This document shows positions 1 to 64,000 of a stretch of DNA of 64,000 bases, in pieces. The position numbers and the translations under genes are program-made. The notes below the pieces were generated by a model. The model had not been told where the DNA came from. It saw only the letters and a list, made by a program, of their open reading frames with translations, and did not search any database. This DNA comes from a virus, in the IMG/VR virus record IMGVR_UViG_3300035670_000137, positions 1 through 64,000 of that record; one strand, 5' to 3'. Within the stretch, counting starts at the first letter, position 1, and the number at the start of each line of letters is the position of its first letter.

Positions 1-164
1 GTAGCATAAAAATTCCCGTCATAATTAAGACGAGTTGTATTTGATGGATTTGTAGTGCCACCATCAAATGTTCCTGCAGTTTTTGTAGTACCGTTATACT
101 TTATATAGGCTAAGCCTGTGCTACCGGCTACTAAGCCGGTAGATACGTCTCTTTGGTTACTCAT
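1..164 (-). CDS. Tail fibre-like protein, 5' part (runs off window)
   Basis: ATG at 164, open to window edge (MSNQRDVSTG...GTFDGGTTNPSNTTRLNYDGNFYA); follows fibre genes. Confidence 0.55.
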   Translation of the reverse strand, partial: MSNQRDVSTGLVAGSTGLAYIKYNGTTKTAGTFDGGTTNPSNTTRLNYDGNFYA

Positions 165-167
165 AGG

Positions 168-566
168 TTACTCACTTAAGGTTAATCTAGCAGCAGCTCT
201 CTTTTCTAATACATCTGCTGGTACTTCTTTACCTGTTTCAGCCTGCCTCGTTATATACCAGTCTGTTGTAGTAAGATACATCTGAGCTTCACCTTTTTCT
301 TTTAGTAATACCTCATCAGGAGTTAAGCTAGGAGATTCTACTTTAGCTTTTATATGACTCCAATCTACTCCAGCATATGGATCTTCTTTAGGACTTAGAT
401 CTGGAGCATAGCTAAGAATATAATTATCTAACTCTGTTCCTTGAGGTAGTGTACCATCTAATTTCTTATCTATTCTAACATTAAGATAAGACTTTTTTAA
501 GCCATCATCAGTAGAGTACTCTACTACAACATGTGGTGCTTCAAAATTAACTATTTTATATTTCAT
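168..566 (-). CDS. Tail fibre assembly chaperone-like protein
   Basis: C-terminal YLTTTDWYITRQAETGKEVPADVLEKRAAAR motif typical of fibre chaperones; position. Confidence 0.6.
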   Translation of the reverse strand: MKYKIVNFEAPHVVVEYSTDDGLKKSYLNVRIDKKLDGTLPQGTELDNYILSYAPDLSPKEDPYAGVDWSHIKAKVESPSLTPDEVLLKEKGEAQMYLTTTDWYITRQAETGKEVPADVLEKRAAARLTLSE

Positions 567-1478
567 TTAAGATACTGCTCCATAAACTGTTGCTGGCTGA
601 GATCCGCCTGACCACGTTACTGAGTAACCATTGAGGGCGATTGCTTTGCCGCCGGCTCCTCCTGAGTATCCACCACTACTAGATCCACCTGCCGCTCCCC
701 ATCCACCACCACCACCACCTGCATTACCTCCTCCAGACCCATTTCCACCAGATACTCCAGCACCTCCACCAGATCCTCCGGTAATAGAGGCACCGGACAT
801 CATCGCTCCACCTGTTCCTCCACCACTTCCACCATACCCACCAACACCATAAGAAAATCCAGTAGTCACTGTTGGGCCTGTTAATGTTGAGGACGGAAAT
901 ACTCTGCCACCTCCTCCGCCTGTAACGTGATTAGATAAATACATTAGAGATGATGGATATCCATTTGCTCCACTATTGCCAATAGACCCACCACTGCCTC
1001 CATAGACTTGCACTTGATTATTACAATCACCTCCAACCCCTCCACCAGCACCTCCTCCACCCCCAGAAATATACGGGTACGGTGTAACAATAGATTGCGT
1101 TCCTCCACCCCCTCCACCCCCTCCACCTATATAAGATGAAGCAGAATTGATGGTGCAATTGCATCCAAGAGAAATGGCATTTCCACCAGCGGCACCATTT
1201 AGTCCAAGGGTATTCCCTGCGCCTTTACCGCCCTTACCCATGATGAAACCATTGTTGATGATGGTCAGACCGGCAGGGAAAGATCCGGTGGTTAATGCCG
1301 GCGTTGCGGTGTTGTCACTCCAAATGTAGACACCAGATCCGATGGTGATGGTGGCATCGCCACTCCCTGAGTACCCGTTGGCATCCGCCCATGTACGCAG
1401 GTTGAGTTCTTGCTGATTGGTTGAGACGGTTGCCACGAACGGGCCACCTAAGCTCATAATCATCTGTCTAATGCCCAT
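567..1478 (-). CDS. Glycine-rich receptor-binding adhesin (T-even gp38-like polyglycine)
   Basis: Many GGGGG runs, INNGFIMGKGG motif, downstream of fibre gene. Confidence 0.65.
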   Translation of the reverse strand: MGIRQMIMSLGGPFVATVSTNQQELNLRTWADANGYSGSGDATITIGSGVYIWSDNTATPALTTGSFPAGLTIINNGFIMGKGGKGAGNTLGLNGAAGGNAISLGCNCTINSASSYIGGGGGGGGGTQSIVTPYPYISGGGGGAGGGVGGDCNNQVQVYGGSGGSIGNSGANGYPSSLMYLSNHVTGGGGGRVFPSSTLTGPTVTTGFSYGVGGYGGSGGGTGGAMMSGASITGGSGGGAGVSGGNGSGGGNAGGGGGGWGAAGGSSSGGYSGGAGGKAIALNGYSVTWSGGSQPATVYGAVS

Positions 1479-3451
1479 TACTTAGCTCCTGACATTATTG
1501 CCTCAGTGGCAGATAAGAACCAAATGGATGCTATACCTCTTAAAGGTATAGTTAAATTACCGGCAGTTGCTGATCCTGCTTTACGTAAGGTTAAACTAGC
1601 TCCCTGAGTAACGGTTAGGTCTCCAGCACTATTATTATATAAAGATATAATATCGCCGGCTGCATAAATATTTGCTGGAATAGTTATACCAGCAGTTATA
1701 GATATGCACTTACCTAGATCTGCCAGTACCGCTGTACCTGAAGTTGAGCTAACTGGTACACTGCGTAATCTATCTACATAAGCAGTTGTTGCTATAGTAG
1801 TGTTATTTGTGGCCCAAGCCTGGGTAGTTCCAGTAGCTGTACTAGATACAGTTCCTGAGCCTGTTAAATTTGTAGCATTTGTAGCATTTGTTACATAGTT
1901 AGTACTTATTAAACTAGTAATATCAGTACCGCTAGCGGCCGAAATACTACCAGAGCCAGCTCCTTTTAATATACCTGAAGCAGTAATTACTATCTGCTTT
2001 TCAGTAGCTAATTCAGCTAAAGCTGTTTGTACAGTATTACTGGCAATATCTCCTGACGGGGTGAATGATACATCTGATGCCGATGGATTATATACTACAT
2101 AACCATCAATCTCACACATTACCTGATCGCCTGCTACGCAGGCCTGCCCTAGAGTTACTGATGTTGTACTTGTTTCAGTATAGTCTGAGGGAAATAACCT
2201 TACGCCATTAACAAATATACGTGTTTGGCCCTTAGCTAATACATAAGTACCTGTAGTAAATACGGTTTGACCCGCTGTAGCAGTATACGTTAGTCTAGAA
2301 GAAGTTAGAGTAGTTCCAAAGTTGGTACCAGTTGCTACTGGAGTACCCCAGTAGTAGCTACCCACACCATTCGTCATTAGTACTTTACCGGACGTAGCTC
2401 CTGGAATCAAGTTATTAATGGCACTAGAACCATCTCCTGCACCTGTACCTCCGCGAGCAACTTCAACCTGATTAGAACCATTACCAGCATATGTAGCAAA
2501 ATACGCAAGAGCTAATGTAGTTCTTGCGGCCGTTGCATCTGCATCATCTAGTAAAGAACGTCCGAAAGATGTGCATGTTATTTCTTCGACTACACCTGCA
2601 CCTGCTGAGCTTCTACCAAGTAATTTATCAGTAGCTGATACGTTCTGTATTTTTGCATAAGTTACTGCACTATTAGTAATACCTGTAGTACCTACAGTGC
2701 CCCATCCGATTGTAGAGCCAGATTCACGTAGTACAAAACCAGATGATGGAGTTGCAGTAATATCTGCAACATTACCGATAGAGTTTGTAGATCTGCCAAT
2801 AACTGTAAGAGCACCGGACTGTCTTAACTTAGCATCTGTTACTACATTAGTTTGAATAGTAACTACACCAGTTGTACTTACGGTAGCATCTGTATTAAAA
2901 GTAGTAGTAGGTATAAAGTGCTTAGTACTGGCACCATCGCCTACTACTATTTTATCGTTAGTAGTATCCCACTGTATTCTACCTTCCGTAGTAGGTGTAA
3001 TGCCTGCTTCTAGTGTTAAAGTCGGTGTGGTTAAAGTAGGGCTACTATTAAATACTAATACGCCGGAACCGGTTTCATCTGAAACTACCCCCGCCAGTTC
3101 GGCCGAGGTAGTTGAAGAAAATACTGATAACTTATCAGAAGTAGAAGTAAGTGTAACACCTGTAGGTATGGTAGAACCGTTAACCTGAGCACTAGGTCCT
3201 ATATTAATATTGTATACAGACGCCATGTCTGCCCAGGTATTTAGATTTTGTCCGAGAGGTATACCTGTTGTACCTGTCCACAGTTCCCACTTACTAGATG
3301 CTGAATTCCACCTAGTTGAAAAATCTGGTTGGCCTGTAGCAGCAGTTCGTGCAGGATCTAAACCTACTGCCAGGTCATCAATACGAGCATCTAACTCGCT
3401 TAAAAAATTTGCATATAAACTAGTTAGTACTGGTTTACTATGATCGGCCAT
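1478..3451 (-). CDS. Tail fibre protein
   Basis: 657 aa T/S/G/A-rich with fibre repeat motifs; follows gpJ. Confidence 0.8.
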   Translation of the reverse strand: MADHSKPVLTSLYANFLSELDARIDDLAVGLDPARTAATGQPDFSTRWNSASSKWELWTGTTGIPLGQNLNTWADMASVYNINIGPSAQVNGSTIPTGVTLTSTSDKLSVFSSTTSAELAGVVSDETGSGVLVFNSSPTLTTPTLTLEAGITPTTEGRIQWDTTNDKIVVGDGASTKHFIPTTTFNTDATVSTTGVVTIQTNVVTDAKLRQSGALTVIGRSTNSIGNVADITATPSSGFVLRESGSTIGWGTVGTTGITNSAVTYAKIQNVSATDKLLGRSSAGAGVVEEITCTSFGRSLLDDADATAARTTLALAYFATYAGNGSNQVEVARGGTGAGDGSSAINNLIPGATSGKVLMTNGVGSYYWGTPVATGTNFGTTLTSSRLTYTATAGQTVFTTGTYVLAKGQTRIFVNGVRLFPSDYTETSTTSVTLGQACVAGDQVMCEIDGYVVYNPSASDVSFTPSGDIASNTVQTALAELATEKQIVITASGILKGAGSGSISAASGTDITSLISTNYVTNATNATNLTGSGTVSSTATGTTQAWATNNTTIATTAYVDRLRSVPVSSTSGTAVLADLGKCISITAGITIPANIYAAGDIISLYNNSAGDLTVTQGASLTLRKAGSATAGNLTIPLRGIASIWFLSATEAIMSGAK

Positions 3452-3454
3452 ATT

Positions 3455-6400
3455 TTAATATCCTTTTACAAACCAACTTACATTATACGTACCAAATGTA
3501 GGAGGTGAACCAGTTGATGAATTGAATAAATATACTCTAAAACTTTGTGGGTACCCTATTGCATTACCTGAAGTATTGCTACCAACTAGGGTAAATGTAA
3601 AAGTATTTGCTGTATAAGATGTTATAGTAAATATACCTGACAGTGCAGTACCTGAAGAGAAATAAACTCTTACATTCTGCCCCGTTATTAGTCCATGCCC
3701 AGTGGCTGTAACTGTGCAGGAATTACTAGTCAGAGTATATGCTCCGGTAAGTACCGTATCTTTATAATCATATACAGTAGTTAAAGAACTACTAGAGTTA
3801 GGTGTAACTATTAAGCTAGTAACATCAATAAACTCTTTATTAAAGTTTATTACTTGCCCTTGTGATGTTACTGCTGCTGTGGCGGCATCCGATATGGATT
3901 TAGCATTAAGTAGTACATTTAAATTATGGAACTGTACTACATCATTTGCATCAGCTGAATTAACAGTTAGAGTTATACGTACGTATCTAAAATTAACTCC
4001 AAATACTTCCCATACTCCTGGATACGCTTTATAACTAGTATCATTCCCCGTCCAGCGCTCTCCAGAGTTAGCCCAGGAACTAATCTCTATCTTAGGTATT
4101 ATAGTAAGCGCACCACTATCAACACGGTCTAGAGAAGTTATAATCTTACTACTTCCTAGTATTGTGCCAATATCCCAGGTTTCTGAATATGAACCACTTA
4201 ATACAGTTGGAGATATAAATTTAGTATATCCGTCTGAAACTTGTGAATCTGGAGATGTCCAAGCATGGGTAGCTACAGTTACTGTTAGTCCTGAACCACT
4301 ACCAGATACAGTTGTGGTAGTTGTACCAGCTCCCGGAGCTACTGTGTAGTTACCAGGCTGTATAATTTGTAAGGTTGCCGCCGCGGATCCACTTAAAGTT
4401 AGTACTTTAGCGTGGGCCTTAATAGTGTTAGTACCGCCATTAATTTCTACTATATCTCCAATAGCATACCCTGTACCACCAGATACTATAGATATACTAT
4501 ATACACGTAAACTAGTAAAATGTTGCTGGTACTGTTCTGTAATATTAACTGGTAGTACTACGGAGCCATTTGTATATGGATCATATACAGCATTTGTATA
4601 GTCTACCGCTATTGTATTGCCATTGGTAGGGCTATTAATTACGGCATAATTAGTATTAAGAATCCCGTGGTAAACGAAATCAGGTGGTTCTGCAACTTCT
4701 GCTGTTCTACTTATAGGGTCCGATTCTACATTATCTGTGTCAACGGTAGCAATCCAATAAGTATACGTTCCCTTCTTAAGTTCTGTAATAGTTGTGAACG
4801 CACCGTCCTTACGACCTAAATCTAACGCTGTAGCCCAATTAGCACCAGTTCTAATAACATAGTGACTGACGGGTAGGGATGTAGGTTCTGGGGAAGTCCA
4901 AGTTAACATGACTGTATTATCAATAACTTGTGGGAAGAAATTAGTAGGTGGAACAGGTTTTAGCTTTTCCACAGTTTTCACATACCCAGTAGACTCACGT
5001 CTTAAATTATCTACAGTATATATTGTGAACTGTCTATTTCCTACCCAATCTGCAGGAAGTGTTATAGTATTAGAATTTGTCACATACTCTGTACTATTAT
5101 AAGCCACCTTATAATGCTTTAGACCAAACTGAGGATTTAAATTATTTGACCAAGTTAAAGTAACAGTAGCTGATGTACTAGAAGTATCAAAATATGAGTA
5201 TTCCGCTCCAGTTATATTAGGTACAATATCTGCGGTAAAAGCTACCATACGAACTACTGAAGAATACTCATTATCTGTATCGATAGCTTTTATATACCAA
5301 GTTCCATTACCTGTTATAGCATTAACAGGTACAGTTACAGATGTAGCATTTCCTTTGTATATAAAGTTACCTAAGCCCCAGTCCTCATCTATAATACGTA
5401 CTTCATATGCCGATATTGGTAAATATCCTGAATTAGAAGAAATAGTAGGAGAGGGCCAACTTAATACTACTGAAGTCCCATTTACTGATACAGTGACCTC
5501 CCCGACTTGGGCAGGTCTATACCTAGTAATAGTTTTTGTACTAATTGCGGATGACACTCCATTATTATCAATTACATAAATACTAAAATCTTTGGTATCT
5601 ATCCAATTTGCTTGAGTAATAAAGTTAGTAGCAGTCTGTACAAAATCTAAACCACTATATACTATTCTATAGTACTTAACTCCAAATTGTGGTGTTGCTT
5701 CCGGCCAGTTTAATCTAACCTGAGCTGCTGTAGCTTGATCATCAAAGAAATTAACTGATATGTTGTCTGAAACTATAGGAGATATAGTATTATAAATAAA
5801 TTGTGTAGACTGTGCCGTTGACCAACGATTTGTAGCATCTCTAGCTTTTATATAATAAGTATAAGTCCCTGTAGCTAGTAAGTTTACTATTGTACTAGTA
5901 CTAGTTCCATAGTATACTCTGTCTGCATCATTGGTTCCCCATCCTGAATTAATAGTACGAACTTCATATGCAACAACATCCAATGACTCACTCTCTGTCC
6001 AAGACAACTCTAATCCACTATTTACAGCGTTATTTGCAAATAATGTTGGTGGTGATGGTGGAACTAAGTCATCTAGTAGAATAGATCTCGCTAATACACT
6101 ATAATTATTTCTTGTATCGAATGCTTTAATATACCAGGTCTGTCCTAAACTATTAATAATATTAGGAACAATGGCTGTATTAGCCATACCACTATAAATA
6201 TAGTTAGAATCTCCCCAATTTTGATCATCTACACGTATTTCATATCCAGCCACAGGTAAAGATCCCTGTGTAGGGGGGTCCCAGGTAAAATTCATCACTA
6301 CTTCATTACTAATCTTGGTTAGAGATATAGTAGGTGAAGGCATTTGGCCTGGAGGCCCAATAGTAAGTAATTTATTAGTTACGTTAGACCTATTACCTAG

Positions 6401-9400
6401 TTTATCTACTACTACCCAACTTAGAGTACGATCAGAGGTCCAGTTGGCTGGAATTGTTACATAGGTAGCATTAACCCTGATTGGAGTTTCATTACCGTTT
6501 GTAAACTCATAGTAGTCTAACCCAAATAACGGAGATATTTGGACCCACTTAAACATAACTGTAGAGCTTGAAGTACTAGTCTCCTGAAAATCTGTATCTA
6601 TAGTACCTAAGAATACTGTAGGTACTGGTGCCGAATAGAAGCTAGCACTATTAGATACTGAAGTCTTAGAGTCGTCTGAATGTGTTAATATATTACCATA
6701 ATTTCTTACGGATTCCTGATTAATTGTAGGTATATCTAAAGAGTATGTTACAAAATTATTACCTGCATTAGTTACTGTAAATACACCGTTATAGTTATAT
6801 GGTATAAACTCTCTAACTATAATTTTTGTACCTATAGGGTAGGGTGTATAAACATATGGATTAAAATATATTGTTGCTGTTTTTAGTATATTATCGTATA
6901 CTACACTAGTTGTATTACTAGATATCCCGCTATAGTTGCCACTAGAGTCAATAGCTTTAATGTAATAAGTATCTGTACTTAGATAAGTTGGTGGAGTTAC
7001 TTTGCAGAAAGCCTCGGCACCTCGATATATATACCCACTATCTTCTCCCCAGTTAGTATCACTAGTACGTACTTCGTATCCCCATATATCTATTTCTGTG
7101 CTAGGATTCCATGATACTAACACGCTTGTATCACTCACTGAAGTGTTTATTCCAGATATTTGAGGAGGTGCTAGAGTTTTTCCATATACTATTGCGGTTG
7201 CAGTTGCTGGTATTAGTGTTAACCTACCTATAGCATTAAGTGCCCACACCTTTACTTCATATGTGCCTGGTACTACATCATTAAGATCAGCTTGTGGAGT
7301 ATTAATAAATATTTCTTCTGACCAATTGCCTACATCTCGTTTATACATTAATTTGTATCTATTTGCAAACTGTACTGGCTCCCAAGCCGCAGATAGTTTT
7401 ACAACTACGTTGCCTTTAGTAGCATATAGACTTTCTACTAATGTTAGAGATTGTGGGGTGGCTGGATTGGCTGATAAATTTGAATAGTCTCTTTGTTCTA
7501 ATTGTGTGCCGTTTTCAATATAACTATATTTTGTTGGTTCGTGTTTAACTGCAGTAATAGAGAAAATACTATTATCTTCTTCAGTTACTGCTAGTACACG
7601 GAATTGCTGTATTTCGACAGTATCTGCATATGCTACCCATATACTGCCAACTTGTGGTAGTTCTGGAAGTGCAGTAGATAAAGTTAATATATTTTCAGAA
7701 TTAATACTAGATATAGTAGCTGACTGTATAGTGCCATCTGCTTTAAAAGCATTGAAAGTATAAGTTTCGCCTACATCCATCTCCATGGCTGAGTCTATTT
7801 TAATATGGGTAGTATCTATACTTTGTACAACTCTACCACCTAAACGAACTCCTGCTCTAGCTGGATCGGCAACTTTAATAATATTACCAGGACGAGCCGT
7901 TGCACCCTCTAGACCTGTCTTAAAGCTTACTACATCTGTCTCATATTTTTCAGTATATAGAATCCATTCACCGACTCGGTGGGCTTGCCCACGACTGGTG
8001 CAGCCTACTGCTATTACATCTGTCTCTATAATACCATACTGTTTAACGGCTTCATCGTCTTGCACATATTCTACCTTAGGACGACACATATCTTTCATGT
8101 CGTTCCAAGTTACTAATGCTACTGTATGCCTAGTTTTTTCACTAGATCCTGAGTATGTGAATACTCCATCAATTACGTTAGCCTGTGAGAATAGATGTGA
8201 AGCATCTGCCGGGGCATCTTGAATAGCTGTAATTGTACCTGCTGACCAGTATAACATGCCTCTAAAGATGGAGGCCATATCATTAAGTACTTTAAAAGCA
8301 TCCTCTCTAGATTGAATATACATATTACATGTAAATCTAGGCTCTATCAGCCCATCCCCTAATCCAGATATTACTGGCTCATCGCAGTACTGTCCTATAG
8401 TGTATAAAGCCCATTTATCAACCAGTGCGTCATCTATGTAGTTTCCTAATCCATATCTATCGTTGGTTATAAGATCATATAAACACCAAGCGGGGTTATT
8501 GGACCAAGCAATTTTAAATGTGCCATCCCATGGCCCAGTATACGTGCGTTTTAAAGGGTCATAATTTACAGGTACTTTAATCTTTAATAGTTTAACATCA
8601 TATGCACGATTAGGTATACTGTCAAACTGAGAGGAGTCTATACTAATACCGACAATAGCTGAGTTTGGATACCTGAATTTACCGTATGTTATCTCTGTTT
8701 CTAGATCTAACCAAGTTTGATTACCGAGACTGCCTTTAATACTCTCATTAGTATTACGGGAGACTCTAGTCATCCAAGTACCTGGCTGTCCAAAAGGAAC
8801 GAATACACTTCTTTGATAGCGACTGCTAGCCTTACCAGATATAGAAATCTTGTTATCGTATCCTAGTTTGTACATCATATAAGACGTACATATACCATTT
8901 CCCGATGTTAGTATACGTATAGCCCTATCTGCTACCGCACCTACAGTAGAATAAAACGTAAGGCTATGTACTTGATTGCTTGGTAGTTCGGGCATAACAA
9001 CACTAATTATACCGCCAAGTAAAGACTCTTGTGTACTATAATCTGCGGACAGTGTTCCTGTAGCTATATTTGTCCAAGCTCCACCATTAGTAGATTCTTG
9101 TATGGTATAAGTAATATCGTCATAAGTAATAATATTACCTAACAATTTAGAAAATATAGAATTACTATTATGCGAGAAATTAACAGAAATGTATAAACCA
9201 GTAGTGCTGAAAGTATTAGTAGTTATAGTTGTAGCATTAGTAGTATTTGTATAGCTTTGTGCATTTTCCCAAATTGTACGAATAGAAGCTGGATACCAGC
9301 CTGAATCTGCTCCCAGAGTAGTAATATGTCTAGCATGTACTTCTAACTCTACAGATGTACCATTAGTATCGCCGGTTGTTGTATCCTGTACGAATAGTTG

Positions 9401-10270
9401 AGGTACTCCTATGGTTAAACGTACACCATCTAACTCCCCATTACTATTAGAGTAGGTACGTTCTACAGGTTCGGCAGCTAGCTGTGGTAAACTACCGTTT
9501 ACTGGTGTAATACCTTTAATGCGAGTATTAACTTCGCGTACACTTTCTACATTACTAAAACCGGCTATATATGATTGCTGTTGTGTACCAGTACGTGTAT
9601 CCCAAGAGAATCCTGAAAAATTATAAGTACCATCGAAATTCATTAAAGGAACTTCATTTAGGTATATAGACTTTTCTCCTGCAACCAGTCCTTCTATTTC
9701 CCCCTCACATAGTAGATCTACTACTTGTGCATAAGCTATAGAGCGAAGACTATCTGGGGCTTCTACTGCTGGGCGACTACCCCCTCCACCTTTACCTCCA
9801 CCACCTCCTTTAGAACCAACAATTGGGTATCGTGCAGCATATCCACCATTATGTACTCTAACATTATTACATATAAAAGTATGGTTTGGCTCTACAGTGA
9901 GATTGTATACAGGTTCTGCTTCTAGTACTTCTGCGGATATTATTGGACGAAGATGTCCCATACCATCTACTAGAGCATCTTTATTAGTCATTCCACCAAT
10001 ATCAATAAAATTATTATATTGGTTTAATACCCAGTGGTTAGGAGTTATATCAATAGATCCGTTCCAAAATCTTACGCGCAGTAAAGGTTCTGGATCTTCA
10101 TGAAAATGTGTTTCTACTACTTTGGATACAAAAACTTCACCCTTCTCATTAAAGGATAGAATCTCATCTCCAATTTGTACTTCTTCAATTGGTTTAGTAA
10201 GGCCATGTTCTAATTGGACTAATGAGCCCCTTCTAAAACATCCGCCTTTTGATCCAATAATACTAGTCAT
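3455..10270 (-). CDS. Central tail fibre / tip attachment protein (lambda gpJ-like, Fn3 repeats) with N-terminal Hint domain
   Basis: gpJ motifs (DLLCEGEIEGL, WSNNPAWCLYD, GCTSRGQAHRVG); repeated YEVR...WG...YxG...YYIKAxD units. Confidence 0.92.
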   Translation of the reverse strand: MTSIIGSKGGCFRRGSLVQLEHGLTKPIEEVQIGDEILSFNEKGEVFVSKVVETHFHEDPEPLLRVRFWNGSIDITPNHWVLNQYNNFIDIGGMTNKDALVDGMGHLRPIISAEVLEAEPVYNLTVEPNHTFICNNVRVHNGGYAARYPIVGSKGGGGGKGGGGSRPAVEAPDSLRSIAYAQVVDLLCEGEIEGLVAGEKSIYLNEVPLMNFDGTYNFSGFSWDTRTGTQQQSYIAGFSNVESVREVNTRIKGITPVNGSLPQLAAEPVERTYSNSNGELDGVRLTIGVPQLFVQDTTTGDTNGTSVELEVHARHITTLGADSGWYPASIRTIWENAQSYTNTTNATTITTNTFSTTGLYISVNFSHNSNSIFSKLLGNIITYDDITYTIQESTNGGAWTNIATGTLSADYSTQESLLGGIISVVMPELPSNQVHSLTFYSTVGAVADRAIRILTSGNGICTSYMMYKLGYDNKISISGKASSRYQRSVFVPFGQPGTWMTRVSRNTNESIKGSLGNQTWLDLETEITYGKFRYPNSAIVGISIDSSQFDSIPNRAYDVKLLKIKVPVNYDPLKRTYTGPWDGTFKIAWSNNPAWCLYDLITNDRYGLGNYIDDALVDKWALYTIGQYCDEPVISGLGDGLIEPRFTCNMYIQSREDAFKVLNDMASIFRGMLYWSAGTITAIQDAPADASHLFSQANVIDGVFTYSGSSEKTRHTVALVTWNDMKDMCRPKVEYVQDDEAVKQYGIIETDVIAVGCTSRGQAHRVGEWILYTEKYETDVVSFKTGLEGATARPGNIIKVADPARAGVRLGGRVVQSIDTTHIKIDSAMEMDVGETYTFNAFKADGTIQSATISSINSENILTLSTALPELPQVGSIWVAYADTVEIQQFRVLAVTEEDNSIFSITAVKHEPTKYSYIENGTQLEQRDYSNLSANPATPQSLTLVESLYATKGNVVVKLSAAWEPVQFANRYKLMYKRDVGNWSEEIFINTPQADLNDVVPGTYEVKVWALNAIGRLTLIPATATAIVYGKTLAPPQISGINTSVSDTSVLVSWNPSTEIDIWGYEVRTSDTNWGEDSGYIYRGAEAFCKVTPPTYLSTDTYYIKAIDSSGNYSGISSNTTSVVYDNILKTATIYFNPYVYTPYPIGTKIIVREFIPYNYNGVFTVTNAGNNFVTYSLDIPTINQESVRNYGNILTHSDDSKTSVSNSASFYSAPVPTVFLGTIDTDFQETSTSSSTVMFKWVQISPLFGLDYYEFTNGNETPIRVNATYVTIPANWTSDRTLSWVVVDKLGNRSNVTNKLLTIGPPGQMPSPTISLTKISNEVVMNFTWDPPTQGSLPVAGYEIRVDDQNWGDSNYIYSGMANTAIVPNIINSLGQTWYIKAFDTRNNYSVLARSILLDDLVPPSPPTLFANNAVNSGLELSWTESESLDVVAYEVRTINSGWGTNDADRVYYGTSTSTIVNLLATGTYTYYIKARDATNRWSTAQSTQFIYNTISPIVSDNISVNFFDDQATAAQVRLNWPEATPQFGVKYYRIVYSGLDFVQTATNFITQANWIDTKDFSIYVIDNNGVSSAISTKTITRYRPAQVGEVTVSVNGTSVVLSWPSPTISSNSGYLPISAYEVRIIDEDWGLGNFIYKGNATSVTVPVNAITGNGTWYIKAIDTDNEYSSVVRMVAFTADIVPNITGAEYSYFDTSSTSATVTLTWSNNLNPQFGLKHYKVAYNSTEYVTNSNTITLPADWVGNRQFTIYTVDNLRRESTGYVKTVEKLKPVPPTNFFPQVIDNTVMLTWTSPEPTSLPVSHYVIRTGANWATALDLGRKDGAFTTITELKKGTYTYWIATVDTDNVESDPISRTAEVAEPPDFVYHGILNTNYAVINSPTNGNTIAVDYTNAVYDPYTNGSVVLPVNITEQYQQHFTSLRVYSISIVSGGTGYAIGDIVEINGGTNTIKAHAKVLTLSGSAAATLQIIQPGNYTVAPGAGTTTTTVSGSGSGLTVTVATHAWTSPDSQVSDGYTKFISPTVLSGSYSETWDIGTILGSSKIITSLDRVDSGALTIIPKIEISSWANSGERWTGNDTSYKAYPGVWEVFGVNFRYVRITLTVNSADANDVVQFHNLNVLLNAKSISDAATAAVTSQGQVINFNKEFIDVTSLIVTPNSSSSLTTVYDYKDTVLTGAYTLTSNSCTVTATGHGLITGQNVRVYFSSGTALSGIFTITSYTANTFTFTLVGSNTSGNAIGYPQSFRVYLFNSSTGSPPTFGTYNVSWFVKGY
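9848..10240 (-). other. Hint (intein-like, BIL-A type) domain, aa 11-141 of gpJ
   Basis: C1 (CFRRGSLV), block B TPNH, block F VYNLTV, terminal HN followed by Gly. Confidence 0.88.
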
Positions 10271-10279
10271 AGTATTCCT

Positions 10280-10882
10280 TTATGTATCTGAAGTTGATAT
10301 ACCCGCTGATATGACTGCTGATCCAACTATTAATCTTCCATACCCTACTGGTACTGGGTGTCCTTGGGCTGTAGTATTGACAGCACCTCTAAATAGGTAG
10401 CTTGGTTTATTCTCTGGTGCTTCTTGTATATCTTGTGCTGTTCGTGTAGGACTAGGCATTAACATTTGGGCTATCCCTCCCATTACTAGGGATACACCTA
10501 TATTTGCTACCATAGTAGTAGCTCCTGCGCTCATACCGAATAGACTTCCGGTTGCGAATCCCCCGGTCCCCCATGTAGCCCATATTAGAAAAGCACCTGC
10601 AGCAATACTAAATAACCCATCATCATCAGCACCAGCAACTGCTGGTGCTATTCTAATAATCTCTTTATAACTTACTGGCATAACTACATCTTTGGCATCA
10701 GTAACTCTAGTTGTGCCTGTCCATACTTTATATCCGTGAGGGTAGTCTACTAAATCTTGTGCAAACCCAGGATAATTAGCCTGCAGTGCTTTTAAAGCCT
10801 CTGCCAAACTATTTACAGCTAAATGGTGAACCTTACCGTATCTGTCCCCTAGCCAACCATACAATCTAATCTCTTTTAACAT
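10280..10882 (-). CDS. Tail tip assembly protein I (ubiquitin-like fold)
   Basis: IRLYGWLGDRYG N-terminus; SYLFRGAVNTTAQGHPVPVGYG C-terminus. Confidence 0.9.
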   Translation of the reverse strand: MLKEIRLYGWLGDRYGKVHHLAVNSLAEALKALQANYPGFAQDLVDYPHGYKVWTGTTRVTDAKDVVMPVSYKEIIRIAPAVAGADDDGLFSIAAGAFLIWATWGTGGFATGSLFGMSAGATTMVANIGVSLVMGGIAQMLMPSPTRTAQDIQEAPENKPSYLFRGAVNTTAQGHPVPVGYGRLIVGSAVISAGISTSDT

Positions 10883-11564
10883 ATTTCACCATTTTAATTG
10901 TATTCTTTCTGTACGCTCCACCGTATACGTCCCTACTAGACAATCTATTATACATATGGTGTATAATTTTATTATCTCCAATATATACCGCGGCATGGTT
11001 AACTACAGGACTATGTATCTGCATTAGCAGACCTACTCCATAATCTAATTTATCTGTTTCCTCAAATCCGGCTTTTTGAAAGTTTTCTAGATAAAGGTTC
11101 TGGCCTTTATGCCACCATCCTTCATCTCTTTCGAAATCTGGGATAACTATGCCCATTTCTATACGGTACCAATCACGTACTAAAGCATAGCAATCTAATA
11201 TACCATGGCAGAACTCTCTACCTATCAATGGGGGCTCAAAACCCTGTGGAGCAAACTCATGCCAAGCATTGGCTGGAGTTGCGTATATATACCATGTTTT
11301 ACGAGTTTTTTCACAACTAGATAAATCAGCCACGCTTGGCATGGCTGATTTATTACAATGGCTATGGAAAATTCCGACTACTTCGCCTTGATCTTCAGCT
11401 TCAGCATACTGCACAGGATCTATAATAAAATTATGTAACTCTCTTGAGGTATTAATACATGGAAAGAATACCTCTTTACCTTTACGTATAATAACTAATC
11501 CACACGCTTCTCTAGGATACTCTTGCTTAGCTAAGGCTTCAGCCTCGATCTTCCAATCTATCAT
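10866..11564 (-). CDS. Tail tip assembly protein K (JAB + NlpC/P60)
   Basis: EACG, HSH..PS..D (JAB); DCYALV, HAAVY, IIHH (NlpC/P60). Confidence 0.92.
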   Translation of the reverse strand: MIDWKIEAEALAKQEYPREACGLVIIRKGKEVFFPCINTSRELHNFIIDPVQYAEAEDQGEVVGIFHSHCNKSAMPSVADLSSCEKTRKTWYIYATPANAWHEFAPQGFEPPLIGREFCHGILDCYALVRDWYRIEMGIVIPDFERDEGWWHKGQNLYLENFQKAGFEETDKLDYGVGLLMQIHSPVVNHAAVYIGDNKIIHHMYNRLSSRDVYGGAYRKNTIKMVKYVKRD

Positions 11565-12256
11565 CTTATAAGTCCTACTGAGGGGAATCCACCATAAGGC
11601 AATTCTGCGTTATTTCCCCATCTTAATTGGCAACTGGTTAATTTCTTACCACATACATCGTTAGCAGAATTGGTAGGGTTATCATTAGTGTCAAAATAGT
11701 TTGTACCTGTATAACCACATTCTCCACCACGATAAACCCATGCACAAGTATTTTGCACAATCTGACGTCTAGGTAATTGTACGAATGATACATCAAATTT
11801 TGCAGCTAATTCGAACTCTATTATAAGTTTATTTTCTGTAGCTTTTCTATCTACATAATAGTAATCTCTAGGTAGTTCAGCATTAGGGTCTGCAGTGGGA
11901 TTAGTTCCACTAGGGAAATTTACAGCATCTAAATATTTTAGAAGTGTTCTGATACGAGTTACTTTAGCACCTAACATATCATTATAGTCCCGTACTAACG
12001 TACCTATTAGACCACTAACATTGGCCACCCGTAGGGTTGGCCTGGGTAATTGACCTTTTCCACTAAATTCGAAGCCGCTGGCCTCAATAGGAAAAAAGTT
12101 ATACACATTGCCTTTCCAGGTTACGTTAGTTCCTAATTCATTAAGTCCGTTATGGAAGCGTATTGTATCGCCCTTAAAACCCGTTGGCAGATTTAACTCA
12201 AATAACTCTATAATACTACTTGGATTAAGGGATCTTAAATCTTGAGATAGTGTCAT
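11561..12256 (-). CDS. Minor tail protein L
   Basis: C.W.YRGGECGY...CGKKLTSC Fe-S cysteines, LPYGGFP. Confidence 0.92.
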   Translation of the reverse strand: MTLSQDLRSLNPSSIIELFELNLPTGFKGDTIRFHNGLNELGTNVTWKGNVYNFFPIEASGFEFSGKGQLPRPTLRVANVSGLIGTLVRDYNDMLGAKVTRIRTLLKYLDAVNFPSGTNPTADPNAELPRDYYYVDRKATENKLIIEFELAAKFDVSFVQLPRRQIVQNTCAWVYRGGECGYTGTNYFDTNDNPTNSANDVCGKKLTSCQLRWGNNAELPYGGFPSVGLIR

Positions 12257-12630
12257 AGTGGATCAAATACCTGTACAAAAGTAGTAGAAAGCGTTCTACT
12301 AATAGGAGAGGAATACTCTACATCCCAACCTTCTGGACATATTACTTTATACTGGGTAGTCTCTCCAGGTGGAGTCCAATAGAATGGATCAGTACCTTTC
12401 TGCGTCTTTAGAAAGTTTTCTATATTAGCAATTACAGTAAGAGACTGATCCTTCCAAGTTAGCTTCCAAGTAGCTGGCATATAATTTATGCCAGCTACTA
12501 CACGCTGTTCATACCCATCGCCAAAGGCTACTCTATTGATAGTAGTTTTAGTATTTTTAGTAAATCCAATACTTGGAAATATTGTTTTACCAGTACTATC
12601 AACAATTGCCGTATTAAAGTTACTAGGCAT
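12253..12630 (-). CDS. Minor tail protein M (distal tail)
   Basis: FGDGYEQR...FYWTPP motif. Confidence 0.88.
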   Translation of the reverse strand: MPSNFNTAIVDSTGKTIFPSIGFTKNTKTTINRVAFGDGYEQRVVAGINYMPATWKLTWKDQSLTVIANIENFLKTQKGTDPFYWTPPGETTQYKVICPEGWDVEYSSPISRTLSTTFVQVFDPL

Positions 12631-15600
12631 ATAGTAATCCTCCTGGACGTTTCTGCTTAACTATTTCATCCTTAACCATGCCAGATATATTCTTAGCAAA
12701 TTGATCTAGATTTGGTGAAGCGCTAGCTGTACCCTTCGCATCTGTCTCGCCGGTTTCAGCATTGACAGTAATAGATATATTAACATCTCCACCGCCGCCA
12801 CGAATACCAAGATTACCGCTGGCATCACGTTTTAGTGGAAGAATAGCTTCTGGGCCGGCTTCGCCCATAAGTCCTGCGCCTTTCGCGAAGGCGAACATAG
12901 TAGGTGAGGATACTACAGTTCCTGAGTACTGGGATAAGCTTGGTGAATTAAAGACGCCGCCTTTTGCTACAAAGGCCATAGAGGTCAGTATATCTGGGGC
13001 AACATTCTGTGCACCTATCATCTCTAGACCAAACCCACTACTACCTGCGGATCCGCCACCAAATAATCCAGTTATACCTCCTAGTATACCTTTAGCCCCT
13101 CCTCCTGCCATTGATAGGGCTGAACTTAAGGCTGGTACCAGCCAACCGAATAGTCTTTGCAAAGACCCGGTGGCAAATTCAAATACTTTGGACATTCCAG
13201 GGAACATAGTATCTATAGCTTTTCCAAAGCTTCCCACAGCTGTATCAAAAAATCCTGTAGTAGCTGTCTGTTTGTTTACTATGCCTTCTTGTTCTGCCAG
13301 CATTCTAGCTTGTTCGCTATTAGGGTCTATACCATATTCCTTCGACATATCTTCAATACTTCTAGAAGGTATATCTCCTGCTGAAGCAATAGGCGTTTTT
13401 CCTCTGATCGCGTCCTCTAAACTCTTGAGAGCGCTGATAAGGGCATTTTGTGCTTTATCGGCTTTAGTTTCTGGAAGAATACCACTAAGAGCATCTTTCC
13501 ATGCATTCTTCATTACCTGTGAAGCTGCATCTCTGAAAGCATTAGATAGTTCTGTGCGGGCGAAGTCAATCATGCCCTTCATAGTTAGTTCTGACTTCTG
13601 CATCATATCAAAGAACTTATCAATAGAATTATCTGTAGCAGCTATTAGGCCTTCGTTAAATACAGAAGCCGCTGACTGCGCTGCGCGGCTGGCCGCGCGA
13701 ATTTTGTTGGTGAAATCTTCAGCAACCTGGCCCATATATTCACCAGTGAATCCCTGACCTGATTTCTCCATACTACGCATAGTTTCTTCTGTTTGTACTA
13801 ATGCTTTTTGGTACTCTGCTTGTAATATTATAGCGGTTTTATTAAGTTCATTAATTTTTTCTTGTTCAATACCTTTATCTTTTAATAATTGTAGTTCTCT
13901 CTCAAAGTTAAGTTTTAACTGATTGGCTGTGGTAGAATCTACTTGTTTTTGACCTAGAGCTGCGGCTTTGCTGGCTTCTTCTCTCATTTTGTCAGAGTAT
14001 TTTTTACGTATATCTTCTTCCTCTTTAGATAGAGCTAAACTTCTCTCTTTTGCATCTATTTGTAGATTTAAAAGATCTGTTTGCTTTCCAAACTCTATGC
14101 CCGAAGATTTAGAAATAACATTATTGCCTTCAAGAGTACTACTAATTGATTTAGCTGTAGAGATTTGTTGCTTTTTTAATTCTAGATTTAGACTTTGTAT
14201 CTCTAAATTACGTAGTATTTCTCGGGCTTCCACCTGTTTGTTTAAGTAATCTGTTTGTACTTTTAAAATATTATCAATACGTTTTTGTATATACTCTTGG
14301 TTTATGGTTTGCTTAGTAGCTTCTACCTGCAATTTTATAGCTTCTTCTGTTAATTTATATACTTTTTCATTCCCACCAGATTTATGCTTTTCTCTAGCAT
14401 CTAGCATTTCTTCTTCAGCTTTTTTATCTGCTAGGGTTAAGGCTAGCAGCTTGGCCTTGTTAAGTAATTCCTGAGGTATTAGTTTGTTTTTACGTTCGTA
14501 TATATCTATTTCTTTACTTACTTGATCTAATCGTGCCTTTCCTAGAGCTGACTCAGCTTGTAGTAAGTCTTTTCGTTGCTGTGTAGCCTCTTTTTGGGTA
14601 TCTTTTACTTTTATAATACCTTGTAGCATTTTTGCAAAATCCTCTGGATTACTGCCTTTCTTAGACTGCTCCAGTCTAAGTTCCTCTTCTAATTTTGCAA
14701 CAATATCTGTATGGAATTTTAAAGTAGCGGCGTCTAGTGCGAGATTACCTAACTTAACTTGCGTCTGTAACGTCTCTAGTACGCTCCTTCTGGCTTGTAA
14801 GTTAAATTCTAGCTCTTTTATCCTTAGTAATCTTGTTTGTACAACTTCTAATTCTTTTGTTATCCCTAAGTACGCTGTAATTTCTGGTGTAAGTTTAGAC
14901 AGAAAAGTATTATATACATTATTTCTTTGACCGGCGTCTACTTGGCTAATACCTTTTTTAAATTCTTCTATAGCATCATTAGCTTTACTTAAATTACTAT
15001 CTTTTATAGATTCTTTCTTTGACGCTGATAAAATTGCTTGTCCAAATTCTGAACCGGCTTTAGATATATCTTTTAATACAGATTCTGTATTCTTGGATTT
15101 TTTAGCCATTCTATCAAGACTATCCATAGCCATACCAACTGCAGTGCTATACTCTTCCCAGTTTTTTGTAGTATCCGCTACTTCAGACTTTAGTTTTACT
15201 ATTTGTGGTGCATCATTTTTATCTGCTTTAGCTAAAGCTGCATCTAATAACTTAAGTACTGCCAATCTAGAGGCATTTAACTGATTTGAGTCTAGTATCC
15301 CTTCTCTTTCAGATTTATAGTAGTTTGATACTTTTTCTGCCTCCTCCCCTAGCTGTGAGGATATAGAATCTAAAGTATTAGCGCGTAATGCCTGTAATGC
15401 TACTTCTTCTTCTATTGTTCTATTGGCTATACTATTTAACTTATTGTACTTGGCTAGACTAGCATAGGCTGTTTCTGCTATTTGGGCACTTTCTTCATGA
15501 GTTTTATTCAAGTCCTCGTTGCCTTTAGAATATAATCCCAAAGCTTTAGAGCCCCAATCAAATAGCTCAAATAAGATAGTTGCTGCTGTAGCTATAAGCC

Positions 15601-17572
15601 CTATAGCTCCTAATGCTTTATTAACTCCTGCTCCAATTGCTGATGCTGCCGTAGCAAATTTATATCCAGCTACTGTAGCCCCAACCATAGCCCTACCATA
15701 CCAATTTAATACTTGAGTAGTTCTTATAATACCATTAGACAAAGTTATCTGTGTTCTGGTAGCCTGCCCATTAGCTATTGCTTTCATTGTAGCGGCGGCG
15801 GCTACACGCTTTAATCCCATTTCTTGGGCACGTAGGTGTTCAGTACTACCCGATCCATGTAAATAAGCTGCCTGCTGTACATTGGATCTACTACGTAATT
15901 CTGCACTAATTAAACGAGAATTAGCTTTATCAGCAGCTAACTGTTTAGATATGTTGGGTTGACTATCTGGCAGAGGTTTATCACTAGTAGCTTTTCTTTC
16001 TTGTTCTAAACGTAATAATTCTTTCTCTTCAGCTATCTGATTATTTAAGGCACTATTAATTCTGGTAATATAACTTAGAGATTCTTGTAACTTTAATGCT
16101 CTTACCTGGGATAGATGTATCTCTTCCTCTAATAATAGTAGACCTTTTGTATTAAGACTATTAGATTGTCTTTCTTGATTTAATTGTACTGTCTTTTTTG
16201 CTATTATTTCGTTTTCTTTAGCTATAGATTGTGAAAGTGTTGTTTCTTTTGTTTTTAATGCTTTAATTGCTGCTGGGTTCTCTTGTAGTTCACTAAAAGA
16301 TCCAGCTTTTAAAATATTGGCTCTTACTTGTGTAGTTTTTCCAAATATAGGGGCTACCGCACTCTGAGCAAAAGATAATTCTTTAGCTCTCTGTACTTCT
16401 ACAAGTTTTTGTTGTGCTGTAATCTTAGATTTAATATCGGCTAGTTCTTTTTCTCTTAAAATTTTAGCATCACTATACGTAGATAATTTGGCTTGTTTAA
16501 TATCCTTTTCGGCATTAATAAGTTTATTTTTGGTAGCCTCTACTGCTCTAGGATCTACTGTAAATATTTTATTAATTTCTGGTATAGCTCTAGTTATTAG
16601 AGATTTTACCAAAAGTAATATACCTGCTACTACCAGGCCAAAATTATCTGCTAGTACTCCGGCTATTGGGGCTATTACCTTGTTGATAACATTAGCTATA
16701 TCAATAGCTGCATCTGTTACAGTAGCTAAAAGTTTTGTATATGGATTTATGTCTTTTAATTCTGCTGCGTCTTTAAACTTATCATTTAATTGTTTTTGTA
16801 CTGCTTCTGTATACGCTAACATTTTTTGATAACTAGTTAAGTTATCTACTGTTGTACCTAGGCTCTTGGCATATTCTCGCTGTGCTTCTGTTGCCTTAAC
16901 TGTTACACCTAGTTCATCAATTAGTTCTGGTTCTAATTTGGTAACACCTCTTATAACACGAGTAATAGAGTCTGACATATCTCTGCCTAAGGCTATAGAT
17001 GCCCCTTTGGCCCCTTTAGTTAGATTCTCTATCTGTTTACGTGTAAGGCCTGCAGAAGTTGCTAAAGTAGTTAATTGTAGGGCTTCTTTACTGCTGATGG
17101 CAAATTCTGTTATTTCCTTCATAGAATCGGCCATATTACGTATAGCTGCTCCAGTAGATGCCTCAAGTAGTTTTGCACCCTTTATCATTACTTCAAAGTC
17201 CATAGCAGACTTCAGCGCATTAAAAGCAGCACCTACAGCAAATATATTGGCAGCAAATGTAGCATATACGTGTACGAGCCCACCTAAGCCCTGCGATTGT
17301 TTGGCGAAGTCTCTGCCTGCAGCACCAGTTCCTACAGCCCCACGAGCTACGCCATATGAATTAAGTTCGTCGTCAACAGTGGCTTGTGCACGTGAGGCAG
17401 GAGCTGCTGCACGTGACGCGGCCGCACGACTTCCTGCCGTGCCACCGACATTCATTCTTGAAGCTGTTTGCTGAGCCCGGCTAAGATTTTGATTTAGCTG
17501 TTGTGCCTGTTGATTTACCTGCCCCAAATTGGTCTGAAGCTGTAACTGCATCTGTATAGTATTACCGGCCAT
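12623..17572 (-). CDS. Tape measure protein
   Basis: 1649 aa, helical; T5-like YATFAANIFA N-terminus and lambda-like GLMGEAGPEAILPL C-terminus. Confidence 0.93.
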   Translation of the reverse strand: MAGNTIQMQLQLQTNLGQVNQQAQQLNQNLSRAQQTASRMNVGGTAGSRAAASRAAAPASRAQATVDDELNSYGVARGAVGTGAAGRDFAKQSQGLGGLVHVYATFAANIFAVGAAFNALKSAMDFEVMIKGAKLLEASTGAAIRNMADSMKEITEFAISSKEALQLTTLATSAGLTRKQIENLTKGAKGASIALGRDMSDSITRVIRGVTKLEPELIDELGVTVKATEAQREYAKSLGTTVDNLTSYQKMLAYTEAVQKQLNDKFKDAAELKDINPYTKLLATVTDAAIDIANVINKVIAPIAGVLADNFGLVVAGILLLVKSLITRAIPEINKIFTVDPRAVEATKNKLINAEKDIKQAKLSTYSDAKILREKELADIKSKITAQQKLVEVQRAKELSFAQSAVAPIFGKTTQVRANILKAGSFSELQENPAAIKALKTKETTLSQSIAKENEIIAKKTVQLNQERQSNSLNTKGLLLLEEEIHLSQVRALKLQESLSYITRINSALNNQIAEEKELLRLEQERKATSDKPLPDSQPNISKQLAADKANSRLISAELRSRSNVQQAAYLHGSGSTEHLRAQEMGLKRVAAAATMKAIANGQATRTQITLSNGIIRTTQVLNWYGRAMVGATVAGYKFATAASAIGAGVNKALGAIGLIATAATILFELFDWGSKALGLYSKGNEDLNKTHEESAQIAETAYASLAKYNKLNSIANRTIEEEVALQALRANTLDSISSQLGEEAEKVSNYYKSEREGILDSNQLNASRLAVLKLLDAALAKADKNDAPQIVKLKSEVADTTKNWEEYSTAVGMAMDSLDRMAKKSKNTESVLKDISKAGSEFGQAILSASKKESIKDSNLSKANDAIEEFKKGISQVDAGQRNNVYNTFLSKLTPEITAYLGITKELEVVQTRLLRIKELEFNLQARRSVLETLQTQVKLGNLALDAATLKFHTDIVAKLEEELRLEQSKKGSNPEDFAKMLQGIIKVKDTQKEATQQRKDLLQAESALGKARLDQVSKEIDIYERKNKLIPQELLNKAKLLALTLADKKAEEEMLDAREKHKSGGNEKVYKLTEEAIKLQVEATKQTINQEYIQKRIDNILKVQTDYLNKQVEAREILRNLEIQSLNLELKKQQISTAKSISSTLEGNNVISKSSGIEFGKQTDLLNLQIDAKERSLALSKEEEDIRKKYSDKMREEASKAAALGQKQVDSTTANQLKLNFERELQLLKDKGIEQEKINELNKTAIILQAEYQKALVQTEETMRSMEKSGQGFTGEYMGQVAEDFTNKIRAASRAAQSAASVFNEGLIAATDNSIDKFFDMMQKSELTMKGMIDFARTELSNAFRDAASQVMKNAWKDALSGILPETKADKAQNALISALKSLEDAIRGKTPIASAGDIPSRSIEDMSKEYGIDPNSEQARMLAEQEGIVNKQTATTGFFDTAVGSFGKAIDTMFPGMSKVFEFATGSLQRLFGWLVPALSSALSMAGGGAKGILGGITGLFGGGSAGSSGFGLEMIGAQNVAPDILTSMAFVAKGGVFNSPSLSQYSGTVVSSPTMFAFAKGAGLMGEAGPEAILPLKRDASGNLGIRGGGGDVNISITVNAETGETDAKGTASASPNLDQFAKNISGMVKDEIVKQKRPGGLLYA

Positions 17573-17614
17573 ACGTACCTCGCTTTTTTCCGATACGGAA
17601 TTTCATTTTTCATA

Positions 17615-17645
17615 TATTATAGCACTGCACCTAGACAATGTCAAT
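17615..17645 (-). promoter_or_regulatory. sigma70-type late promoter for tape measure operon
   Basis: TTGACA-N17-TATAAT on minus strand. Confidence 0.75.
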
Positions 17646-17679
17646 GATAAATTTTTTAATGCAAAAAAGCCCACCAATT

Positions 17680-18051
17680 TTACTTGGCAGGCTTTTTTGC
17701 ATTAATTATACTAGAACGAATATTATCGATTATTTGAATTATGGCGAAACAGGTTTTTCTATCTTCTATCTCTGCAATACTAAATACATCGCTAATACCC
17801 GACATTACTTTACCCATATATACGCCATTCATTCCATCCCAATTATCTTGAAGCATATTATACACCATAAGGGCTTCTTGGACATCATCGGACAGATCAT
17901 CGTATTCTACAGGTATTTCTGACTCAACTGGTTCGTTACCCAGAGCAGCACACATTTCGAAATAAGTATCCTTAGTTACCTTTGCTTCCGCATTAAGGTA
18001 AAAGGACTTTATTTGCTCTTGGAGGGCGCTCCACTGGGCTGCTGAAAATTT
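17680..18051 (-). CDS. Tail assembly chaperone, frameshift extension (gpT-like)
   Basis: -1 frame open from slippery A-AAT-TTT (18045-18051) through ORF 17680-17955. Confidence 0.8.
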   Translation of the reverse strand, partial: KFSAAQWSALQEQIKSFYLNAEAKVTKDTYFEMCAALGNEPVESEIPVEYDDLSDDVQEALMVYNMLQDNWDGMNGVYMGKVMSGISDVFSIAEIEDRKTCFAIIQIIDNIRSSIINAKKPAK

Positions 18052-18440
18052 GAAAGTTCTGTGACTGTTTCGCTAACAAAAGAATCGAAAGAGGCACTAG
18101 CCTTCATTAGATATAGAGCATTCTCTCTTGAATATCCTAATGTATCGTCTGGATCCTGTCCGGATACATCGACTGGAGCTAGTTGCTCGAGATAGGAAAA
18201 CTTTAGGCCTTTCCACCCTTTAATACTTGCATCTACATACAACTGTAAAAAGAGGTCGTCGTTGAGGCTTTCAACTTGTTGACGATTTTTCCATTCAATC
18301 TTTGTGGCCTTTTTTCTGATTTTCATTAGCTCTTCACGAGATAGGAAAGATAGATTTAATTTAAAATCTGGAAGACCAGGATACTCTACCTCTACATCTT
18401 TGCTAGGAACTAGTAGGCTCTTTAGACTTACTTCTGACAT
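18009..18440 (-). CDS. Tail assembly chaperone (gpG-like)
   Basis: Between tail tube and tape measure genes; slippery site near 3' end. Confidence 0.85.
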   Translation of the reverse strand: MSEVSLKSLLVPSKDVEVEYPGLPDFKLNLSFLSREELMKIRKKATKIEWKNRQQVESLNDDLFLQLYVDASIKGWKGLKFSYLEQLAPVDVSGQDPDDTLGYSRENALYLMKASASFDSFVSETVTELSNFQQPSGAPSKSK

Positions 18441-18510
18441 TTATTATATACCTTTTATTAAAGAAAAAAGAGGGCAGGCAAGCTTATAACCTGCCCCCGT
18501 AAAGCATCAA

Positions 18511-19989
18511 TTACGCTGCGTAATAACGTAGTGTAATGTCGTTTGTGTTTTCAATATCGTAAGCTGCGCCGGTTACACCGATTAGATCGCTTGCAGTACC
18601 TTGACCACTAAATGTAATAGCGGTAGATACAACATCTGCAATATCAACACTTGGTACGCCAATAACTGCACCAGGCATTTCTAGCTCTACACGAGTACCG
18701 TTGCTACTACCACCTACTTCAACTTGCAACCAGTACTTGGTTTCAGCTGCTGTAGATATGTTGGTTAACATATTAGCTAGTAGGTCTGCTGCTTGGCCTG
18801 TTCCAGTACGTAGGTAAGCATTAATAGTACCAGATACTGCACGAGCACCAGTGAAGTAACCGATTGGAGTATTAACAGTACCAATATTATTTGGAGTAAC
18901 ATAGTTAATATTGTTAGCAATCTGAATACTACCACCAGTTAGAGCAATAGTATAAGTAGCTGCACCAGTACCTACGCCACCTAGTGTAGACTTCAACTGT
19001 ACCGTTGATAGCTTATTAGTGATATAAGCTGCATCAGTTACCTTAGTTGTAAAGTTACCAGCTAGGCCACCTGTTAAGGTATTGCCTGACAATGTTACAG
19101 CTGAAGCTATGTTATTTAATAGTGTACCCTTGGCTGACCAAGCTACCATAGAGATAGCATCTAGACCGAAATCGATCTGGGCACTATCAATAGCGCAATT
19201 GTCAATAGTATACCATGCATTATCAACGTTAAAGATAAATCCAATAGGTTGTAGCTGGTTTCTATTAGAATGTGCAGAAGTTATTAAACCAAATGGTGTA
19301 GTAATGCCTGTAGCTGTTGACTGGTCATTCCAAGCAGATTGGGTAAACTTAACTGCTGAAGAAACTGTAACGTTAGCTACTGTAACTGCTGCTGATGCAG
19401 GAGGTGCTGTCAAATATGTACCAACTAAAGAAGAACTTGTGCTAGAAGTAACTTTAAATGGGGCATTATAAGGTGCTGCCGCTGTACCTGTTAGACCACG
19501 CATAGTATAAATACTATTAGCTGTTAAAGCCGTCATACCTGAACCACTTAAAGTAAAGGTAGGTGACGATGTAGTAGATCTAACTAAAGTAGTGGCTGGT
19601 GTACCACCTAATGTAGTTGCTGTAACTGTATTAGGAACACCATCAGTTGTTCCCTCAATACCTACGTAACCTAGAAGGGCATTCCATAGAACTTTTTCTT
19701 CTGCTCCAACTGTAGCAGTATTATTCTTTGGACGAATATAGGTAGAGAAAGATATTTCAACTGGATTAAGAGCTGTATTGAATGCTCTGGATCCACGAAT
19801 AGGTGTAGTACCTGCTTCATTAATCTGAACATTGGTATTGTTAGTACCTTGAGAGAAGCTGAAACCATCTAGAACTTGAATCTCCCAACAATTAGTTGTA
19901 GTAAAACCAGTGGTTTTAACTGCTCCAGTCGCTGTATTCAAGTTAGTAGTAACAAACACTCTACTATTTCTTGATAAATTATATGCCAT
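18511..19989 (-). CDS. Major tail tube protein (T5 pb6-like)
   Basis: LSRNSRVFV...WEIQVLDGFSFSQ...RGSRAFNTALNPVEISFSTYIRP. Confidence 0.9.
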   Translation of the reverse strand: MAYNLSRNSRVFVTTNLNTATGAVKTTGFTTTNCWEIQVLDGFSFSQGTNNTNVQINEAGTTPIRGSRAFNTALNPVEISFSTYIRPKNNTATVGAEEKVLWNALLGYVGIEGTTDGVPNTVTATTLGGTPATTLVRSTTSSPTFTLSGSGMTALTANSIYTMRGLTGTAAAPYNAPFKVTSSTSSSLVGTYLTAPPASAAVTVANVTVSSAVKFTQSAWNDQSTATGITTPFGLITSAHSNRNQLQPIGFIFNVDNAWYTIDNCAIDSAQIDFGLDAISMVAWSAKGTLLNNIASAVTLSGNTLTGGLAGNFTTKVTDAAYITNKLSTVQLKSTLGGVGTGAATYTIALTGGSIQIANNINYVTPNNIGTVNTPIGYFTGARAVSGTINAYLRTGTGQAADLLANMLTNISTAAETKYWLQVEVGGSSNGTRVELEMPGAVIGVPSVDIADVVSTAITFSGQGTASDLIGVTGAAYDIENTNDITLRYYAA

Positions 19990-20052
19990 ATTTTATCCTT
20001 TTAATATGGTTGTGTTCTTTTTAGCTTGACTAGATATTTATCTGTACCTGCC

Positions 20053-20493
20053 TTAAAGAACTGGGTATTGAACCGTAATATTTACTTCACCTACACCGTA
20101 TGGCTCTAGGAGTCCCTCATCCGTAACTATGGAATTGATCAGAATTTCAGTAGTTTGAGCACCTGCGGTTTCAGTATCGTATACTAGAGTTCGATTCGTA
20201 TCGATAACCTTCTCTACATCTTCTAGAAGGTTTTCTAATTCTTGTGCGGGATTCTCTCCCTTTACGTACAACTTAAGGGATATACCAAGGAATCCCCATT
20301 TAAATCCGGCAGGAAGATACTCTCTAGTTTCTGAACCTGTGGACATGTAGATAGCTGGGAAATCTGATACTTCGTCCCAGAACTTCAATTTAGGGTATGC
20401 ATTACTAAATATATTAGTATTATACCCACCTGAACCATCTATTAACTTTAATTTCTCTGCCAATGCTTTGGCTATTGATGTTCTTACTGACAT
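20053..20493 (-). CDS. Tail terminator (T5 p142-like)
   Basis: SIVTDEGLLEPYGVGE motif; position. Confidence 0.8.
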   Translation of the reverse strand: MSVRTSIAKALAEKLKLIDGSGGYNTNIFSNAYPKLKFWDEVSDFPAIYMSTGSETREYLPAGFKWGFLGISLKLYVKGENPAQELENLLEDVEKVIDTNRTLVYDTETAGAQTTEILINSIVTDEGLLEPYGVGEVNITVQYPVL

Positions 20494-21200
20494 ACTCTCC
20501 ATCCTTTATGAGATTTTCTATGCCCATTTAGTACAGCACCTAAATTTGTATGTTGTAAGTTATGCTGCTTGGCAAATTCTTTTATATTATCAATATTTGT
20601 GAATACTTCTCCTGTTGGAGATATTAGATTAGGATTTATTTTTCCCAGTGCCTTTGAGGAAAATTTATGTCCTTTATTATGTATACCTTTAATACTTTTT
20701 AAGATATCATACTTATATGGATACACTTCCTCTAACCATTTATAGTTACTTAAACTGGCTATACTTCTAACTGTATACACAGATACAGCTGTAATGTCTG
20801 CAATATCAGATGCAGTCAAGTGCTGTTCATCTACTAAAAGATTAAATACTTTAAGGATTTGTTCGTTAGAATATTTGGAACATGGATTGTTAGTACCTCG
20901 TAAACCTAGGTGGCCCCGTCGTCCTCTTGACTCATCATATGTATTAAAACCATTTAATACACTATTAAATATATCTATAGCAATATTTTCATTCTCATCT
21001 AGTGTAGACTCAGTACACTCTAATAATATCTTTAGCTTAGGAATACCATACAGATTATATGCTTCCATTAACTTTTCTGAACTTGTATTATTTTTAAGGC
21101 TATATTTATGTTGACCGAATCTATATTCTATATTATTAGATTGTCCTATATAAACTTTATCTGTACCTTCAAATTCTAAACAATATATACCTATTGTCAT
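20484..21200 (-). CDS. GIY-YIG homing endonuclease (start ATG 21200 after AGGAG)
   Basis: GIY...VYIGQS...RF..H; NUMOD-like C-terminus (SPTGEVF...HKGW). Confidence 0.85.
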   Translation of the reverse strand: MTIGIYCLEFEGTDKVYIGQSNNIEYRFGQHKYSLKNNTSSEKLMEAYNLYGIPKLKILLECTESTLDENENIAIDIFNSVLNGFNTYDESRGRRGHLGLRGTNNPCSKYSNEQILKVFNLLVDEQHLTASDIADITAVSVYTVRSIASLSNYKWLEEVYPYKYDILKSIKGIHNKGHKFSSKALGKINPNLISPTGEVFTNIDNIKEFAKQHNLQHTNLGAVLNGHRKSHKGWRVCQ

Positions 21201-21277
21201 GGTTGTTCTCCTGAAAGAAATTGAGGGCTGTTGTTCAGGCAACAGTTAACGGCTCATGACTTCCGAACCCTCTTAAA

Positions 21278-22780
21278 TTATAATGATACTGCCCTTAATC
21301 TATTACCGACTATACCAGCCGCTATTTCTCTAATAGATTTAGATATTAAAGTTTTGGGATCTCTGGCTGCTGAGTATTGTTTTCCACCCTCTGAAAAAGT
21401 AGCATATGGATTTCGCATCCAGCTGTAAAAAGCAGTTATCATTCCTTGCCTTGACTCGCTTAAACGCTCAATTTTTGCCGATTCTGCAAGTCTGCCTGTT
21501 CTGTTTTGTAATCTAGGTTTGCCCATATTCTTTTTAATTTGCTGAGCAAGTGCCTGATTCAGCAGAGTCTGTAGATTGGCGAGACTGGATTGTTTAGGTT
21601 TTGGTTTAGGTATACTTTGCTTAGTTACTTTAGCAGTACCTGCGGTAGCTGCTACTTTTGGACCTTTTAACGGCTCTAGTTGTTTACTCTTAGGTATTTT
21701 CTTTTTAAGTACACTTCCTGGATCTATCTTACCATTTTTAATAATGGAAGCTACTCTATAGCCTATTTCTTCTTCTATAGATCTAGAAAAATGTACATTA
21801 GCTAATAGTTTTACTAGCTCTGCTTTTAGTACACCCTCTACCTGGGATCCCCATTTAATTTGATTTTCTAGGGAATCCTGTGGTACTACTATATTTATAT
21901 TTATTCCTGCACTAAGTACTGCTGCTCCAAAATCCTTAGATAGCTCAGATTCTATTAATGTACCATAAGAGTGAGTAGTCTGTAGTCTACCAATTAATGC
22001 AGATATTTCTTGTAAAGCCGAAGAGACTGTATTGGCACTACTTAGTTGAAAAAGTACACTATTAACTTCATCTGGCAGATCTATACTAGAAGCAACCCCT
22101 GTGGACTTTTCTACAAGTGCTTGTAATAGGGCTTCTGTAGCTCTCAACTGCACGTACAGGGGGGACTGCGCTTGATCTTTTAAAGGAGAATCTAATGGAT
22201 GGTGTATAACTACGTGACCTAGGTCAATACCAGCTTCTTTGGTGGTACCACGCTGCCCAGACCTAAGTTCAATAGTAGTATAGTCCGCTTTTACTCTGTC
22301 AATTAGCCCTCTAAATCTAACATTTAGGTCACTAGAGAATCTTTGGGCTTGGGCGAAATCTTTGAAAAAGACTCCATAAATTTCCCCGTCCTTATATACA
22401 GGACAAGGAAATGGTAGTAATCCAAAAGTTTCATTATTTAGGGGTGTCTTAGAATCTAAAATAATACCGCTAGGTAGTTTAATAGTACGTTGTGGTATAA
22501 ATGTACCACCTATTAAATTAATTGGATTAGCTCCCCCATACTTACTGCTTTTTACTAGATCCTTTATCTGAGACATTAAATATTCTTTAGTATCTACTGT
22601 TTTCTTATTGATCTTTATAGTATCATACAGTTTGCTAAGTAGGGGGCCTTCTAATATCTTAGTAGATATAGGTATAAAATGTGGTTTACTATCTAGTCTA
22701 GCTAGTAGAGGATTTGCTCCGCTTTTTCTAGCTTTAATTATCTTTTCTTCGATATACTTTAATAAAGTATTCGCATCCAT
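21278..22780 (-). CDS. Tail completion protein (T5 p143-like), long N-terminus
   Basis: C-terminal LQNRTGRLAES...PYATF...RDPKTLISKSIREIA. Confidence 0.7.
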   Translation of the reverse strand: MDANTLLKYIEEKIIKARKSGANPLLARLDSKPHFIPISTKILEGPLLSKLYDTIKINKKTVDTKEYLMSQIKDLVKSSKYGGANPINLIGGTFIPQRTIKLPSGIILDSKTPLNNETFGLLPFPCPVYKDGEIYGVFFKDFAQAQRFSSDLNVRFRGLIDRVKADYTTIELRSGQRGTTKEAGIDLGHVVIHHPLDSPLKDQAQSPLYVQLRATEALLQALVEKSTGVASSIDLPDEVNSVLFQLSSANTVSSALQEISALIGRLQTTHSYGTLIESELSKDFGAAVLSAGININIVVPQDSLENQIKWGSQVEGVLKAELVKLLANVHFSRSIEEEIGYRVASIIKNGKIDPGSVLKKKIPKSKQLEPLKGPKVAATAGTAKVTKQSIPKPKPKQSSLANLQTLLNQALAQQIKKNMGKPRLQNRTGRLAESAKIERLSESRQGMITAFYSWMRNPYATFSEGGKQYSAARDPKTLISKSIREIAAGIVGNRLRAVSL

Positions 22781-22781
22781 A

Positions 22782-23354
22782 TCAACTCACATTCGCTAAA
22801 TATAGGTCGAATACTCTTGCAATATGTGAAGGTAGTGTGTTCTTAGTAATATACTCAATCTGAACAGTATTGGAACCAGCGTCGCGCTGTGACTTAACTG
22901 CCATATCATTTTTCAAATAATATGTACAGAGATCCATTACTGCGATTTTTAAATCTTCAGGGATCTCTTCGAATCCAGCAGTATAAGTAACTTTGTACCC
23001 ATTAACTGCTGCAGGGAAAGATCCTTCACTATTAATTGGTACTATTACATGGTTAACTCTATCTGTAGCAAAGTCGGTAAATTCTGTAAGCGCAGTATAC
23101 GTTGCGCCGTAATCGCTTGAATACTCTACACTAGAAACTGCAACTATTGGATACTCGCCTAGTAGAAGGAAATCTCCTCCTTCATGTATTTCTTCTTTAG
23201 CATCACTAAAGTAATCAACAAATGTTCTACGGCAGTACGTTTTGCAAAGCTGACTAGCTTTTGGTATAATATTCTTAATTGCTGCATCTTGATTGGTGCT
23301 GGATATTCCGGCGTACGCTTTATATTCAGCTAATGTAAATAGATCAGTAGCCAT
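22782..23354 (-). CDS. Head completion / head-tail adaptor
   Basis: VTYTAGF..IPEDLKIA motif; position after capsid gene. Confidence 0.8.
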   Translation of the reverse strand: MATDLFTLAEYKAYAGISSTNQDAAIKNIIPKASQLCKTYCRRTFVDYFSDAKEEIHEGGDFLLLGEYPIVAVSSVEYSSDYGATYTALTEFTDFATDRVNHVIVPINSEGSFPAAVNGYKVTYTAGFEEIPEDLKIAVMDLCTYYLKNDMAVKSQRDAGSNTVQIEYITKNTLPSHIARVFDLYLANVS

Positions 23355-23438
23355 TATATCTCCTTATGAGCTTCTTGTATGAACACTATTTGTAGTGCCC
23401 ATACAAGAAGGGGGACAGTTAAGTCCCCCAATCTTAAA

Positions 23439-25358
23439 TTACGACCAACGTAATGTAGATACGCCTAGACCGTTGACTGTAGAAACCTGGGTCATACCAG
23501 TACGCATAGAGGCTACTAGAACCTTACGCTGAGTTTCGACTAGATCTTGTGTATCGAAGCGAACGCCGCGCTGATTACCAACAATGAAGTTAGCTGGAGC
23601 GATTGCAACGCCGCAGATGTTGGTAGTAGCGGTTGTAGTACCACCAGCCTTAGCACCGAATGCATCGGAAACTAGAACTGGAGTATTGCCAACCATACCA
23701 ACTTGACCAGTTAGAAGAGTAGCTGCAGAGCCAACCTTATCCATTGTCTGGAATGAAGTATCATCTAATAGATCGAAGTAAACATCGGTAGAAACAACGT
23801 AAACCATTTCAGCTGGGTCTAGGCCCCATACACCTAGATCCTTACGTAGTGAACGTAGGTTAGCGATAGAAGCAGCACCAGTATTTGTTGGGTTAACAGC
23901 AGAAGTTGCGTCGTAGATTGCTAGGCCCTTAACTGGGTCAGAACCAGAACCAGCACCTAGTAAGAATGCCTTATCGACAGCCTTAGCAACACGACGGATC
24001 ATACCATCACGGATGATTGGTAGAAGAACTAATAGAGCATCTTCCTCTTCTTCGTATGCTAGGTACTCACGGGTAGCAACCTTGTATGCGTTTAGAGTGA
24101 TTTCCTTTAGTTGATGAGTTTGAGCAGCACCAGCAGATTCAGTAGTACCGAAAGCTGTGTTAGCCATCCATGTAGCAAAACCAGCTTCTGGGTTTACTGG
24201 GATAGTCATAACGTTAGTCTGCATATTGATGTTGCGTAGTAGAGGAGCAACAACTAGGCGACGGCGAATCTCAGATTCCATGTTCATGGAAACTTCTAAT
24301 TCCCATGTAGCGGAAGGAACGTGAGCACCGGCCTTCTCGATTAGGCCATGACCGAACTTAGTAGCTTCGATGGACTTGCCCATGATCTTTGATAAGAAAA
24401 CGGCCTTTTCACGATCTGCATAAGCAGACTTCTCGCTGTTCTTATCGCCAAACTGCATCTTGCTTTGCTGGATAGCAGCTAGTTCAGCAGCCTTCTCCTT
24501 AAGAGCACCTTCTAGACCTTCTAGAGCCTTCTTTGAGGACTCAGCTTGGTCGTTTAGACGCTTCTCAACTTCAGCAAGTAGCTTCTCAGCACCTGATTCC
24601 TTAACTTCGATAGCTGACTTAACAGCAGCTTCGATTTCTGCCTTGCGAGCAGCTTCAGCAGCAATAGCGGCCTTCTCGGCAGCTTGCTTTTCTTCTAGAG
24701 CCTTAGTAGCAGCGGCAGCGGCTTCAGCAGCGGTTTTAGCTAGAAGTTGTTCTAATTCCTTTGGATCCATATTCCATTCCTTTTTTGTATTGTCAGCACT
24801 CTGTGCAGGCGGCTGAATCTCTTTAGCTTCTTCCGTCTTTGCAGTGTACTGCTTTTTAAAATTACTATATTCCTCGTCATTTTCGAATGACTTAGATAGA
24901 CTAAATATACTATCCTGGTTCGCAGGCACTGATACTACTGAAATTTCTAGAAGTTCTAGTTCTTTAATAATGAAAATGTCAGTTAGTGAATCATAAGTAG
25001 CGTCTTTAATGGCAAAGCCAACACTGAACGCCGTTAGTACACCATCTTTTACTAAATTAAATACGTCTTCAGCTGCTGCCGAAATACGTGCTTTTATCCA
25101 TAAACCTTTATCATCAACCCTATACTCTTCCATTCTACCACAAGGACTATCATGGTCATGATAGGCAAGGATAATAGGATTTTTTAAGTAGTTTTCAAGA
25201 GCTCCAGTCCACGCCGTCATTGGGATGACGTCGCCTGCTCTATCTAAAGTAGTAGTATTTGCATATCCTTCTACATAAACAGATTCGGTATCCTCGGACT
25301 TAGATACGCTCTTGCTGAATTGCTGATTAAGGTATAGTATCTTATCTTTTATTTCCAT
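23439..25358 (-). CDS. Prohead protease - major capsid protein fusion (HK97 fold)
   Basis: VEGYAN, ILAYHDH, FSVGF, EISVVSVPAN protease motifs; Ala/Glu/Lys-rich delta domain; T5-like capsid domain. Confidence 0.9.
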   Translation of the reverse strand: MEIKDKILYLNQQFSKSVSKSEDTESVYVEGYANTTTLDRAGDVIPMTAWTGALENYLKNPIILAYHDHDSPCGRMEEYRVDDKGLWIKARISAAAEDVFNLVKDGVLTAFSVGFAIKDATYDSLTDIFIIKELELLEISVVSVPANQDSIFSLSKSFENDEEYSNFKKQYTAKTEEAKEIQPPAQSADNTKKEWNMDPKELEQLLAKTAAEAAAAATKALEEKQAAEKAAIAAEAARKAEIEAAVKSAIEVKESGAEKLLAEVEKRLNDQAESSKKALEGLEGALKEKAAELAAIQQSKMQFGDKNSEKSAYADREKAVFLSKIMGKSIEATKFGHGLIEKAGAHVPSATWELEVSMNMESEIRRRLVVAPLLRNINMQTNVMTIPVNPEAGFATWMANTAFGTTESAGAAQTHQLKEITLNAYKVATREYLAYEEEEDALLVLLPIIRDGMIRRVAKAVDKAFLLGAGSGSDPVKGLAIYDATSAVNPTNTGAASIANLRSLRKDLGVWGLDPAEMVYVVSTDVYFDLLDDTSFQTMDKVGSAATLLTGQVGMVGNTPVLVSDAFGAKAGGTTTATTNICGVAIAPANFIVGNQRGVRFDTQDLVETQRKVLVASMRTGMTQVSTVNGLGVSTLRWS

Positions 25359-25367
25359 AAGACTCCT

Positions 25368-26555
25368 TTATGGTGCAACCTTATCTGGCTTTGGAGGGGC
25401 ACCACCCTCACTAGGATTAGCAGCTGATCCTGCTATATTTGCTGGCACTCTAATATCATCTTGACCCGAAATTGGAGCATATCGTAGTTCTTCTCTAGCT
25501 TCATTTGGTGTAATAACTCCACCATTTACTAATGTAGCGTGATAGGAGGCGATATCTTTCAGTTCAGGTTGTAGGGACGAGACATTAGAGGTCACAACTT
25601 CGACATCATATCCAAAGTATCTTTCTATAGCTGACGTAAACTTACGAACTACAGGTAGAACTGTCTCTAGATAGAATAATCTTAAATTAGGAGAAATATT
25701 GGCGTTGTTACCACCGTCGATCAGGACTTCTGGTACACCTAGGGCCATTAGAATCTTAGTATTATGGGTCTTGATAGAGTTATCAAAATCCATATCCTTA
25801 AAATTAGTATCTCCTATACTCTTTAATTTCATACCGCTATCCAATATCATTGGGCGGCGAGCACCGTTCTTAACTGAGTATTTCTGAGTCCATCCTTGAA
25901 TGGTTCTCTCTTTAGCCATCTGGCTAAGTGTATTTTCAGTCTCTAGAACGATGCCTGCGATAGCTCCGTTGTCAAAGAATTGATCCTGGAACTGTTGCAT
26001 CTTATAAAGAGTATTTAATGTTCTGTTAGCGGCGGCTAGTCTACTTGTTCCTCGGTATATCGAGGAGCTTGAGACATCTTTAATATGTATAATTTCATCA
26101 GGTTTAAACTTAGTAATGCCGTTATACTCATAACCCTTTACAAAAGTCTTTTCATCTGGCAGCACAACCATGTGTGCAGCTGGTAGATGGTAAAGAAAGG
26201 CTCCGTCATAGTAAATGAAGATATTACCTTCAATTATCAGATCTGTAAATAGGTGAGTTCTAAACTCTTGTGCAGACTGATACGGGTTAGGTCTAAAATT
26301 AAGTAGTGTATTTAGAGACTTTTGTCTAACTCCCTGTACTACACCCTCTGTAGTTTTATCTTTAATATCGTAATCTAAGCTAGCTGCTCCGGATACGATA
26401 AGGTTAACGCCACGACTTACTGTTTCTATTTTTTCGAATGCTTGACTGTACCCGGCTAATGAATCTGTAGCTACGTTGGTACCTTCGTTAAACATTATTA
26501 ATTCTTGTGCTGGATTCGCTTTTTCACGAAACCAGTTCATTGGATTCCAATCCAT
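25368..26555 (-). CDS. Portal protein
   Basis: HK97-type: RPNPYQS, GN.F, ALGVP, ITPNEARE. Confidence 0.93.
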   Translation of the reverse strand: MDWNPMNWFREKANPAQELIMFNEGTNVATDSLAGYSQAFEKIETVSRGVNLIVSGAASLDYDIKDKTTEGVVQGVRQKSLNTLLNFRPNPYQSAQEFRTHLFTDLIIEGNIFIYYDGAFLYHLPAAHMVVLPDEKTFVKGYEYNGITKFKPDEIIHIKDVSSSSIYRGTSRLAAANRTLNTLYKMQQFQDQFFDNGAIAGIVLETENTLSQMAKERTIQGWTQKYSVKNGARRPMILDSGMKLKSIGDTNFKDMDFDNSIKTHNTKILMALGVPEVLIDGGNNANISPNLRLFYLETVLPVVRKFTSAIERYFGYDVEVVTSNVSSLQPELKDIASYHATLVNGGVITPNEAREELRYAPISGQDDIRVPANIAGSAANPSEGGAPPKPDKVAP

Positions 26556-26563
26556 AGTATTCC

Positions 26564-26983
26564 TTAGTAGAAGGAGCTAAATAGTCCTTTAGGCTTTTCG
26601 CCTTCTAATCCCAGGGCTTTAGCTTTTTGCTTCTCTATCCACCGACACTGCTTTTCAGAACTATTTAATGGAGGAGCTTTGCCGAATATACCATGTAATT
26701 TTTGATGGTGCTTAAGGCAGAGCGTAAATACCCATTCATATATTTCCTGTCTATGGGACTCTATAAACTCATCTCTAACTGCTAGAATTCCTGCATCTGT
26801 GCTAATATCATAACCTTTTTCTTTGGCCCATTTTTCGAGTAATATTGTAAGAGATGTTGTATGATGTAACTCTAGTTCGGTTTTTGCTGAACAGATGAAG
26901 CATTCATCCTTCTTTTCGTACGCCGATTTAGCACGATCACGAACATGTTTTACAGCTACTCTTTTATTTGTATTAGCGCTCAT
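26564..26983 (-). CDS. Putative nicking HNH endonuclease (T5-like, next to portal)
   Basis: CFIC...LELHH...TLC..HH..LH; same position as in T5. Confidence 0.7.
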   Translation of the reverse strand: MSANTNKRVAVKHVRDRAKSAYEKKDECFICSAKTELELHHTTSLTILLEKWAKEKGYDISTDAGILAVRDEFIESHRQEIYEWVFTLCLKHHQKLHGIFGKAPPLNSSEKQCRWIEKQKAKALGLEGEKPKGLFSSFY

Positions 26984-27678
26984 GCAAGTATCCAACCTTT
27001 ATAGCTAGGTCTTTGTCTACGTAATACTTTTCCTAAATATGCTTTACAAATTTTATGCTCTGATGCAAATTTAGTTATATTTTCTACTTTATACACTGTA
27101 CCTTCTGGAGACATTATTTCTGGATACTCTATGCCTTTTCCCTTTGCGGAGCTTCGTATACTTTGTCTTAATATATTAGCCTTCTTTATATCGGCATAAA
27201 TTTCTGGATACTCTATTTGTAACCATTTATGTGTACGTCCAGTAGCTATATCTCTTACAGTAGATATAGAAATATTTGTTATTTCAGCTATATATTTATG
27301 AGTATGTGGATCTGTCAATAAAAGAAAACATTCTAATAACTGATCTTTTGTATACTTTAAATTACTAGACTCTAGTCCGGCTAGTCCCCCTACTGACTCG
27401 GTACCTCCAGTGGTTGAGTTAAGACCATTTATATAGGAATTATATACTTCAATAGCATTTATTTCCAAATCATTTAAATTATCTTCATTAGTTTCTTCTA
27501 TTAAGATACTAAAAGTAGGTGGCCCGAAAATATTATAAGCTTTTTGTAGCTTTTCAGATCCCTGTTGTAATCTTAGAGCATATAAATGTTCTTTGAATCT
27601 CTTTTCTATATGCTTCGATTGTCCAATATATACTTTATCGGTACCCTCAAACTGAAGGCAGTATATACCTATAGTCAC
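26980..27678 (-). CDS. GIY-YIG homing endonuclease (likely GTG start 27678), paralog of 20484-21200
   Basis: TIGIYCLxFEGTDKVYIGQS shared with paralog. Confidence 0.85.
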   Translation of the reverse strand: MTIGIYCLQFEGTDKVYIGQSKHIEKRFKEHLYALRLQQGSEKLQKAYNIFGPPTFSILIEETNEDNLNDLEINAIEVYNSYINGLNSTTGGTESVGGLAGLESSNLKYTKDQLLECFLLLTDPHTHKYIAEITNISISTVRDIATGRTHKWLQIEYPEIYADIKKANILRQSIRSSAKGKGIEYPEIMSPEGTVYKVENITKFASEHKICKAYLGKVLRRQRPSYKGWILA

Positions 27679-27841
27679 TATATTCTCCATAAAGAATTCT
27701 AGGGGCCTCTGTTATGGCAGAGGTTAACGGTTAATTAGGCCGATCCCCATTTATTTTTTCCACAAAATCTCATTTTCCATTATTGTACACCTCTAGCAAG
27801 TAAAAGTCAAGAACAAAATTTTTTATGCTACATAGAAACAA

Positions 27842-27869
27842 AAATACCCGCATAAAAGCGGGTATTTTT
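27842..27869. terminator. Bidirectional intrinsic terminator
   Basis: AAATACCCGC-ataaaa-GCGGGTATTT flanked by A/T runs. Confidence 0.7.
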
Positions 27870-27870
27870 A

Positions 27871-28407
27871 TTATATACGGTTAAACACTCTATCCCAGAA
27901 GCCACGATTGATTAACTCTGTAACCTTAGCATTACTTTCATTAAGTAAGCTTTTTGTTACCCATAACTCTTTCTCTAACTCCTGTAAAGCGGTACCATCC
28001 TTGACCCTAGCAAGCTCATCTTTTAACTTATCACGTTCAGTAGTTACATCGGACCACTGCATATAGTGCTCGAAGGTGCTAAGATCCCAAGCTGCATAAG
28101 GTACCCTATCTACTAGTTCTGTCTCTTCAATACTAAGTACATTAGGTCTAGTACTGTTAAGTATATCGTTAGACCAGTGCAGGTTAATATAGTAAGATTC
28201 TAGTATGTCTATATGGTGCTTATGACATAGACGTATAATACTAAACTGTGGCAATCCGCAGCTGTTATACGTAGCTTGTATGGCTTTTGTGTGTCGTCCG
28301 GACTCCATCTCACGTATGTGAGTCTTCCATCGGTTCTCAATGTTTTCCGATTTGCCAATGTAGTATGACCCGTCACTAAAGTCAAATCGGTATATTCCGC
28401 TAATCAT
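27871..28407 (-). CDS. GIY-YIG domain protein
   Basis: GIY...YYIGKS..IENRW..H; coiled-coil tail. Confidence 0.7.
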   Translation of the reverse strand: MISGIYRFDFSDGSYYIGKSENIENRWKTHIREMESGRHTKAIQATYNSCGLPQFSIIRLCHKHHIDILESYYINLHWSNDILNSTRPNVLSIEETELVDRVPYAAWDLSTFEHYMQWSDVTTERDKLKDELARVKDGTALQELEKELWVTKSLLNESNAKVTELINRGFWDRVFNRI

Positions 28408-29711
28408 AATGTAAATGTATATAGAGCGTATCTAATAGCGTCAGCTATGTGGGATGCGTCGTTGTGTAATGGTTTCTCGGTTATTAGGGATTCGTTAGGA
28501 TCCCACTGGTATTGGTCTAGAGCGTCTAGAACCCAGGTGCACTTGCGTAGCACTTTAAGTCGACCCTGCTGTACTACGGTTTGGCAGTATGCAATACCTT
28601 CTAGCACTTGCTTCTTAGCTTTAATTGTGGCGATATCGTATTGGTAGGCTAAATCTGCTGCAAACTGTGCAGCTGCTGAGTCGATAAATACGCTGTCTAC
28701 GCCATGGTGGTCTATTATCTCTCGCAGTTTCACGGCATGTTGAGCCGTGGTTTTCTCAGCTTCTAGATAGTCGTCCACAATACAGAAGTAATCCTCTTCG
28801 ATATTGTACGCTATTACTACGAATGCGGTTGGGTCTTTGTAGCCAGGGTCCAAGCCGCCGATGTATTCCCACTTTCCGATAGGTTGCTCGTCTAGTATAT
28901 GTTCTTCGTCTAGCGAGTAGATCTGGCCTTCGTAGCTGTTGAATGAGGCCATGTACTCCTGCTCGAATTCGGCAGCAGTCATGGTCTTTTTCGCTTCGTC
29001 CACGTCAGCCTTAGACATACGAGTATTTTCAGTCCAGTCCGCGATTAAGCTAACCCATTCAGGATACTCGTTACTATACCCACGCGCGTGAAAGCGAGAG
29101 AACCAGTTCTTTTTACCTCGAGGTGTTGAGATAAAGATAGCCTTAGATCCGGGTTTATCTAGCGTAGGACGCAAAGATACATTGAATGCAGCCTCACCAT
29201 CAGTAGATAGAGCAGCCTCGTCAAAGAGAATAAGATTGTAAGACCTACCGACACAAGAATCGACTTGATTGATAGAACCCATACGAATAGTAGACCCATT
29301 AGAGAGTTCAATTACTTTATCCTTTACGTTATCTCGTAGTACCTCTAAATCAAACGTCTGTATTAACTTACGCTGTAACTCGAAACTAATAGTACTCAAA
29401 GAATAGTTCGGCGACATAATTAGCACATTACAGTTAGGTATCAACATCACCATTTGTGCTATGATATTTGATATGTAAGTTTTGCCTAATCGTCGTGATA
29501 GAGCCGCACAGACGAACCTGTATTTAGGCGAGTTAATTGCGTTGATTAATGCAATTTGGGGTCTGTTCAGTTCTTCTAATACTGACCCTCGGCCGCTAGG
29601 CGATGGCAATAGCTCTAAATACTTCTCGATTGGTAACTTGATATATCTAACACCAACATCAAAGTCTACTAAATCATCAGCATAGACATCATCTCTGCTT
29701 ATTGTAAGCAT
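28404..29711 (-). CDS. terL: Terminase large subunit
   Basis: SRRLGKT Walker A, ILFDEAA Walker B, ISTPRG, DP..KD, DAIRY. Confidence 0.95.
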   Translation of the reverse strand: MLTISRDDVYADDLVDFDVGVRYIKLPIEKYLELLPSPSGRGSVLEELNRPQIALINAINSPKYRFVCAALSRRLGKTYISNIIAQMVMLIPNCNVLIMSPNYSLSTISFELQRKLIQTFDLEVLRDNVKDKVIELSNGSTIRMGSINQVDSCVGRSYNLILFDEAALSTDGEAAFNVSLRPTLDKPGSKAIFISTPRGKKNWFSRFHARGYSNEYPEWVSLIADWTENTRMSKADVDEAKKTMTAAEFEQEYMASFNSYEGQIYSLDEEHILDEQPIGKWEYIGGLDPGYKDPTAFVVIAYNIEEDYFCIVDDYLEAEKTTAQHAVKLREIIDHHGVDSVFIDSAAAQFAADLAYQYDIATIKAKKQVLEGIAYCQTVVQQGRLKVLRKCTWVLDALDQYQWDPNESLITEKPLHNDASHIADAIRYALYTFTL

Positions 29712-30916
29712 TTCTCAATCCTATCAAATACCACGTCCCAAGACTGAGGGTTATTAAATACGCGTATATTAGGATACCATACAGACGATCCAACCGAGGT
29801 ATTAACTGTACCCCATCTAAAGTCAGTCTCTTTATACGGTTGAATTAGCCATCCCTCTCTCCCGAGCGCACCGACCATGTGCATACTAGACGTGTCGACA
29901 CCAATAACGAGATCAAGCCCATTAATGTACTCTGCGGTTTCCTTCCACGTCCGTGGCTGTAGCCCCACAACATCCCGAGAGCCTTTAAAATCTGGTTGAA
30001 GACAATAAAGCTTCCCATACTTAGCAAACCGACTAAAGCGGCCAACAGTAGTACTACGATAAGCATCATTAGCATGAGTGGAATTACCACTAAATACAAT
30101 ACCAATGTGTTTACCAGGACCAAAATCGTGCGCACCATACTTACCTTCTAACCAATTATAATTACGTGTAACATCTGGAAAGCATTCTCCAAGGCTACAC
30201 ATAGGATAAGCTACAGTAGCATCACATTCACTAGCATCTCTAACAGTATGATATCCGGCTAACTCAAATACTTCGCCAAGATTATTATCACACTGTACAT
30301 ACACGCGTTCAAATTTTTCGGATAGCCTATCAAGGTACCTAGCAAACATTAGATTATCACCAATGCCCTGCTCCACTAGAACTACAATAGATGAACCACT
30401 AGAGACAGTATCCCAATACATGAGATTCTCTTTCATGTTCTTCATCTTGACTGGCTTAGCTTTTAAGAATCTAGCCTTATACATTTCCCAGCCATGGGCA
30501 AAATCCTCTAAATCACCACTAGTACTGGCAATTCGTAGCCAAGCGGTACTAGAGTTCCACCAGCAATCCCAAGCTTTAGGGTCTATGCGAATAGCTTTTC
30601 TATAACAATCTAACGCTGCCACATCATCTCCATACATATAGTAAGCTAGTCCAAGATTGTTTAATACTTGAACCATTATTGCATCTGGAGTTCCTAGTAA
30701 AGAGGGAGCATTTAATGCCTCCTTATAATACTTCCACATCATAGCATCTTGACCCACAGCTCGGTAGGCTACTCCAAGATTATTGCATACCTCCATGCAA
30801 GGATAAATATCGTAGGCTTTTTTAAGATATTGAATTGCTTTTTTAAAGTTGTTCTTTTCTAAATATATTACACCTTTATTGTAGATAGGTGTTACTTCTT
30901 CATGCGCTAAAATCAT
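29699..30916 (-). CDS. TPR + GT-B glycosyltransferase (GT9-like)
   Basis: TPRs (NNLGVAY, NNLGLAY); EQGIGD, LDLVIGVDTS..H..GALG, DFRW. Confidence 0.8.
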   Translation of the reverse strand: MILAHEEVTPIYNKGVIYLEKNNFKKAIQYLKKAYDIYPCMEVCNNLGVAYRAVGQDAMMWKYYKEALNAPSLLGTPDAIMVQVLNNLGLAYYMYGDDVAALDCYRKAIRIDPKAWDCWWNSSTAWLRIASTSGDLEDFAHGWEMYKARFLKAKPVKMKNMKENLMYWDTVSSGSSIVVLVEQGIGDNLMFARYLDRLSEKFERVYVQCDNNLGEVFELAGYHTVRDASECDATVAYPMCSLGECFPDVTRNYNWLEGKYGAHDFGPGKHIGIVFSGNSTHANDAYRSTTVGRFSRFAKYGKLYCLQPDFKGSRDVVGLQPRTWKETAEYINGLDLVIGVDTSSMHMVGALGREGWLIQPYKETDFRWGTVNTSVGSSVWYPNIRVFNNPQSWDVVFDRIEKCLQ

Positions 30917-31389
30917 TTTGATCCTAAAAGTTTACTTATCAATGAACCATACTTGGTTCCATCGCCACCAAACTCGTTCACTTGCATATTAACTTGCGTT
31001 TGAACCTTATTACCAGAGCGAATCTTCTCTAGCTGAATTTCACGATCTAGGATATCCATAGACATTTTGTGCGACATAGCTAGAAGATCTGCAATATCTT
31101 TAGATGAGCCTACTTCGGCCTCATCTAGTTCTTGCAACTTCTTCTGGATGATAACATCCATCACTTGTCTAAGTTTAAATCTATTATTGAACCCTAAGTC
31201 GGCAAATACAGTATTTATATATGCTCTTATTTCTTTTCTATCTAATGCATCTACAACGTAGTCTGGTGGCACTCCTAAAATATCGGCTACTTTTTGTATA
31301 TTTTGATTCTCTAGATAGGTATTTGCAACTTCTAAAAATTCTGGTGAAATTTGAAGGGCTTGTGCTGGGCTTGCGGTAGGTAAATTCAT
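30913..31389 (-). CDS. terS: Terminase small subunit (T5-like)
   Basis: ISPEFLEVANTYL...GFNNRFKL...SSKDIADLL; position. Confidence 0.8.
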   Translation of the reverse strand: MNLPTASPAQALQISPEFLEVANTYLENQNIQKVADILGVPPDYVVDALDRKEIRAYINTVFADLGFNNRFKLRQVMDVIIQKKLQELDEAEVGSSKDIADLLAMSHKMSMDILDREIQLEKIRSGNKVQTQVNMQVNEFGGDGTKYGSLISKLLGSK

Positions 31390-31390
31390 A

Positions 31391-32158
31391 TTATATACGG
31401 AAACATTCCGTTTCCCCTCCTCGATATTTAGGAAAAGTAGTTGGTACATACTTATACTCAGAGGTAGAATTTAACCACTTTTTTTCCAAGATAAGCGCTT
31501 CTGTCAGAGATAGACTAATATCTATTAATATCTCGTATGTTGGGTAACCTCTTAGTCGTTCTTTTATAGACCTTTGTGTTATACCTGCTTTAAAGAAGTC
31601 ATCTTCTAAAAAGTATACTAAGTATAAGATGGTCTCTCTATCTTTTATTAAAAATCCTTTTTTATTTGGGGGTACATTAGCTAACTCTAGAGCATTACTC
31701 CAGGTATTGAATCTATTTATGAAAGTATGCGCACATGGTATATTTTTATCTTTGATTCTATCAAAGTCTTCCATAGTGTACACTCCGCTACTGGCTAGAA
31801 TCTCCAATAACTCTTCATCTGTCCATTTTTGTATACCACCAGAACTTCTAGTTGTTTTACCAGCTAAAGAAACTGCAGTATTCCATGAGCCAAATCTATT
31901 TATGAAAGTATGCGCACATGGTACTCCATCAGTCCTATGTTTGTAGTTTGCCATTCTAGGATCTGGATCATTTTTTAAGAAGTTTATCAGTTCTTCGTCT
32001 GTGTATGTTTTATAAATTCGTTTTTGTAATCCAAGTCTTGCTCTTTTTACCTCTATAGATCCTTCTGATCTACCTAATTCTAAGCCTACCTGTTTATTGG
32101 TATAACCTTGTAAAAGAAATTCTTTTAATAAATCTTCTTCTTCTTGTGTCCATATCAT
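31391..32158 (-). CDS. Homing-endonuclease-associated repeat protein with GIY-YIG-like C-terminus
   Basis: Two PCAHTFINRFxxWxxA repeats; LYLVYF...KAGIT..SIKERL. Confidence 0.65.
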   Translation of the reverse strand: MIWTQEEEDLLKEFLLQGYTNKQVGLELGRSEGSIEVKRARLGLQKRIYKTYTDEELINFLKNDPDPRMANYKHRTDGVPCAHTFINRFGSWNTAVSLAGKTTRSSGGIQKWTDEELLEILASSGVYTMEDFDRIKDKNIPCAHTFINRFNTWSNALELANVPPNKKGFLIKDRETILYLVYFLEDDFFKAGITQRSIKERLRGYPTYEILIDISLSLTEALILEKKWLNSTSEYKYVPTTFPKYRGGETECFRI

Positions 32159-32189
32159 ATTAATTTAGTATAATTTATTAGTATAGGTA

Positions 32190-32220
32190 AAATTATAGCA
32201 TATTAACTAAATATTGTCAA
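32190..32220 (-). promoter_or_regulatory. sigma70-type late promoter
   Basis: TTGACA-N17-TATAAT on minus strand. Confidence 0.75.
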
Positions 32221-32404
32221 GTATATTTTTGTTGTATCCTACGAGATTAACAAAAATATTATTCAGTTTATAACACCTATTAGTATGTAGAATAATTCCT
32301 TTGGATACCGCGTGCGGGTGTGTCATTAGCTGGCACGGTTTATGCTAGTTTATTAACCGCCCTGGTCTATAAGCCTGGCTGATGGGAGCATAGAAAACTT
32401 TGAA

Positions 32405-32433
32405 TTGACATCGCAACCTGGCGCGACTACAAT
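32405..32433 (+). promoter_or_regulatory. Pre-early sigma70 promoter (others at 32624, 33217, 34453, 36210, 37521)
   Basis: TTGACA-N17-TACAAT; near-consensus siblings head each pre-early unit. Confidence 0.8.
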
Positions 32434-32465
32434 AACAACATCAGATAACGAAAGAGAAATAAAAA

Positions 32466-32621
32466 ATGTTTAACACTAATGGACACATGACACAAGATAA
32501 CTTTAATGCTGTTGCATCTAAGGATCTGTTTCGTGCCATCTGGATTGCAAAGCACATGGGCGTAGCTGATACGGTTATGCGTGCGTGGGTTGCTGCTGTT
32601 CTTGCTGTTCTGAAAAAATAA
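32466..32621 (+). CDS. Small pre-early hypothetical protein (51 aa, not in ORF track)
   Basis: ATG after promoter, open frame to TAA. Confidence 0.6.
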   Translation: MFNTNGHMTQDNFNAVASKDLFRAIWIAKHMGVADTVMRAWVAAVLAVLKK

Positions 32622-32681
32622 TCTTGACTTCTGATGTTGCTTGTTCTATAATATAATCTCACTGATACGAAAGGAAACGCC

Positions 32682-33029
32682 ATGACTGCAAAGACTGTTA
32701 ATTACACTCCTGAGCAAACCGCTGTTCTGATTTCGCGCTATGTTGATGAGAAGGTTAGCGTTGAGGCTATCGCTGCTGAATTCGGCAAGAGCGTGCGTTC
32801 CATTGTTGCCAAGCTTTCGCGTGAAGGCGTATATAAGGCTAAGGAATACACCACGAAAAAGGGTGATGCTCCGGTGAAGAAGGATGCGCTTGCATCTGAG
32901 CTGATGCTGTTGGTTGGCTTGACTGAGGCTGAAGCTGATAGCCTTGGCAAGGCTAATAAGACTGCCTTGGCTAAGATTCTGGCTATCGTTAAGGCTGCAA
33001 AGATTAGCAATGCTAATGATGTAAGCTGA
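32682..33029 (+). CDS. A2: T5 A2-like DNA-binding protein, copy 1
   Basis: KSVRSIVAKLSREGVY...SLGKANKTAL resembles T5 A2/D3 family. Confidence 0.7.
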   Translation: MTAKTVNYTPEQTAVLISRYVDEKVSVEAIAAEFGKSVRSIVAKLSREGVYKAKEYTTKKGDAPVKKDALASELMLLVGLTEAEADSLGKANKTALAKILAIVKAAKISNANDVS

Positions 33030-33094
33030 TGGATTATGGCACGGTTCCTGCTGTAAGCAGGGATCGTGCCAGGCTGAAAGAAAAAGGCCTTGAA

Positions 33095-33134
33095 AATCAA
33101 GGACTTAGGCCAGGGCCTGGGTAAGCTATTGATT
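33095..33134. repeat. Inverted IHF-box pair with 14-bp GC spacer (also 34273-34312, 36055-36094, 37396-37435, 38118-38157)
   Basis: WATCAANNNNTTA on each strand, identical spacing. Confidence 0.8.
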
Positions 33135-33163
33135 TATAACACTTAATTCTGCGCCTACGACCA

Positions 33164-33179
33164 TGGCACGGTTTTTGCT
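33164..33179 (+). promoter_or_regulatory. sigma54 -24/-12 box (also 36135 +, 37356 -, near-matches 32331, 33037, 33056, 38016, 38054)
   Basis: TGGCACG-N4-TTGCT exact consensus. Confidence 0.7.
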
Positions 33180-33263
33180 ATCCCTGGGCTTGTTACAATT
33201 TGTTACAATTAAGGGCTTGACTCTGCCATCCGATCAACTATAATTCAATCATAGCAAAACGAA

Positions 33264-33452
33264 ATGGAGATTGAAATGCTCAAGGTTATGTGTTCTGATT
33301 TGGCAACCGGTAATCGCAAGGTTTTCGCGGTTTGTGCAACTCCTAAAATGGCGCTTGGCATTCAAAAGCGTATGAATGAACGGAATGAGGAAGCTACTAA
33401 ATTTACTGGCAAAGCTATCCGTTTCGTTTATTTCGTTGTTCGTTCGAGGTAA
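33264..33452 (+). CDS. Hypothetical pre-early protein
   Basis: ORF right after promoter, GGAG SD before ATG 33276. Confidence 0.55.
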   Translation: MEIEMLKVMCSDLATGNRKVFAVCATPKMALGIQKRMNERNEEATKFTGKAIRFVYFVVRSR

Positions 33453-33550
33453 ATCATGGAATACTTCATTGGCTTAATTGTTCTGCTGCTTGTTCCTGAG
33501 ATCCTGAATTCGGTTATTGATGCCGTCAAAGAATGGGAAGAATTGACAAA

Positions 33551-33928
33551 ATGAAATACGACGTTGTTAAACTCCACGCTTTCGCTAATAAAATCGCCGT
33601 TGCTTTTTGGGATTATGCCAAGCAATATTGGCGTGAGGATATTGGCGAAATGCCGGAAATTCGGATGAATTCGCGATTGACTAGCACTGCCGGTCGCGCT
33701 TTTCTTCAAGATAACTATGTCGATTTGTCTTGCTATCTGTTGCAGAATAACCCCGAATATTTCCGCATCGATACTATTCCACATGAATTGTGCCATCATA
33801 TTGCTTTCCGTATTTATGGTGATCGTGGTCACGGTAAGGGTTGGAAATATGTAATGAAATCGATGGGATTATCCGGTGATCGTTGTCATACGAGGCAAAC
33901 TAAATATCAAGCTGAAAGGGCTAAATAA
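33551..33928 (+). CDS. SprT-like zinc metalloprotease
   Basis: RLTSTAGRA...HELCH...HGKGWKYVM. Confidence 0.8.
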   Translation: MKYDVVKLHAFANKIAVAFWDYAKQYWREDIGEMPEIRMNSRLTSTAGRAFLQDNYVDLSCYLLQNNPEYFRIDTIPHELCHHIAFRIYGDRGHGKGWKYVMKSMGLSGDRCHTRQTKYQAERAK

Positions 33929-34245
33929 TGTCATACGTTACTATTAATAAACATGATGCTGGTATTCTGTTTAATACTGCGGAATTGGCTGCGTTGGCCG
34001 TATTTAATAAATATGAGCAAACGATTAAAGAATACTATGCTGATAGGATTACAACTAAAAAGATTCTGGGGATTAGCTTTAAGGTTGATAATTCTAGAAT
34101 GCAGGACGAAATGTCAATAATTATTCCTAAATATAGGGTTAAAGAGACAATTGATAAGATTCGGCAATTGAATGCAATGCTTGAATACGCCGATGAAATG
34201 AATATTTCAACAAAAGACTGGGAAATTATTACTCGCTATATGTGA
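33928..34245 (+). CDS. Hypothetical pre-early protein
   Basis: TAATG-coupled ORF. Confidence 0.6.
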   Translation: MSYVTINKHDAGILFNTAELAALAVFNKYEQTIKEYYADRITTKKILGISFKVDNSRMQDEMSIIIPKYRVKETIDKIRQLNAMLEYADEMNISTKDWEIITRYM

Positions 34246-34513
34246 GCACTTACCAACCAAAAAGGTCTTTAGAATCAAGGGCTTAGCGGGGCCCTGGCCT
34301 AACCCCTTGATTTATAAGGGGTTAGGCCAGAAACGCACCAACCTGGGGCGCGCCGATTTTACCACGGCCGGCGTGGAATGTCAATAGGCCGCGGCATCAA
34401 ATGTTTTTATGGGCGCATAAAAATTACTTCGAAAAAATTTTTGCGAAAACGCTTGACAGCCTGGGGCAATGGGCGCATAATACGTTCATCAAATAACGAA
34501 AGGTAATAAACAA

Positions 34514-34987
34514 ATGTCAATTAAGCGTGTTCAGATTTACGATATGGATGGAACCATTGTGGATTCCACGCATCGTTATCGGACGATTTCGGAAAATGGA
34601 ATCGAAAAGATTGATCTTGAATATTGGCGTGCTAATGAATATCGCGCAATGGATGATTCATTGCTTCCGCTTGCAGATCAATATAAGGCTGATTTGGCTG
34701 ATCCTGAATGCTATGTTATTATCGCAACTGCTCGCGTTCTGAATGAACCGGATATTAAATTCATTAATGAAATTCTCGGGAAACCGGATTATATTATTTC
34801 TCGGAAACCGGATAGCAGCATTTCCGGCGGTGTTTTAAAGGTTAATGGATTGCGTAAATTCTTTAATCTCAAGAATTTCAAAAATGCTGCGTTTGTGTTT
34901 TATGAGGATAATGCAGCATATCTGAAAAAGGTTTGCGATACTTTTAAAATCTCCGGTGTATATTGTCCGTCTAATCAGGGTCACTAA
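34514..34987 (+). CDS. dmp: HAD deoxynucleoside-5'-monophosphatase (T5 Dmp-like)
   Basis: YDMDGTIVDS.HR, DSLLPL, IATAR, FYED. Confidence 0.8.
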   Translation: MSIKRVQIYDMDGTIVDSTHRYRTISENGIEKIDLEYWRANEYRAMDDSLLPLADQYKADLADPECYVIIATARVLNEPDIKFINEILGKPDYIISRKPDSSISGGVLKVNGLRKFFNLKNFKNAAFVFYEDNAAYLKKVCDTFKISGVYCPSNQGH

Positions 34988-34991
34988 AATC

Positions 34992-35687
34992 ATGGCTAAA
35001 AAAGAATATTTCCTCATTGTTGATACTGAAACGACGGCGAATGATACTGTTTTCGATTTCGGTGCGGTTGTTTGTGATCGCAAGGGTAATATTGTGCAGA
35101 AATGCGCGATTATCGTAAAAGAGGAATTGGATAAAGATTTGTTCTTTGATCCGAAAGCGGAAGGCATTTGGTCGCGTCAATATGCGAATAAGAAAAAAGC
35201 CGGTTATCTGGAAATGATTAATAATGGTAATCGGATGGTCGCATCTGTTGCCGCTGTTAATCGTTGGCTTGAAAAGGTAGCGGCTAAATATAATCCGACT
35301 ATTACCGCTTATAATTTCGCTTTTGATCGTGAGAAATGCGCGAAAACCGGAATTGATTTGTCGATGTTTAATTCTAGCTTCTGCCTTTGGCATTTGTCCT
35401 GCTCGATTTATGCTAAGACTAAGGCTTATCGGCAATTTATTCTCGATAATCATTATTTCGGTAATCGGACTAAATTCGGCAATATGACTTACAAAACCAA
35501 TGCCGAGGTTATGGCTCATTTTGTAACTGGTAATTATTCAGAAGAACCGCATACTGCAATTGAAGATGCTCAATATTATGAGCTTCCGATTCTGGTTTCT
35601 ATTCTGAAAAAGAAAGGCTGGAAAAATAAAATTGGAACCGCTTATAATTGGAAAGATTACCAATTAAAAGATAATTTTAAGGCTTAA
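34992..35687 (+). CDS. DEDDh 3'-5' exonuclease
   Basis: VDTETT, AYNFAFD, HTAIEDA. Confidence 0.8.
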   Translation: MAKKEYFLIVDTETTANDTVFDFGAVVCDRKGNIVQKCAIIVKEELDKDLFFDPKAEGIWSRQYANKKKAGYLEMINNGNRMVASVAAVNRWLEKVAAKYNPTITAYNFAFDREKCAKTGIDLSMFNSSFCLWHLSCSIYAKTKAYRQFILDNHYFGNRTKFGNMTYKTNAEVMAHFVTGNYSEEPHTAIEDAQYYELPILVSILKKKGWKNKIGTAYNWKDYQLKDNFKA

Positions 35688-36269
35688 TAGGAAAATATAA
35701 AATGAATACTTTAATTTATCGTGAAAATGGGAATATTGAACAAAAAGAATTCAAATCAATATATGAGGCTGCAAACTGGGTAAAAGAAAATACCGGATAT
35801 TTTGAGGCAAATGAGAATATTTTAATTGTTGATTGGAAAATGAAAGAACAGCAATGGTTCCAATTGCAATTAACTATTAAATTGGTTGAATTAGAATAAT
35901 ATTATAAATATGGCTGATATACTATTTATAATCTGGATAATATATTGGCTATATATTGCCTTTATTGCTGAATAATATTATAAATAGGTCTTATATAAGA
36001 CCTATTTTTTCGGCCAGGATGTAAGCGAGCACTCACTCCAGAAAAAGCCTTTAGAATCAAGGACTTAGGTGGAGGCCCCGCTAACCCCTTGATTTATAAG
36101 GACTATTTTTCGACTATCAATGACTTACAGAACATGGCACGCTTCTTGCTTCAATCCTGGCTCATAAGAAATTTTTATGCTAGGATAGAAATTACTTCGA
36201 AAAAAGTTCTTGACAAGATGAAACGGTCGGAGCATAATATGCCCATGTTAAACGATAGGATTAATTGAA

Positions 36270-36479
36270 ATGATTGCTTGGATTGGTACGATTTGCGGTA
36301 TTATTGGTGCTTTGCTTGTTGCCGCTAATAATGGTCATCAGGACATTGGTTATATGTTCTTTTTGGTAGGTGCGGGTTTTTCTCTTGCATCATCGATCAA
36401 AGAAAAGCACAAAGCGAATATCGCTCTTTGGTCGGTTTTCTTTTCGATTAATGTTTATGGATTGATGCGTTATGTCTAA
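36270..36479 (+). CDS. Small membrane protein
   Basis: Three hydrophobic segments; follows promoter. Confidence 0.6.
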   Translation: MIAWIGTICGIIGALLVAANNGHQDIGYMFFLVGAGFSLASSIKEKHKANIALWSVFFSINVYGLMRYV

Positions 36480-36825
36480 GAAATTGGAAAATGAGGTTAA
36501 GCGATTCGCTTATGATTTTATGGAAAAAATGGGCTGGAAACCTGTCCATATTAATCGGATCAAAATCTCTAATATGCGTCGTTATAAGGGATTGTGTATA
36601 ACTGAAGATTGCGAATCGGTTTATATCATCCTGAGCGAGCATACTCACGACAACAATAAGGATTTTTTCGCTACGCTTATTCATGAATTGATCCATGCAC
36701 ATTTGCTGATTAATAAGCATAAGTTTATGTCACATCATAAGCATGGCAAAATGTTTAAGCGTTACGCTAAAAAGGTTGAAAAGAAAACAAACGGATATTA
36801 TACTGTCGAGGAAATCGTAAAATGA
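36472..36825 (+). CDS. SprT-like metalloprotease
   Basis: TLIHELIHAH...HGKMF. Confidence 0.7.
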   Translation: MSKKLENEVKRFAYDFMEKMGWKPVHINRIKISNMRRYKGLCITEDCESVYIILSEHTHDNNKDFFATLIHELIHAHLLINKHKFMSHHKHGKMFKRYAKKVEKKTNGYYTVEEIVK

Positions 36826-37618
36826 AAAAGACTTTCGAGGAATGGAAAAAGCAGGTTGATCTGGAAATCGAAAAGCGTGCTTATGGCTTGAATTCTGACG
36901 ATCTGCCCGATTATGATTATTGGGCTGAATGGGAAGCCGGAGAATCTCCGGTTTTTACTGCAAAGGCTGCAATTCAAAACGCGAAGGATTATTAAAATGG
37001 AATTCGATCTAGTTGATGAAATGATGTGGGAAGATTTAATTGATTTTGAATCTCTTGAATCTGTCGGGCTTGAGGATTCATATTGTGGAGATACTGTTCC
37101 GGCGGCCCAGGCTGTATATTACTCGGAGGAAATGTGATATGATAAAACTCGTTATTTCTTTTGATGAATTCGAAGGCGTATTAGGTCATCTTGATCCGCA
37201 TTTGGATGCCGCTTGCCAAGCAATGGAAGCATATAACGATTGGCTTTGCGATTATCTGGAAAATCAATTCCCTGATTGGGATATTGAACTGGCATTTGAT
37301 TTTAATAATGCCGAATGGGATTTTGATAATACCGAGGTACATATTCCAATGATCGTGCAATAATCGTGCCAGCAAAACCCCGAAAAGTCCTTACAAATCA
37401 AGGACTTAGCGGGGCCCCTGGCTAACTCATTGATTTTAAAGGCTTTTTTCGGCGTATGACAGCATAATATCCTGGGCTTGTCCAATCAAATTTTTCTATA
37501 TGAGGATAGAAATTTTCGTGTTGCTTTGCCGAATCCGATTCTGTATAATTCTTTACATGGGATGACGAACTGGCTCAACGAAATCCCAAACCCTAAACCG
37601 AGCCACTAGGAAAATGCT

Positions 37619-37957
37619 ATGACCAAGACCGTCAATTATACTCCGGAACAAACCGTTGAACTCGTTTCCGCTTATACCGCGAATCCGTCGCAAGAAACTG
37701 TTGTGATGTTTGCCGAAAAGCTCGGCAAGTCGGTTCGGTCGATTGTTGCCAAACTCTCCCGCGAGGGCGTTTATAAGGCCAAGGAATACACGACCAAGAA
37801 GGGTGAAAAGCCGGTCAAGAAGGATTCGATGGCTGACGCTATCGGTGCGGTTCTCAAGCTGACCGAAGCTGAAACCGATTCGCTTGCGAAGGCTAACAAA
37901 ACGGCTCTTGCCAAGATTTTCGAGGCTCTTGCCAATTCCAAGCCGATCGACGGCTAA
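37619..37957 (+). CDS. A2: T5 A2-like protein, copy 2
   Basis: Near-identical core to 32682-33029. Confidence 0.7.
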   Translation: MTKTVNYTPEQTVELVSAYTANPSQETVVMFAEKLGKSVRSIVAKLSREGVYKAKEYTTKKGEKPVKKDSMADAIGAVLKLTEAETDSLAKANKTALAKIFEALANSKPIDG

Positions 37958-37975
37958 AAGCAAAAAGCATACCAG

Positions 37976-38000
37976 ATACCCGCTTCGGCGGGTATTTTTT
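37976..38000 (+). terminator. Intrinsic terminator
   Basis: ATACCCGC-TTCG-GCGGGTAT-TTTTT. Confidence 0.8.
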
Positions 38001-39139
38001 CGTCCCGAGCCAGGCGGGCACGATTCTTGCGCCCAAATTTTGTGCCAGCGCCTGGGCATGATAATTGCTAATAGGAATCGCACGTAACCCATTGATTCAC
38101 TAAAAATAAGCCTTTACAATCAAGCACTTAGGGCCGGGGCCCCATAAACCTTTGAAAGTCAAGACAATTTTTTCGAACCTTATCAGGCACTTACCTCCGC
38201 CGACCATCACCTAAGTTGCCGCCGCCAGCGCGCGAATCAAGGACTTACGTCACGAACCTCCAAAAATTCATCCATCAAATCAACCACTTATACCACCATA
38301 AATCCGCAGCTCCGCTGCGCCTGAGTGCAAAAACAGTGCAAATCCTAAATTTTCGAGGGCTGCCCCAAGCCTTGTCAAGTGCAAAAATCTCAACCTGCCA
38401 CCGCCGGACCGCTACACCAGTGCAGGTGCGAAAATTTTGAGGCCCCTGGCTGCGCCCATTATAAAGTGGGAAACCTGTGAGTGTCAAGACTAAATTTTCG
38501 AAGGTTGGACCTGGCGGCGAAATAAGTGAAGAACAATTAGTGCCTGGCTCGCGGCCTTCGCCGCAATTTGGCACGATTTATTTTCCATAGCGGCAATTTG
38601 GCACGATTTAGGGTCAAATTCAAACAATTTAGGACAATTTATGCGATTTGTGCGCTTTTTGCGACATAAGTACCGAATTTGGCACTTGTGCTCGGCGTGG
38701 TGGGCCGGATTTTAACCTATTCCAAACCGCTTCAGGCTTGAAATTTCTGTCTTGATATAAAAAACCGGAGCGACTATAATATAAAAATGTTGTGAAGCCC
38801 TGGCACTTTGGGAAACAATAAAAAATTTAGACTTGCGACACGGAGTTAAAGCGAATATAATATTTACATGATGTGAGAGAGGGGAACCAAGATGGATGAG
38901 GATAGAATCACTTCTTTTTGGTATGATACGTCGCTTGAATGGGGCGTTACCGTAGCAGAAGCATCAGATGAAAATGTTGTGTGTAGCATAGTAGCAGCGA
39001 TGTTTGAAGACGATGTACCGTTTTAACATCCTGACCCTAAATTGTAGCAAACCGTAGCAAATTGTTTTACACATTATCAATATTGGCTGAGGACTGCGAA
39101 GCCAAACAACCAAAACCAAATCAAGAAAGGCAGCAAATT

Positions 39140-39439
39140 ATGAACACGAAAGTCCAAAACTACTCCGCCGAAACCGTTGAAAAGATGGTGTTCGATTACA
39201 AAGCTGGTGTTGCTGTTGAGCAAATCGCTCAGGAAATCGGGAAGTCTGTCCGGTCTGTTGTGGCCAAGCTCTCTCGCGAAGGTGTCTACGTTGCTAAGAA
39301 GTCTGCTGCGAAGGCAGATGGCAAGGTCACCAAAGCTGATCTGATCGCTAAGATCGCCGCGAAGTTCGAAGTTGAGGCGGAAGTCCTGGCCTCCCTCGAA
39401 AAGGCTACCAAGGAAGCTCTCGAAGTTCTGGCAGCTTAA
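39140..39439 (+). CDS. A2: T5 A2-like protein, copy 3
   Basis: KSVRSVVAKLSREGVY...ASLEKATKEAL. Confidence 0.65.
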   Translation: MNTKVQNYSAETVEKMVFDYKAGVAVEQIAQEIGKSVRSVVAKLSREGVYVAKKSAAKADGKVTKADLIAKIAAKFEVEAEVLASLEKATKEALEVLAA

Positions 39440-39827
39440 TCAAATTTAGGGTCGGGTGAGCAAAAGATCCTGACCCTAAATTGCTACATGGGCGAAGTGA
39501 GAAATTGCTTTCCCTAAACCGCAGCAGGTTGATCACCAAGTGACCGGCTTGCTGCGATTAGAGTAAGAGCAATAAGTCTTAGGTGCGTAGAGACTATAAA
39601 AGTGACGCATACCGTAATGGGGAAAACATGTAGAAATTTTACATTAACGAAACCCGTCCTAGTGCTCACTAGAGATTTAACTGTTAGAGCTATGAGCAAG
39701 CTAACTAACGTCGGAGAAAGTAACCGACCCTAAATTGCAGCATATCGAAAGGTATGCTGCATTTTTTGTATCTACTCATTTCACCAAAGAAAAAGCCAGG
39801 TCTGATTTCTCAGCCTGGCTTTTTTGC

Positions 39828-40151
39828 TTACTGTTTCAATTCTCTTATACGTTGTTCCATCAGTATAAGTGCTGTTTTTGTTACCTTTTCACAAGATTCC
39901 AGCAAATCGATATTAATATCAAGAAGTTTTGCAATCCTCTCGATATACTCCTCTTTCTTAACTGGAGTTTCGCCACGCTTGTTGAGGTACTCTTTCCTCT
40001 TATAAACACCTAGCGAGCTTAACTTAGCAATAACTGAGCGAACTGGAACAACTTCAGTATCAGTAGATAACTTAGCAGCTAATTCCTCTACAGGAATACC
40101 TGCTTTATAATCTTCTATTAATTTATTTACGATCTCTAAAGTGTATTTCAT
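39828..40151 (-). CDS. D3: T5 D3-like protein (A2 family)
   Basis: VRSVIAKLSSLGVY; downstream of D2-like gene. Confidence 0.6.
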   Translation of the reverse strand: MKYTLEIVNKLIEDYKAGIPVEELAAKLSTDTEVVPVRSVIAKLSSLGVYKRKEYLNKRGETPVKKEEYIERIAKLLDINIDLLESCEKVTKTALILMEQRIRELKQ

Positions 40152-40152
40152 A

Positions 40153-40911
40153 TTAGATATCCCATTCTAATATAGTTTTAGGTGCTTTTACTTCAGTATC
40201 AATTAAGGAGGAAGGCATTTCATCCCAATTACTCGGATTTAGTACCATATACTCATGTCTAATTGTAGGATGAGCAAGCCATACCTGAGTTAACATAATT
40301 TTAGCCAACCTGGGTAAAGCATCGAATTCTTCTACACCGGTATGCGTTATAGTAGTAGTGCTAACAGGATTTTTGACTGTTCCAGCCTTATCTCCTGTTT
40401 TAATTGTAGATCCAATTACTCGTAGTTCTAGTAGTTCCTCTTTAGTATAGCTTGGACATACACAATACATAGCATTATATATATCTGGATCTACTAAACT
40501 CTTAAAGTTTACCCATTTAGAGTAGGGAATGGATTGATACTTCTTAAAGGCAGCTAAAAATAAAGGAACGAGAGCACTATAAGGCAACATATCCGGGCTA
40601 GTAGCTTTTACACCGGCGGGGATAATAATACCTCTAGGACTACTCATCAAGTATAGTAACAAACCTTTAAACCATTCTGACCCTAAATCGCAGCGAGTTA
40701 TTGCTTGCCTAACAGTTAGTACTCCATCATACATACCATCAGCATTCTTAACTGGTGTAACTTTACCCAGATAAGCTAAAGCTTGAGGTAGTGCCCAACT
40801 AGAATACTTTGCGAAGGATTTGCGTTGATTAGTACCTTCTGGACCATCTTCATAAACTAACTGAAAGGGTACCTCTTTTAACTCTCTTTTGCTAAAACTA
40901 AAAGTTGCCAT
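40153..40911 (-). CDS. D2: T5 D2-like protein
   Basis: ALVPLFLAAFK...PYSKW; TQVWLAHP...MVLNPSNWDEMP resembles T5 D2 C-terminus. Confidence 0.65.
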   Translation of the reverse strand: MATFSFSKRELKEVPFQLVYEDGPEGTNQRKSFAKYSSWALPQALAYLGKVTPVKNADGMYDGVLTVRQAITRCDLGSEWFKGLLLYLMSSPRGIIIPAGVKATSPDMLPYSALVPLFLAAFKKYQSIPYSKWVNFKSLVDPDIYNAMYCVCPSYTKEELLELRVIGSTIKTGDKAGTVKNPVSTTTITHTGVEEFDALPRLAKIMLTQVWLAHPTIRHEYMVLNPSNWDEMPSSLIDTEVKAPKTILEWDI

Positions 40912-41368
40912 TTTATTTCTTTCTTGGTGGGTGCGGCATTTTCAGCAATTTGCTATAGCCACTTAAATTAAAAAACAACCAAAAATAGGGGTATTTTCAA
41001 TTATTAAAAAACCTATTTTTAGCTTAAACAATAAATACAATTTGCCCCAAAAAGACAAATTATATTAAGTGTAACCGAGGTGCGAGCAGATTTAGAAAAT
41101 TTCTGAGAACATGATCTCTGGGATGAAGGTTTTCGTTTTAGAATTCGAAAAACGCTATCCCAGGAGTTCACAGAAATTTACAAATCTGCAACACCTCGGT
41201 AAAATTGAATTAAGTAATCCAATTTATATAATATTATATCATCTGCAGAAGCATAAGTCAAGGATAATTTTTTCTCAGCAGGTGAGGGGCGTTATTTATT
41301 GATAGTTATATTATACGGGTTTAAGCGATTAAAGTCAAGTGAGCTTTTGAGGTAGTGAAATTTTAGAC

Positions 41369-41397
41369 TTGAATTTATTAGCGGAATGGTGTATAAT
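41369..41397 (+). promoter_or_regulatory. Early promoter family CTTGAww-N17-TATAATAT (also 43614, 44998, 45901, 48934, 49028, 52051, 53433, 55481, 59191, 63680)
   Basis: Eleven aligned copies with 17-bp spacer. Confidence 0.8.
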
Positions 41398-41572
41398 ATA
41401 AAAATGGAGGGAGTATGTACGAGAGAAAATATGTTTCCGCTTTAGAGGATCTAATAATGGATGAGCTACTGCCTATGTATATAGTGGGCTGTAGATCTAC
41501 TGGTATTGATCCTAGGGCTAATGCAATTTTAGCAAAACTAATGGACGCTAGAAAACTACGAGAAGAAATACC

Positions 41573-41845
41573 ATGGATACTGAAGGCAGAATAGAATTTA
41601 TAGCACTACTAGACCAGGAACTGGCAGCAGTGCGAGCAATGTTAATTAAAAAGAACGAAGCATACGGCAATTCTGCTCTAAACCCTCTCCGAATTTTCGC
41701 CAAAGGCGATAGGTTGGAGGGACTTAGGGTCAGGATGGATGATAAACTTAGTCGGCTTGCCCGAGGCAATGCCGATGATGAGGACGTAGTGTTAGACCTG
41801 CTGGGCTACTTACTCATTTATAGAATCGCCCAGCAAGGTCTATGA
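41573..41845 (+). CDS. DUF1599 / nucleotide-modification-associated domain protein
   Basis: KKNEAYGNS...RMDDKLSRL...DLLGY. Confidence 0.7.
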   Translation: MDTEGRIEFIALLDQELAAVRAMLIKKNEAYGNSALNPLRIFAKGDRLEGLRVRMDDKLSRLARGNADDEDVVLDLLGYLLIYRIAQQGL

Positions 41846-41885
41846 TCGCTACGGGATCACTTTTAGTTGTCTAAGGAGACTAAAA

Positions 41886-42347
41886 ATGCGTAAAACACAA
41901 CTAATGGGAATGATTGAACTTTTAGACAGTCTGTCTGCTAATACATGGAAGCAAGTGGAAAGCTGGAAACAGAGTATTCCGAACTGGCCACCATATAATT
42001 TTAAGAAGACTGACGAAAATCATTATGTAATTGAAATGGCTGTAGCTGGCTTCGGCAGTTCAGACCTGGATATTACAATGGACAAGGATACTTTAGTAAT
42101 TAAAGGATCCATGACTCCTGACCCTAAAGTGGAGTATATTCACAAAGGTATTGCAGAACGTGCATTTGAAATGGCGTTTCCGCTGCCTAAAACTGTAGAA
42201 GTTAAAAACGCTTCTCTAGTAAATGGAATGCTGAAAGTATGGCTAGAAAACTTTGTTCCAGAGGATCAAAAGCCTCGTAAGATCGAAGTTAAGGAAGCTG
42301 TATCAGCAGATCTTAAAACTGTAGAAACGGCTAAAATAGCTGCTTAA
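41886..42347 (+). CDS. Small heat shock protein (Hsp20, IbpA-like)
   Basis: WPPYN...IEMAVAGF...HKGIAERAF...ASLVNGML. Confidence 0.9.
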   Translation: MRKTQLMGMIELLDSLSANTWKQVESWKQSIPNWPPYNFKKTDENHYVIEMAVAGFGSSDLDITMDKDTLVIKGSMTPDPKVEYIHKGIAERAFEMAFPLPKTVEVKNASLVNGMLKVWLENFVPEDQKPRKIEVKEAVSADLKTVETAKIAA

Positions 42348-43006
42348 GCAGGAGCGGGGGCTTTTGCCCCCGTTTTTATATGATAATAAAGACTATACAA
42401 ACTTATACTATTGAATACGAAGTTCCTGATACGGAACTAATGCGATTTGAACGTTGTCTAGCAGAAGGCGACGATATTAGTGATTATGAAGTTAACCAGG
42501 AGTTCTTAGGTGAGCACATCGTCCACAGAGAGAGAACTATCTCCGGACAGGCCTCTAGTTGGCCTTTTAGTTAAAGAAGTAATGAAACATTTAGATAATA
42601 ACGAAGAAGCAGCATACCGCATATGGTTACTGCTTAGTACCAAATTTGGAGCAGGACAGAAACTGTGGCACTAGTAGAAGAACTTTATCGTACTAACCGC
42701 AGTATTAGAACTGCCTGTGAGAACCTGGGTATCGAATTTGAAGCAGATATGTTAGAGGATCTAGAGCAGTGCTCGCACTGCAATATCTGGTATCATAGCT
42801 TTGAATTACTACCCGATTTAGACGACAATAATATTTGTAAGTTTTGTGAAAGCTATTATGGATTATGATACTAAAAGAATTTAATATACAGTTAAGAGAA
42901 AATGAAGTTAAAGTCCTAGTAGATATTTTAGGTGATTTACCAACTAAAATTGGTGTATATAATATACTTTCTAAAATTGTAGGGCAAGTTAATCTTCAAA
43001 TAGAAA

Positions 43007-43612
43007 ATGAAAAACGAGAACAAGACGATCCTGAGCCTGTTTGATTATTCTGGAAGGTGGAGTCGACCCTATAAAGAGCTAGGCTACGAAGTGTACCAGG
43101 TTGATATTAAATTAGGTATTGACATTCTAGAACTAGATGTTAAAGATATGCCCTTCGATTCTTTGCACGGTATTCTAGCGGCTCCACCTTGTACTGACTT
43201 CGCGTCCAGCGGAGCGCAATATTGGAAAGTGAAAGATGCAGATGGAAGAACAGACGCTTCGTTGGCTTTGGTCGACAAAGTACTCGAATTTGTGGACTAC
43301 TACAACCCTAAATTCTGGGTACTGGAAAATCCTGTGGGAAGATTACCGAAACTCCGTGGACAATTGGGGAGTCCCTGGTACTTCAACCCCAACGAGTTCG
43401 CTGGTTGGCTCGAGGGCGAGGAATCAGAGGCAGAGCGATATACAAAAAAGACTGGTCTCTGGGGTAGATTTAACAAACCTGAAAGAAGAAGTCTTGAGGT
43501 TACGGGCGCTTCTTGGATAATGAAGCTAGGCGGCAAATCGGAGCGAACTAAAGAACTCCGATCAATGACTCCGTTAGGCTTTGCCTATGCTTTTTGCGCT
43601 GCAAATCCTTGA
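43007..43612 (+). CDS. C5-cytosine DNA methyltransferase (compact phage type)
   Basis: LSLFDYSG, AAPPCTDF, LENPVGR. Confidence 0.8.
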   Translation: MKNENKTILSLFDYSGRWSRPYKELGYEVYQVDIKLGIDILELDVKDMPFDSLHGILAAPPCTDFASSGAQYWKVKDADGRTDASLALVDKVLEFVDYYNPKFWVLENPVGRLPKLRGQLGSPWYFNPNEFAGWLEGEESEAERYTKKTGLWGRFNKPERRSLEVTGASWIMKLGGKSERTKELRSMTPLGFAYAFCAANP

Positions 43613-43663
43613 CTTGATTTCTTAGCCTAGTCTTGCTATAATATTATTTCTGAGTCGGACAAA

Positions 43664-43739
43664 GCCCCGATAGTCTAGTGGATGAGGCAACGGTCTTCTA
43701 AACCGTTCTAGGTTGGTTCGAATCCAACTCGGGGTGCCA
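43664..43739 (+). tRNA. tRNA-Arg(TCT)
   Basis: Cloverleaf with CCA. Confidence 0.93.
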
Positions 43740-44234
43740 AATAAGGAGAAAGCATGTTTGATTTTAATTCGATCTATCGTGTAGAGTTTAGTGATCATGC
43801 AGTTCGTAATATGCTAGAAACTTTGGGTAAGGTATATGATCCTAAAGTGTTATATGACTTCTTTGATATGTTTGCAGGACAGGATAGTTTAAATGGATAC
43901 TCTCTCTAAAGCTATCCAGTTCGTAATGGAGTTCTATAAGATAGATTACGATACTGCTGTAAAGTATTACATGGATGAAATTGAAGCCTACATTAGAATA
44001 TTGAATTGGGAATATGATGAGCGAGCGAATTAAGGAACTTATAGCCCAGGCTATGATTGAAGCTCCACACGAAATGGGCGGCAAGTATAAGGCATTCAGT
44101 AAAGAGAAGTTCGCAGAGTTGATTATTAAAGAATGCGTCCATATCGCTAACGAATATGTTAGGGAAGGTGGTGCCAGTCAAACTGCTGAATCTCTGATTG
44201 GTAAACGAATTAAAGAACACTTTGGAGTAAAATA

Positions 44235-44576
44235 ATGTACGAGTATTATCCAGATCGCTGGGTAATTGTTAAACTCACCAATAAAAAAGGCATTAGCCAT
44301 AATCGTGTATTTGCAGGTTGGTATGGCGGATATACTGGTGGTGATTCCTGGAAGCTAAATTCAGGTATTGTTGCTGAAGAAGTTACAGAAGATTATTACG
44401 ATTTTGTTGGTGATAGCGGAAGTGTTTATCGCTGCTATAAAAATGCTTACGGTATGTCAGGATATATGGCAAGCGTATTAGCTAATTGGCAAAGCGAGGA
44501 AAACCCTACAGTAACTATTGAAATATATGGAGGAAAATATGAAGCGGAATGTTTACGCCAAGGAAGTAAGAACTAA
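44235..44576 (+). CDS. Conserved phage hypothetical protein
   Basis: PDRWV...GWYGGYTGGDSWKLNSGI. Confidence 0.65.
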   Translation: MYEYYPDRWVIVKLTNKKGISHNRVFAGWYGGYTGGDSWKLNSGIVAEEVTEDYYDFVGDSGSVYRCYKNAYGMSGYMASVLANWQSEENPTVTIEIYGGKYEAECLRQGSKN

Positions 44577-44667
44577 TCCGCTATATCGTATGAGGATTGT
44601 TAAGAGCAAGAAGTGTTTTAAGCGTCATGAAAAGCATAGGACTAATCATGCTCAAGCAGTTGAATGA
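44539..44667 (+). CDS. ArfA-like small basic protein (42 aa, not in ORF track)
   Basis: GGAGG SD; MKRNVYAKEVRTNPLYRMRIVKSKKCFKRHEKH aligns by eye to ArfA (N..A...PLFRQRV.K.KK...R..KH). Confidence 0.55.
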   Translation: MKRNVYAKEVRTNPLYRMRIVKSKKCFKRHEKHRTNHAQAVE

Positions 44668-46111
44668 TCGTCGTGCAGAAAACTTAGAGTTCCGGTTAGA
44701 CCAAGCTTATAGAGTAATAAACGAACTAATCGGTGCTCTAACTTGTCCACATGAAGAACTAAGAATGCTAGCTCGAGATGTAGCAGTTAGCTATATGGAG
44801 AGTGTAAATGAAAGCCAAACTGTTAGCCAAACTAGAAAGTGAATTGCTTAGGTACAACAAACTGCGTCAAGAACTAATTAGTATCAATTGGATTCGTAAC
44901 AAAAAAGAAGTAGATCGTGTAGTAGCTTTGCTGTATGAATCAAATAAGTTAATTGCTCAGTACAGAGCAGATTATAATGAGTTTATGAATTCTGATCTTG
45001 AATCACTGAGTTAAAGCCTGTATAATATTATTCATACGATGAGGGAACGCAGCCGACTCCGACATTCAAAGGACACGGAAAGCGTCGCAAGGCAAGTACG
45101 TCATCGGACATACCATGAGTTTTTAAGTCCAAGTTCTCAGAAAAACTTTTTAGTACTGACCTAGCTAACCACAATCCTGGACGCCAGGCGGCGGGAAGAG
45201 TCCAGTGGTCTTATAAACATGAGTTCCCGAACCTCAGAAAATCGGATAAGAGAGCATCACTAGAGTAAAGCGCGTATTCATCGTGAGCGACTCAACATGA
45301 CGGTGTGGAGAGACCACTGCCGAGTCTAGACAGAAAAATCAATAGGACGGTCAAGCACTCCTATCTCTGTTAGCAAGCCGAGCGAAACTTGACACGTTGC
45401 TGGCGTTCTAAATCGACCTTATAAATTTAGCGGATACGGGCTTCACGATACGAAGCCCCTTTAGTAAGTATAGTGTAAAGCGCGAGGATGTCGCGGTTAG
45501 TTGCAGCTAGCGAGGTAATTCACCTGCAAGTGTTTACTGACTTTTCACTGTACTTTCTAAAGGAGGTTAAGTATGCGATCATATGCAGTTATTTGTAAGA
45601 TTAATTGGGAAGTAATTGGTGAAGTATATGCAGCAACATATAACCAAGCACTGACCCTAGCCCGCAACAAGTTTTACTGGACTGAAGTGGCTGTAGCACT
45701 TGATTGTCCGGATTCACTCACTTTGGATGCAGCATGAACGAGTCTATTTCTTTGCACATAATTGTAACACCTCTCGACAATGGCGATTTTAGGATCTATT
45801 CGAAAGAGTGCAATGCTGAGTATGTAGTAAATAAAAACCAGGTGGAAAGAGAAGTAGGTTCTCTTGCTAAGTTCTGGTGGGCGGCACAAGAAATTTCATC
45901 TTGATTTTTCTTAGCGAACCGCGTATAATATTAAAATGATGTGAGAGAACGCAAGGGGAAACAATCGCGATGAGTACCCTTGCCGGCTCTTTGAAGATAA
46001 TTTAATGCAGTTCACTTGGTGTTCCTAGTGTTCAATCGGGAATATAAGAACTTAATTGGGACTGAAATATAGGCTACGGTTCCAGCCAAGTATACTGCCT
46101 TAAGTTATTTT

Positions 46112-46196
46112 GGGTGATCGGCAGAGTTGGAGGGCTGCGGCGGGCTGTAACCCCGTAACCACTGGTTAGTAGGTTCGAATCCTTCATCACCCACCA
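46112..46196 (+). tRNA. tRNA-Tyr(GTA)
   Basis: Cloverleaf, long variable arm, CCA. Confidence 0.9.
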
Positions 46197-46202
46197 ATCA
46201 AC

Positions 46203-46278
46203 GGAGCACTCGTCTATCGGTTTAGGACATCGCCCTTTCACGGCGGGAAGAGGAGTTCGATTCTCCTGTGCTCTACCA
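46203..46278 (+). tRNA. tRNA-Glu(TTC)
   Basis: Cloverleaf, CCA. Confidence 0.92.
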
Positions 46279-46561
46279 GTCAAGGAAAGCAAATGGATTA
46301 CTATATTGTATATAATTCAGACGGAAGAATAGTACAGAAGTTTGCTTTCCGTTCCAGTTTATCAGAATATATGAAGACCGCATATGATATGGGTAATAAG
46401 GTTACATATCGCAGATTTAAACTTTAGTAGAATAGGGGACACCTGGCGCTGTGCGAATCCCCCGCATGAAGTAGCCACCTAAATTACATAGACAATTTGA
46501 GTAATCAGACCGATCTAGTAGTCTTAGATGCCTAGGTCGCCGGACGCTGTAACCGGCTAAG

Positions 46562-46740
46562 TATATTTAGAAGGCCTGTTCCAGATGGTTGGAGTTAATC
46601 GTACTAGCCGGCCAGCTAGTAAGTGTCTTAGTGGTTTCTGTGACCGAGATCGCAAATCGGTACATCCATACTGAAGTCTGCAGCTTTACAGATGACACGA
46701 GATTAATGAGGTTCGACTCCTCACGGGCCTTCTAAGTATA
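46562..46740 (+). ncRNA. tRNA-like ncRNA with expanded anticodon arm, no CCA
   Basis: Long terminal stem, D-like hairpin, TGAGG-TTCGACT-CCTCA T arm. Confidence 0.6.
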
Positions 46741-46908
46741 TTTAAGGAATTAAAATGTCAGCAGACGACTTAATTATTATTTACAGGTGGGCAGATGGTA
46801 CATGGTGCGAGCCAGAAGAACTAGAAGATATGCTAACCTGGAAAAGTGATGACTTCGAAGTATTATCACTAACACTTGAAGAATTTCAAGACTTATTGTA
46901 AAGAATAC

Positions 46909-46991
46909 GGGCGAGTGGCGTAATTGGTAGCCGCGCTGGTCTTAGAAGCCAGTCCTTCGGGGTGAGAGTTCGAGTCTCTCCTCGCCCACCA
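46909..46991 (+). tRNA. tRNA-Leu(TAG)
   Basis: Cloverleaf, CCA. Confidence 0.93.
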
Positions 46992-47220
46992 AATCTATAT
47001 GAAAACATACGAATATACTCTAACATACTTAAAAGCAAATAAAGAAAGAACTAGATATATTGCTGGTTCTGAGGGTAAATATGTTCAGATAATGCAACAT
47101 ACCCTTGATGTAGTGGCGTACATATATGAAAAGCAACCTATAGATGTACTAAACGATTTTGCAGATGTTAAATTAGATAAATAATGGCCGAGTGGTGAAA
47201 TTGGTATACACAAGGGACTT

Positions 47221-47880
47221 AATTAAATTTGAGCACTAAGATAGGAATATTTTATGTGAATGTTGTCAAATTCGGTGAAAGCTAAGTCGAAAGATATGCT
47301 AATACCGAGCCAAGCTTGAGGTTGTATATGGGTTATGAAACTAAGTACGCTAACTGGAAAGAATTGGTAATTGAAGCTTCACAAACTACTAATTCAGCTA
47401 CAGAAGCAGCAGCTAAGTTAGATATTAAATACGATACTTATAAGAAGTATGCAATTAAGTATGGAGTATTTAAAACTAATCAAGCTGGTATAGGGGTTTC
47501 CAAACCTAAGCAGGATAATATAGGAAAAATACCGTTAATTGATATTTTGGAAGGAAAACACCCTCAATATCAGTCCAATAAACTAAGGCTTCGACTACTG
47601 TCGGAAAAGGTATTTATACATAGATGCAGTGGTTGTGATCTAGAACTATGGTTGGGTAATCCAATACCATTAGAGCTAGATCATATTGATGGTAATTCAT
47701 CTAATCACCTATTAGAGAATTTAAGACTACTGTGCCCTAATTGTCATGCTCTAACCTCTACATATAGAGGTAGAAATAAACTTCAAGAAGGTGTAGAGAC
47801 TAGATGGCAACCATCCAGACCGGATGAAGGTATAGTCCAGACCACGAAATGAACAGTGTAGTGAAAACTATAGTGGTATG
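47221..47880 (+). mobile_element. Group I intron
   Basis: P AAATTCGGTGAAA, Q AATACCGAGC, R GTAGAGACTA, S AAGGTATAGTCC; exon ends in U, intron ends in G. Confidence 0.9.
47328..47852 (+). CDS. Intron-encoded HNH homing endonuclease
   Basis: CSGC...LELDHIDGNSSNH..ENLRLLCPNCH. Confidence 0.9.
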   Translation: MGYETKYANWKELVIEASQTTNSATEAAAKLDIKYDTYKKYAIKYGVFKTNQAGIGVSKPKQDNIGKIPLIDILEGKHPQYQSNKLRLRLLSEKVFIHRCSGCDLELWLGNPIPLELDHIDGNSSNHLLENLRLLCPNCHALTSTYRGRNKLQEGVETRWQPSRPDEGIVQTTK

Positions 47881-47938
47881 AAAATCCCTCGCTTATGGCA
47901 TGCCGGTTCAAGTCCGGCCTCGGCTACCAGGAGATAAA

Positions 47939-48163
47939 ATGAAAGTACGTGTTGATCTTGATAGTTGTACGCAATTCTATATGCAGGATGAGGAAGTACT
48001 CTCTATTCTAGATCCTGATGGTTATTACAAGACTATTGAAGTACCATTTACCCTAGTCGCTGAATATCGCAGACTAGCTGAAGAAAACGATAAGATGCAA
48101 GCAATTCTAAAGAAGATCTATTATGAAAATTTCCGAGCTGATCTCAAAACTGCAGCAGCTTAA
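47939..48163 (+). CDS. Hypothetical protein
   Basis: AGGAG SD, open frame. Confidence 0.55.
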   Translation: MKVRVDLDSCTQFYMQDEEVLSILDPDGYYKTIEVPFTLVAEYRRLAEENDKMQAILKKIYYENFRADLKTAAA

Positions 48164-48325
48164 TCACGATCATTGGGCTGCAATGAAACAAGTAACTCCA
48201 ATGGGTCACCAAATTCCAGAGCCTGATATTTATGTAGAGCAGTGGGATGGGGTAGAAGGATTTCAAGGTTTCACTAAAGAAATCGACGTAATCCTAGACC
48301 TGGGCACTGGAGTACAGATTATTCC

Positions 48326-48335
<10 letters not shown>
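48123..48335 (+). CDS. Hypothetical protein (stop inside tRNA)
   Basis: ORF track. Confidence 0.55.
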
Positions 48336-48402
<67 letters not shown>

Positions 48403-48422
48403 GATAAAGAAAGGGGCATAGT

Positions 48423-48950
48423 ATGGCAAATATATTCTTTGCCTCAGATCATCACCTGGGGCATGAAAACATGCTCAAGTTTAAGAGAAATGATGATAGT
48501 CCACTAAGGGATTTTTCACACGTCGATCATATGAATGAATATATCATAGAACGACATAATGCTAGAGTTAGACCAGGTGATAAAACCTACTTTCTAGGTG
48601 ATGTAGTTATGTCACATAAGTGGCTATATCTCCTAGATAGAATGAATGGTGAGAAGGTACTGATTAAAGGAAACCACGATACTGCTAAACTATCTCAGTA
48701 TACTCCTTATTTCAAGGATATTCGCGGTAGTCATCAGTTTTCTGGCATTATAATGACTCACATACCAATTCATTCTGAGTGTCTAGCTAGATGGGGTGTT
48801 AATATTCATGGGCATCTACACTACCATAAAATTATGGATCAGTATGGTAGACCAGATAAGCGTTATTACAACGTAAGTATGGAATGCCTAAAAGATTATA
48901 CACCGATCAGCTTAGAGGAAATAAAATCTGAACTTGATCTCATGGCTTAA
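48423..48950 (+). CDS. Calcineurin-like metallophosphoesterase
   Basis: SDHH.GH, LGD, GNHD, HGHLH. Confidence 0.9.
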   Translation: MANIFFASDHHLGHENMLKFKRNDDSPLRDFSHVDHMNEYIIERHNARVRPGDKTYFLGDVVMSHKWLYLLDRMNGEKVLIKGNHDTAKLSQYTPYFKDIRGSHQFSGIIMTHIPIHSECLARWGVNIHGHLHYHKIMDQYGRPDKRYYNVSMECLKDYTPISLEEIKSELDLMA

Positions 48951-49060
48951 TCTTGCTATAATATTATTTCTGAAGTGCGGAAGGCAATATGAATGAGATA
49001 CTTCGTTAGGCATTCCAAATTTCAGACTTGATTTTGTTAATCGAAGCCTGTATAATATTC

Positions 49061-50470
49061 ATATACACTGAGGAAAGCGAATAGCGCTTAACGACGGTTA
49101 AGCTACTCGGGCGCAAACGGCGGGTGACGCGTCCTGATATAATCAGACCTCCGCTACGGACAGTTAGCTGCTGACTCCCAAATTGGTCACTTAGTGTATA
49201 ACTTAGTAGTGTGGACTAGTGCGAAGCAGGTATGAAGTGAGGCTCAGGCGGAACGGAGTCTGTGAACCGGAGTGAAGCATACTAAGATAGCTTTATTAGG
49301 GAGCTTAATATCCTAGTACGGTGGTAGTAGTCGGAACTACTCCAACGCTTGAAGGTAAGTGCTTGCAGAACTGGTGTGACAATCGGTCAATATTCTGCAT
49401 AAACCTTCATTAGTTAGTACGATAAGCCTGTTGGGGTATTCAGAATATCCCGTTCAAAAGGTTCAAATCCTGGTTAAGCATGGCGTGCTGAACAGGGCAA
49501 GATAAACTAACTAATATAAACCTACTGATGATCTGAGGTGGTAACTCAGTGAAACGGCAGACAATCTAGCGAATAGTCGCGAACTACTCAATATAGTTCC
49601 CTACATAGCGGTCTGTCCGTATAGGTAAACCAAGAAGTGTGGATAACTGCCATGCCACTAGCGAGGAAGTCAACGCTCCTCAATATATGACAACGATAGT
49701 ACGTTGCATTGACCCAAGGGTTAGGGGCTATAGTTCAAAATGGCCTGTCTTACTTAACCCGATCCCTATCGGCATATGTTGCAGAATAATATAGAACCTT
49801 GGTAAAACGGGTTGTGCTATCCGGCCTATAGAAATAAGAGGATAGCATTGGTGAGTACTATAAGTTCGCAAATGTTCCTATAGTAAAGGACGATTGGAAA
49901 TCGACCACCTGGTCATAAGAGCCGAGACCTTATAAATAGGCAGTTTCCGTGGCTTGAAGCGGATTAGAGTGGGTATTGAGAGTACAGACACTATAAACAA
50001 GCAACTCTCTAGTGGTGCAACCCACTATTGAAAAACTAATAGTGCAACATTACGGAATTTAAGCACTTTAATCCTAGAAATTCCTAGGCCATGCCACAAG
50101 CCGAATATAACTGTAGATTGCTTGAGTCACCCGTACTCAGACACACACGGTAGGATACTGTCGACGTCCCGTAGAGAAGAGTTTTAAACTAGTAGTGTTT
50201 CTGCTTCTATCTGACTACGAAAAACGGTAAATCAGTTTCAGATAACGTGTAACTCCGTATGAAACGTCTATTAGATGCCTTTGTACTTTGAGCATTAATC
50301 AAATGTTGACTAGCCTGACGCTGGCTACGAGTCCCGTAAGGACAGTACGTAGTGATGGGATCCTGACCAAGTCACTAAAATCTTGTGGTAAGGGGCAAAG
50401 GCTGGATATTCGTATCCGGCCTTTGTTTTCTCTAGGTATTATTAGTTTAGTACCTAGAGAAAACAAAGGA
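49061..50470 (+). ncRNA. About 1.4 kb structured non-coding transcript(s)
   Basis: Own promoter, no plausible ORF, serial stem-closed domains. Confidence 0.7.
49520..49626 (+). ncRNA. Hammerhead-like ribozyme (type I)
   Basis: ACCTA-CTGATGA-stem II-GAAA-stem III-GTA-TAGGT. Confidence 0.65.
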
Positions 50471-50701
50471 GAGCCTAAATGATTGAATGCATGAACGCTA
50501 AAGAATATATTACTTTCGACCCTAAATTGCAAGAACACCTCCAGGCTTACTACACTCTCCACTATCGTGGAAAGCAGAGTAATCTGAGATTTCGCTTGGA
50601 GAAACCCTTTACTAACGTAGTTGCTATGATGCAGCATAAGATCTGCGAAATGCAACTGCAGCAATCCATTAAAGGATTTGCACTCGACCTGAGGTATTAA
50701 T

Positions 50702-51454
50702 ATGCTAGTCAAACTGCTATCGGATCTACACCTGCACGGTAATAATCCGTTTCGCTATGTCGATCACGGAGAGCACGTTTGCATCCTAGCAGGTGATATT
50801 TCAGAAGGTATGCATGGTGTGGAATGGGCGCTGGCTCGTATTCCTCGCCATATCCAGGTACTGTATGTTCCTGGCAACCACGAGTATTACGGGCAGGACT
50901 ATCCTGCTCTTAATGCTCGCTTTGCACATCATAATACCTTAGGTACTCATGTGCACGTTATGTTGAATTCAGTATTTACCAAAGACAATTGGGACGTAGA
51001 ATTTGTAGGAACTACGCTTTGGTCGGACTTCAACCTGTATGACAACCCTGTACGCCATGCTATTTCTTGGAAAATGGGTCTTAATGACTCTAGGTGGATT
51101 AAGTGCAATTCGCATACGATCACGCCTCAACACTTCCAGAATTGGAATAGCCAGGCATTAGTGTTTCTGAAGCAAGTTGCAGAAACCCCCACAAATAAGT
51201 CTCGTGTACTTGTAACACACTACTGCCCCGATTTGTCGGTGGCGCCCAAGTACCGAAACGATCCGCTAACTCCTGGATTTGCTACGCGTATTCCTGTGGA
51301 TACGCATGAAAAGTTCCAGTACCATTTCCATGGGCATACTCACTCTAGTATGAATTACGAGTATAACTATGGGACTAAGGTAGTCTGTAATCCTAGAGGA
51401 TATGGTTACGAAAATATGTCAGGATTTAATGAGGAGTTAGTGTTAGATATTTGA
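50702..51454 (+). CDS. Metallophosphoesterase
   Basis: SDLH, AGD, GNHEYY, HGHTH, NPRGY. Confidence 0.9.
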   Translation: MLVKLLSDLHLHGNNPFRYVDHGEHVCILAGDISEGMHGVEWALARIPRHIQVLYVPGNHEYYGQDYPALNARFAHHNTLGTHVHVMLNSVFTKDNWDVEFVGTTLWSDFNLYDNPVRHAISWKMGLNDSRWIKCNSHTITPQHFQNWNSQALVFLKQVAETPTNKSRVLVTHYCPDLSVAPKYRNDPLTPGFATRIPVDTHEKFQYHFHGHTHSSMNYEYNYGTKVVCNPRGYGYENMSGFNEELVLDI

Positions 51455-51464
51455 AAGGAGTTCT

Positions 51465-52049
51465 ATGGAACCCATGTCTAACTACTACTTTAACGGTAAG
51501 TGTTATGTAAAGCGAAGTAAATGGCCTAGACGAATCAGGGCTTCAATATCCGCCCTGTTCGTCGCCTTTGCGACAACTTTTACATACGAACCAAGTTATG
51601 CACAGTATCAATTATTCAAGAGTGATAAAGTTAAGTATGTGGAATACATACAAGACAATAACCCTAGAATAACAGGATCAGAAGCTCGAGAAATAGCAAT
51701 AGCAGCTATTAAATGGGCGCAAGAGTTTAAAGTGGATGAAAAACTGCTTCTAGCGATGGCTAAAGTAGAGTCCAATTTTCATAAGCATGCCATTAGTTCA
51801 TCAGGAGCATATGGCATAATGCAGGTAATACCAGTATGGCACAAGCCCAAGATCTTGGAGGCACGTAACAAGCTAGGAAATCCAGAACTTTTTAATATAA
51901 ATACAAACCTATTCCTAGGTGCTTGGGTATTTAGAGACTGTACGTTAAACAGTACAACTTTGAATAAAGCATTACTCTGCTATTCTGGACAAACACCAGG
52001 CTACGACCAAAAGGTTTTGGCGGAGTACAATGAGCTTAAAAAATTATGA
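51465..52049 (+). CDS. Lytic transglycosylase (SLT domain)
   Basis: VESNF..AISSSGAYGIMQV. Confidence 0.85.
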   Translation: MEPMSNYYFNGKCYVKRSKWPRRIRASISALFVAFATTFTYEPSYAQYQLFKSDKVKYVEYIQDNNPRITGSEAREIAIAAIKWAQEFKVDEKLLLAMAKVESNFHKHAISSSGAYGIMQVIPVWHKPKILEARNKLGNPELFNINTNLFLGAWVFRDCTLNSTTLNKALLCYSGQTPGYDQKVLAEYNELKKL

Positions 52050-52100
52050 CTTGATTTTATTTTACATCAAGTGTATAATATTATTTTAAGTGAGGAAAAC

Positions 52101-52307
52101 ATGGCAAAGGCTTATACTAAAGAGTTTTTGATTGATGTTTATATGCACAAGTATATCAAGTGTGGATTTATTCCTATTGAGGACTTGTGCAACCTCGAAG
52201 AATTAGCTATCAAATTCTACGATAAAGTGGGACGAGATGAATTCAGAAAATACGCAGATGTCACCCCAGAAAGAATCAAAGACTATAACCTACAGGCTAG
52301 TGTATAG
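52101..52307 (+). CDS. Hypothetical protein
   Basis: Promoter + GAGG SD. Confidence 0.6.
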   Translation: MAKAYTKEFLIDVYMHKYIKCGFIPIEDLCNLEELAIKFYDKVGRDEFRKYADVTPERIKDYNLQASV

Positions 52308-52406
52308 TGATGAATCTGAAGTGATTAAAACATTCGCTTCTGAAAAAGAAGCTGCATGGTTTATTCACAATGAAGGTGATCATATAGTATATTGCAATAG
52401 AATTGT

Positions 52407-52482
52407 CGCAGGCTAGAGAAACGGCATCTCGCCACCCTCATAAGGTGGAGGTACCTGGTTCGACTCCAGGGCTCTGCAACCA
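52407..52482 (+). tRNA. tRNA-fMet-like (CAT)
   Basis: C1:A72 mismatch, CAT anticodon, CCA; lacks GGG/CCC anticodon stem. Confidence 0.8.
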
Positions 52483-52484
52483 AT

Positions 52485-52554
52485 AGAGATAGATCAGGGA
52501 TCACTAGACTTTCATAAGGTTTACAGTTGGGATCGTTACCCAATGTCTCTACCA
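52485..52554 (+). tRNA. Atypical tRNA-Met(CAT), shrunken D arm
   Basis: 7-bp acceptor, GATC-AGG-GATC D arm, TTCATAA loop, ATCGTTA T loop, CCA. Confidence 0.65.
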
Positions 52555-52562
52555 GTTTTTGT

Positions 52563-52638
52563 TGGCAAGTAGCTCAGAGGTAGTAGCGATGCGCTGTTAA
52601 CGCATTGGTCGTAGGTTCGATCCCTACCTTGCCAGCCA
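52563..52638 (+). tRNA. tRNA-Asn(GTT)
   Basis: Cloverleaf, CCA. Confidence 0.93.
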
Positions 52639-53090
52639 CAGAACATAGGTGCCTCCGGCTATGTTGTCCATCCCTAGGACATTATCCGCAACGTGGGCGA
52701 AAAATAGATATGTAGGCAGGGTTCATATCTATCCTTATTAAGAACTGCTGAGGGTCGTCGCCCAACAGTGAAAAGACTAGCAGAACATGAACTTTAGGGA
52801 GTTCTATAGCTATCCCATTCGCAAGAGTGGGTAAATTAAACCTGATCCTAAAGCGTGTCAGATTTCGTGTTCCCACACGACAACAGACCTAATCAGGACA
52901 CATCCGAACTAAGACGGTAGTACGGCCTCCGGGAAGAGTTGCTCATATGTAGCGTAAAAATTCTTAGTCAGGTTTAATTTATAAGTGTGGCCCTACCCAA
53001 GGGGTGTGAGACAGTGGTTGGAAGGATCTCACTGCATCTAGGAGTCATCCGGTGACACGGAACCTAGTAAACCTACCACACAGGATTTTT

Positions 53091-53165
53091 GGGGGATTCG
53101 TATACTGGGTATTACTCCTGTTTTGCAAGCAGGAAAAAGCGGATCGTAACCGCTATCCTCCACCA
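53091..53165 (+). tRNA. tRNA-Ala(TGC)
   Basis: G3:U70 pair, CCA. Confidence 0.88.
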
Positions 53166-53176
53166 TAGTTTTAAAT

Positions 53177-53260
53177 CGGAGTGTCGGCCAGCCTGGTAGG
53201 TCACTAGCTTTGGGAGCTAGCGCGAAAGCATCGCACGTTCGAATCGTGTCACTCCGACCA
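53177..53260 (+). tRNA. tRNA-Pro(TGG), extended variable arm
   Basis: Cloverleaf, CCA. Confidence 0.88.
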
Positions 53261-53266
53261 ATCAAA

Positions 53267-53342
53267 CCCAACCAAACTAATCTGGTGAAAGTGACGGTCT
53301 GAAAAGCCGTAAAGCGAGGATCGAAACCTCGGGTTGGGACCA
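53267..53342 (+). tRNA. tRNA-Phe(GAA)
   Basis: Cloverleaf, CCA. Confidence 0.85.
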
Positions 53343-53344
53343 AG

Positions 53345-53418
53345 TACGGTGTAGTATAAAGGCATTATGACGGTCTCCAAAACCGCTGATGGGGGTTCGA
53401 TTCCCTCCACCGTAGCCA
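53345..53418 (+). tRNA. tRNA-Trp(CCA)
   Basis: Cloverleaf, CCA. Confidence 0.9.
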
Positions 53419-53484
53419 TAAAAAATTTTGACTTGATTTATATTATCGAATAGCGTATAATATTACTTTAAGTCGCAGTTCTAT

Positions 53485-53706
53485 TAAATAAATCAACTGC
53501 TGCGTAGTGAGAATTTAGGATGAGGCCTATAACCCCTCTACTTTATTCGCCAGGGTTACTTCATATACTATGAGCCGATACTTCCTGCAATAGAAGGGGA
53601 AGAAAGGGGAAGAAAGTGACGAAGTCTCCACTACATATGTCCGTTAAGCTGCGTTCGTTATAGCGCGCAAAGAACCTTGCACGACATTTCTCAGTTGATT
53701 TATTTA
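53485..53706 (+). ncRNA. Y RNA-like ncRNA 1
   Basis: 15-bp terminal stem, GCTGCGT...GTTACTTCA...TTTCTC module upstream of Ro60. Confidence 0.65.
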
Positions 53707-53801
53707 GTATTGCTGCGTATATAACAGTTACTTCATCTCCAAATAATGATGGAAGGCGTGATGGCCTCCAGTCTCTGTTATAACCTTTTTCTCAATACTA
53801 A
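53704..53801 (+). ncRNA. Y RNA-like ncRNA 2
   Basis: TTAGTATTG/CAATACTAA stem, same module, ATAACAG/CTGTTAT inner stem. Confidence 0.7.
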
Positions 53802-53805
53802 TCTT

Positions 53806-53880
53806 TTTTCGCTGCGTCTTATACAGTTACTTCAATCTATGGTGATTACAACAATACTGTATATAACTTTTCCTCGAAAA
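53806..53880 (+). ncRNA. Y RNA-like ncRNA 3
   Basis: TTTTCG/CGAAAA stem, same module, TATACAG/CTGTATA inner stem. Confidence 0.7.
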
Positions 53881-53887
53881 TTCCAAA

Positions 53888-55441
53888 ATGACAAAACTAA
53901 ATCCAAAAACACAAAACACTATTGAACACGCTATCTCGGCCAATGGCAATCTTCAGATTGCTAAAGATCAGGGACAGACGTTCTTTGAGACCCTTGTCGG
54001 ACATATGTACGGCAAGGATCGTTTCTACACTAGCAATGAAGATGTTGCAAAGCGTTTGCTTTCCGATATCCAAGTCCTCGTTCGTAAGAATAAGTTGGAC
54101 TATATTGCTAATGTAATTCTGTATGCTCGTGAAAAGGTTTTCATGCGGTCGATGCCTATTCTAGCTACAGTTTACTTTGCTAAGGCATTGCGCGATTCCA
54201 AAGTATCCTTTCCACAACTTCGTAATCTAGTTTCTTCGGTCATTCAACGAGCTGACCAGGTAACTGATATGTACGCTGTTGCCTTAGAGGTCTTTGGAGA
54301 TAAGCGTAAAGTGCCCAATGCCATCAAGCGCGGTGTATCGGACGCCATGAATAAGTTTACCGTATATCACTACGGTAAATATAACCGTGAAGCCGGTGTC
54401 ACATTCAAAGATGTGGTGCGTATCGTACATCCAGAACCTCGCGATGACAACCAAAGTCAGACTTTCAAGATGATTCTTGAAAACAATCTGCCCGTGCCAT
54501 ATACGTGGGAAACTGAACTCTCCCGCAACGGTCAACTTCCGAAAGAAGTTCAAAAGACTAAGGCTCAGCTATGGGCCGAGCTCGTACAATCCGGCAAACT
54601 CGGATATATGGCATTACTTCGTAACCTTCGTAACATAGTTCAGTCAGGGGCTGACGTTATCGGTGAGGTGGCGAAACGGCTAGTCGATGCAGAACAAGTT
54701 CACATTTCTAAGCAGCTTCCCTTCTCCTACCTAAAGGCTCTAGACGCCGTTAAGGACGCCCCCGCAAAGCTGAAGTGGGCAGTAAGTGAGGCTCTTGATG
54801 TATCCTGTGCTAACGTACCTGCACTAGGAAAGAAAGTGTGGATCATTGTCGATGGTTCCGGCTCTATGTTGGGTTCCCATTATGGACGCATGGGACGCAA
54901 TGAGGCGCTAGGTGAGTGTCCTTTCCAGACCGCGGCTGTATTTTGTGCAGCCCTGGCTAAATCAAATCGTGATGCTAGTGAACTAGCAGTTACCATCTTT
55001 AGCGACAACGCTCAGATGGTTGATCTGAACCCTCGTGATTCAGTATCCACAATGGTGGAGAACCTCACGAAGAAAGTTCAAGGTGGTGGAACTAATCTAC
55101 AGGCAGCCTTGAATATGAAGTCACGGTTAGGTTTTGAGCCAGACACAGTTGTAATCCTCTCAGATATGGAAGTTAACCAACTGTCAACTGGATCGTATGG
55201 TGGAGGCTATTCTTGGAATAGACAAGACAATACGATTGCAAACATCAGCAAGATGTTTGACAAGAACTGCTATAAAGTAGCAGTAAACCTAGCTAGCGGC
55301 GTTTCAACGCCGGTTCCAAAAGAGCATGGCTTTGTCCAACTAGCAGGGTTTAGCGAGCGAATCTTCGCCCTAATCCCAGAATTGCGAAATAGTCGGACTA
55401 CGGTTGAAACACTGTTCAGTCGACCATTTGCAGCAGTTTAA
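53888..55441 (+). CDS. rsr: Ro60 / Rsr RNA-binding protein (TROVE + vWA)
   Basis: VIQRADQ, KYNR, PYTWETELS, LGYMALLRNLRN, QLPF; vWA DGSGSM, GGTN, LSD. Confidence 0.93.
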   Translation: MTKLNPKTQNTIEHAISANGNLQIAKDQGQTFFETLVGHMYGKDRFYTSNEDVAKRLLSDIQVLVRKNKLDYIANVILYAREKVFMRSMPILATVYFAKALRDSKVSFPQLRNLVSSVIQRADQVTDMYAVALEVFGDKRKVPNAIKRGVSDAMNKFTVYHYGKYNREAGVTFKDVVRIVHPEPRDDNQSQTFKMILENNLPVPYTWETELSRNGQLPKEVQKTKAQLWAELVQSGKLGYMALLRNLRNIVQSGADVIGEVAKRLVDAEQVHISKQLPFSYLKALDAVKDAPAKLKWAVSEALDVSCANVPALGKKVWIIVDGSGSMLGSHYGRMGRNEALGECPFQTAAVFCAALAKSNRDASELAVTIFSDNAQMVDLNPRDSVSTMVENLTKKVQGGGTNLQAALNMKSRLGFEPDTVVILSDMEVNQLSTGSYGGGYSWNRQDNTIANISKMFDKNCYKVAVNLASGVSTPVPKEHGFVQLAGFSERIFALIPELRNSRTTVETLFSRPFAAV

Positions 55442-55538
55442 GATAAGGGCGCGTTAGCAATAACGTGCCCTTTTTCTTTCTTGATTTCATTCCTTATAAA
55501 GCGTATAATATCTTTATTGAGTGACATTTGGAAAGAAA

Positions 55539-56015
55539 ATGAACATATTCATTCTTGATGATGACGTAGAGCAGTCTGCCAAGTATCACTGCGATCAGCA
55601 CGTTAATAAGATGATCCTAGAGGCAACGCAGATTATCTGTACAGTACGCACTTTAAAAGGTTGTAAGGATAGTCCATATAAGGCTACACATCCTAAGCAT
55701 CCTTGCACTATTTGGGCAGGGTCTGCACTAGAGAATTATATTTATACACTAGACTACGCTTGTTACCTTAATGAAGAAGCAAAGCGTAGGTATAATAAGA
55801 AAGTTAACCATAAGTCTTATGACGTACTAATGGATCTAACTTTTCCTGACTTTGAACTAATTAACAGAACACCGTTTGCTAGAGCAATGCCGGAACAGTT
55901 TAAACGTATTCCTGATACTGTAGAAGCGTATCGTGAATATTACAAAACAAAAGAGTTTGCTACCTGGAAAACAGGCAAACCTAATTGGATAGCGGATATA
56001 CGTACCGCCTCCTAG
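55539..56015 (+). CDS. Pyrimidine dimer DNA glycosylase (DenV-like family)
   Basis: MNIFILD...HCDQHVNKMILE...HPCTIW...AYREYY. Confidence 0.8.
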   Translation: MNIFILDDDVEQSAKYHCDQHVNKMILEATQIICTVRTLKGCKDSPYKATHPKHPCTIWAGSALENYIYTLDYACYLNEEAKRRYNKKVNHKSYDVLMDLTFPDFELINRTPFARAMPEQFKRIPDTVEAYREYYKTKEFATWKTGKPNWIADIRTAS

Positions 56016-56108
56016 GGCAAATATGACGTATCGACAGTAGTGTCCGAATAGCTACCACCCCTTCAGATGAAAAGTATCTGACCAGACGCGGGTAACCTGG
56101 AAGAATTC

Positions 56109-56203
56109 GCTCCTTAGCACTGGTGTGCGGCGAACCCTTATAAAGTTCGGAGACTGGCTAGATGGGCTGGAACGGCTGAGATCGAAACTCAGGAGGAGTA
56201 CCA
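56109..56203 (+). tRNA. Atypical tRNA-Ile(TAT), long variable arm
   Basis: GCTCCTT/GAGGAGT acceptor, CT-TAT-AA loop, CTGAG-ATCGAAA-CTCAG T arm, ACCA. Confidence 0.65.
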
Positions 56204-56379
56204 TGCAAACTGCATTTGTTGTAACTATGATAGCTAAAAGATCCAACTATCACTATGTACTAGGTGTATTCTCTAATGAGACTTTAGCTATACTAGCTGG
56301 AAGTAGAGAAGAAAGAGTATACGAGGGTGAATTTCAGTATACAATAGATAAACTAGAGGTAGATAGGTATGCTAAATAA
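56203..56379 (+). CDS. Hypothetical protein whose SD is the tRNA acceptor strand
   Basis: AGGAGGAG-TACC-ATG. Confidence 0.5.
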   Translation: MQTAFVVTMIAKRSNYHYVLGVFSNETLAILAGSREERVYEGEFQYTIDKLEVDRYAK

Positions 56380-56576
56380 ACTAATGTTTAAGATAAAAGA
56401 TCGTGAAGTTGAACTAACATATGATGAAGCTAAAGCATTGTGGAAGGACCTGGATCTGATTTTTGGTGTACGAGTACCTAATATGCCGGTATATCCTCCG
56501 ACTGTGATGCCAACGTACCCTCCGTACACTGGAGATCCTGTAAAACCTTTTGTAACATGGTGTATGTAAGATTAAT

Positions 56577-56651
56577 TCTGGCATAGCTCAGTGGTAGAGC
56601 AGTGTGTTGATAACGCATTGGTCGCTAGTTCAAATCTAGCTGCCAGAACCA
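56577..56651 (+). tRNA. tRNA-Ile(GAT)
   Basis: Cloverleaf, CCA. Confidence 0.92.
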
Positions 56652-56652
56652 A

Positions 56653-56744
56653 GGAAGAGTGGCAGAGTCCGGTTTATTGCAACAGTCTTGAAAACTGTCG
56701 GTCATGAAAGTGGCCCGTGAGTTCGAATCTCACCTTTTCCGCCA
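56653..56744 (+). tRNA. tRNA-Ser(TGA)
   Basis: Cloverleaf, long variable arm, CCA. Confidence 0.93.
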
Positions 56745-56765
56745 AATAACCTATTGGAGATTATC

Positions 56766-57329
56766 ATGTCCCTAGTACTAGGCCTAGATCAAGCCGGTAC
56801 TCCCCATCGTTGGATTAATATCGAGGAAGCTGCCATTTATTACGCTAAAGAAACTGTGGCGTGGGAGGCAGGCAGTTCTTTTGTAACACTGCGTGGGGGT
56901 GTAAACGCAAAGTCCCACTGTAGATCAGAACTTAATATTAATTCAATCATTGCAGTAAAGGGCGATGATTACTTTAGTAAGAATTACGACACTAACATAT
57001 CTATTAGTCGTAGAATGCTGTTCAAACGTGATAGAAATATGTGTGCATATTGTGGATCAATATTGCACGATAAAGAACTAGAACTTGAACACGTAACGCC
57101 AAAGTCAAAAGGCGGAGCCACTAGCTGGACTAATATTGTTAGTGCTTGCCGTCATTGTAATAGTAAAAAAGATGATCGTACACCTGAACAAGCAGGTATG
57201 GAATTGTTATATGTTCCTTACATCCCTAACAGGCACGAAGCATTTATTCTAGCCAATAGAAATATCCTGGCAGATCAAATGGCCTTCCTTCTCCAGGGTG
57301 TACCAAAACATTCAAGATTGCTGGATTAG
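56766..57329 (+). CDS. HNH endonuclease (McrA-like)
   Basis: RD..MCAYCG...EHVTPKSKGG...NIVSAC..CN..K. Confidence 0.88.
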   Translation: MSLVLGLDQAGTPHRWINIEEAAIYYAKETVAWEAGSSFVTLRGGVNAKSHCRSELNINSIIAVKGDDYFSKNYDTNISISRRMLFKRDRNMCAYCGSILHDKELELEHVTPKSKGGATSWTNIVSACRHCNSKKDDRTPEQAGMELLYVPYIPNRHEAFILANRNILADQMAFLLQGVPKHSRLLD

Positions 57330-57394
57330 CTCAGCGGTAGAGCAACGCCCTTACAAGGCGAAGGTCGTTGGTTCAACCCCAACATCCAGTACCA
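57320..57394 (+). tRNA. tRNA-Val(TAC)
   Basis: Cloverleaf, CCA. Confidence 0.92.
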
Positions 57395-57398
57395 AATT

Positions 57399-57473
57399 AG
57401 CGGGATAGTGTAGTTGGAAACACAGCAGACTTTGACTCTGTTATCTCAGGTTCGAACCCTGATCTCGCCGCCA
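57399..57473 (+). tRNA. tRNA-Gln(TTG)
   Basis: Cloverleaf, CCA. Confidence 0.9.
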
Positions 57474-57486
57474 AAAAGAACTAATT

Positions 57487-57690
57487 ATGAAAGACTATTT
57501 ACCAGTATCACATTTTATGCATGACTATCCACCAACTAAAGCAAAGCTGATGCTAGTAGCATTAGTAGGTAGTGAAGAATTAGCTATAAAGTGGTGGAAT
57601 AGTCCAAATGAAGGTTTTAATAAACTTTGCCCGAAAGACGTACCTATTGAAGAAGTCTATAGTTACCTCCTAGGGCATCTACAAAGATAG
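57487..57690 (+). CDS. Hypothetical, Xre/MbcA/ParS antitoxin C-terminal-like
   Basis: KWWNSPN..F...P motif. Confidence 0.45.
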   Translation: MKDYLPVSHFMHDYPPTKAKLMLVALVGSEELAIKWWNSPNEGFNKLCPKDVPIEEVYSYLLGHLQR

Positions 57691-57764
57691 TACCGTGGCC
57701 TGAACGGTGAGGGAGCGGATTGCAAACCCGCAGTATGTCGGTTCGAGTCCGACCGGTACTTCCA
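57689..57764 (+). tRNA. tRNA-Cys(GCA)
   Basis: U73, CCA. Confidence 0.9.
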
Positions 57765-57770
57765 TAAATT

Positions 57771-57848
57771 GGCACGTTAGCATAGATGGCCTAATGTACT
57801 TGCCTGTCACGCGAGAGATCATGGGTTCGAATCCCATACGTGTCGCCA
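57771..57848 (+). tRNA. tRNA-Asp(GTC)
   Basis: Cloverleaf, CCA. Confidence 0.92.
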
Positions 57849-57872
57849 TTAACTTTAGTGAGGAGTATTATC

Positions 57873-58910
57873 ATGGCAGAACCAAGAAAGATAGTACCTA
57901 CTAAAGCTGGAAGTGAGCTTCCTAAGGAAGTTACGCTCCAAGATGCAGCTACACAGGAACTAATTGCAGAAAATGCAGTTACAAATCCTAGTGAACTAAA
58001 CGCTATAGTAGTTGGTTTAGGACGTGGCAAGGTTGAAGATCCTAGTAAACCAGTGCCAACACAAGTAGTAGAATTTAATAGTCTTTTAGAAGAAGATGCA
58101 GCTGCTGCTGGTTTATCCGGTGGTGGTAGTGATGGGGGGCATTCTTTTGTATCCCTTCTGCGAATAGTAGAAGGATTAGACCCCACAAATTATAATTTCC
58201 CAATAAACGGTACAGGCGTTCCACCAGAAATACGTGGAGAAGTACTAGCTCTATTACCTGATATTGATGATATTGAAATACCTTTAATACCTGACACTCC
58301 TGTTATTCCCGATCTACCGGACGTACCCGATACGCCAGAAGATCCAGAAGATCCAGAAGATCCAGAAGATCCAGAAGATCCAGAAGATCCAGAAGATCCA
58401 GAAGATCCAGAAGATCCAGAAGATCCAGAAGATGAAAAAGGTAATAACGGCCACGGCAATAATACAGACGGACAGGATGATAATAATCCTGGCCAAGGCG
58501 GTGGCGGACCTAACTCTGACCCTAAGGATGGACAAGATGAAGACGAAGGAAATAAAGGTAACCAAGAAGACTCAACGCCAGGAGTCAACGGCGGAGGGAA
58601 TAATTCTAGTAATCCTAATCCTAGTGAGCCTTCTAGTCCTCCTGATATAGATAAGGGTGGCCCTAAAGGTAACAATGGCTGGGGTAACGGGGATCAGGAT
58701 GCACCTGGAAATAGCCTAGAAAATAATAATGCAGAGAATAACCAAAACGGTACACCAGCTCCAAAACTTAAGTTTGAAGACATGGTTGCCCCGCAGGATG
58801 ACATATTTGCAGGTGGCAGTAACTCTAGCCACGGTAATGATTGGAATATGCCTGATTTGGATACTAATATTCATGCTAAAGTAGTAGAACAGTTAAAAAA
58901 TAGTCATTAA
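57873..58910 (+). CDS. Acidic protein with a LapA-type retention-module motif
   Basis: LLEEDAAAAGLSGGGSDGGHSFVSLLRIVEG; (PED)11; two KGNNGxGN repeats. Confidence 0.6.
   Translation: MAEPRKIVPTKAGSELPKEVTLQDAATQELIAENAVTNPSELNAIVVGLGRGKVEDPSKPVPTQVVEFNSLLEEDAAAAGLSGGGSDGGHSFVSLLRIVEGLDPTNYNFPINGTGVPPEIRGEVLALLPDIDDIEIPLIPDTPVIPDLPDVPDTPEDPEDPEDPEDPEDPEDPEDPEDPEDPEDPEDEKGNNGHGNNTDGQDDNNPGQGGGGPNSDPKDGQDEDEGNKGNQEDSTPGVNGGGNNSSNPNPSEPSSPPDIDKGGPKGNNGWGNGDQDAPGNSLENNNAENNQNGTPAPKLKFEDMVAPQDDIFAGGSNSSHGNDWNMPDLDTNIHAKVVEQLKNSH
58335..58433 (+). repeat. Perfect 9-bp tandem repeat (CCAGAAGAT)x11
   Basis: Read directly from the sequence. Confidence 0.95.
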
Positions 58911-58959
58911 GACTTTTCCAGGCGTAGAAATACGCCTGGATTTTCCAAAGGAGTTTATT

Positions 58960-59112
58960 ATGATTGCAGAAGTGCAAGAAGAAAATGGTGAACTTTTTAT
59001 AGAAATCCCAGAGGAAATGCTCAAAGAATTGGGCTGGAACATTGGTGATGAGCTTCTTTGGGAAATCCAAGAGGATAACACAATAGTTTTAAAACGTGCG
59101 GGTATCGTATAA
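58960..59112 (+). CDS. AbrB/MazE-like DNA-binding protein (50 aa, not in ORF track)
   Basis: AAGGAG SD; LFIEIPEEMLKELGWNIGDELLW. Confidence 0.7.
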   Translation: MIAEVQEENGELFIEIPEEMLKELGWNIGDELLWEIQEDNTIVLKRAGIV

Positions 59113-59171
59113 TGGTATTACTGTAGCCTTCCAAGCTTCAGACGTCAGTTCGATTCTGACTACCCGCTCCA
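59098..59171 (+). tRNA. tRNA-Gly(TCC)
   Basis: Cloverleaf, CCA. Confidence 0.92.
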
Positions 59172-59279
59172 ACAGATAAAAATTACTGACTTGAAAAACA
59201 TTTCATAAGAGTGTATAATATTACTTTAGATGGGAGAGTTCCTGTCTAAAGCATTTTAACTTAAACTAAAGAGAAAACA

Positions 59280-60642
59280 ATGACTACAATGTACTTTGGA
59301 CATATTTCGGAAGACGTGCTGGAAATGAGTGATGGCTCCTGGGAACCGTTCTACGATAACTACGGCAATGCCTACGAGTTTCAACTTACCATTGAGGAAG
59401 ATCAAATTACTTTGACTGATTCTATTGGACGCCATGTACCAATCGGGCTGGACGCCGTAGCGTCGATGTCAAGGGCTGTAAAACAAGCTAAGAAAGTGGC
59501 TAAGGCATACACCAAGCTGCAAGATATGCAAGATACGGAAGTTATGTTCTTCCTATGATATTTTTTGAATCTAATGTAAATCCACTAAAAGAACTGATTG
59601 GGTCTATACCATCAGACGGAATAGTTATTGCTAAAGAATCTTTAGATAAGATAGCACTATTCTTCAGTTCTGGGGGTATTAGATTCGAGAGTTATGGAGA
59701 AGTACTACACGCACTACACGCATTTTGTGATTGGTATAACCTAACAACACTAGAACCATACAACGATACTCTAATCTTAAAAAGGATAGACAATGGCCAC
59801 CAAATCTCGTAGCAAGCATCAAGAAGGTCTTTACAAGGCTTATCAAGCACAGAATCGCCAAGCAGCTAATCGCAAGCGTAAGCTTACCAAGCTGGCAAAG
59901 CAGTTCCCAAACAATGAGCAAATTACTCTAGCTCTGAAGAATATTTCTTACCGCCGTGGAACCCCTAAGACTTCTATGTGGTCACATACTAGCAAAGCAT
60001 GGGCCCAGATGAAAAAGGAGTTCAGTAAGCCTGGTCATGGTTCTCAGCGTAAGGTCTCCGAGAAGGAGATGTTCAAGCTGCGTGCGCGAGCGCACGACGC
60101 TGAGGGGAATCTGATTTGGAATTCCTAAGCGCATACGCATTCTTCGCCCTAACAACCTCAATTGCCTCACTTATTATCCTAGTAGGTCCGGTAATTGAGG
60201 AATTAAAATCAGTTAAACCAGATAGTCCAATACTAGATAGTCCGTTTATAACATATACTACTTTTATGGTACTATCTCTGTTAATTGCTCCAATTATTTT
60301 TATTGCCTGTATCTTTCCCTCATCTAACGAAAAGTTTAAAATCGGACTGCTAAATAGCCTAAAGGATTAAATATGCCCATTCTGACATTCACCTATACTA
60401 AGGATACTGGAGAGGTTAGTAACCGAACCCTATTCGCTTTGGAACAGCCTGGCGCAAAATACTTCGGTATTGATATGTCAGAACTAGATCTTGAGGATCA
60501 AGTAGCATTCTCAGTAGATATGGATAAGATTGAAGAAGAAAAGCAGCAAAAGATTAAAGATCTGATGGCTCAGTATGATATTAAACATAGTTTTCGTACA
60601 TTCCTGCCATCAAAAATGTCAGACGTTACTATTGAAGATTAA
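59280..60642 (+). other. Operon of five small hypothetical genes (59280-59558, 59555-59812, 59793-60128, 60116-60370 membrane, 60373-60642)
   Basis: Abutting/overlapping ORFs after promoter 59191. Confidence 0.6.
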
Positions 60643-60650
60643 GTGATTAA

Positions 60651-61037
60651 ATGAATAGTAAGGATAAGGGTAATGTAGGTATTAGTGCAGCTATATTCTA
60701 TTTTACAAAATTAGGATACACGGTATCTATACCTCTTACAGATAGCCAGAGTTACGATATAATAGTTGATATAGACAGTGTACTGTATAAAGTACAGGTA
60801 AAGTATACTTCTATCAAAGCTACTTCTGGAAGTTATGTACTATCTCTAAGATCAATATCAGGAACTACTAAAAAATCTTATGCAACTATAAAAGATCTAG
60901 ATATTGATTATGTATTTGTATATACAGCTGCAGGGGATCAGGTATTAATTCCAATAACTGAAATAACTAATACTTCTTCCCTTACATTAACCAGAGATAT
61001 TATTAAAAAATATAGTGGGTTGGATGAGCTGGCTTAA
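60651..61037 (+). CDS. Free-standing PD-(D/E)XK homing endonuclease (I-Ssp6803I-like)
   Basis: KG..G...GY.VSIP...YDIIVD...KVQVK. Confidence 0.8.
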   Translation: MNSKDKGNVGISAAIFYFTKLGYTVSIPLTDSQSYDIIVDIDSVLYKVQVKYTSIKATSGSYVLSLRSISGTTKKSYATIKDLDIDYVFVYTAAGDQVLIPITEITNTSSLTLTRDIIKKYSGLDELA

Positions 61038-61109
61038 ATCGGCGTCCTGCTAAGACGTTGGCTATGGTGAACCCATGGTCCGAGAGTTCGAATCTCTCAC
61101 CCACTGCCA
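61014..61109 (+). tRNA. tRNA-Ser(GCT)
   Basis: Cloverleaf, long variable arm, CCA. Confidence 0.92.
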
Positions 61110-61160
61110 ACTAACATAAGGAGAATATCATGCGATTGTAGATAATTACAGGAGCATAAT

Positions 61161-61508
61161 ATGTCTAGAACTTATAGAAATCACACTTTCTCACATTGGT
61201 TCAACCCTTTGGAGAAGTTAGTAGATGGGTGGGAACCCGGCAATGATATTTGCTATGTTTGGGGTAGTACTGTCCGTTCGTGGAAAAAGATCGACCCTAA
61301 ATCGGAGCAAGGTCGTAAAATCCTAGCGAAAGCTAAAAGAGATAAGACCGTTCGTTTTAAGGAACCAGGTCCTGCATGGTTTCGTAACCTTTTTGAAGAG
61401 CGTCCTTTGCGTCGTTCTTCAAAGCGTGAGCTGCAGAAGTTTATGGCTGATGAGGACTACGAACCAATCATTGACGCAAGGCAGCGTAAGCGTGTCTATT
61501 GGACCTAG
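61161..61508 (+). CDS. Basic hypothetical protein (MSRTYR...)
   Basis: AGGAG SD, ORF track. Confidence 0.6.
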   Translation: MSRTYRNHTFSHWFNPLEKLVDGWEPGNDICYVWGSTVRSWKKIDPKSEQGRKILAKAKRDKTVRFKEPGPAWFRNLFEERPLRRSSKRELQKFMADEDYEPIIDARQRKRVYWT

Positions 61509-61639
61509 TATGGGAACGACTACACTACATAACCGAAAAGAAGCTGAAGTGTCCGGAACTTGCAGTGGAAGGCGTAGGAAGATAGGGTCGGCGTTGGTTC
61601 AATCCCATTCCCATACTTTGGCCTACCATATTCGTTGAT

Positions 61640-61937
61640 GGCAAAGTAAAAGTATTCAAGACGGGAGGGGCAGTGCCTCCCCTGGTCCACCAATAAGTAG
61701 CTATAAGAGTGACACAGTAGGGTATTAGCAGACGTCCTAGTACCTCTGGAGTAATCATAAACTTAGCTACTTATTAATGGGCCAGTAATAGATTCGATTG
61801 GGTATGAATAGCAATGCTGGAGAATCGTCAAGAAAGACGTAAAAATCACAATAATAAATGCAAACGATTCTACGTTCGCTCTAGCCGCTTGAGCTAGATA
61901 AGGTTTCGGGACTGTCCCTTATTACCAATACAGTCCC
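61640..61937 (+). ncRNA. ssrA: Circularly permuted (two-piece) tmRNA; tag ANDSTFALAA
   Basis: Acceptor piece ends CTGGTCCACCA (61692) upstream of the GGGCCAG start (61779); G3:U70; tag 61860-61892; 5' limit approximate. Confidence 0.88.
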
Positions 61938-62231
61938 ATTTTATAAGTACACTATGTAGGCGAGGGTCCGGTTCCCATAAGCACTCTATCGCTAGTATTT
62001 ATCGAGAATACTATACGAGTTTAGTGTACTTTTAAAATTTAAATGGAGTAGTTATGGACGATAAACTTATAGAAAAGTATGTGGAGGATGAGACTAAAAT
62101 AGCTACTATAAACGGTCTACTAATGGCGCAAGCCATATGCTCCAGAAAGTTGCAAGATGTATATAGTAGAGATATTCTTGATATTATGAGAGTAATAGCT
62201 CTATCTATAGAAGATATAAAGAATAAATAAC

Positions 62232-62307
62232 GCTACTTTAGCTCAGTTGGTAGAGCACCGCACTTGTAATGCGGGGGTCGTCAGTTCGAATCCGACAAGT
62301 AGCACCA
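62232..62307 (+). tRNA. tRNA-Thr(TGT)
   Basis: Cloverleaf, CCA. Confidence 0.93.
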
Positions 62308-62308
62308 T

Positions 62309-62384
62309 ATCCCATGAAGTGTAATGAATTTGCACGCAACGCTACGGACGTTGAAGAACGGTTTGATTCCGGCATGGGGTGCCA
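62309..62384 (+). tRNA. Atypical tRNA-Arg(ACG)
   Basis: 8-bp acceptor, weak T stem, no D-loop GG, CCA. Confidence 0.7.
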
Positions 62385-62389
62385 AATAT

Positions 62390-62463
62390 GGGGGTAAAGC
62401 TTTAAGGTGAAGCAACTGGCTTTTAACCAGTAGAACAGGGGTCACTACCCTGTACCCCTACCA
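62390..62463 (+). tRNA. tRNA-Lys(TTT), atypical T loop
   Basis: Cloverleaf, GTCACTA T loop, CCA. Confidence 0.82.
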
Positions 62464-62592
62464 TTTAAGGAATTATACGGGTAAGACGTCTTATCGGTAT
62501 AATTTGAGCCGGGGAAGTGGAATCTAGTAGTGACCGGCACTAGATCTATTGGATAAATAGTACATGAAAGAATTCCACCCTAAATTAACAAT

Positions 62593-62668
62593 GCGTGCTT
62601 AGCTCAGCTGGTAGAGCGGAACGTTGCCAACGTTCAGGTCGCAGGTTCGAACCCTGTAGCCCGCGCCA
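62593..62668 (+). tRNA. tRNA-Gly(GCC)
   Basis: Cloverleaf, CCA; G73. Confidence 0.9.
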
Positions 62669-62682
62669 AACACATACAAAAT

Positions 62683-62789
62683 TATACGCTGCACTTATAA
62701 GAGATACTTCATAAGTTCGACTCTTATATCCGGGGCCACTATCCCGGATACGCCGTTGGTGGCATACTCTTATTACCTTTTCTCGTATA
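62683..62789 (+). ncRNA. yrlA: YrlA-type Y RNA (permuted tRNA-like domain)
   Basis: Same module as RNAs upstream of Ro60, enclosing T arm, closed acceptor hairpin and D arm in that order. Confidence 0.8.
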
Positions 62790-62799
62790 TACCAAAATT

Positions 62800-63138
62800 A
62801 TGAAACTATATATCGCCGTATTAGATGAAGTACCAGACCATATGGTTCCTACACTAGTAGCTCACACTGTATTAGGTGCAAATGAAGCCTTTAGATTTTA
62901 TCCTGCGTATCAGGAATGGTTAAATACGTCTTTTAAGAAAGTAGTACTAAGAGTTAATCGTAAAGAGTTTCAAAAGATAACGGAACTTGGTGGAGATAAA
63001 GTATATTTAGGGTATGAAAATACTACTCTAAATGCTATATACTCTTGTGCTATAGTACTACCAGGTACTCAGGCCAACGTACTTAAATTTGCCAAAATGT
63101 GGAAACCTAAGTATGAAGACAATTTTCCTAGATATTGA
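62800..63138 (+). CDS. Peptidyl-tRNA hydrolase (Pth2-like)
   Basis: KLYIAV...VAH...W....FKKVVLRV. Confidence 0.65.
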   Translation: MKLYIAVLDEVPDHMVPTLVAHTVLGANEAFRFYPAYQEWLNTSFKKVVLRVNRKEFQKITELGGDKVYLGYENTTLNAIYSCAIVLPGTQANVLKFAKMWKPKYEDNFPRY

Positions 63139-63583
63139 CGGCGTACTAAACAATACAGCTACTTACATATATAATAGACAACAAAGCCCTAGTAAAAAGT
63201 ATATAGGGTACAGCCATAGACATATGGATGAAGTAGACCCTAGGTTGCTAGGGTTAGTGCGATACATAGTAGATGAAACAGGCGCTAAGATAGTAATATC
63301 TTCTAGTTGGAGAATAATCCATACGCAGAATGAAATTGCACAAGTGTTTGCATATAATGGGTGGCTAGACGCTCCTATTATAGATATGACTCCTAAGTCT
63401 ATGGACGCTTTTAGAGGAAATGAGATAAAGGCTTGGTTAGATAGCGATGAGTACACTACTAAATACGCTATTTTAGATGACGGAACAGACTTTTATGAGC
63501 ATCAGCCCCTATTCCGTACAGATGCTACAGTAGGACTTACTTTTATAATAGCTCAGAAAGTAATAGAATTTCTCAATAATTAA
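63113..63583 (+). CDS. HAD phosphatase (RNA-repair 'Swiss army knife' type)
   Basis: FLDIDGVLN, IVISSSWR, RG.EI..WL, ILDD. Confidence 0.85.
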   Translation: MKTIFLDIDGVLNNTATYIYNRQQSPSKKYIGYSHRHMDEVDPRLLGLVRYIVDETGAKIVISSSWRIIHTQNEIAQVFAYNGWLDAPIIDMTPKSMDAFRGNEIKAWLDSDEYTTKYAILDDGTDFYEHQPLFRTDATVGLTFIIAQKVIEFLNN

Positions 63584-63584
63584 T

Positions 63585-63659
63585 GGTGCTTATAGTGTAA
63601 TGAGAGCATTTGTCTCTGTGAAAGACAAGGACTGAGATTGAAACTCAGTAGGCACCCCA
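63585..63659 (+). tRNA. tRNA-His(GTG)
   Basis: G-1:C73, CCA. Confidence 0.88.
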
Positions 63660-63714
63660 ATAGCTCAAAAAATTCTGTATTGAAAAATTTTTGCAAAAGG
63701 CGTATAATTTAAAA

Positions 63715-63984
63715 ATGGCAAATGAGAACAATCCACGAAAGTTTAAAGTTTGGGATACAGCAGCACTCAATACTGCCATGTATAATGCAGCAGAAATTAA
63801 ACATAAGCTAGAGGAAGTATGTAATAAAGCAGGACTTCCATTAGATGAAATTAAGCCGACCCTAATATCTTCAGAATTGCTTTATCTCTTAGCAGAATCT
63901 TATTTAGAAGCATATGACGCATTACTTAGGGAAAACCTAATTCATACTACTAGCCCACATAAAACAAAACCCACAATTCATTAA
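63715..63984 (+). CDS. Hypothetical protein
   Basis: Follows promoter 63680. Confidence 0.55.
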   Translation: MANENNPRKFKVWDTAALNTAMYNAAEIKHKLEEVCNKAGLPLDEIKPTLISSELLYLLAESYLEAYDALLRENLIHTTSPHKTKPTIH

Positions 63985-64000
63985 GGAAAATAAATGGCCT

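Follow-up and report, generated by a model that had tools for sequence, protein, structure and literature searches.

The question raised by this locus is whether the short stretch of DNA in front of a GIY-YIG gene, lodged between two phage tail genes, encodes an RNA that holds down the translation of that gene, and whether such an RNA belongs to the gene or to the site. Homing endonucleases are DNA-cutting enzymes that can be harmful to whatever carries them. To our knowledge, phage restraint of these enzymes outside the T4 model is largely unknown. The original prediction placed a covarying three-way-junction leader upstream of the gene and described a loop that is complementary to its ribosome-binding site.

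The locus and the anatomy of leader copy 1

The source is IMG/VR virus record IMGVR_UViG_3300035670_000137 (76.8 kb, completeness estimate 73%), which derives from an uncultured, T5-like phage. The window is the whole stretch of DNA that was analysed, positions 1 to 64,000 of this record. Copy 1 of the leader and the gene downstream of it form a cassette among T5-type tail genes, with a p143-like tail completion protein gene upstream and the tail-tube terminator gene downstream. The nuclease matches Pfam PF01541 (E = 1.5e-5), has a NUMOD-like C-terminus and is assigned to homing endonucleases in PHROG. The features at copy 1 are as follows.

20494 to 21277, minus strand: inserted cassette (leader and endonuclease gene), flanked by the p143-like tail gene and the gene of the tail-tube terminator
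20484 to 21200, minus strand: GIY-YIG homing endonuclease gene downstream of leader copy 1, 238 aa, ATG at 21200
21268 to 21272, minus strand: 5' strand of P1, GAGGG; P1 is 100% paired in 16 members, with 2 of 4 pairs changed on both sides (GC/CG/AU/GU)
21250 to 21265, minus strand: P2 hairpin, CGG [AAGUCAUGAG] CCG; stem 100% paired, covariation in 2 of 3 pairs
21246 to 21249, minus strand: J2/3 junction strand, UUAA; UUAA/UUCA/UUUA/UUUG in the class-1 alignment
21228 to 21245, minus strand: P3 hairpin, CUGUUG [CCUGAA] CAACAG; 3-4 of 5 pairs changed on both sides
21223 to 21227, minus strand: 3' strand of P1, CCCUC, from the covariation alignment
21206 to 21219, minus strand: P4, the SD hairpin, UUCU [UUCAGG] AGAA; all 4 pairs changed on both sides

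When the minus strand was read again, the sequence and geometry of copy 1 agreed with the original prediction to the base. The strand runs GAGGG (21272-21268), TT, CGG (21265-21263), [AAGTCATGAG], CCG (21252-21250) and TTAA into P3, which consists of CTGTTG (21245-21240), the loop CCTGAA (21239-21234) and CAACAG (21233-21228). It continues with CCCTC (21227-21223), AAT and TTCT, followed by the hexamer TTCAGG (21215-21210), AGAA, CAACC and ATG (21200-21198). The three-way junction of P1, P2 and P3 thus spans 21272-21223 (minus strand), the linker between P1 and P4 is 3 nt, and the whole leader is about 70 nt long. The loop of P3 is complementary to the loop of P4 at 6 of 6 positions, and the P2 loop contains a 6-nt palindrome, UCAUGA (21259-21254). 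The Shine-Dalgarno (SD) sequence GGAG lies at 21211-21208 and is divided between the P4 loop, which contains GG, and the 3' strand of P4, which contains AG. In the predicted fold the SD of the endonuclease gene is held in RNA helix, GG by pairing with P3 and AG by the P4 stem, and the P4 loop ends 9 nt before the ATG.

The TAA stop of the p143-like gene is at 21280-21278 (minus strand), and P1 begins 5 nt later. No credible promoter was found upstream of copy 1, and no promoter-like site on the minus strand within 21272-21201; copy 1 is therefore probably transcribed by read-through from the tail operon. An in-frame TTG at 21242 (minus strand), inside P3, would lengthen the ORF by 14 codons, and it is probably unused, as it lacks an SD and relatives do not conserve it. 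Among the DNA contigs of this phage the cassette is identical, and no empty-site variant was seen.

When the leader is folded alone, the three-way junction together with P4 is the minimum-free-energy structure for copy 1 and for most members of the family. When 96 nt including the flanks are folded, another structure has the minimum free energy (z = 0.0). The thermodynamic stability is unremarkable, with z from 0.0 to -0.2, and the support for the leader therefore rests on covariation.

The second copy and tests against chance

The second copy precedes a GIY-YIG paralogue of the copy-1 gene (44% identity), which starts with GTG at 27678.

27682 to 27748, minus strand: leader copy 2; P1 GGGG/CCCC; P2 CGG[CCUAAUUAA]CCG; P3 CCUCUG[CCAUAA]CAGAGG; P4 AUUCU[UUAUGG]AGAAU
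27782 to 27868, minus strand: terminator-like hairpin (27868-27840), then a promoter-like TTGACT-17-TACAAT (27810-27782), upstream of copy 2; weak Rfam terminator-type matches

Read through to the start codon (27748-27676), copy 2 is GGGG AT CGG[CCTAATTAA]CCG TTAA CCTCTG[CCATAA]CAGAGG CCCC TAGA ATTCT[TTATGG]AGAAT ATA GTG. Compensatory changes had originally been described for the outer stem, the third stem and the pseudoknot; they were found in every helix, with the geometry kept. P1, P3, the kissing loop and its target all differ between the two copies, complementarity being preserved in both, and the P2-loop palindrome is UCAUGA in copy 1 and UAAUUA in copy 2. The promoter-like site of copy 2 lies upstream of the entire leader. 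Copy 1 has no counterpart of this site or of the terminator-like hairpin.

A sequence-free descriptor was applied to both strands of the 64 kb. It requires a hairpin with a 6-7 nt loop, the exact complement of this loop downstream as the loop of a second hairpin, and a start codon within 4-16 nt. It returned precisely copies 1 and 2, compared with 0.2 sites in shuffles. A covariance model built from ten cores, with copy 1 left out, recovered copy 1 with 24 bits (E = 2e-5), and other held-out members were recovered as well; copy 2 scores 58 bits. From the descriptor, the held-out detection and the covariation described below, chance is rejected as the origin of the leader, and the observation is confirmed as real.

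When 16 distinct cores are aligned to the model, pairing is seen in 94% of the cells of the junction helices, compared with 76% in shuffles, and 8 of 12 pairs are changed on both sides; these statistics favour the structure because the alignment was fitted to the covariance model, and counts of cells overstate the number of independent events because the class-1 members (those of the window type) fall into few related subgroups. The junction covariation score is 0.47 compared with 0.15 in shuffles (reached in 0 of 500), and it collapses when the registers are slid. The original description of the three-way junction as covarying is thus borne out, and the helices do covary in further members from viral and metagenome loci.

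For the kissing pairs and P4 we used a MAFFT alignment made without fitting to any structure. Sub-alignments were used, since MAFFT mis-registered the 3' tail when the whole leader was aligned. The six kissing pairs are 96% paired, 4 of 6 are changed on both sides, and one of them varies as AU, CG, UA and GC. The covariation score is 0.67 compared with 0.22 (0 of 500 shuffles), and slid registers reach at most 0.13. The terminal pairs, C-G and A-U, are invariant, so that covariation proves only the four central pairs. An automatic parser reading the DNA by coordinates found the kiss to be 6/6 Watson-Crick in 18 of 18 class-1 leaders with 10 distinct loops. Its target is a hexamer with its 3' end 8-12 nt upstream of the start codon, and the bases next to it are AG, GAAAG or GGG. 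The mean run of complementarity of a class-1 loop is 6.0 nt with its own tail and 2.9 nt with the tails of other members, and none of 100,000 permutations reached the observed sum.

The pairing of the loop with the ribosome-binding site, as first proposed, therefore holds. Its drawing as a pseudoknot with a single strand does not, because the partner UUCAGG is itself the loop of hairpin P4, and the interaction is a loop-loop kiss. The complementary hexamer is enclosed by a P4 stem of 3 bp or more in 17 of 17 class-1 leaders and in 21 of 23 leaders of the second structural class (class 2), compared with 5-7% of control registers, and the complementarity coincides precisely with both loops, P3 and P4. 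An H-type pseudoknot was rejected on the same ground, the downstream partner being the loop of a covarying hairpin and not a single strand.

Relatives and structural classes

The copy-1 nuclease has 139 homologues in a large protein collection. From viral and metagenome contigs 160 loci were retrieved with an alignment query (a single-protein query found none), and the closest protein relatives, P0002-P0005 with 52-76% identity, lie outside this set. A kissing-type leader is present in 22 of 107 distinct upstream regions of the nuclease homologues, and none was found in shuffles. The leader is thus optional for the nuclease, 85 of the 107 regions being without it. Fifteen of the 22 leaders belong to class 1 and seven to class 2.

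Class 1 comprises 18 leaders in total with 10 different loop pairs. Every P2 loop in this class carries a 6-nt palindrome in a 2(3)+6+1 layout, which is UAAUUA or, in copy 1 and L089, UCAUGA. These are only two independent palindrome types, each with a chance of about 5-7% in shuffles, and two scans that were independent of the P2 loop gave no new type. A protein-independent scan for the class-1 P2 loop found L195, at the same tail-gene site, where a class-1 leader precedes an EndoVII/HNH-type gene (phrog_1035, E = 7e-16).

The class-2 layout is P1, GAA, P2 with (A/C)GGG[UUUAGCGGC]CCUG, P3, CUA and P1', and the loop logic is the same as in class 1; the P2 loop is not palindromic. There are 23 leaders with 21 distinct loops, and the loops match their own SD region only (0 of 100,000 permutations). 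About 23 nucleotides of the junction and P2 are near-invariant across very different phages and nuclease families. According to a scan with the P2 core, class-2 leaders precede HNH, EndoVII-like, other GIY-YIG and large "MAKTGPKP" genes. Together with L195, this range of genes makes the leader a module common to unrelated nuclease families. Over both classes the linker between P1 and P4 is 0-4 nt long; in three class-1 members it is a single nucleotide, and four class-2 members have none (0 nt). In three pattern scans, chance matches accounted for 60 of 68, about half of 71, and 15 of 17 matches. Across the genomes of 185,579 bacterial and archaeal species, the exact class-2 core turned up only once, as a chance match that is not a leader. 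We conclude that the leader belongs to a widespread RNA family.

Several smaller observations concern individual loci. The class-2 core GAA-(A/C)GGGUUUAGCGGCCCUG...CUA is near-invariant in L238, L250, L252, L257, L258, L266, L276, L280, L282, L287, L299, L300, L302 and L303. In two of them, L303 and L287, the leader follows a complete Rfam match to a group I intron at a distance of about 100-190 nt.

L303: 8212 to 8504, group I intron (Rfam match); 8610 to 8666, class-2 leader
L287: 2094 to 2367, group I intron (Rfam match); 2553 to 2603, class-2 leader

A subgroup of class 1 marked by GCGG (L024, L034, L036, L038, L040, L061 and L068) has a TTGACA/TATAAT promoter about 30-70 nt upstream of P1; between the two, immediately ahead of P1, there is an additional small hairpin with a run of U or A. 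At L178, positions 858-902, there is a class-1-like core of 33 bits, which the search pattern had pre-selected. After it comes a terminator-like hairpin but no ORF, and the core is a decayed copy or else owes its match partly to chance.

Novelty and possible roles outside initiation

The fold was not recognised in the original prediction. In Rfam 15 neither copy has a match at the gathering threshold or at E up to 10, no leader match was obtained for 15 class-2 loci, and no description of the leader RNA was found in literature searches. A megablast search of the copy-1 region against GenBank phages gave no match, and tblastn with the copy-1 nuclease gave distant N-terminal matches only. Sequestering a ribosome-binding site is an established principle; what is new with respect to Rfam 15 and the literature searched is this family of RNAs with its kissing design.

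Small junction RNAs of phages with conserved cores and pseudoknots are often ribozymes. Copy 1 sits within an operon transcript. We considered a role away from initiation, either as an element of processing or stability (an RNase site, or a ribozyme whose self-cleavage would release the nuclease mRNA from the operon transcript) or as a transcription attenuator. We hold such a role to be very improbable, since in every leader the SD is overlapped by one of the kissing partners, at a fixed distance of 8-12 nt from the start codon, no ribozyme family matches even at E = 10, and no U-tract follows a strong hairpin. Identity with a known ribozyme or riboswitch was rejected for want of an Rfam match, and identity with a terminator was rejected as well.

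Cassette membership and site occupancy

Eighty relatives were retrieved via the tail-terminator protein. In about 73 of them the site is empty, and the stop of the p143-like gene overlaps the ATG of the terminator gene (ATGA). No class-1 leader was found within 2.5 kb on either side of these empty sites, and hence the leader travels with the nuclease cassette. The leader had originally been proposed to be mobile together with the endonuclease, and in this respect the occupancy data agree; a restriction to GIY-YIG genes is contradicted by the EndoVII/HNH-type gene of L195. The occupied sites are varied. A nuclease with a class-1 leader is found in this window and in L012, L089, L143 and L195, a nuclease with a class-2 leader in L152, a leaderless nuclease in L310 (HNH type, ATGA-coupled), L006 and L010, and a nuclease with its own promoter in L046 and L075. 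The leader also occurs in different genomic contexts. In L312, L313 and L314, whose tail terminator proteins are 83-84% identical, there is no p143-like gene, and a head-tail connector-like gene abuts the terminator gene.

The element might conceivably act as DNA and not as RNA, being a recognition site of the endonuclease, a recombination hot spot or a protein operator. The P2 loops are indeed DNA palindromes (TAATTA and TCATGA), and I-TevI binds an operator at its own promoter, as cited in PMC3014915. We regard this explanation as extremely improbable, for it fits the data poorly: the helices stay paired by way of G-U pairs and double changes, which holds for just one of the strands, and the element serves unrelated nuclease families. 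The homing target site in particular was rejected, as the leader is absent from empty sites and so cannot be the target.

Proposed mechanism

We propose that the leader is a self-contained and portable translational lock on homing-endonuclease genes, a reading to which we give slightly better than an even chance. The leader would be a cis-acting 5' RNA of about 70 nt that forms part of the homing-endonuclease cassette. In it every base of the 6-nt P3 loop would find its partner in the 6-nt P4 loop, and this kiss and the P4 stem would jointly bury the ribosome-binding site, so that translation of the nuclease would be kept low. From this anatomy we infer a role as a translational silencer, as originally suggested, with the kiss formed within one molecule and with repression being constitutive. 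The lock would matter most for copy 1, which is without a promoter of its own and would be read through from a heavily transcribed tail-gene operon. Since the leader contains the lock as well as its target, it needs neither the flanking nor the coding sequence, and such independence would explain its presence before unrelated nuclease families and at different genomic sites.

If this is true, the leader is a portable RNA device that arrives with the nuclease gene and works in any genomic context. It would be common to at least three to four unrelated nuclease families, and possibly to intron-associated ones too. Translational restraint would then be a built-in part of the mobile elements and not an adaptation of each host site. 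The RNA design is compact, with a three-way junction that would aim a loop at the loop of the SD hairpin, and the 6-nt "key and lock", which varies freely, could be put to use as an orthogonal regulator of translation.

A plain lock explains neither the palindromic P2 loop of class 1 nor the near-invariant P2 and junction of class 2. Moreover, the linker between P1 and P4 is so short (0-4 nt) that a within-molecule stack of P3, kiss and P4 with a closed P1 of 4-5 bp looks strained, on a rough geometry that takes the stack as quasi-coaxial. The short linkers and the P2 palindrome fit pairing between molecules or a two-state switch.

In the first of these, the leaders would self-associate through the P2 palindrome and the P3 and P4 loops, hand in hand as in phi29 pRNA or HIV-1 DIS, and nuclease mRNAs would lock one another's ribosome sites only when the mRNA is abundant, which would limit nuclease synthesis by concentration. 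The monomer would be a rod with the complementary loops of P3 and P4 at its ends and P2 as a side arm with a self-complementary loop. Such a shape agrees with the linkers, which place P4 at the foot of P1, and with a complementarity that matches both loops exactly, from which both hairpins should be closed in the kiss. It also agrees with the fact that all class-1 P2 loops are palindromic, copy 1 having exchanged UAAUUA for UCAUGA, which is again a palindrome, and with the difference of copies 1 and 2 in all three loops, by which they would not cross-pair. The steric argument is rough, however, and a bent within-molecule kiss with P3 folded back along P1 is possible. The palindrome argument is weakened by the small number of independent types, by the failure of the scans independent of the P2 loop to add another, and by the non-palindromic P2 loop of class 2; furthermore, copy 1 is inside a long polycistronic mRNA. 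We consider pairing between molecules unlikely. If it does occur, the leader would limit the dosage of selfish nuclease genes by RNA alone, and each copy would have an orthogonal set of loops.

In the second, which we judge rather improbable, the closed P1 junction and the kiss would be alternative states flipped by a signal. Candidates for the signal are a ribosome terminating upstream (for copy 1), temperature, Mg2+, and a ligand or protein at P2 or the junction. The steric tension between a closed P1 and a within-molecule kiss would be accounted for. In addition, P1 of copy 1 lies 5 nt past the upstream stop, close enough for a terminating ribosome to reach it, the kiss is rich in AU pairs (4 of 6 in each of the two copies in the window), and the roughly 23 near-invariant nucleotides of class 2 are typical of a binding pocket. 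On the other hand, no conserved alternative pairing was found and there is no similarity to Rfam riboswitches. Many copies follow a promoter and not an ORF, so that coupling to upstream translation cannot be general, and class 1 has few invariant junction bases.

Comparison with known systems

The nearest parallel to the proposed lock is found in T-even-type phages. According to PMC3014915, RNA structures that sequester the ribosome-binding site hold down the translation of I-TevI, I-TevII, I-TevIII, mobE and segB; hairpins of this kind in T-even-type homing endonuclease genes, including those of T4 segB and Aeh1 mobE, are likewise described in PMC3014915 and PMC2988022. The leader is similar in being a cis-acting mRNA structure at the initiation region of an endonuclease gene, in which the SD is predicted to be masked. 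T-even-type hairpins limit translation from read-through transcripts, and the same role is proposed for the leader. The two differ in architecture, since the T-even-type structure is a single hairpin with upstream sequence whereas the leader has four covarying helices and a loop-loop kiss. A late promoter is often inside the T-even-type structure, as with I-TevI, so that late transcripts escape, whereas no promoter is inside the leader. Unlike the T-even-type hairpins, the leader also combines lock and target in a portable unit, as an RNA family conserved across nuclease families. Many homologues of this GIY-YIG family use the T-even-type design, with an inverted repeat over the TATAAT box and the SD. 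At L011, L020, L023, L025, L094, L105 and L115 a long I-TevI-like inverted repeat spans the TATAAT box and covers the SD.

Among riboswitches, preQ1-III and SAM-II/V sequester the SD by a pseudoknot or by loop docking, and the purine riboswitch combines a three-way junction with kissing loops. Like translational riboswitches, the leader is a small structured 5' element whose junction acts as a scaffold for a hairpin loop pairing with the SD or beside it. In contrast to them, class 1 is without an evident ligand pocket, the genes are selfish nuclease genes and not metabolic ones, and the partner of the loop is the loop of another hairpin.

For self-association, the HIV-1 DIS is a 9-nt loop with a 6-nt palindrome, and the class-1 P2 loop shares its 2+6+1 palindrome layout. 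The phi29 pRNA is a three-way junction with interlocking loops (PMC4201828), and the leader, a candidate for self-association from its sequence, likewise has a three-way junction and complementary loops. Unlike both, the leader has its loops at a ribosome-binding site and shows no link to packaging or genome dimerisation.

Other GIY-YIG genes of the phage

No further leader copies were found in the source record or in three related records, and no class-2 leader in the 64-kb window. The end of the copy-2 GIY-YIG gene is overlapped by a 143-aa ORF (26564-26995, minus strand) with CxxC and HHxxxH-like motifs. It has no Pfam match and is possibly a small HNH-type protein, judging by these motifs. 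A third GIY-YIG ORF of 178 aa lies at 27871-28407 (minus strand) and is without a leader. It looks translationally coupled, since it lacks a leader and its ATG overlaps the stop of the terminase large subunit (ATGA). A fourth GIY-YIG paralogue with 40% identity is found outside the window, at 70762-71442 of the record (plus strand; L003). It has no leader and is preceded by its own promoter, TTGACA-17-TATAAT.

Follow-up and report, generated by a model that had tools for sequence, protein, structure and literature searches.

A covarying three-way-junction leader RNA with a loop-loop contact at the Shine-Dalgarno sequence of homing endonuclease genes in uncultured T5-like phages

Homing endonucleases have to be expressed enough to spread, but not so much that they harm their carrier. 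To our knowledge, the only solution described in phages until now is the T4-type hairpin, in which a late promoter is embedded. Sequestration of the Shine-Dalgarno (SD) sequence is an established means of controlling the homing endonucleases of T-even phages, and hairpins that sequester the ribosome-binding site (RBS) have been described for I-TevI, I-TevII, I-TevIII, segB, and mobE of Aeh1 (PMC2988022). Each is a plain hairpin of two strands that harbours a late promoter, so that transcripts made late are missing the 5' arm and are translated (PMC2988022). The leader described here is like the T-even hairpins in that a conserved leader RNA of a phage homing endonuclease gene pairs the SD, and the T-even rationale, limiting a nuclease that is encoded on abundant polycistronic transcripts, fits it as well. 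It is unlike them in that the anti-SD sequence is the loop of a hairpin belonging to a three-way junction, which contacts the SD in a second loop. Furthermore, no internal promoter was found within either of the two copies of the leader studied here, and the one promoter-like site associated with copy 2 lies upstream of the entire structure. Hairpin loops that pair with the SD region and control initiation are also found in the preQ1-II and SAM-II/V riboswitches and in the rpsO/S15 operator of E. coli. Those RNAs have conserved ligand-binding or protein-binding cores, whereas in the present leader the paired letters vary and few junction bases are conserved. The leader gives a known regulatory principle a new architecture and is found neither in Rfam nor in the literature that we searched. 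It would represent a different and more elaborate solution, in which a pre-formed three-way junction clamps the RBS by a loop-loop contact.

The stretch of DNA analysed here (the window) comprises 64,000 nucleotides, positions 1 to 64,000 of IMG/VR virus record IMGVR_UViG_3300035670_000137. The full record is 76.8 kb long and about 73% complete, and its sequence is present in subsurface metagenomes. In its portal protein the record shares 42% identity with T5-like vibriophages such as pVp-1. Neighbouring genes encode the terminase large subunit, the portal, a fused protease and major head protein, a head-tail adaptor, a 500-aa neck protein, the tail terminator, and the major tail protein. The two leaders precede two GIY-YIG homing endonuclease genes (Pfam PF01541) on the minus strand, the products of which are 45% identical. 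P0002 (20484..21200), which follows copy 1, is located between the genes for the 500-aa neck protein and the tail terminator. P0001 (26980..27678, with a GUG start) follows copy 2 at a site with the terminase gene on one side and the phrog_3497 and portal genes on the other. At its 3' end P0001 extends into the beginning of the gene that follows (26564-26995, phrog_3497), which in turn precedes the portal gene. Contigs from DNA datasets were aligned at both leaders and contained no informative variant and no clean joint.

The preliminary description had presented copy 2 as an RBS-occluding leader with nested stems, a CCAUAA loop, a complementary target and a GUG start codon on the minus strand, and on re-reading the sequence we found every one of these elements where it had placed them. 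The three-way junction formed by P1, P2 and P3 spans 27702..27748 (minus strand, as are all coordinates of the two leaders). It is supported by the sequence itself, by the minimum-energy fold, which gives the same junction, by a covariance-model match, and by covariation in P1, P2 and P3. P1 pairs GGGG (27748-27745) with CCCC (27705-27702), and its 5' arm is followed by AU. P2 consists of CGG (27742-27740), the loop CCUAAUUAA, which contains the palindrome UAAUUA, and CCG (27730-27728). UUAA forms the joining segment between P2 and P3 (J2/3), and the arms of P3, CCUCUG (27723-27718) and CAGAGG (27711-27706), enclose the loop CCAUAA (27717-27712). Separated from the 3' arm of P1 by UAGA is a further hairpin, P4 (27682..27697), in which AUUCU (27697-27693) and AGAAU (27686-27682) flank the target UUAUGG (27692-27687). 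The target is thus followed by AG, AAUAUA and GUG, with the last AUA lying between P4 and the start codon (GUG, 27678-27676). The SD sequence GGAG (27688-27685) has one half in the P4 loop and the other half in the P4 stem. We consider GUG 27678 to be the homologous start because its product aligns with the MTIGIY of copy 1; an in-frame AUG at 27690 lies within the target and has no SD. A sigma-70-like promoter (TTGACT-17-TACAAT, 27782..27810, 10/12 matches) is located upstream of the entire leader, and therefore its transcripts would carry the complete lock proposed below. The P2 loop and J2/3 of copy 2 together (CCUAAUUAACCGUUAA, 27724-27739) contain UAA in all three frames. This arrangement is not conserved in the class of leaders found at the terminase site, and it is therefore probably a by-product of the AU-rich palindrome.

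Copy 1 occupies 21206..21272 through P4, and its whole anatomy up to the start codon spans 21272-21198, as identified from the sequence and from covariance-model matches. P1 pairs GAGGG (21272-21268) with CCCUC (21227-21223), with UU after the 5' arm. The CGG and CCG arms of P2 enclose the loop AAGUCAUGAG, with the palindrome UCAUGA, and are followed by UUAA. P3 (CUGUUG/CAACAG) has the loop CCUGAA (21239-21234). After AAU comes P4, in which UUCU and AGAA flank the target UUCAGG (21215-21210), and then CAACC and AUG. Upstream is the neck gene, whose stop codon precedes the leader by 6 nt, with no promoter in between. The P1 and P3 stems carry compensatory changes between the two copies. In both the loop and the target it is positions 3 and 4 that differ from one copy to the other, and every pair remains Watson-Crick, in agreement with the covariation that the preliminary description had pointed out.

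We compared 16 distinct leader sequences, all from uncultured phages. A covariance model constructed from 11 leaders of other phages, with both window copies left out, recovered copy 2 with 64.6 bits (E 4e-14) and copy 1 with 36.3 bits (E 1e-6; a second bit score for copy 1 was 53.9), and nothing beyond these two in the 76.8-kb genome. In a model-made alignment of 16 rows, 95.9% of the cells in P1, P2, P3 and the loop-target helix pair, compared to 37-51% when the partners are slid by 1-3 columns. Double-sided changes were found in 11 of the 19 pairs, and none of 500 shuffles matched the observed covariation score. Four of the six pairs of the loop-target (kissing) helix are compensatory in the same alignment; as this helix is absent from the model, it cannot have shaped the alignment. 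Every unpaired cell of the kissing helix (helix 4) comes from the rows of loci L111 and L135, which the model-made alignments place off by one column in P1, P4 and the kissing helix. A register-free script was added to get round this misregister, and it identified a perfect 6-nt complement of the P3 loop downstream in all 16 distinct sequences. There are nine different P3 loops (CCUGAA, CCAUAA, CCACAA, CCUUAA, CCUGUA, CCGCUA, CCGACA, CUGACA, and CCACUA). None of 214 cross-combinations of leaders and targets with different loops gave a match, and the target was present in shuffled downstream regions in 0-1.3% of trials. The loop-target pairing that had been described from two copies is hence extended to 16 distinct sequences and nine loop/target codes. 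At one position in P3, 5 of the 16 sequences have a U-G pair. Such pairs work only in the RNA of the leader strand, and therefore the selected molecule is the RNA of that strand. The energy of the nested fold is unremarkable (z of -0.13 and -0.20, not significant). On this comparative evidence from sequence, the leader is a real, covarying cis-RNA.

The preliminary description was right to place the SD inside a paired region, which makes an RBS-occluding leader the natural reading, but it had missed that the target is itself the loop of a hairpin. The register-free script found the 6-nt target flanked by an inverted repeat of 3-6 bp (P4) in all 16 sequences, for example UAAUCU[UAGCGG]AGAUUA, ACCU[UGUCAG]GGGU, and CUUAUU[UACAGG]AAUAAG. 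The P4 stems covary (AUUCU/AGAAU, UAAUCU/AGAUUA, ACCU/GGGU, CUUAUU/AAUAAG), although the inner three pairs are nearly invariant and therefore neither support nor refute P4, and with P4 included 93% of the structure is paired. As the target is the P4 loop, what would otherwise be called a pseudoknot is a kissing complex that two 6-nt loops form within one molecule. Kissing loops of 6 nt that pair completely are known to be sterically feasible, as in TAR/TAR*. In copy 2, the GG of GGAG would lie in the kissing helix (with the CC of the P3 loop) and the AG(A) in the 3' arm of P4, so that the SD would be wholly buried. We infer from this predicted structure that the RBS is occluded. An insertion in L063 places a second possible SD outside P4. 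Two further loci, L080 and L117, follow the same plan, their stems being 7 bp and their loops 7 nt long (GUAGUGA/UCACUAC and CUCGUAA/UUACGAG). Neither of them was detected by covariance models R1 and R2, and their architecture suggests that they may be kin to the family. A generic kissing-hairpin scan, which gave 12% false positives on shuffled sequences, was applied solely to confirm these two.

Leaders were collected by several routes. A DNA-pattern scan of IMG/VR contigs found the leader in L006 and L007, and a metagenome scan added L035/L039, with one new code (CCUUAA/UUAAGG), and L037, a duplicate of the L006 leader. Three further matches of the metagenome scan were chance matches, 25 of the 27 loci found with a loose DNA pattern in one scan were false, and L033 was a chance match inside a coding region. 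At the protein level, 137 homologues were found, and an alignment of 30 GIY-YIG homologues was used as the query against viral contigs. This yielded 80 viral loci with 65 distinct upstream regions, 11 of which have the leader and two of which (L080 and L117) have the longer variant; single-protein queries (P0002 and the 500-aa neck protein) gave no match in viral contigs. About 80% of the related genes have no kissing-loop leader. Finally, a scan with the conserved P2-hairpin sequence, which is blind to the downstream gene, returned only known leader contigs plus L135 and L142. All of the leaders from this gene-blind scan precede nuclease genes, and the nuclease is GIY-YIG in all but L007; the leader-bearing GIY-YIG genes are of the MTIGIY type. 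In L007, the leader is located at the neck/tail-terminator site, as is copy 1, and precedes an endonuclease VII/HNH-type ORF that matches phrog_1035 endonuclease VII (E 7e-16) and, weakly, HNH. The largest class has GCGG/CCGC as P1 and is located at the terminase/phrog_3497/portal site, as is copy 2. Members of this terminase-site class have their own extended -10 promoter (TGnTATAAT) and a small 5' hairpin upstream of P1. The leader thus recurs before unrelated nucleases at structural-operon hot spots. Among the loci sampled, the leader is part of homing endonuclease cassettes at two or three structural-operon hot spots in one group of T5-like phages.

Outside this group the searches were negative. 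All pattern matches in bacterial genomes (185,579 species) were due to chance and a stricter pattern gave none, and 50,697 cultured phage records contained neither a DNA match to the leader nor a close protein match. Searches of Rfam 15 with the window copies and 13 related leaders (E up to 10) returned no family match, including riboswitches and ribozymes; below threshold there were only terminator-type matches, at the hairpin upstream of the promoter. The int-alpA family (RF02996) matched neither copy nor any of the 13 related leaders (E up to 10) and had no match in the genome record. The main text of PMC5737381 does not deal with this family. Our literature search found no description of such a leader. 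Several loci of the GIY-YIG family (L045, L054, L057, L059, L074, L086, L093, L104, and L107, at about 1100-1200) have a different leader, a long hairpin with its 3' arm over the SD. These long hairpins have an embedded -35/-10 promoter, which is the T4 I-TevI design, here in uncultured phages. The presence of T4-like leaders in the same GIY-YIG family indicates that the family uses at least two leader solutions.

The structure suggests that the leader probably acts in cis as a translational lock on a free-standing homing endonuclease gene. The P1-P2-P3 junction would form first during transcription, before the SD is made, and would display the 6-nt P3 loop (CCNNNA). P4 would form next; its loop (UNNNGG), the exact complement of the P3 loop, would be clamped by it, while its 3' arm would hold the AG(A). 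Together, the kissing helix and the P4 stem would bury all of GGAG, binding of the 30S subunit would be infrequent, and very little nuclease would be produced. This would apply to copy 1 even though the late structural-operon transcript is abundant, and also to copy 2 when its transcript starts at the leader's own promoter. By keeping translation low, the lock would limit the nuclease and leave the neighbours undisturbed, copy 1 being embedded in a late transcript without a terminator or promoter. Because there is no promoter inside the structure, every transcript should be locked, in which case either leakage would suffice or something would open the lock. The three middle letters of the loop can vary freely if the partner follows, so each copy would have a private code, and no cross-talk between copies 1 and 2 is expected as neither the kissing code nor the P2 palindrome is shared between them. 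Translational repression by the leader is what we infer from this model. Against it stand the unremarkable fold energy and the fact that the third GIY-YIG gene of the genome, like about 80% of the related genes, has no leader of this kind. A weaker SD would be a cheaper way to achieve repression, and the elaborate junction and conserved P2 loop therefore hint at an extra layer of control, for which the P2 loop would be the obvious candidate.

The P2 loop is the most conserved single-stranded part of the leader. It contains a 6-nt palindrome in all 16 sequences, which is UAAUUA in 14 and UCAUGA in two (copy 1 and L035), so the sole wholesale replacement of the loop retained palindromy. As there are only two types of palindrome, this counts as one independent event (chance about 0.08). 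The P2 loop of the 7-nt-loop variants L080 and L117 is UUUAGCGG, which has no palindrome. The dimerisation initiation site of HIV-1 is a 9-nt loop with a central 6-nt palindrome, flanked by two nucleotides on the 5' side and one on the 3' side. Read from the sequence, the P2 loop (CC-UAAUUA-A/C) has the same 2+6+1 geometry. Unlike in the HIV-1 site, the flanks are not purines and most members have a palindrome made up of A and U alone; dimerisation of the leader is putative. The P2 loop of copy 1 and L035 also contains GUCAUG, and its complement, CAUGAC (UAUGAC in L035), lies at the start codon; in copy 1 the two sites are at window positions 21253-21262 and 21196-21201 (minus strand). This complementarity could be a possible second contact on the initiation codon, and it is not seen with P2 loops of the UAAUUA type.

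These properties of the P2 loop bear on whether the lock might be a regulated switch, which a trans factor opens or tightens, as opposed to a constant damper. Candidates for such a factor would be HIV-1-like dimerisation, in which the self-complementary P2 loops of two leaders pair, a phage or host protein bound to the P2 loop, or a small ligand in the junction. The conservation of the loop and its unfailing palindromy among the 16 leaders favour a switch, as does the position of the promoters upstream of the whole leader, from which no transcript would escape the lock by its start site. However, the palindrome provides the evidence of one independent event and is missing in L080 and L117, a UAAUUA duplex would be weak, being all A-U, and a typical ligand pocket would need more conserved unpaired bases than the junction has (J2/3 UUNR; J1/2 ends in U). 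Rfam 15 contains no riboswitch model that matches the leader, and the use of one leader by two unrelated nucleases speaks against autoregulation through the protein product. We therefore regard a switch as rather unlikely. A more specific version, which strikes us as doubtful, is that the leaders are orthogonal, addressable locks with private kissing codes, in which P2-palindrome dimers of identical leaders tie each lock to the concentration of its own mRNA. Such a lock could, for example, open or tighten only late, when transcripts are abundant. If this were true, a retrovirus-like RNA dimerisation signal would be used for translational timing in a phage, and the pairing of the copy 1 P2 loop (GUCAUG) with the start region (CAUGAC) would be a second lock.

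Two other explanations can be considered. The structure could serve the mRNA, either as a processing or stability element or as an activator or standby site that aids initiation; the loop-to-SD-flank pseudoknot of IncI-alpha/IncB repZ/repA does help initiation. The leader of copy 1 lies inside a polycistronic late operon, where processing is plausible, and in copy 2 and the terminase-site class a compact, stable 5' structure follows the promoter. However, in the 14 standard leaders the sequence that covaries with the loop is the SD region itself (L063 being the exception), pairing of the SD is expected to hinder 30S binding and not to help it, and no Rfam ribozyme or known processing motif matches, which makes a role of this kind improbable in our view. 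Alternatively, the element could act as DNA, as an operator, a homing-site mimic or a recombination signal, its conservation being unrelated to RNA. The DNA does contain the palindromes TAATTA, TCATGA and GTTAAC, and I-TevI binds an operator in its own promoter region (PMC2988022). Nevertheless, double changes keep four helices and the loop-loop contact paired through sequence drift, G-U pairs are tolerated on the leader strand only, and the element is always sense-oriented, with the promoter or upstream stop codon before it and the start codon after it. We consider a DNA-level element to be highly improbable and favour the translational lock. If repression by this lock is confirmed, the leaders would constitute a new class of cis-regulatory RNA and a ready set of orthogonal translational off-switches, and they would provide a way to study how essential late operons tolerate selfish genes in their midst.

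The surroundings of copy 2 and the rest of the genome have several other features. Directly upstream of copy 2 there is a second, shorter GIY-YIG gene (27871-28407, minus strand; 178 aa, PF01541), meaning that two nuclease genes are in tandem at one hot spot. The ATG of this gene overlaps the stop codon of the terminase gene (ATGA), which suggests that the two may be translationally coupled, and the gene has no structured leader. It is followed by a terminator-like hairpin at about 27842-27872, upstream of the copy 2 promoter. The third full-length GIY-YIG gene of the genome is located outside the window (G000 70762-71442, plus strand) and its product is 40% identical to P0002. It has a TTGACA...TATAAT promoter and a short, unstructured leader (locus L003, 1440-1500) with no kissing-loop element.

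On the plus strand, a full-length match to the Rfam family tmRNA_permuted was found at window positions 61630-61892 (98.2 bits, gathering score 47). It lies inside a cluster of 22 tRNA genes (43.6-63.7 kb), and a two-piece (permuted) tmRNA is unusual in a T5-like phage. A 72-nt repeat is present in four copies within 33082-37454 (plus strand), in which AATCAAGG...TTGATTT half-sites flank a GC-rich core, and seven near-identical promoter-like repeats (TTGA...TATAAT) are spread over 32.4 to 63.7 kb. The tRNA region also contains a perfect 9-nt tandem array of CCAGAAGAT with at least 13 units (58299-58458, plus strand), which, if coding, would specify a Pro-Glu-Asp repeat.

Follow-up and report, generated by a model that had tools for sequence, protein, structure and literature searches.

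The window, that is, the whole 64,000-nucleotide stretch of DNA that was analysed, belongs to a contig (76.8 kb, 73% complete) that comes from a subsurface metagenome and represents a distant T5-like phage. Its late genes are followed by dmp-like and A2-like genes and then by a gene-free repeat region, and the non-coding DNA of this part carries boxes that resemble the -24/-12 site of sigma-54 polymerase. The features are as follows.

32331–32346 (+): sigma-54-type box TGGCACGGTTTATGCT, one mismatch, GG-N10-GC present
32405–32433, 32624–32652, 34453–34481 and 36210–36238 (+): near-consensus sigma70 promoters (11/12)
32682–33029 (+): A2-like helix-turn-helix gene, copy 1
33037–33071 (both strands): face-to-face box pair, TGGCACGGTTCCTGCT at 33037(+) and TGGCACGATCCCTGCT at 33056(-), one mismatch each
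33095–33134: inverted IHF-consensus pair
33164–33179 (+): exact box TGGCACGGTTTTTGCT, 30 bp after the IHF pair
33190–33210: two near-palindromic TTGTTACAA repeats between the 33164 box and the sigma70 -35 element
33217–33244 (+): near-consensus sigma70 promoter (11/12)
34273–34312, 36055–36094 (plus 36115–36127), 37396–37435 and 38085–38130: further IHF pairs
34384–34356 (-): backward promoter with a 17-bp spacer, TAAAAT and a GGCGC tail
34514–34987 (+): short dmp-like HAD phosphatase gene, 33–39% identity to T5-like dmp
36135–36150 (+): exact box TGGCACGCTTCTTGCT, preceded by a terminator and an IHF pair
37356–37371 (-): exact box TGGCACGATTATTGCA, overlapping the end of the gene at 37142–37363 in antisense
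37521–37549 (+): sigma70 promoter, read by eye
37619–37957: A2-like helix-turn-helix gene, copy 2, 67% identical to copy 1
37958–39000: gene-free, repeat-rich region in the place of the T5 injection stop region
38016–38031 (+): box GGGCACGATTCTTGCG, two mismatches to the pattern
38054–38069 (+): weaker box GGGCATGATAATTGCT, two mismatches, 38 bp after the 38016 box
38487–38458 (-): backward promoter TTGACA-N18-TATAAT with a GGCGC tail

Judged by gene content and synteny, the region with the boxes is the putative equivalent of the T5 pre-early region and terminal repeat, as represented in a collapsed and incomplete contig. The dmp-like gene indicates equivalence to the T5 pre-early region, and the late/early border, the strong sigma70 promoters ahead of dmp- and A2-type genes and the gene-free repeat end are those of a T5-type region; the region is also syntenic with those of phages pVp-1 and Wyman. 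Besides boxes and IHF sites, the gene-free part (37958–39000) contains a terminator (37976–38001), GTGCAAA repeats and the backward consensus promoter. No consensus match to a DnaA box was found in 32100–39500 and no LexA or Fur box in the box region of the window, and tblastn against the contig and the loci of three relatives detected no A1 homologue.

The preliminary description had listed exact matches to TGGCACG-N4-TTGCW at 33164(+), 36135(+) and 37356(-), near matches at 32331, 33037/33056, 38016 and 38054, and, for all of them, a position within intergenic spacers or at their edge. The three exact coordinates are correct, and the near matches were located with one mismatch (three boxes) or two (two boxes), making up the set in 32331–38069. 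All eight lie outside coding DNA, except that 37356(-) reaches into the gene that ends at 37363, covering its stop and its last three codons. The comparison with shuffled sequence that the description had called for gave three exact matches against 0.01 expected, and none of 100 shuffles had three or more; matches with two mismatches are expected 5.2 times in the window. GG-N10-GC is intact in all six boxes with at most one mismatch. On the scale of the 76.8-kb contig, six of the seven matches with zero or one mismatch fall in 32331–37371, as do all six occurrences of TGGCAC-N6-TGC.

Individual boxes have characteristic surroundings. The C of the -12 element lies 95 bp upstream of the sigma70 start for the 32331 box (promoter 32405, co-directional), 73 bp for the 33164 box (promoter 33217) and 96 bp for the 36135 box (promoter 36210). 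The 33037–33071 pair, rightly described before as a face-to-face palindrome, is a perfect one directly 3' of the stop codon of the first A2-like gene; as RNA it is predicted to fold into a 16-bp hairpin (-28.6 kcal/mol, z -6.3), and the same pair architecture recurs in the relatives L013, L017 and L045 and in Vibrio phage D133. The 37356(-) box stands 25 bp before an IHF pair and has a degenerate tandem copy at 37345(-). The 38016 box, just 3' of the terminator of the last A2-like gene and at the edge of the gene-free region, shares 15 of 16 bases with TGGCACGATTCTTGCG, a site kept in at least 12 relatives in the same relative place.

The strong sigma70 promoter previously assigned to each unit was recovered with 11 of 12 matches at 32405, 32624, 33217, 34453 and 36210, and most boxes are flanked by IHF-consensus pairs, as had also been noted; the 32331 box has no IHF pair beside it. 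The IHF consensus WATCAANNNNTTR occurs 16 times against 5.3 expected, with 13 sites within 33095–38290. The order of box, repeats and promoter seen at 33164–33244 recurs in relatives. In this clade, about 20 of 26 intergenic boxes have the -12 C 61–96 bp upstream of a sigma70 start with 11–12 of 12 matches, in either orientation. The window boxes stand mostly ahead of forward promoters, and four of them are preceded by terminators or a hairpin; in relatives, the conserved box lies upstream, not downstream, of the backward promoter. Paralogous spacers of the window are modular and repeated, keeping short motifs such as the box but not long identical tracts.

Spacing was counted over 42 uncultured relatives, the window region and the pVp-1 pre-early stretch, where TGGCAC-Nk-TGC gave 37 sites (26 non-redundant) at k=6 and only 2–7 at every other k. 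Among the half-site orders, only TGGCA-N6-TTGCT was enriched (16 non-redundant), which argues against a simple direct-repeat binder; reversed and same-half combinations were mostly flat, the exception being a modest rise of TTGCA/TTGCA at N4 (11) and N6 (7). The number of boxes per close relative ranges from 0 (G003) to 6, so that no single box is indispensable, and box orientation is not conserved, either relative to genes or between clades. Fifteen bases, TGGCACGATTCTTGC, are identical in Wyman and the uncultured clade. Between this clade and these Vibrio phages, portal proteins share only about 42% identity, and the A2-like proteins, the only candidate shared DNA-binding protein, match at about 33–36% over some 70 residues. 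The ATTC of the spacer is often kept, beyond the known needs of sigma-54 binding.

No such array in T5-like phages was known to the authors of the preliminary description. Boxes are nevertheless present in the Vibrio T5-like phages pVp-1, Wyman, D133, SJ1, X1, phi 3 and JSF12, in addition to the 42 uncultured relatives, and we found no paper describing them. When the Vibrio phage genomes (111–128 kb) were scanned for strict matches, all of those in pVp-1 (2/2), Wyman (2/2, one copy per terminal repeat), D133 (4/4) and X1 (3/3) fell in pre-early/terminal-repeat DNA, and four of the five in SJ1 lay in the terminal repeats, the fifth being about 250 bp outside the right repeat. Strict boxes were absent from the pre-early/terminal-repeat DNA of T5, fp01, Slocum, a Klebsiella phage, PSTCR5 and DU_PP_V, six phages of enterobacterial hosts; the result for Aeromonas was ambiguous. 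In an alignment of six Vibrio phages, one N base call (PVo5) is the sole departure from invariant TGGCAC and TTGC; the 5-base spacer varies (GATTC, GATTT, AGATA), and no alignment of the upstream flank is possible. In the Vibrio phages the box is part of a DnaA/LexA module: consensus DnaA boxes are 10 bp away, LexA boxes adjoin it, and the repeat has its inner end at a distance of about 0.4–0.5 kb; in these genomes LexA boxes are confined to the pre-early/terminal-repeat region and DnaA boxes occur mostly there. In T5, perfect LexA boxes are found only in the terminal repeats, and Fur-like boxes were also seen. The Vibrio boxes are 200–1000 bp from genes or head-on to them, and no recognisable sigma70 promoter stands beside them, which limits the link between boxes and promoters to the uncultured clade.

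The boxes are real, selectively kept bipartite elements with the halves, order and spacing of a sigma-54 -24/-12 site, matching its consensus at 11–12 of 12 specified positions with exact spacing. From the motif together with its enrichment, spacing, conservation and neighbours, we infer that sigma-54 holoenzyme binds them and that binding rather than firing matters. We put at about even chances the proposal that they serve as docking sites for the host sigma-54 polymerase, as one of several kinds of host-protein site on the entry DNA. That the host has rpoN is an assumption; Vibrio species, the hosts of cultured relatives, have it. The comparative evidence favours a host factor because the boxes have been kept although the A2-like proteins have diverged almost beyond recognition, and because consensus DnaA and LexA boxes are their neighbours in Vibrio phages. 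The boxes would then be one component of a set of host-protein sites occupying the non-coding modules of the entry DNA; the other components are IHF-type pairs in this phage and, in relatives, Vibrio phages and T5, boxes of the DnaA, LexA and Fur-like types. An activator-dependent polymerase could be parked at the box with IHF-bent DNA alongside, where it might serve as a mark or insulator for each strong promoter unit and for the border of the gene-free stop region. The boxes probably act by such occupancy and not as ordinary gene promoters, since the intergenic boxes of this clade mostly lie about 60–100 bp upstream of sigma70 starts in either orientation and several in the window follow a terminator or hairpin; ordinary gene expression is the less likely role. 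The roles suggested in the preliminary description, namely a clamp or ratchet for DNA entry, a roadblock, a sigma-54 sponge or a sensor of the host's nitrogen state, are conjectural.

It is possible, but in our view doubtful, that the co-directional boxes at 32331, 33164 and 36135 are sigma-54 promoters, driven by a host activator with the help of IHF, which give conditional, sigma70-independent expression of the same pre-early genes that sigma70 serves, the other boxes yielding antisense or non-coding transcripts. These three lie 100–135 bp before an ATG in the correct direction, and for 33164 and 36135 the coordinates put IHF-consensus sites some 25 to 105 bp ahead of the sigma-54 start that the box predicts. 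In bacteria, sigma-54 and sigma70 promoters can stand in tandem, as at glnA, which also speaks for promoters. The same TGGCACG-N4-TTGCW, with GG and GC 10 bp apart, and likewise an IHF-consensus tens of bp upstream, characterize the enhancer-dependent promoters of Proteobacteria that use IHF (glnAp2, pspA, Pu, nifH). Unlike these, the phage boxes come without any activator gene found (PF00158 had no match in the contig, which is 73% complete) and without a shared upstream activator site, expected about 80–150 bp away, visible by eye, and 32331 lacks an IHF pair. They also differ in forming arrays and face-to-face pairs on entry DNA, upstream of strong sigma70 promoters in either orientation, and at least five of the eight face no gene (37356, 33056, 33037, 38016 and 38054). 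The best-conserved site of the relatives points into gene-free DNA, and the distant or head-on placement of the Vibrio boxes fits promoters poorly. A precedent in a tailed phage is Pseudomonas phage YuA, for which one sigma-54-like promoter with a mapped start, driving genes, is mentioned in a later account (PMC10914365, citing Ceyssens et al. 2008). YuA resembles the present phage in carrying a host sigma-54 recognition sequence and differs in that here as many as eight boxes, known from the sequence, form an array in which most have no gene to drive.

We likewise consider it unlikely, though conceivable, that another protein reads a box that merely resembles a sigma-54 site, be it the duplicated A2-like helix-turn-helix protein of the phage or some host regulator. 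Genes for A2-like DNA-binding proteins occur twice in the window, once next to the palindromic pair and once shortly before 38016; palindromic pairs, half-boxes, TTGAC variants and the conserved ATTC spacer would suit a dedicated reader, and regulator sites typically lie, in either orientation, at such a distance (about 60–100 bp) ahead of promoters. However, the sigma-54 consensus is held at 11–12 of 12 positions with exact spacing across phages whose A2-like proteins barely align, and the Vibrio alignment is invariant at the two sigma-54 elements only. T5 has A2 yet no boxes, and G003 has an A2-like protein (P0115) yet no strict box. In addition, the neighbouring motifs are undisputed consensus sites of host proteins, and the predicted model of the A2-like protein has no likeness to the sigma-54 DNA-binding domain.

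A role without any specific protein, in which recombination maintains the spacers as cassettes that carry the boxes along, or in which the boxes act as RNA or DNA hairpins, appears very improbable. The model for such cassettes would be the gene-shuffling PeSLs of T4-type phages, in which a promoter plus stem-loop is repeated at the borders of gene units with long near-identical tracts open to recombination. The spacers are modular and repeated, and the 33037–33071 palindrome makes a strong hairpin; but spacer copies share only short motifs, single boxes fold no better than shuffles (z -0.2 to -1.6), and neither process would preserve a sigma-54 consensus on both sides of the palindrome or between phages whose flanks cannot be aligned. 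Chance matches in AT-rich, repeat-rich DNA could account for the weak two-mismatch boxes only and are refuted as the origin of the boxes by the counts, namely three exact matches against 0.01 expected and a single peak at k=6, with the boxes confined to one genome region in eight independent genomes.

Returning to docking of sigma-54 polymerase, a close positional counterpart is the T5 left terminal repeat, which contains non-coding Repeat Regions 1–3, the injection stop signal (iss) and DnaA boxes paired in inverted repeats (Davison, bioRxiv 10.1101/866236); that paper mentions neither sigma-54 nor LexA nor Vibrio phages. The window region occupies the same place, the pre-early/early border beside dmp- and A2-type genes, and both have repeats, inverted repeats and palindromes. 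T5 has host-protein motifs there too, DnaA as described by Davison and LexA and Fur-like ones as seen in the present analysis. The T5 repeat has no sigma-54 box, while the window has IHF pairs and sigma-54 boxes instead of DnaA, LexA and Fur boxes. Genome-wide mapping by Bonocora and colleagues in 2015 and Samuels and colleagues in 2013 (cited in PMC8744999) reportedly revealed orphan and intragenic sigma-54 sites in E. coli and Salmonella. The phage boxes may be likened to these as high-affinity holoenzyme sites occupied without a classical gene, with the difference that the bacterial sites are scattered on the chromosome and the phage boxes are clustered and conserved in a fixed viral module.

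The stop and restart of DNA entry in T5-like phages have been unexplained for more than 50 years. What is known of the stop region is its tangle of conserved repeats, and the only link to the host proposed so far is through DnaA boxes. The present comparison shows that consensus sites for several host proteins are present in the entry region, each lineage with its own set, and that in aquatic lineages a sigma-54 polymerase site is among them. Docking as proposed would also be a rare use of a sigma-54 site by a virus for binding and not for gene expression. Further still, and only as a long shot, the sigma-54 boxes and IHF (DnaA, LexA and Fur elsewhere) might build a host-protein complex that forms part of a checkpoint in the two-step DNA transfer of T5-like phages. 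Polymerase would be parked at the edge of the stop region until a host activator, perhaps one that responds to membrane stress, released it, and this release would license or help the uptake of the remaining genome.

Incomplete boxes also occur. The gene-free region of the window has half-boxes TGGCACGATTT without the -12 element at 38569 and 38599, and pVp-1 and D133 have TGGCAC-N5-TTGAC variants that likewise lack it; these may hint at a reader of TGGCACGAT alone.

Sigma-54-type boxes were found in cultured T5-like phages as well as in the uncultured phage of the window, and this is the main new result of the analysis. In the window, the exact form TGGCACG-N4-TTGCW occurs at 33164(+), 36135(+) and 37356(-), that is, three times against 0.01 expected; sites with one mismatch lie at 32331(+), 33037(+) and 33056(-), and sites with two at 38016(+) and 38054(+). 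All are outside genes or on a gene's last codons. Across the whole contig, 6 of the 7 matches with 0–1 mismatch and all 6 matches to the looser TGGCAC-N6-TGC fall inside 32331–37371. IHF-consensus sites are also enriched (16 vs. 5.3 expected); the 13 in 33095–38290 mostly form inverted pairs 8–40 bp from a box, and near-consensus sigma70 promoters precede the gene units. The pattern count thus bore out every box position, exact or near, in the preliminary description, together with the enrichment over background that it had set as a check, its placement of the boxes in or at the edge of intergenic spacers, and the IHF pairs and sigma70 promoters that it had reported beside them. Spacer alignment revealed a common module of IHF pair, box, A/T-rich block and sigma70 promoter, and many modules have two near-palindromic TTGTTACAA repeats that separate the box from the promoter. 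Conservation between spacer copies is confined to short motifs, and the forward box is missing in spacers B (34246–34513) and D (37364–37618). The face-to-face palindrome at 33037/33056 is the sole box element of the window that folds well as RNA; single boxes do not, and Rfam yielded nothing below E 0.5.

The window comprises the initial 64 kb of a linear 76.8-kb IMG/VR virus contig (CheckV 73% complete, GC 40%) of subsurface metagenome origin. Four sequencing runs contain its DNA, all of them DNA runs of one study, three from subsurface and one from soil, the soil run holding only a small share of the window's words. Between 168 and 32158, the minus strand is taken up by structural genes; the portal shares 42% identity with its counterparts in Vibrio phage pVp-1 and Pectobacterium phage DU_PP_V (both Demerecviridae). 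After this block, small plus-strand genes span 32466–37957. Features of this region are as follows.

33533–33928 and 36472–36825, plus strand: two SprT-like (PF10263) metalloprotease-type genes among the pre-early genes
34514–34987, plus strand: short HAD phosphatase, dmp-like, 33–39% identical to T5-like dmp
37958 to ~39000: gene-free, repeat-rich stretch after A2-like copy 2

The order of late genes, dmp/A2-type genes and gene-free region is common to the window, pVp-1 and Vibrio phage Wyman, and T5 with its terminal repeat collapsed has the same order; the contig itself cannot display a physical terminal repeat. Therefore, "pre-early spacers", as the region had been labeled, is a fair name. 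Second-step transfer in T5 requires A1. With T5 or pVp-1 A1 as the query, tblastn detected no A1 homologue in the contig (73% complete) or in three relatives' loci (L010, L042 and L023); the window clade may lack A1, or its A1 may have diverged past detection.

Two paralogous helix-turn-helix genes (32682–33029 and 37619–37957; products of 112–115 aa, 67% identical) gave weak matches to the A2 proteins of pVp-1 and Wyman (E 1e-4 to 1e-3, small databases) and a match to T5 A2 in a profile search (E 0.006). They have the look of remote and shortened relatives of A2, the T5-type DNA-binding protein. Metagenomes contain many members of the family (2797 matches at E ≤ 0.001). In Pfam, the protein gave weak Sigma70_r4 matches only, and sequence and profile searches of the PDB gave nothing. 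The AlphaFold model (pLDDT 83), predicted to form two three-helix bundles, is like helix-turn-helix proteins of a generic kind and unlike the DNA-binding domain of sigma-54. Mimicry of that domain, an idea prompted by a VRSIVAKLSRE stretch, was rejected: Foldseek returned no sigma-54 match, and none of any kind better than E 0.1.

Compared at the nucleotide level with 50,697 phage records, in near and distant modes, the region had no match, so relatives were reached via the dmp-like protein, which retrieved 42 related IMG/VR loci at 61–73% identity. When TGGCAC-Nk-TGC was counted over this set together with the window region and the pre-early stretch of pVp-1, k = 6 gave 37 sites (26 non-redundant), and the other values of k from 0 to 15 gave 2–7. 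Among sixteen half-site combinations, TGGCA-N6-TTGCT alone was clearly prominent (16 non-redundant), with a modest rise for TTGCA/TTGCA. Since the enrichment is confined to the TGGCA...TTGCT order, a simple direct-repeat reader of T[GT]GC[AT] twice is unlikely. By its order and spacing, the box is a genuine two-part motif, and its geometry is that of sigma-54 sites. At least 12 relatives retain one site, TGGCACGATTCTTGCG, ~4 kb right of dmp, where it marks a border, with a conserved block on one side and unrelated downstream sequences on the other; its sequence and position, not an alignment of flanks, make the window's 38016 site (GGGCACGATTCTTGCG) the probable counterpart. Box number differs among relatives: G001, a complete relative, carries six matches (five in the pre-early region), G002 carries two, and G003 (98% complete) has no strict box. 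Face-to-face pairs like that at 33037/33056 recur in L013, L017 and L045.

The preliminary description had stated that no such array was known in T5-like phages. In a count of TGGCAC-N6-TGC across whole genomes of cultured phages, however, the following five carry boxes, all of the form TGGCACG-N4-TTGC.

pVp-1: 2 of 2 matches in the pre-early repeat regions
Wyman: 2 of 2 matches, one copy in each terminal repeat
D133: 4 of 4 matches within 6.7 kb upstream of dmp
VB_Vhy_SJ1: 5 matches, 4 in the terminal repeats and 1 ~250 bp outside the right repeat
vB_ValS_X1: 3 of 3 matches within 6.7 kb of dmp

A face-to-face pair like that of the window is present in D133 too. The box is absent from the corresponding region of T5, fp01, Serratia phage Slocum, a Klebsiella phage, Providencia phage PSTCR5 and DU_PP_V, and the case of Aeromonas phage AhSzw-1 is ambiguous. 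The box of pVp-1 and Wyman stands at the head of a module, in the order ATAAAATA, TGGCAC-N5-TTGCT, 10 bp, a DnaA box TTATCCACA, a LexA-like site, two further DnaA boxes and a perfect LexA box, CTGTAT-N4-ATACAG. This module is present in 58 Vibrio phage records. In phi 3, 0.4–0.5 kb separates it from the inner end of the left terminal repeat, as annotated; in T5, this place is occupied by the injection stop signal (iss). When six Vibrio phages of at least three genera were aligned, TGGCAC and TTGC showed no change, one N base call (PVo5) apart, the spacer varies (GATTC, GATTT, AGATA), and the flank upstream of the box is unalignable; the DnaA and LexA boxes behave in the same manner.

We consider it likely that the boxes are bound by sigma-54. 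Two arguments favor the host polymerase over a phage protein as the putative reader: the box is the universal sigma-54 consensus in sequence, order and spacing, and it accompanies undisputed host-protein sites. The 15 bases TGGCACGATTCTTGC are identical in Wyman and the uncultured clade, whose portals are ~42% identical, and the sole candidate DNA-binding protein common to both, the A2-like protein, is barely alignable. As a reader, the A2-like protein is further disfavored because T5 has A2 without boxes and G003 has the A2-like protein without a strict box. Half-boxes (TGGCACGATTT) at 38569 and 38599, TTGAC variants in the Vibrio phages and an often retained ATTC spacer nevertheless leave room for another protein. 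Aji_GE, a T5-like phage, infects Salmonella in a manner dependent on rpoN and himA/himD, which the authors of that study traced to RpoS and glutamine and not to phage DNA sites (PMC8744999); we therefore set this dependence aside. The sequence class itself is already known, as in the sigma-54-like promoter reported for Pseudomonas phage YuA (PMC10914365).

As judged from the arrangement of the sites, the box pattern fits occupancy better than ordinary promoter use. In this clade, the -12 C of most intergenic boxes lies 61–96 bp upstream of a sigma70 start site (promoter match 11–12/12). Box and promoter are co-directional in six cases (window 32331, 33164 and 36135; L010, L027 and L041), and the remaining intergenic boxes, the relatives' conserved site included, diverge from the promoter. 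A terminator or hairpin precedes 33164 (hairpin), 36135, 38016 and 38054, so elongating polymerase would seldom sweep these boxes. The relatives' conserved site faces gene-free DNA, and the Vibrio phage boxes are distant from genes or face them. Without an activator, the sigma-54 closed complex is stable and silent; held between IHF bends, it could insulate, mark or block. Conditional firing of the boxes as working promoters stays a live rival, since 32331, 33164 and 36135 show classical promoter geometry, and IHF sites lie upstream of two of these boxes. We regard it as improbable: five of the eight window boxes have no gene ahead, the contig (73% complete) contains no activator gene (PF00158), and no shared upstream activator site was found for the boxes.

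Sites for other host proteins cluster in the same kind of region. The strict LexA pattern is confined to the pre-early/terminal-repeat region in pVp-1, Wyman, D133 and T5, and is absent from SJ1; the DnaA boxes of these genomes are mostly there too. The window's own region has no DnaA, LexA or Fur boxes. In T5 (NC_005859), perfect LexA (SOS) boxes CTGTATAAATATACAG occur in the terminal repeats only (6213–6228 and 9411–9426; right-repeat copies at 117744 and 120942), where they adjoin the DnaA boxes that lie in Repeat Regions 2 and 3 (iss), a pairing also seen in pVp-1, Wyman and D133. Davison's study of this T5 region identifies DnaA boxes, refers to IHF and FIS in passing only, and contains neither sigma-54, LexA, Vibrio phages nor this pairing (bioRxiv 10.1101/866236). 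The literature searched, incomplete in coverage, likewise held no mention of the pairing and nothing relevant on sigma-54 or LexA sites in T5-like phages. The T5 iss 9-mer GCACGATTC (9489–9497), which TTGACA adjoins, equals the core of the commonest box TGGCACGATTCTTGC. Neither the GG nor the -12 element is present in it, and in four further T5-like phages of enterobacteria the repeats do not contain it. It may therefore be a chance match or a remnant.

Several further repeats were observed. Palindromes resembling Fur boxes (GAATCATTATCATTC, AATGAGAATCATTC) are shared by the stop-type regions of T5, of pVp-1 and of several uncultured relatives, and pairs of TTGT(T/A)ACAA repeats, 10–11 bp apart between box and sigma70 -35, look like an operator for a dimeric regulator. 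The direct repeat GGCAATTTGGCACGATTTA carries the -24 half TGGCACG without a -12 element. Backward sigma70 promoters with a GGCGC tail have no gene to drive, and the short repeat TTTGCAC(C)/GTGCAAA has many copies across the gene-free stop-type region of the window phage, pVp-1 and Wyman.

Fur-like palindromes: T5 9555–9620; pVp-1 ~8300–8325; immediately right of the sigma-54 box in L008, L010, L024, L025, L028 and L034
TTGT(T/A)ACAA repeats: window 33190–33210; L010, L020 and L027; the conserved site of at least 10 relatives
GGCAATTTGGCACGATTTA, two copies: window 38562–38580 and 38592–38610
Backward promoter, minus strand: window 38487–38458, consensus TTGACA-N18-TATAAT
Backward promoter, minus strand: window 34384–34356, 17-bp spacer, TAAAAT
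Backward consensus promoters: L042 ~10190–10150 and ~10530–10500
TTTGCAC(C)/GTGCAAA repeats: window 38326–38440; pVp-1 7380–7850; Wyman 40–310

Follow-up and report, generated by a model that had tools for sequence, protein, structure and literature searches.

The locus and its setting

The unit described here occupies positions 49063–50432 of the window (the whole stretch of 64,000 nucleotides of phage DNA that was analysed) and belongs to an uncultured, distant T5-like phage. It is the largest gap in the window that is free of ORFs and tRNA genes (1337 nt, versus 659 nt for the runner-up). On its 5' side lies the gene of a 175-aa phosphoesterase, the 3' end of which is overlapped by the promoter P1, and on its 3' side follow a 73-aa ORF (ATG at 50479), a 250-aa phosphoesterase, and an SLT transglycosylase. 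The phage carries an RNA-centred gene block here, comprising tRNAs, a tmRNA, Ro60 with Y-like RNAs, and phosphoesterases, in which the gene for the TROVE/Ro60 protein is found 3.4 kb downstream of the unit. An Rfam scan of the whole window at gathering thresholds returned only the tRNAs and one tmRNA. The features discussed below are collected in Table 1.

Table 1. Signals, domains, and ribozyme elements of the unit, with positions in the window
Feature	Position	Strand	Description
Promoter P1, TTGATC-17-TATAAT, TG-extended	48934–48962	+	Member of 9-copy promoter family
Promoter P2, TTGATT-17-TATAAT	49028–49056	+	Probable start near A49063
Domain 1, 5'-terminal	49063–49199	+	10-bp closing stem 49063-72/49190-99; MFE −46 kcal/mol, z −3.0
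Domain 2, four GGA	49202–49286	+	Closing stem from 49202 to 49286; z +0.44
Small hairpin and domain 3	49320–49409	+	Hairpin 49320-49349; domain 3 49350-49409, nested 7+7-bp hairpin, closing stem 49350-56/49403-09, z −2.6
Domain 4, tRNA-like four-way junction	49409–49515	+	10-bp closing stem 49409-18/49506-15; z −3.4
Type I hammerhead ribozyme	49520–49626	+	Core conservation and covarying stems
Hammerhead stem I	49520-24 with 49622-26	+	5 bp, open
Hammerhead core CUGAUGA	49525-31	+	
Hammerhead stem II	49532-50	+	
Hammerhead GAAA	49551-54	+	
Hammerhead stem III	49554-49620	+	~45-nt branched insert
Domain 5, ~175 nt directly 3' of predicted cut	49629–49803	+	Closed by ACCAAG/CUUGGU
Domain 6, variable segment	49804–50039	+	Aligns poorly even with L006, which has own insertions there
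Domain 7, conserved 3' region	50040–50395	+	Several hairpins; 72% identical in L006
Intrinsic terminator	50396–50432	+	13-14-bp stem, UUCG loop, U-tract; −23.8 kcal/mol, z −5.8
22-bp hairpin	50420–50469	+	−33.8 kcal/mol, z −8.4

The absence of a credible ORF, pointed out in the initial annotation, is borne out: the longest frame within 49057–50478 measures 51 aa, and none of the small ORFs is conserved in the related contigs L006, L092, or L008. If TAA, TAG, or TGA is read as sense, no frame in the gap exceeds 148 codons, and a gene hidden by stop-codon recoding was rejected.

A blastn search with the unit against 50,697 cultured phage records gave no match, a pattern scan of genome contigs gave chance or coding matches only, and an exact 21-mer from domain 1, searched in IMG/VR, matched a single contig. 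This contig, L006, is a related 112-kb phage sequence (its Ro60 is 76% identical) that keeps the unit block by block. At the DNA level, the whole contigs of L092, L096, L089, and L090 yielded a single 17-mer. The downstream phosphoesterase has ~75 metagenomic homologues at 45–78% identity; a metagenome scan with its alignment recovered mostly distant cellular homologues, with L008 as the sole useful locus.

Promoters and terminator

The motif ACTTGA-N18-20-TATAAT occurs nine times in the window, against 0.11 copies expected, and both promoters belong to this family, which is predicted to represent a phage-wide sigma70-type promoter. P2 is the consensus promoter that had already been recognized in front of the RNA. 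L006 conserves its −35 and −10 elements along with the first ~25 bases of the predicted transcript, and the same elements reappear at other units in relatives; the P1 region (48951–48977) is 96% identical in L006.

At the other end, terminators are found at the same place in four lineages: in L006 the stem sequence differs with pairing retained, and L092 and L008 have terminators of their own at the equivalent position. The 22-bp hairpin shares the 3' arm and U-tract of the terminator and has the next gene's Shine-Dalgarno sequence at its end. An Rfam 15 cmscan of 48900–50600 (4227 families, E ≤ 10) gave only weak hairpin matches on 50378–50550, and all the weak "miRNA" matches trace to this hairpin.

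Modules along the RNA

Between promoter and terminator, the RNA is built from back-to-back domains. All the closing stems named in the initial annotation are present in the sequence, and the ~800 nt of further hairpins that it described end in the 14-bp UUCG-loop terminator. Within the given boundaries, domains 1, 3, and 4 fold into structures of greater stability than their shuffled counterparts (z-scores in Table 1); sliding 200-nt MFE windows without set boundaries have unremarkable z-scores.

Domain 1 is 86–89% identical in L006, including a 42-nt block that is wholly identical. Its hairpin GCUUAAC/GUUAAGC reads GAUAAUU/AAUUAUC in L006, with both sides changed in 4 of the 7 pairs, and its 3' half is found at the start of L008. 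A likeness of GAGGAAAG at the 5' end to RNase P RNA was considered and rejected: in L008 this promoter-proximal sequence stands in front of an ATG, and Rfam gave no RNase P.

Domain 2 was put forward initially for its four GGA motifs as a possible CsrA/RsmA sponge. The four triplets in 85 nt are indeed present and speak for a titrating role of the domain or of the whole unit. However, 3.15 are expected in the domain (P = 0.39) and the unit as a whole holds 19 against 23.6 expected; only one A(N)GGA occurs in the domain, the triplets lie outside the hairpin loops of the MFE fold, and this fold is no better than shuffles. Rfam, moreover, gives no CsrB/Rsm match, and domain 2 is cleanly deleted in L006 (the closest relative), with no copy found outside this phage. 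The sponge idea is thus unsupported, because GGA is not enriched and the domain is not conserved, and we give it hardly any credence.

The small hairpin and domain 3 are conserved in L006, where four pairs are altered on both sides. Domain 4 combines hairpins resembling an anticodon arm (7-nt loop UUCAGAA) and a D arm with a T-loop-like GGUUCAAAUCC. The AGG-TTCAAAT-CCT element that had been read as a T-loop lies in it at 49459–49471, and the stem-closed fold described around it is present as well. Nevertheless, the domain is not a tRNA: ARAGORN made no call at default or 90% thresholds and gave only a poor tRNA-Leu(CAG)-like call (49411–49481) at the 80% threshold, Rfam has no tRNA match in the region, and a tRNA-like four-way junction describes the fold better. 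Domain 4 is missing from L006; contigs from a freshwater sequencing run (X4) carry it at ~85–90% identity, with GGTTCGAATCC as the loop sequence.

Further downstream, the closing helix and a GUGG/CCAC hairpin of domain 5 are retained in L092/L091 via two-sided changes. Its strand CUAUAGUUCWAAAWGGCC is likewise retained in L092/L091 and occurs with changes in L006, and a GCGG/CCGC hairpin is also found in L008. In domain 7, 12 predicted pairs are changed on both sides in L006.

A hammerhead ribozyme within the unit

The initial annotation had also placed a hammerhead in the unit, and this call gains support from a near-invariant core in five lineages and from covariation in all three stems. The core has the form C3-U4-G5-A6-N7-G8-A9 ... 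G12-A13-A14, with stems II and III closed and stem I open (type I). At the cleavage site, A15.1 pairs with U16.1, the triplet is GUA (49619–49621) so that H17 is not G, and a single nucleotide joins stems III and I; the cut is predicted between A49621 and U49622. CUGAUGA, GAAA, and the U-H site are invariant in the window, L006, L008, and L092/L091. When X4 is added, the sole core changes are U7 to C (X4) and H17 from A to C (L091), both at free positions of the hammerhead consensus. The triplet is GUA in L006, L008, and L092 and GUC in L091 and L096, the latter being a syntenic sixth copy with a U4C change in its core.

The stems vary while remaining paired. Stem I occurs as ACCUA/UAGGU, ACCAU/AUGGU, and CGUCU/AGACG, stem II as CUGAG/CUCAG, GCUAG/CUAGC, GCUGG/CCAGC, and GACUAU/AUAGUC, and stem III in three different sequences. 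In an alignment fitted to the hammerhead model, which contains one spurious row, 97% of the cells are paired (29–39% with the partners slid) and 13 of 17 pairs show two-sided changes; these counts rest on the model-fitted alignment and on manual reading because MAFFT misaligned stem II and the L092 insert. The three-way junction also appears in independent MFE folds of the window, L008, and L092.

The signature of stem II and loop II is present in 29 viral contigs, with a complete type I hammerhead in 20 of the 21 distinct sequences, and the matches of a strict motif scan of the collected loci are all hammerhead-like. Judging from these sequences, the ribozyme is a member of a widespread phage hammerhead subfamily whose other members are canonical. 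Rfam hammerhead models gave no match at E ≤ 10 with either a 1.7-kb or a 141-nt query, and L170, an unrelated and clearly canonical hammerhead, also falls below the Rfam gathering threshold. The models appear insensitive to long stem inserts. That a subfamily in at least 29 viral contigs is missed by them points to a gap in ribozyme annotation.

Some copies deviate near the core. In the window copy, positions 10.1/11.1 are U-U, which could slow the ribozyme, and L092/L091 carry a 29-nt insert immediately after A9. Considering this insert and the U4C change of L096, some copies are possibly weak or serve as a structural junction only.

The position of some hammerheads suggests another role, in which the unit would be a long cis-acting leader of the downstream operon (the 73-aa ORF, the 250-aa phosphoesterase, and the SLT transglycosylase): the ribozyme would provide the mRNA with a 5'-OH, and the terminator and the 22-bp hairpin would control read-through and translation. 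The syntenic hammerhead of L096 comes right after a promoter, in the 5' UTR of the phosphoesterase gene and with no terminator between them, the one of L092 also lies directly behind a promoter, and several hammerheads of the subfamily are located just upstream of an RBS and ATG (e.g., L200, L212, and L203). The 22-bp hairpin, furthermore, competes with the 3' arm of the terminator and covers part of the Shine-Dalgarno sequence. On the other hand, this hairpin is not obviously conserved in L006, a strong intrinsic terminator separates the RNA from the next gene in four lineages, and ~800 nt of structure selected for pairing are hard to explain by a leader. Overall, we regard the leader as unlikely, albeit the most serious of the alternatives.

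Conservation and selection for base pairing

An ORF-free unit of 0.6–1.4 kb is found at the same locus in four lineages. Its content is fluid, with the hammerhead as the constant core: domains 2 and 4 are either intact or cleanly missing, depending on the relative, in L092 a promoter of its own precedes the block GGUAAAACGGGUUGUG, in L091 a gene for a GIY-YIG homing endonuclease is inserted into the region, and L096 and L089 are without the long RNA. The 3' half of the window unit shares no detectable sequence with L092 and L008 apart from the hammerhead and domain 5, so the long 3' RNA is conserved in layout only.

Pairing was assessed by scoring against L006 a structure that had been predicted using only the window sequence. 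Of 36 pairs changed on both sides, 22 (61%) can still pair, compared with 34% for random canonical column pairs, and two-sided changes make up 30% of the changed pairs (15% in the control). By RNAalifold, four blocks together hold 27 pairs with two-sided changes. The covariation statistics per domain are thin, as only ~5 lineages are available.

These data bear on whether the region does anything at all. It could be a non-functional spacer, consisting of decayed tRNA genes or ORFs and mobile-element debris in a recombination hot spot with a leftover hammerhead, as the resemblance of domain 4 to a degraded tRNA, the homing endonuclease gene in L091, the fluid module content, and the lack of the long RNA in L096 and L089 would suggest. 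Against debris speak an excess of compensatory changes and blocks that are at least as similar to L006 (72–86% identity) as the flanking genes are. Promoter and terminator have been retained as well, and a 0.6–1.4-kb stretch is kept free of ORFs in four lineages of an otherwise dense genome. We therefore consider a spacer very improbable. As far as the sequence comparison goes, the unit is noncoding, conserved, modular, selected for base pairing, and equipped with a hammerhead, in agreement with the noncoding RNA unit proposed at the outset; the kept promoter and terminator, the compensatory changes, and the lack of a conserved ORF all point the same way. Since phage genomes are compact, a conserved protein-free unit of this size is probably useful to the phage.

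The initial annotation left the choice between an array of decoy RNAs and one giant noncoding RNA, and the latter has been weakened. In a GOLLD/ROOL-like scenario, one ornate RNA would act as a whole and the hammerhead junction would be mainly architectural or rarely cleaved. In size, lack of ORFs, phage origin, and position inside a tRNA island, the unit fits reports on GOLLD and ROOL (PMC12286853), and the non-canonical 10.1/11.1 pair in the window and the core-adjacent oddities in L092 and L096 would suit a ribozyme of little activity. Yet the other members of the hammerhead subfamily are canonical, modules are gained and lost between close relatives (one apparently being transcribed separately in L092), distant relatives retain the hammerhead and domain 5 only, and the ribozyme is predicted to split the transcript. 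The identity with GOLLD, ROOL, OLE, RNase P, or Rsm RNAs that was to be excluded was checked by cmscan and found no Rfam match at E ≤ 10. A giant RNA acting as one piece seems improbable to us, given this analysis.

A proposed transcript cut into two structured RNAs

The reading that we favor, and deem probable, is a dedicated noncoding transcription unit of modular build that is cut by its hammerhead into two structured RNAs. The tandem promoters P1 and P2 would give rise to a primary transcript of ~1.37 kb that stops at the intrinsic terminator and represents a string of independently folding, stem-closed modules. Cleavage by the mid-transcript hammerhead in vivo would then release a 5' product of ~560 nt (domains 1–4 and the ribozyme) with a 2',3'-cyclic phosphate end, and a 3' product of ~810 nt (domains 5–7) that has a 5'-OH at its start and the terminator hairpin at its end. 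In bacterial RNA decay, such ends slow 5'-end-dependent or 3'-end decay; therefore, both RNAs would be expected to accumulate and act in trans. Most likely, they would bind or scaffold proteins of the RNA-centred gene block.

In a bolder extension, hammerhead and domain 5 would together mark a novel class of phage RNAs provided with a 5'-OH end on purpose, and the ribozyme-generated ends would be natural substrates of the two flanking phosphoesterases and the Ro60/RNA-repair block. We hold this to be a long shot. If true, the locus would be a self-contained circuit for RNA end processing or repair, serving end healing, ligation, or circularisation of a large structured RNA, or producing decoys against host defences that sense ends or cleave tRNAs. 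The co-location with Ro60, Y-like RNAs, a tmRNA, and phosphoesterases makes a link with RNA quality control or anti-defence testable.

Comparison with known systems

The presence of Ro60 in the same phage invites a comparison with the YrlA Y RNAs that are bound by Ro60/Rsr and contain tRNA mimics (Chen et al. 2014, PMC4201824). Domain 4, which is tRNA-like and enclosed by a long stem, resembles these mimics. The unit differs, however, in lying 3.4 kb upstream of the Ro60 gene with a promoter and a terminator of its own. No Y RNA family of Rfam matches in 48900–50600 at E ≤ 10, and a by-eye check for the YrlA motif GNCGAA revealed no convincing instance. The four Y-like units of the phage (within 53486–53880 and 62683–62789) share the docking motif WUACUUCA, encoded as WTACTTCA at 53556, 53728, 53827, and 62704, which is absent from 49061–50470. 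The unit as a Y RNA of the phage's Ro60 operon was rejected, as it does not have the frame stem-CUGCG...WUACUUCA...UUUYCUC-stem.

VIPR vrRNA arrays (bioRxiv 10.64898/2026.04.26.720920) are also phage noncoding RNAs with hammerheads. There, hammerheads separate the array units, whereas here only one ribozyme is present and the YNNGG pentanucleotide repeats are lacking: compared with the 9–16 tandem YNNGG of VIPR, no run of ≥5 GGY-phased pentamers occurs on either strand in the window, L006, L092, or L008.

GOLLD and ROOL (PMC12286853) are, like this unit, ORF-free and highly structured RNAs of >500 nt; they are encoded by phages and prophages and often located next to tRNA islands. The unit differs in matching no covariance model, in a module content that varies among close relatives, and in its embedded, predicted self-cleaving ribozyme; the single conserved architecture and the multimers of GOLLD and ROOL are not indicated for this unit by its sequence. 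It makes a tractable addition to the growing number of large phage RNAs near tRNA islands.

The hammerhead itself differs from the type I hammerheads described in phages and prophages (PMC3088659) by the ~45-nt branched insert in stem III, a 5-bp stem I, and the U-U at 10.1/11.1, by being missed by Rfam models, and by its location within an ORF-free RNA of 1.4 kb instead of between genes. It shares with them the complete core, the three helices of which only stem I is open, the GUH triplet, and a place in an intergenic or noncoding phage transcript. Perreault et al. (2011, PMC3088659) proposed that phage hammerheads process long phage RNAs, and the present unit offers a concrete maturation step of this kind, in which a predicted hammerhead would define the termini of two long structured RNAs.

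Genomic context and relatives of the unit

Comparison with related contigs shows the ORF-free stretch 49063-50432 to be a conserved, non-coding unit running from a predicted promoter to a predicted terminator, composed of independently folding modules and carrying a hammerhead ribozyme of a widespread phage subfamily. The initial annotation's observation is thus confirmed as a whole; of its interpretation, the modular non-coding RNA unit with a hammerhead is supported, and the CsrA sponge is not.

The 64-kb window belongs to a 76.8-kb IMG/VR virus contig, whose fused protease/capsid protein shares ~40% identity with its counterparts in T5-like Vibrio, Salmonella, and Escherichia phages. The window's right half forms an RNA-rich block, with a permuted tmRNA alongside 24 tRNAs, and here the unit sits between two phosphoesterase genes. 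The tRNA region holds two more ORF- and tRNA-free gaps of ~0.6 kb each (45015-45673 and 46293-46908), and a group I intron match below the Rfam threshold (47211-47367; 37 bits, gathering 50) adjoins an HNH-domain ORF (47316-47852). Four Y-RNA-like units with the common frame CUGCG...WUACUUCA...UUUYCUC occur at 53486-53880 and 62683-62789, three of them directly upstream of the Ro60 gene and behind the same promoter family as the non-coding unit.

Relatives were collected in two ways. A Ro60 protein search led to a 112-kb contig (loci L006, L007, and L088; Ro60 76% identical), and aligned homologues of the phosphoesterase encoded downstream yielded L092 and L091 (50%), L096 (50%), L089 (63%), L090 (61%, at a contig end), and the metagenome contig L008 (49%). 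L006 also keeps parts of both ~0.6-kb gaps (44990-45064, 45432-45471, and 46426-46564).

Features of the unit and its neighborhood
Feature	Position	Details
Phosphoesterase, first	48423-48950	right-half RNA-rich block
Promoter P1	48934-48962	second promoter
Promoter P2	49028-49056	TTGATT-17-TATAAT
Hammerhead stem I	within 49520-49626	ACCUA/UAGGU
Hammerhead core	within 49520-49626	CUGAUGA, then stem II hairpin, then GAAA
Hammerhead stem III	within 49520-49626	9 bp, one bulge, branched insert
Cleavage triplet	49619-49621	GUA, predicted cut after triplet (49621/49622)
Domain 5	49629-49803	closing helix ACCAAG/CUUGGU
Intrinsic terminator	50396-50432	13-14-bp hairpin, UUCG loop, U-tract; -23.8 kcal/mol, z -5.8
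22-bp hairpin	50420-50469	-33.8 kcal/mol; reuses terminator 3' arm and U-tract
Phosphoesterase, second	50702-51454	right-half RNA-rich block
TROVE/vWA Ro60 protein	53888-55441	right-half RNA-rich block

Coding potential and transcription signals

The claim that the stretch lacks a credible ORF holds: the longest spans 51 aa, stop codons crowd all six frames, and treating TAA, TAG, or TGA in turn as a sense codon opens at most 148 codons. None of the small ORFs is conserved: L006 retains only 38 aa of the 51-aa frame, which L092 and L008 have closed. At 1337 nt, this is the window's largest ORF- and tRNA-free gap, followed by one of 659 nt.

The consensus promoter noticed initially (P2) is indeed present. 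Both P1 and P2 fit the motif ACTTGA-N18-20-TATAAT, which occurs nine times in the window (0.11 expected) and also precedes the Ro60/Y-like RNA operon (53431-53461) and tRNA clusters. Another motif, GAAGTGYGGAW, has two copies in the window (0.05 expected), one just past P1 (48972-48982) and the other 13 nt past the predicted hammerhead cut (49634-49644); both therefore lie near predicted RNA 5' ends.

The 3' arm of the 22-bp hairpin extends into the Shine-Dalgarno sequence of a 73-aa ORF (ATG 50479), and the hairpin may act as a gate on read-through transcripts or as a bidirectional terminator. Its overlap with terminator and Shine-Dalgarno sequence alike fits the main rival explanation, which suggests that the unit is a cis leader of the downstream operon.

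The hammerhead ribozyme

The hammerhead proposed initially is borne out as a type I layout by core conservation, MFE folds, and covariance-model matches. Its core and single-nucleotide III-I junction are identical in L006, L008, L092, and L091, apart from H17. Two core changes occur among these lineages, the window, and X4 (a variant from a freshwater run), and the consensus allows both: X4 has C for U7, together with a G-C in place of the window's U-U at 10.1/11.1, and L091 has C instead of A at H17. The stems vary across lineages, with stem I reading ACCUA/UAGGU or ACCAU/AUGGU (window, L006, L008, and L092/L091), stem II CUGAG/CUCAG, GCUAG/CUAGC, GCUGG/CCAGC, or GACUAU/AUAGUC, and stem III ACGGCAGAC..., ACAUUAGUU..., or ACAUUGGCUG... 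L092 and L091 carry a 29-nt insert (two hairpins) after A9.

MFE folds made without comparative input give the three-way junction in the window, L008, and L092. A covariance model built from the window and L006 matches L008 (46.6 bits) and L096:4849-4945 (27 bits, E 0.001). On the model-fitted alignment, which leans toward the model and includes one spurious row, pairing is seen in 97% of cells, versus 29-39% with slid partners, and 13 of 17 pairs are altered on both sides. A strict motif scan across all collected loci returned hammerhead-like matches only. Searching a 141-nt query with the Rfam hammerhead models gives no match to the element even at E<=10; at gathering threshold these models also miss an unrelated canonical hammerhead (L170).

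The stem II/loop II signature GAGCURGYGAAAYUCYAGCGAAAC is found in 29 viral contigs, and of its 21 distinct sequences, 20 yield a complete type I hammerhead (stem I of 4-6 bp, GUH triplet, and highly variable stems I and III). Some subfamily members lie in 5' UTRs, which hints at a cis leader role. So does L096, whose hammerhead (stem I CGUCU/AGACG, core change U4C) lies exactly between two phosphoesterase genes and directly 3' of a promoter, in the order promoter, hammerhead, gene.

Further hammerheads were seen elsewhere. A second, compact canonical type I example (CUGACGA, stem II GUCC/GGAC, GUC cut) lies at L096:1032-1083, between tRNA-Pro and tRNA-Glu in the tRNA region of this 50%-related phage, and long-stemmed type I forms with stem II and III inserts occur in ORF-poor stretches of unrelated viral contigs (L167:647-769, L170:3873-3995, and L127:9193-9319).

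Folding modules and known RNA families

Every closing stem named initially was found. Folded at these boundaries, domains 1 (49063-49199), 3 (49350-49409), and 4 (49409-49515) are significantly stable (z -3.0, -2.6, and -3.4) and domain 2 (49202-49286) is not (z +0.44); blind 200-nt folding windows gave no signal. The CsrA/RsmA sponge proposed for domain 2 is not supported, as GGA is not enriched and the domain is neither stable nor conserved. Domain 4, described as a T-loop domain, is a tRNA-like four-way junction with an anticodon-like loop (UUCAGAA), a D-like hairpin, and a T-like loop (GGUUCAAAUCC, or GGTTCGAATCC in X4), and goes undetected as a tRNA except at an 80% ARAGORN threshold.

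All 4227 Rfam 15 families were searched with cmscan at gathering thresholds and, on the 1.7-kb region, at E<=10. Within 49061-50400 there was no match to any family, GOLLD, ROOL, OLE, RNase P, Rsm/CsrB, and Y RNA among them, even at E<=10; the sole weak matches are "miRNA"-type and fall on the 22-bp hairpin. The region lacks the docking motif of the phage's own Y-like RNAs.

Selection for structure and modular evolution

Applied to the window and L006, RNAalifold identifies 5, 4, 6, and 12 base pairs with both partners changed across four blocks (for example, GCUUAAC/GUUAAGC becomes GAUAAUU/AAUUAUC). To avoid circularity, an MFE structure predicted solely from the window sequence was scored against L006: 22 of 36 both-side-changed pairs stay canonical (61%, versus 34% for random canonical column pairs), and 30% of changed pairs are altered on both sides, versus 15% in the control. 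Compensatory changes in L092 and L091 preserve the closing helix of domain 5 and its first hairpin (GUGG/CCAC versus GCGG/CCGC).

Identity to L006 is 86% in 49048-49200, 81% in 49332-49406, 76% in 49521-49813, and 72% in 50085-50393, compared with 72% in the flanking genes. L006 cleanly lacks domains 2 (49201-49331) and 4 (49407-49520) and carries insertions of its own; both forms occur among the source study's DNA contigs, and X4 has domain 4. The window and L006 share the order promoter, domain 1, optional domains, hammerhead, domain 5, variable and conserved 3' domains, and terminator. L008 has domain 1, hammerhead, ~540 nt, and terminator, and L092 has promoter, hammerhead, domain 5, ~450 nt, and terminator, its GGUAAAACGGGUUGUG block sitting in a separate upstream promoter unit. 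L091 resembles L092 plus an inserted GIY-YIG gene. In L092 and L008, the 3' parts show no detectable similarity to the window past the hammerhead and the beginning of domain 5; the constant features are therefore ribozyme and layout. The remainder is modular and fast-evolving.

The inserted gene (L091:3770-4519) encodes a GIY-YIG/NUMOD-like homing endonuclease (249 aa) and takes the place of 212 nt of the unit when compared with L092, a sister contig that is nearly identical. Ro60-like ORFs (30-32% identical) occur in the L092 contig (G001:13357-14469) and the L090 contig (G004:37515-38615); none was found in the fragment holding L096, which has a minimal hammerhead only. Because these contigs are fragments, this is at most a hint of co-occurrence.

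Proposed processing and comparison with known systems

We infer a transcript that would start near 49063 and end near 50432. Self-cleavage by the hammerhead at 49621/49622 would yield a ~560-nt product with a cyclic phosphate end and a ~810-nt product starting with a 5'-OH, and these ends would stabilize both RNAs for action in trans.

No description of the locus, or of such a layout in T5-like phages, was found in the literature. RNA arrays interspersed with hammerheads are reported in VIPR systems, whose vrRNA arrays differ in having YNNGG repeats, absent here. Hammerheads are known in phage and prophage transcripts and have been proposed to process long phage RNAs (PMC3088659), and large ornate RNAs are known close to phage tRNA islands (PMC12286853). 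Phage hammerheads and large phage non-coding RNAs are thus already known as kinds, and the unit belongs to both.
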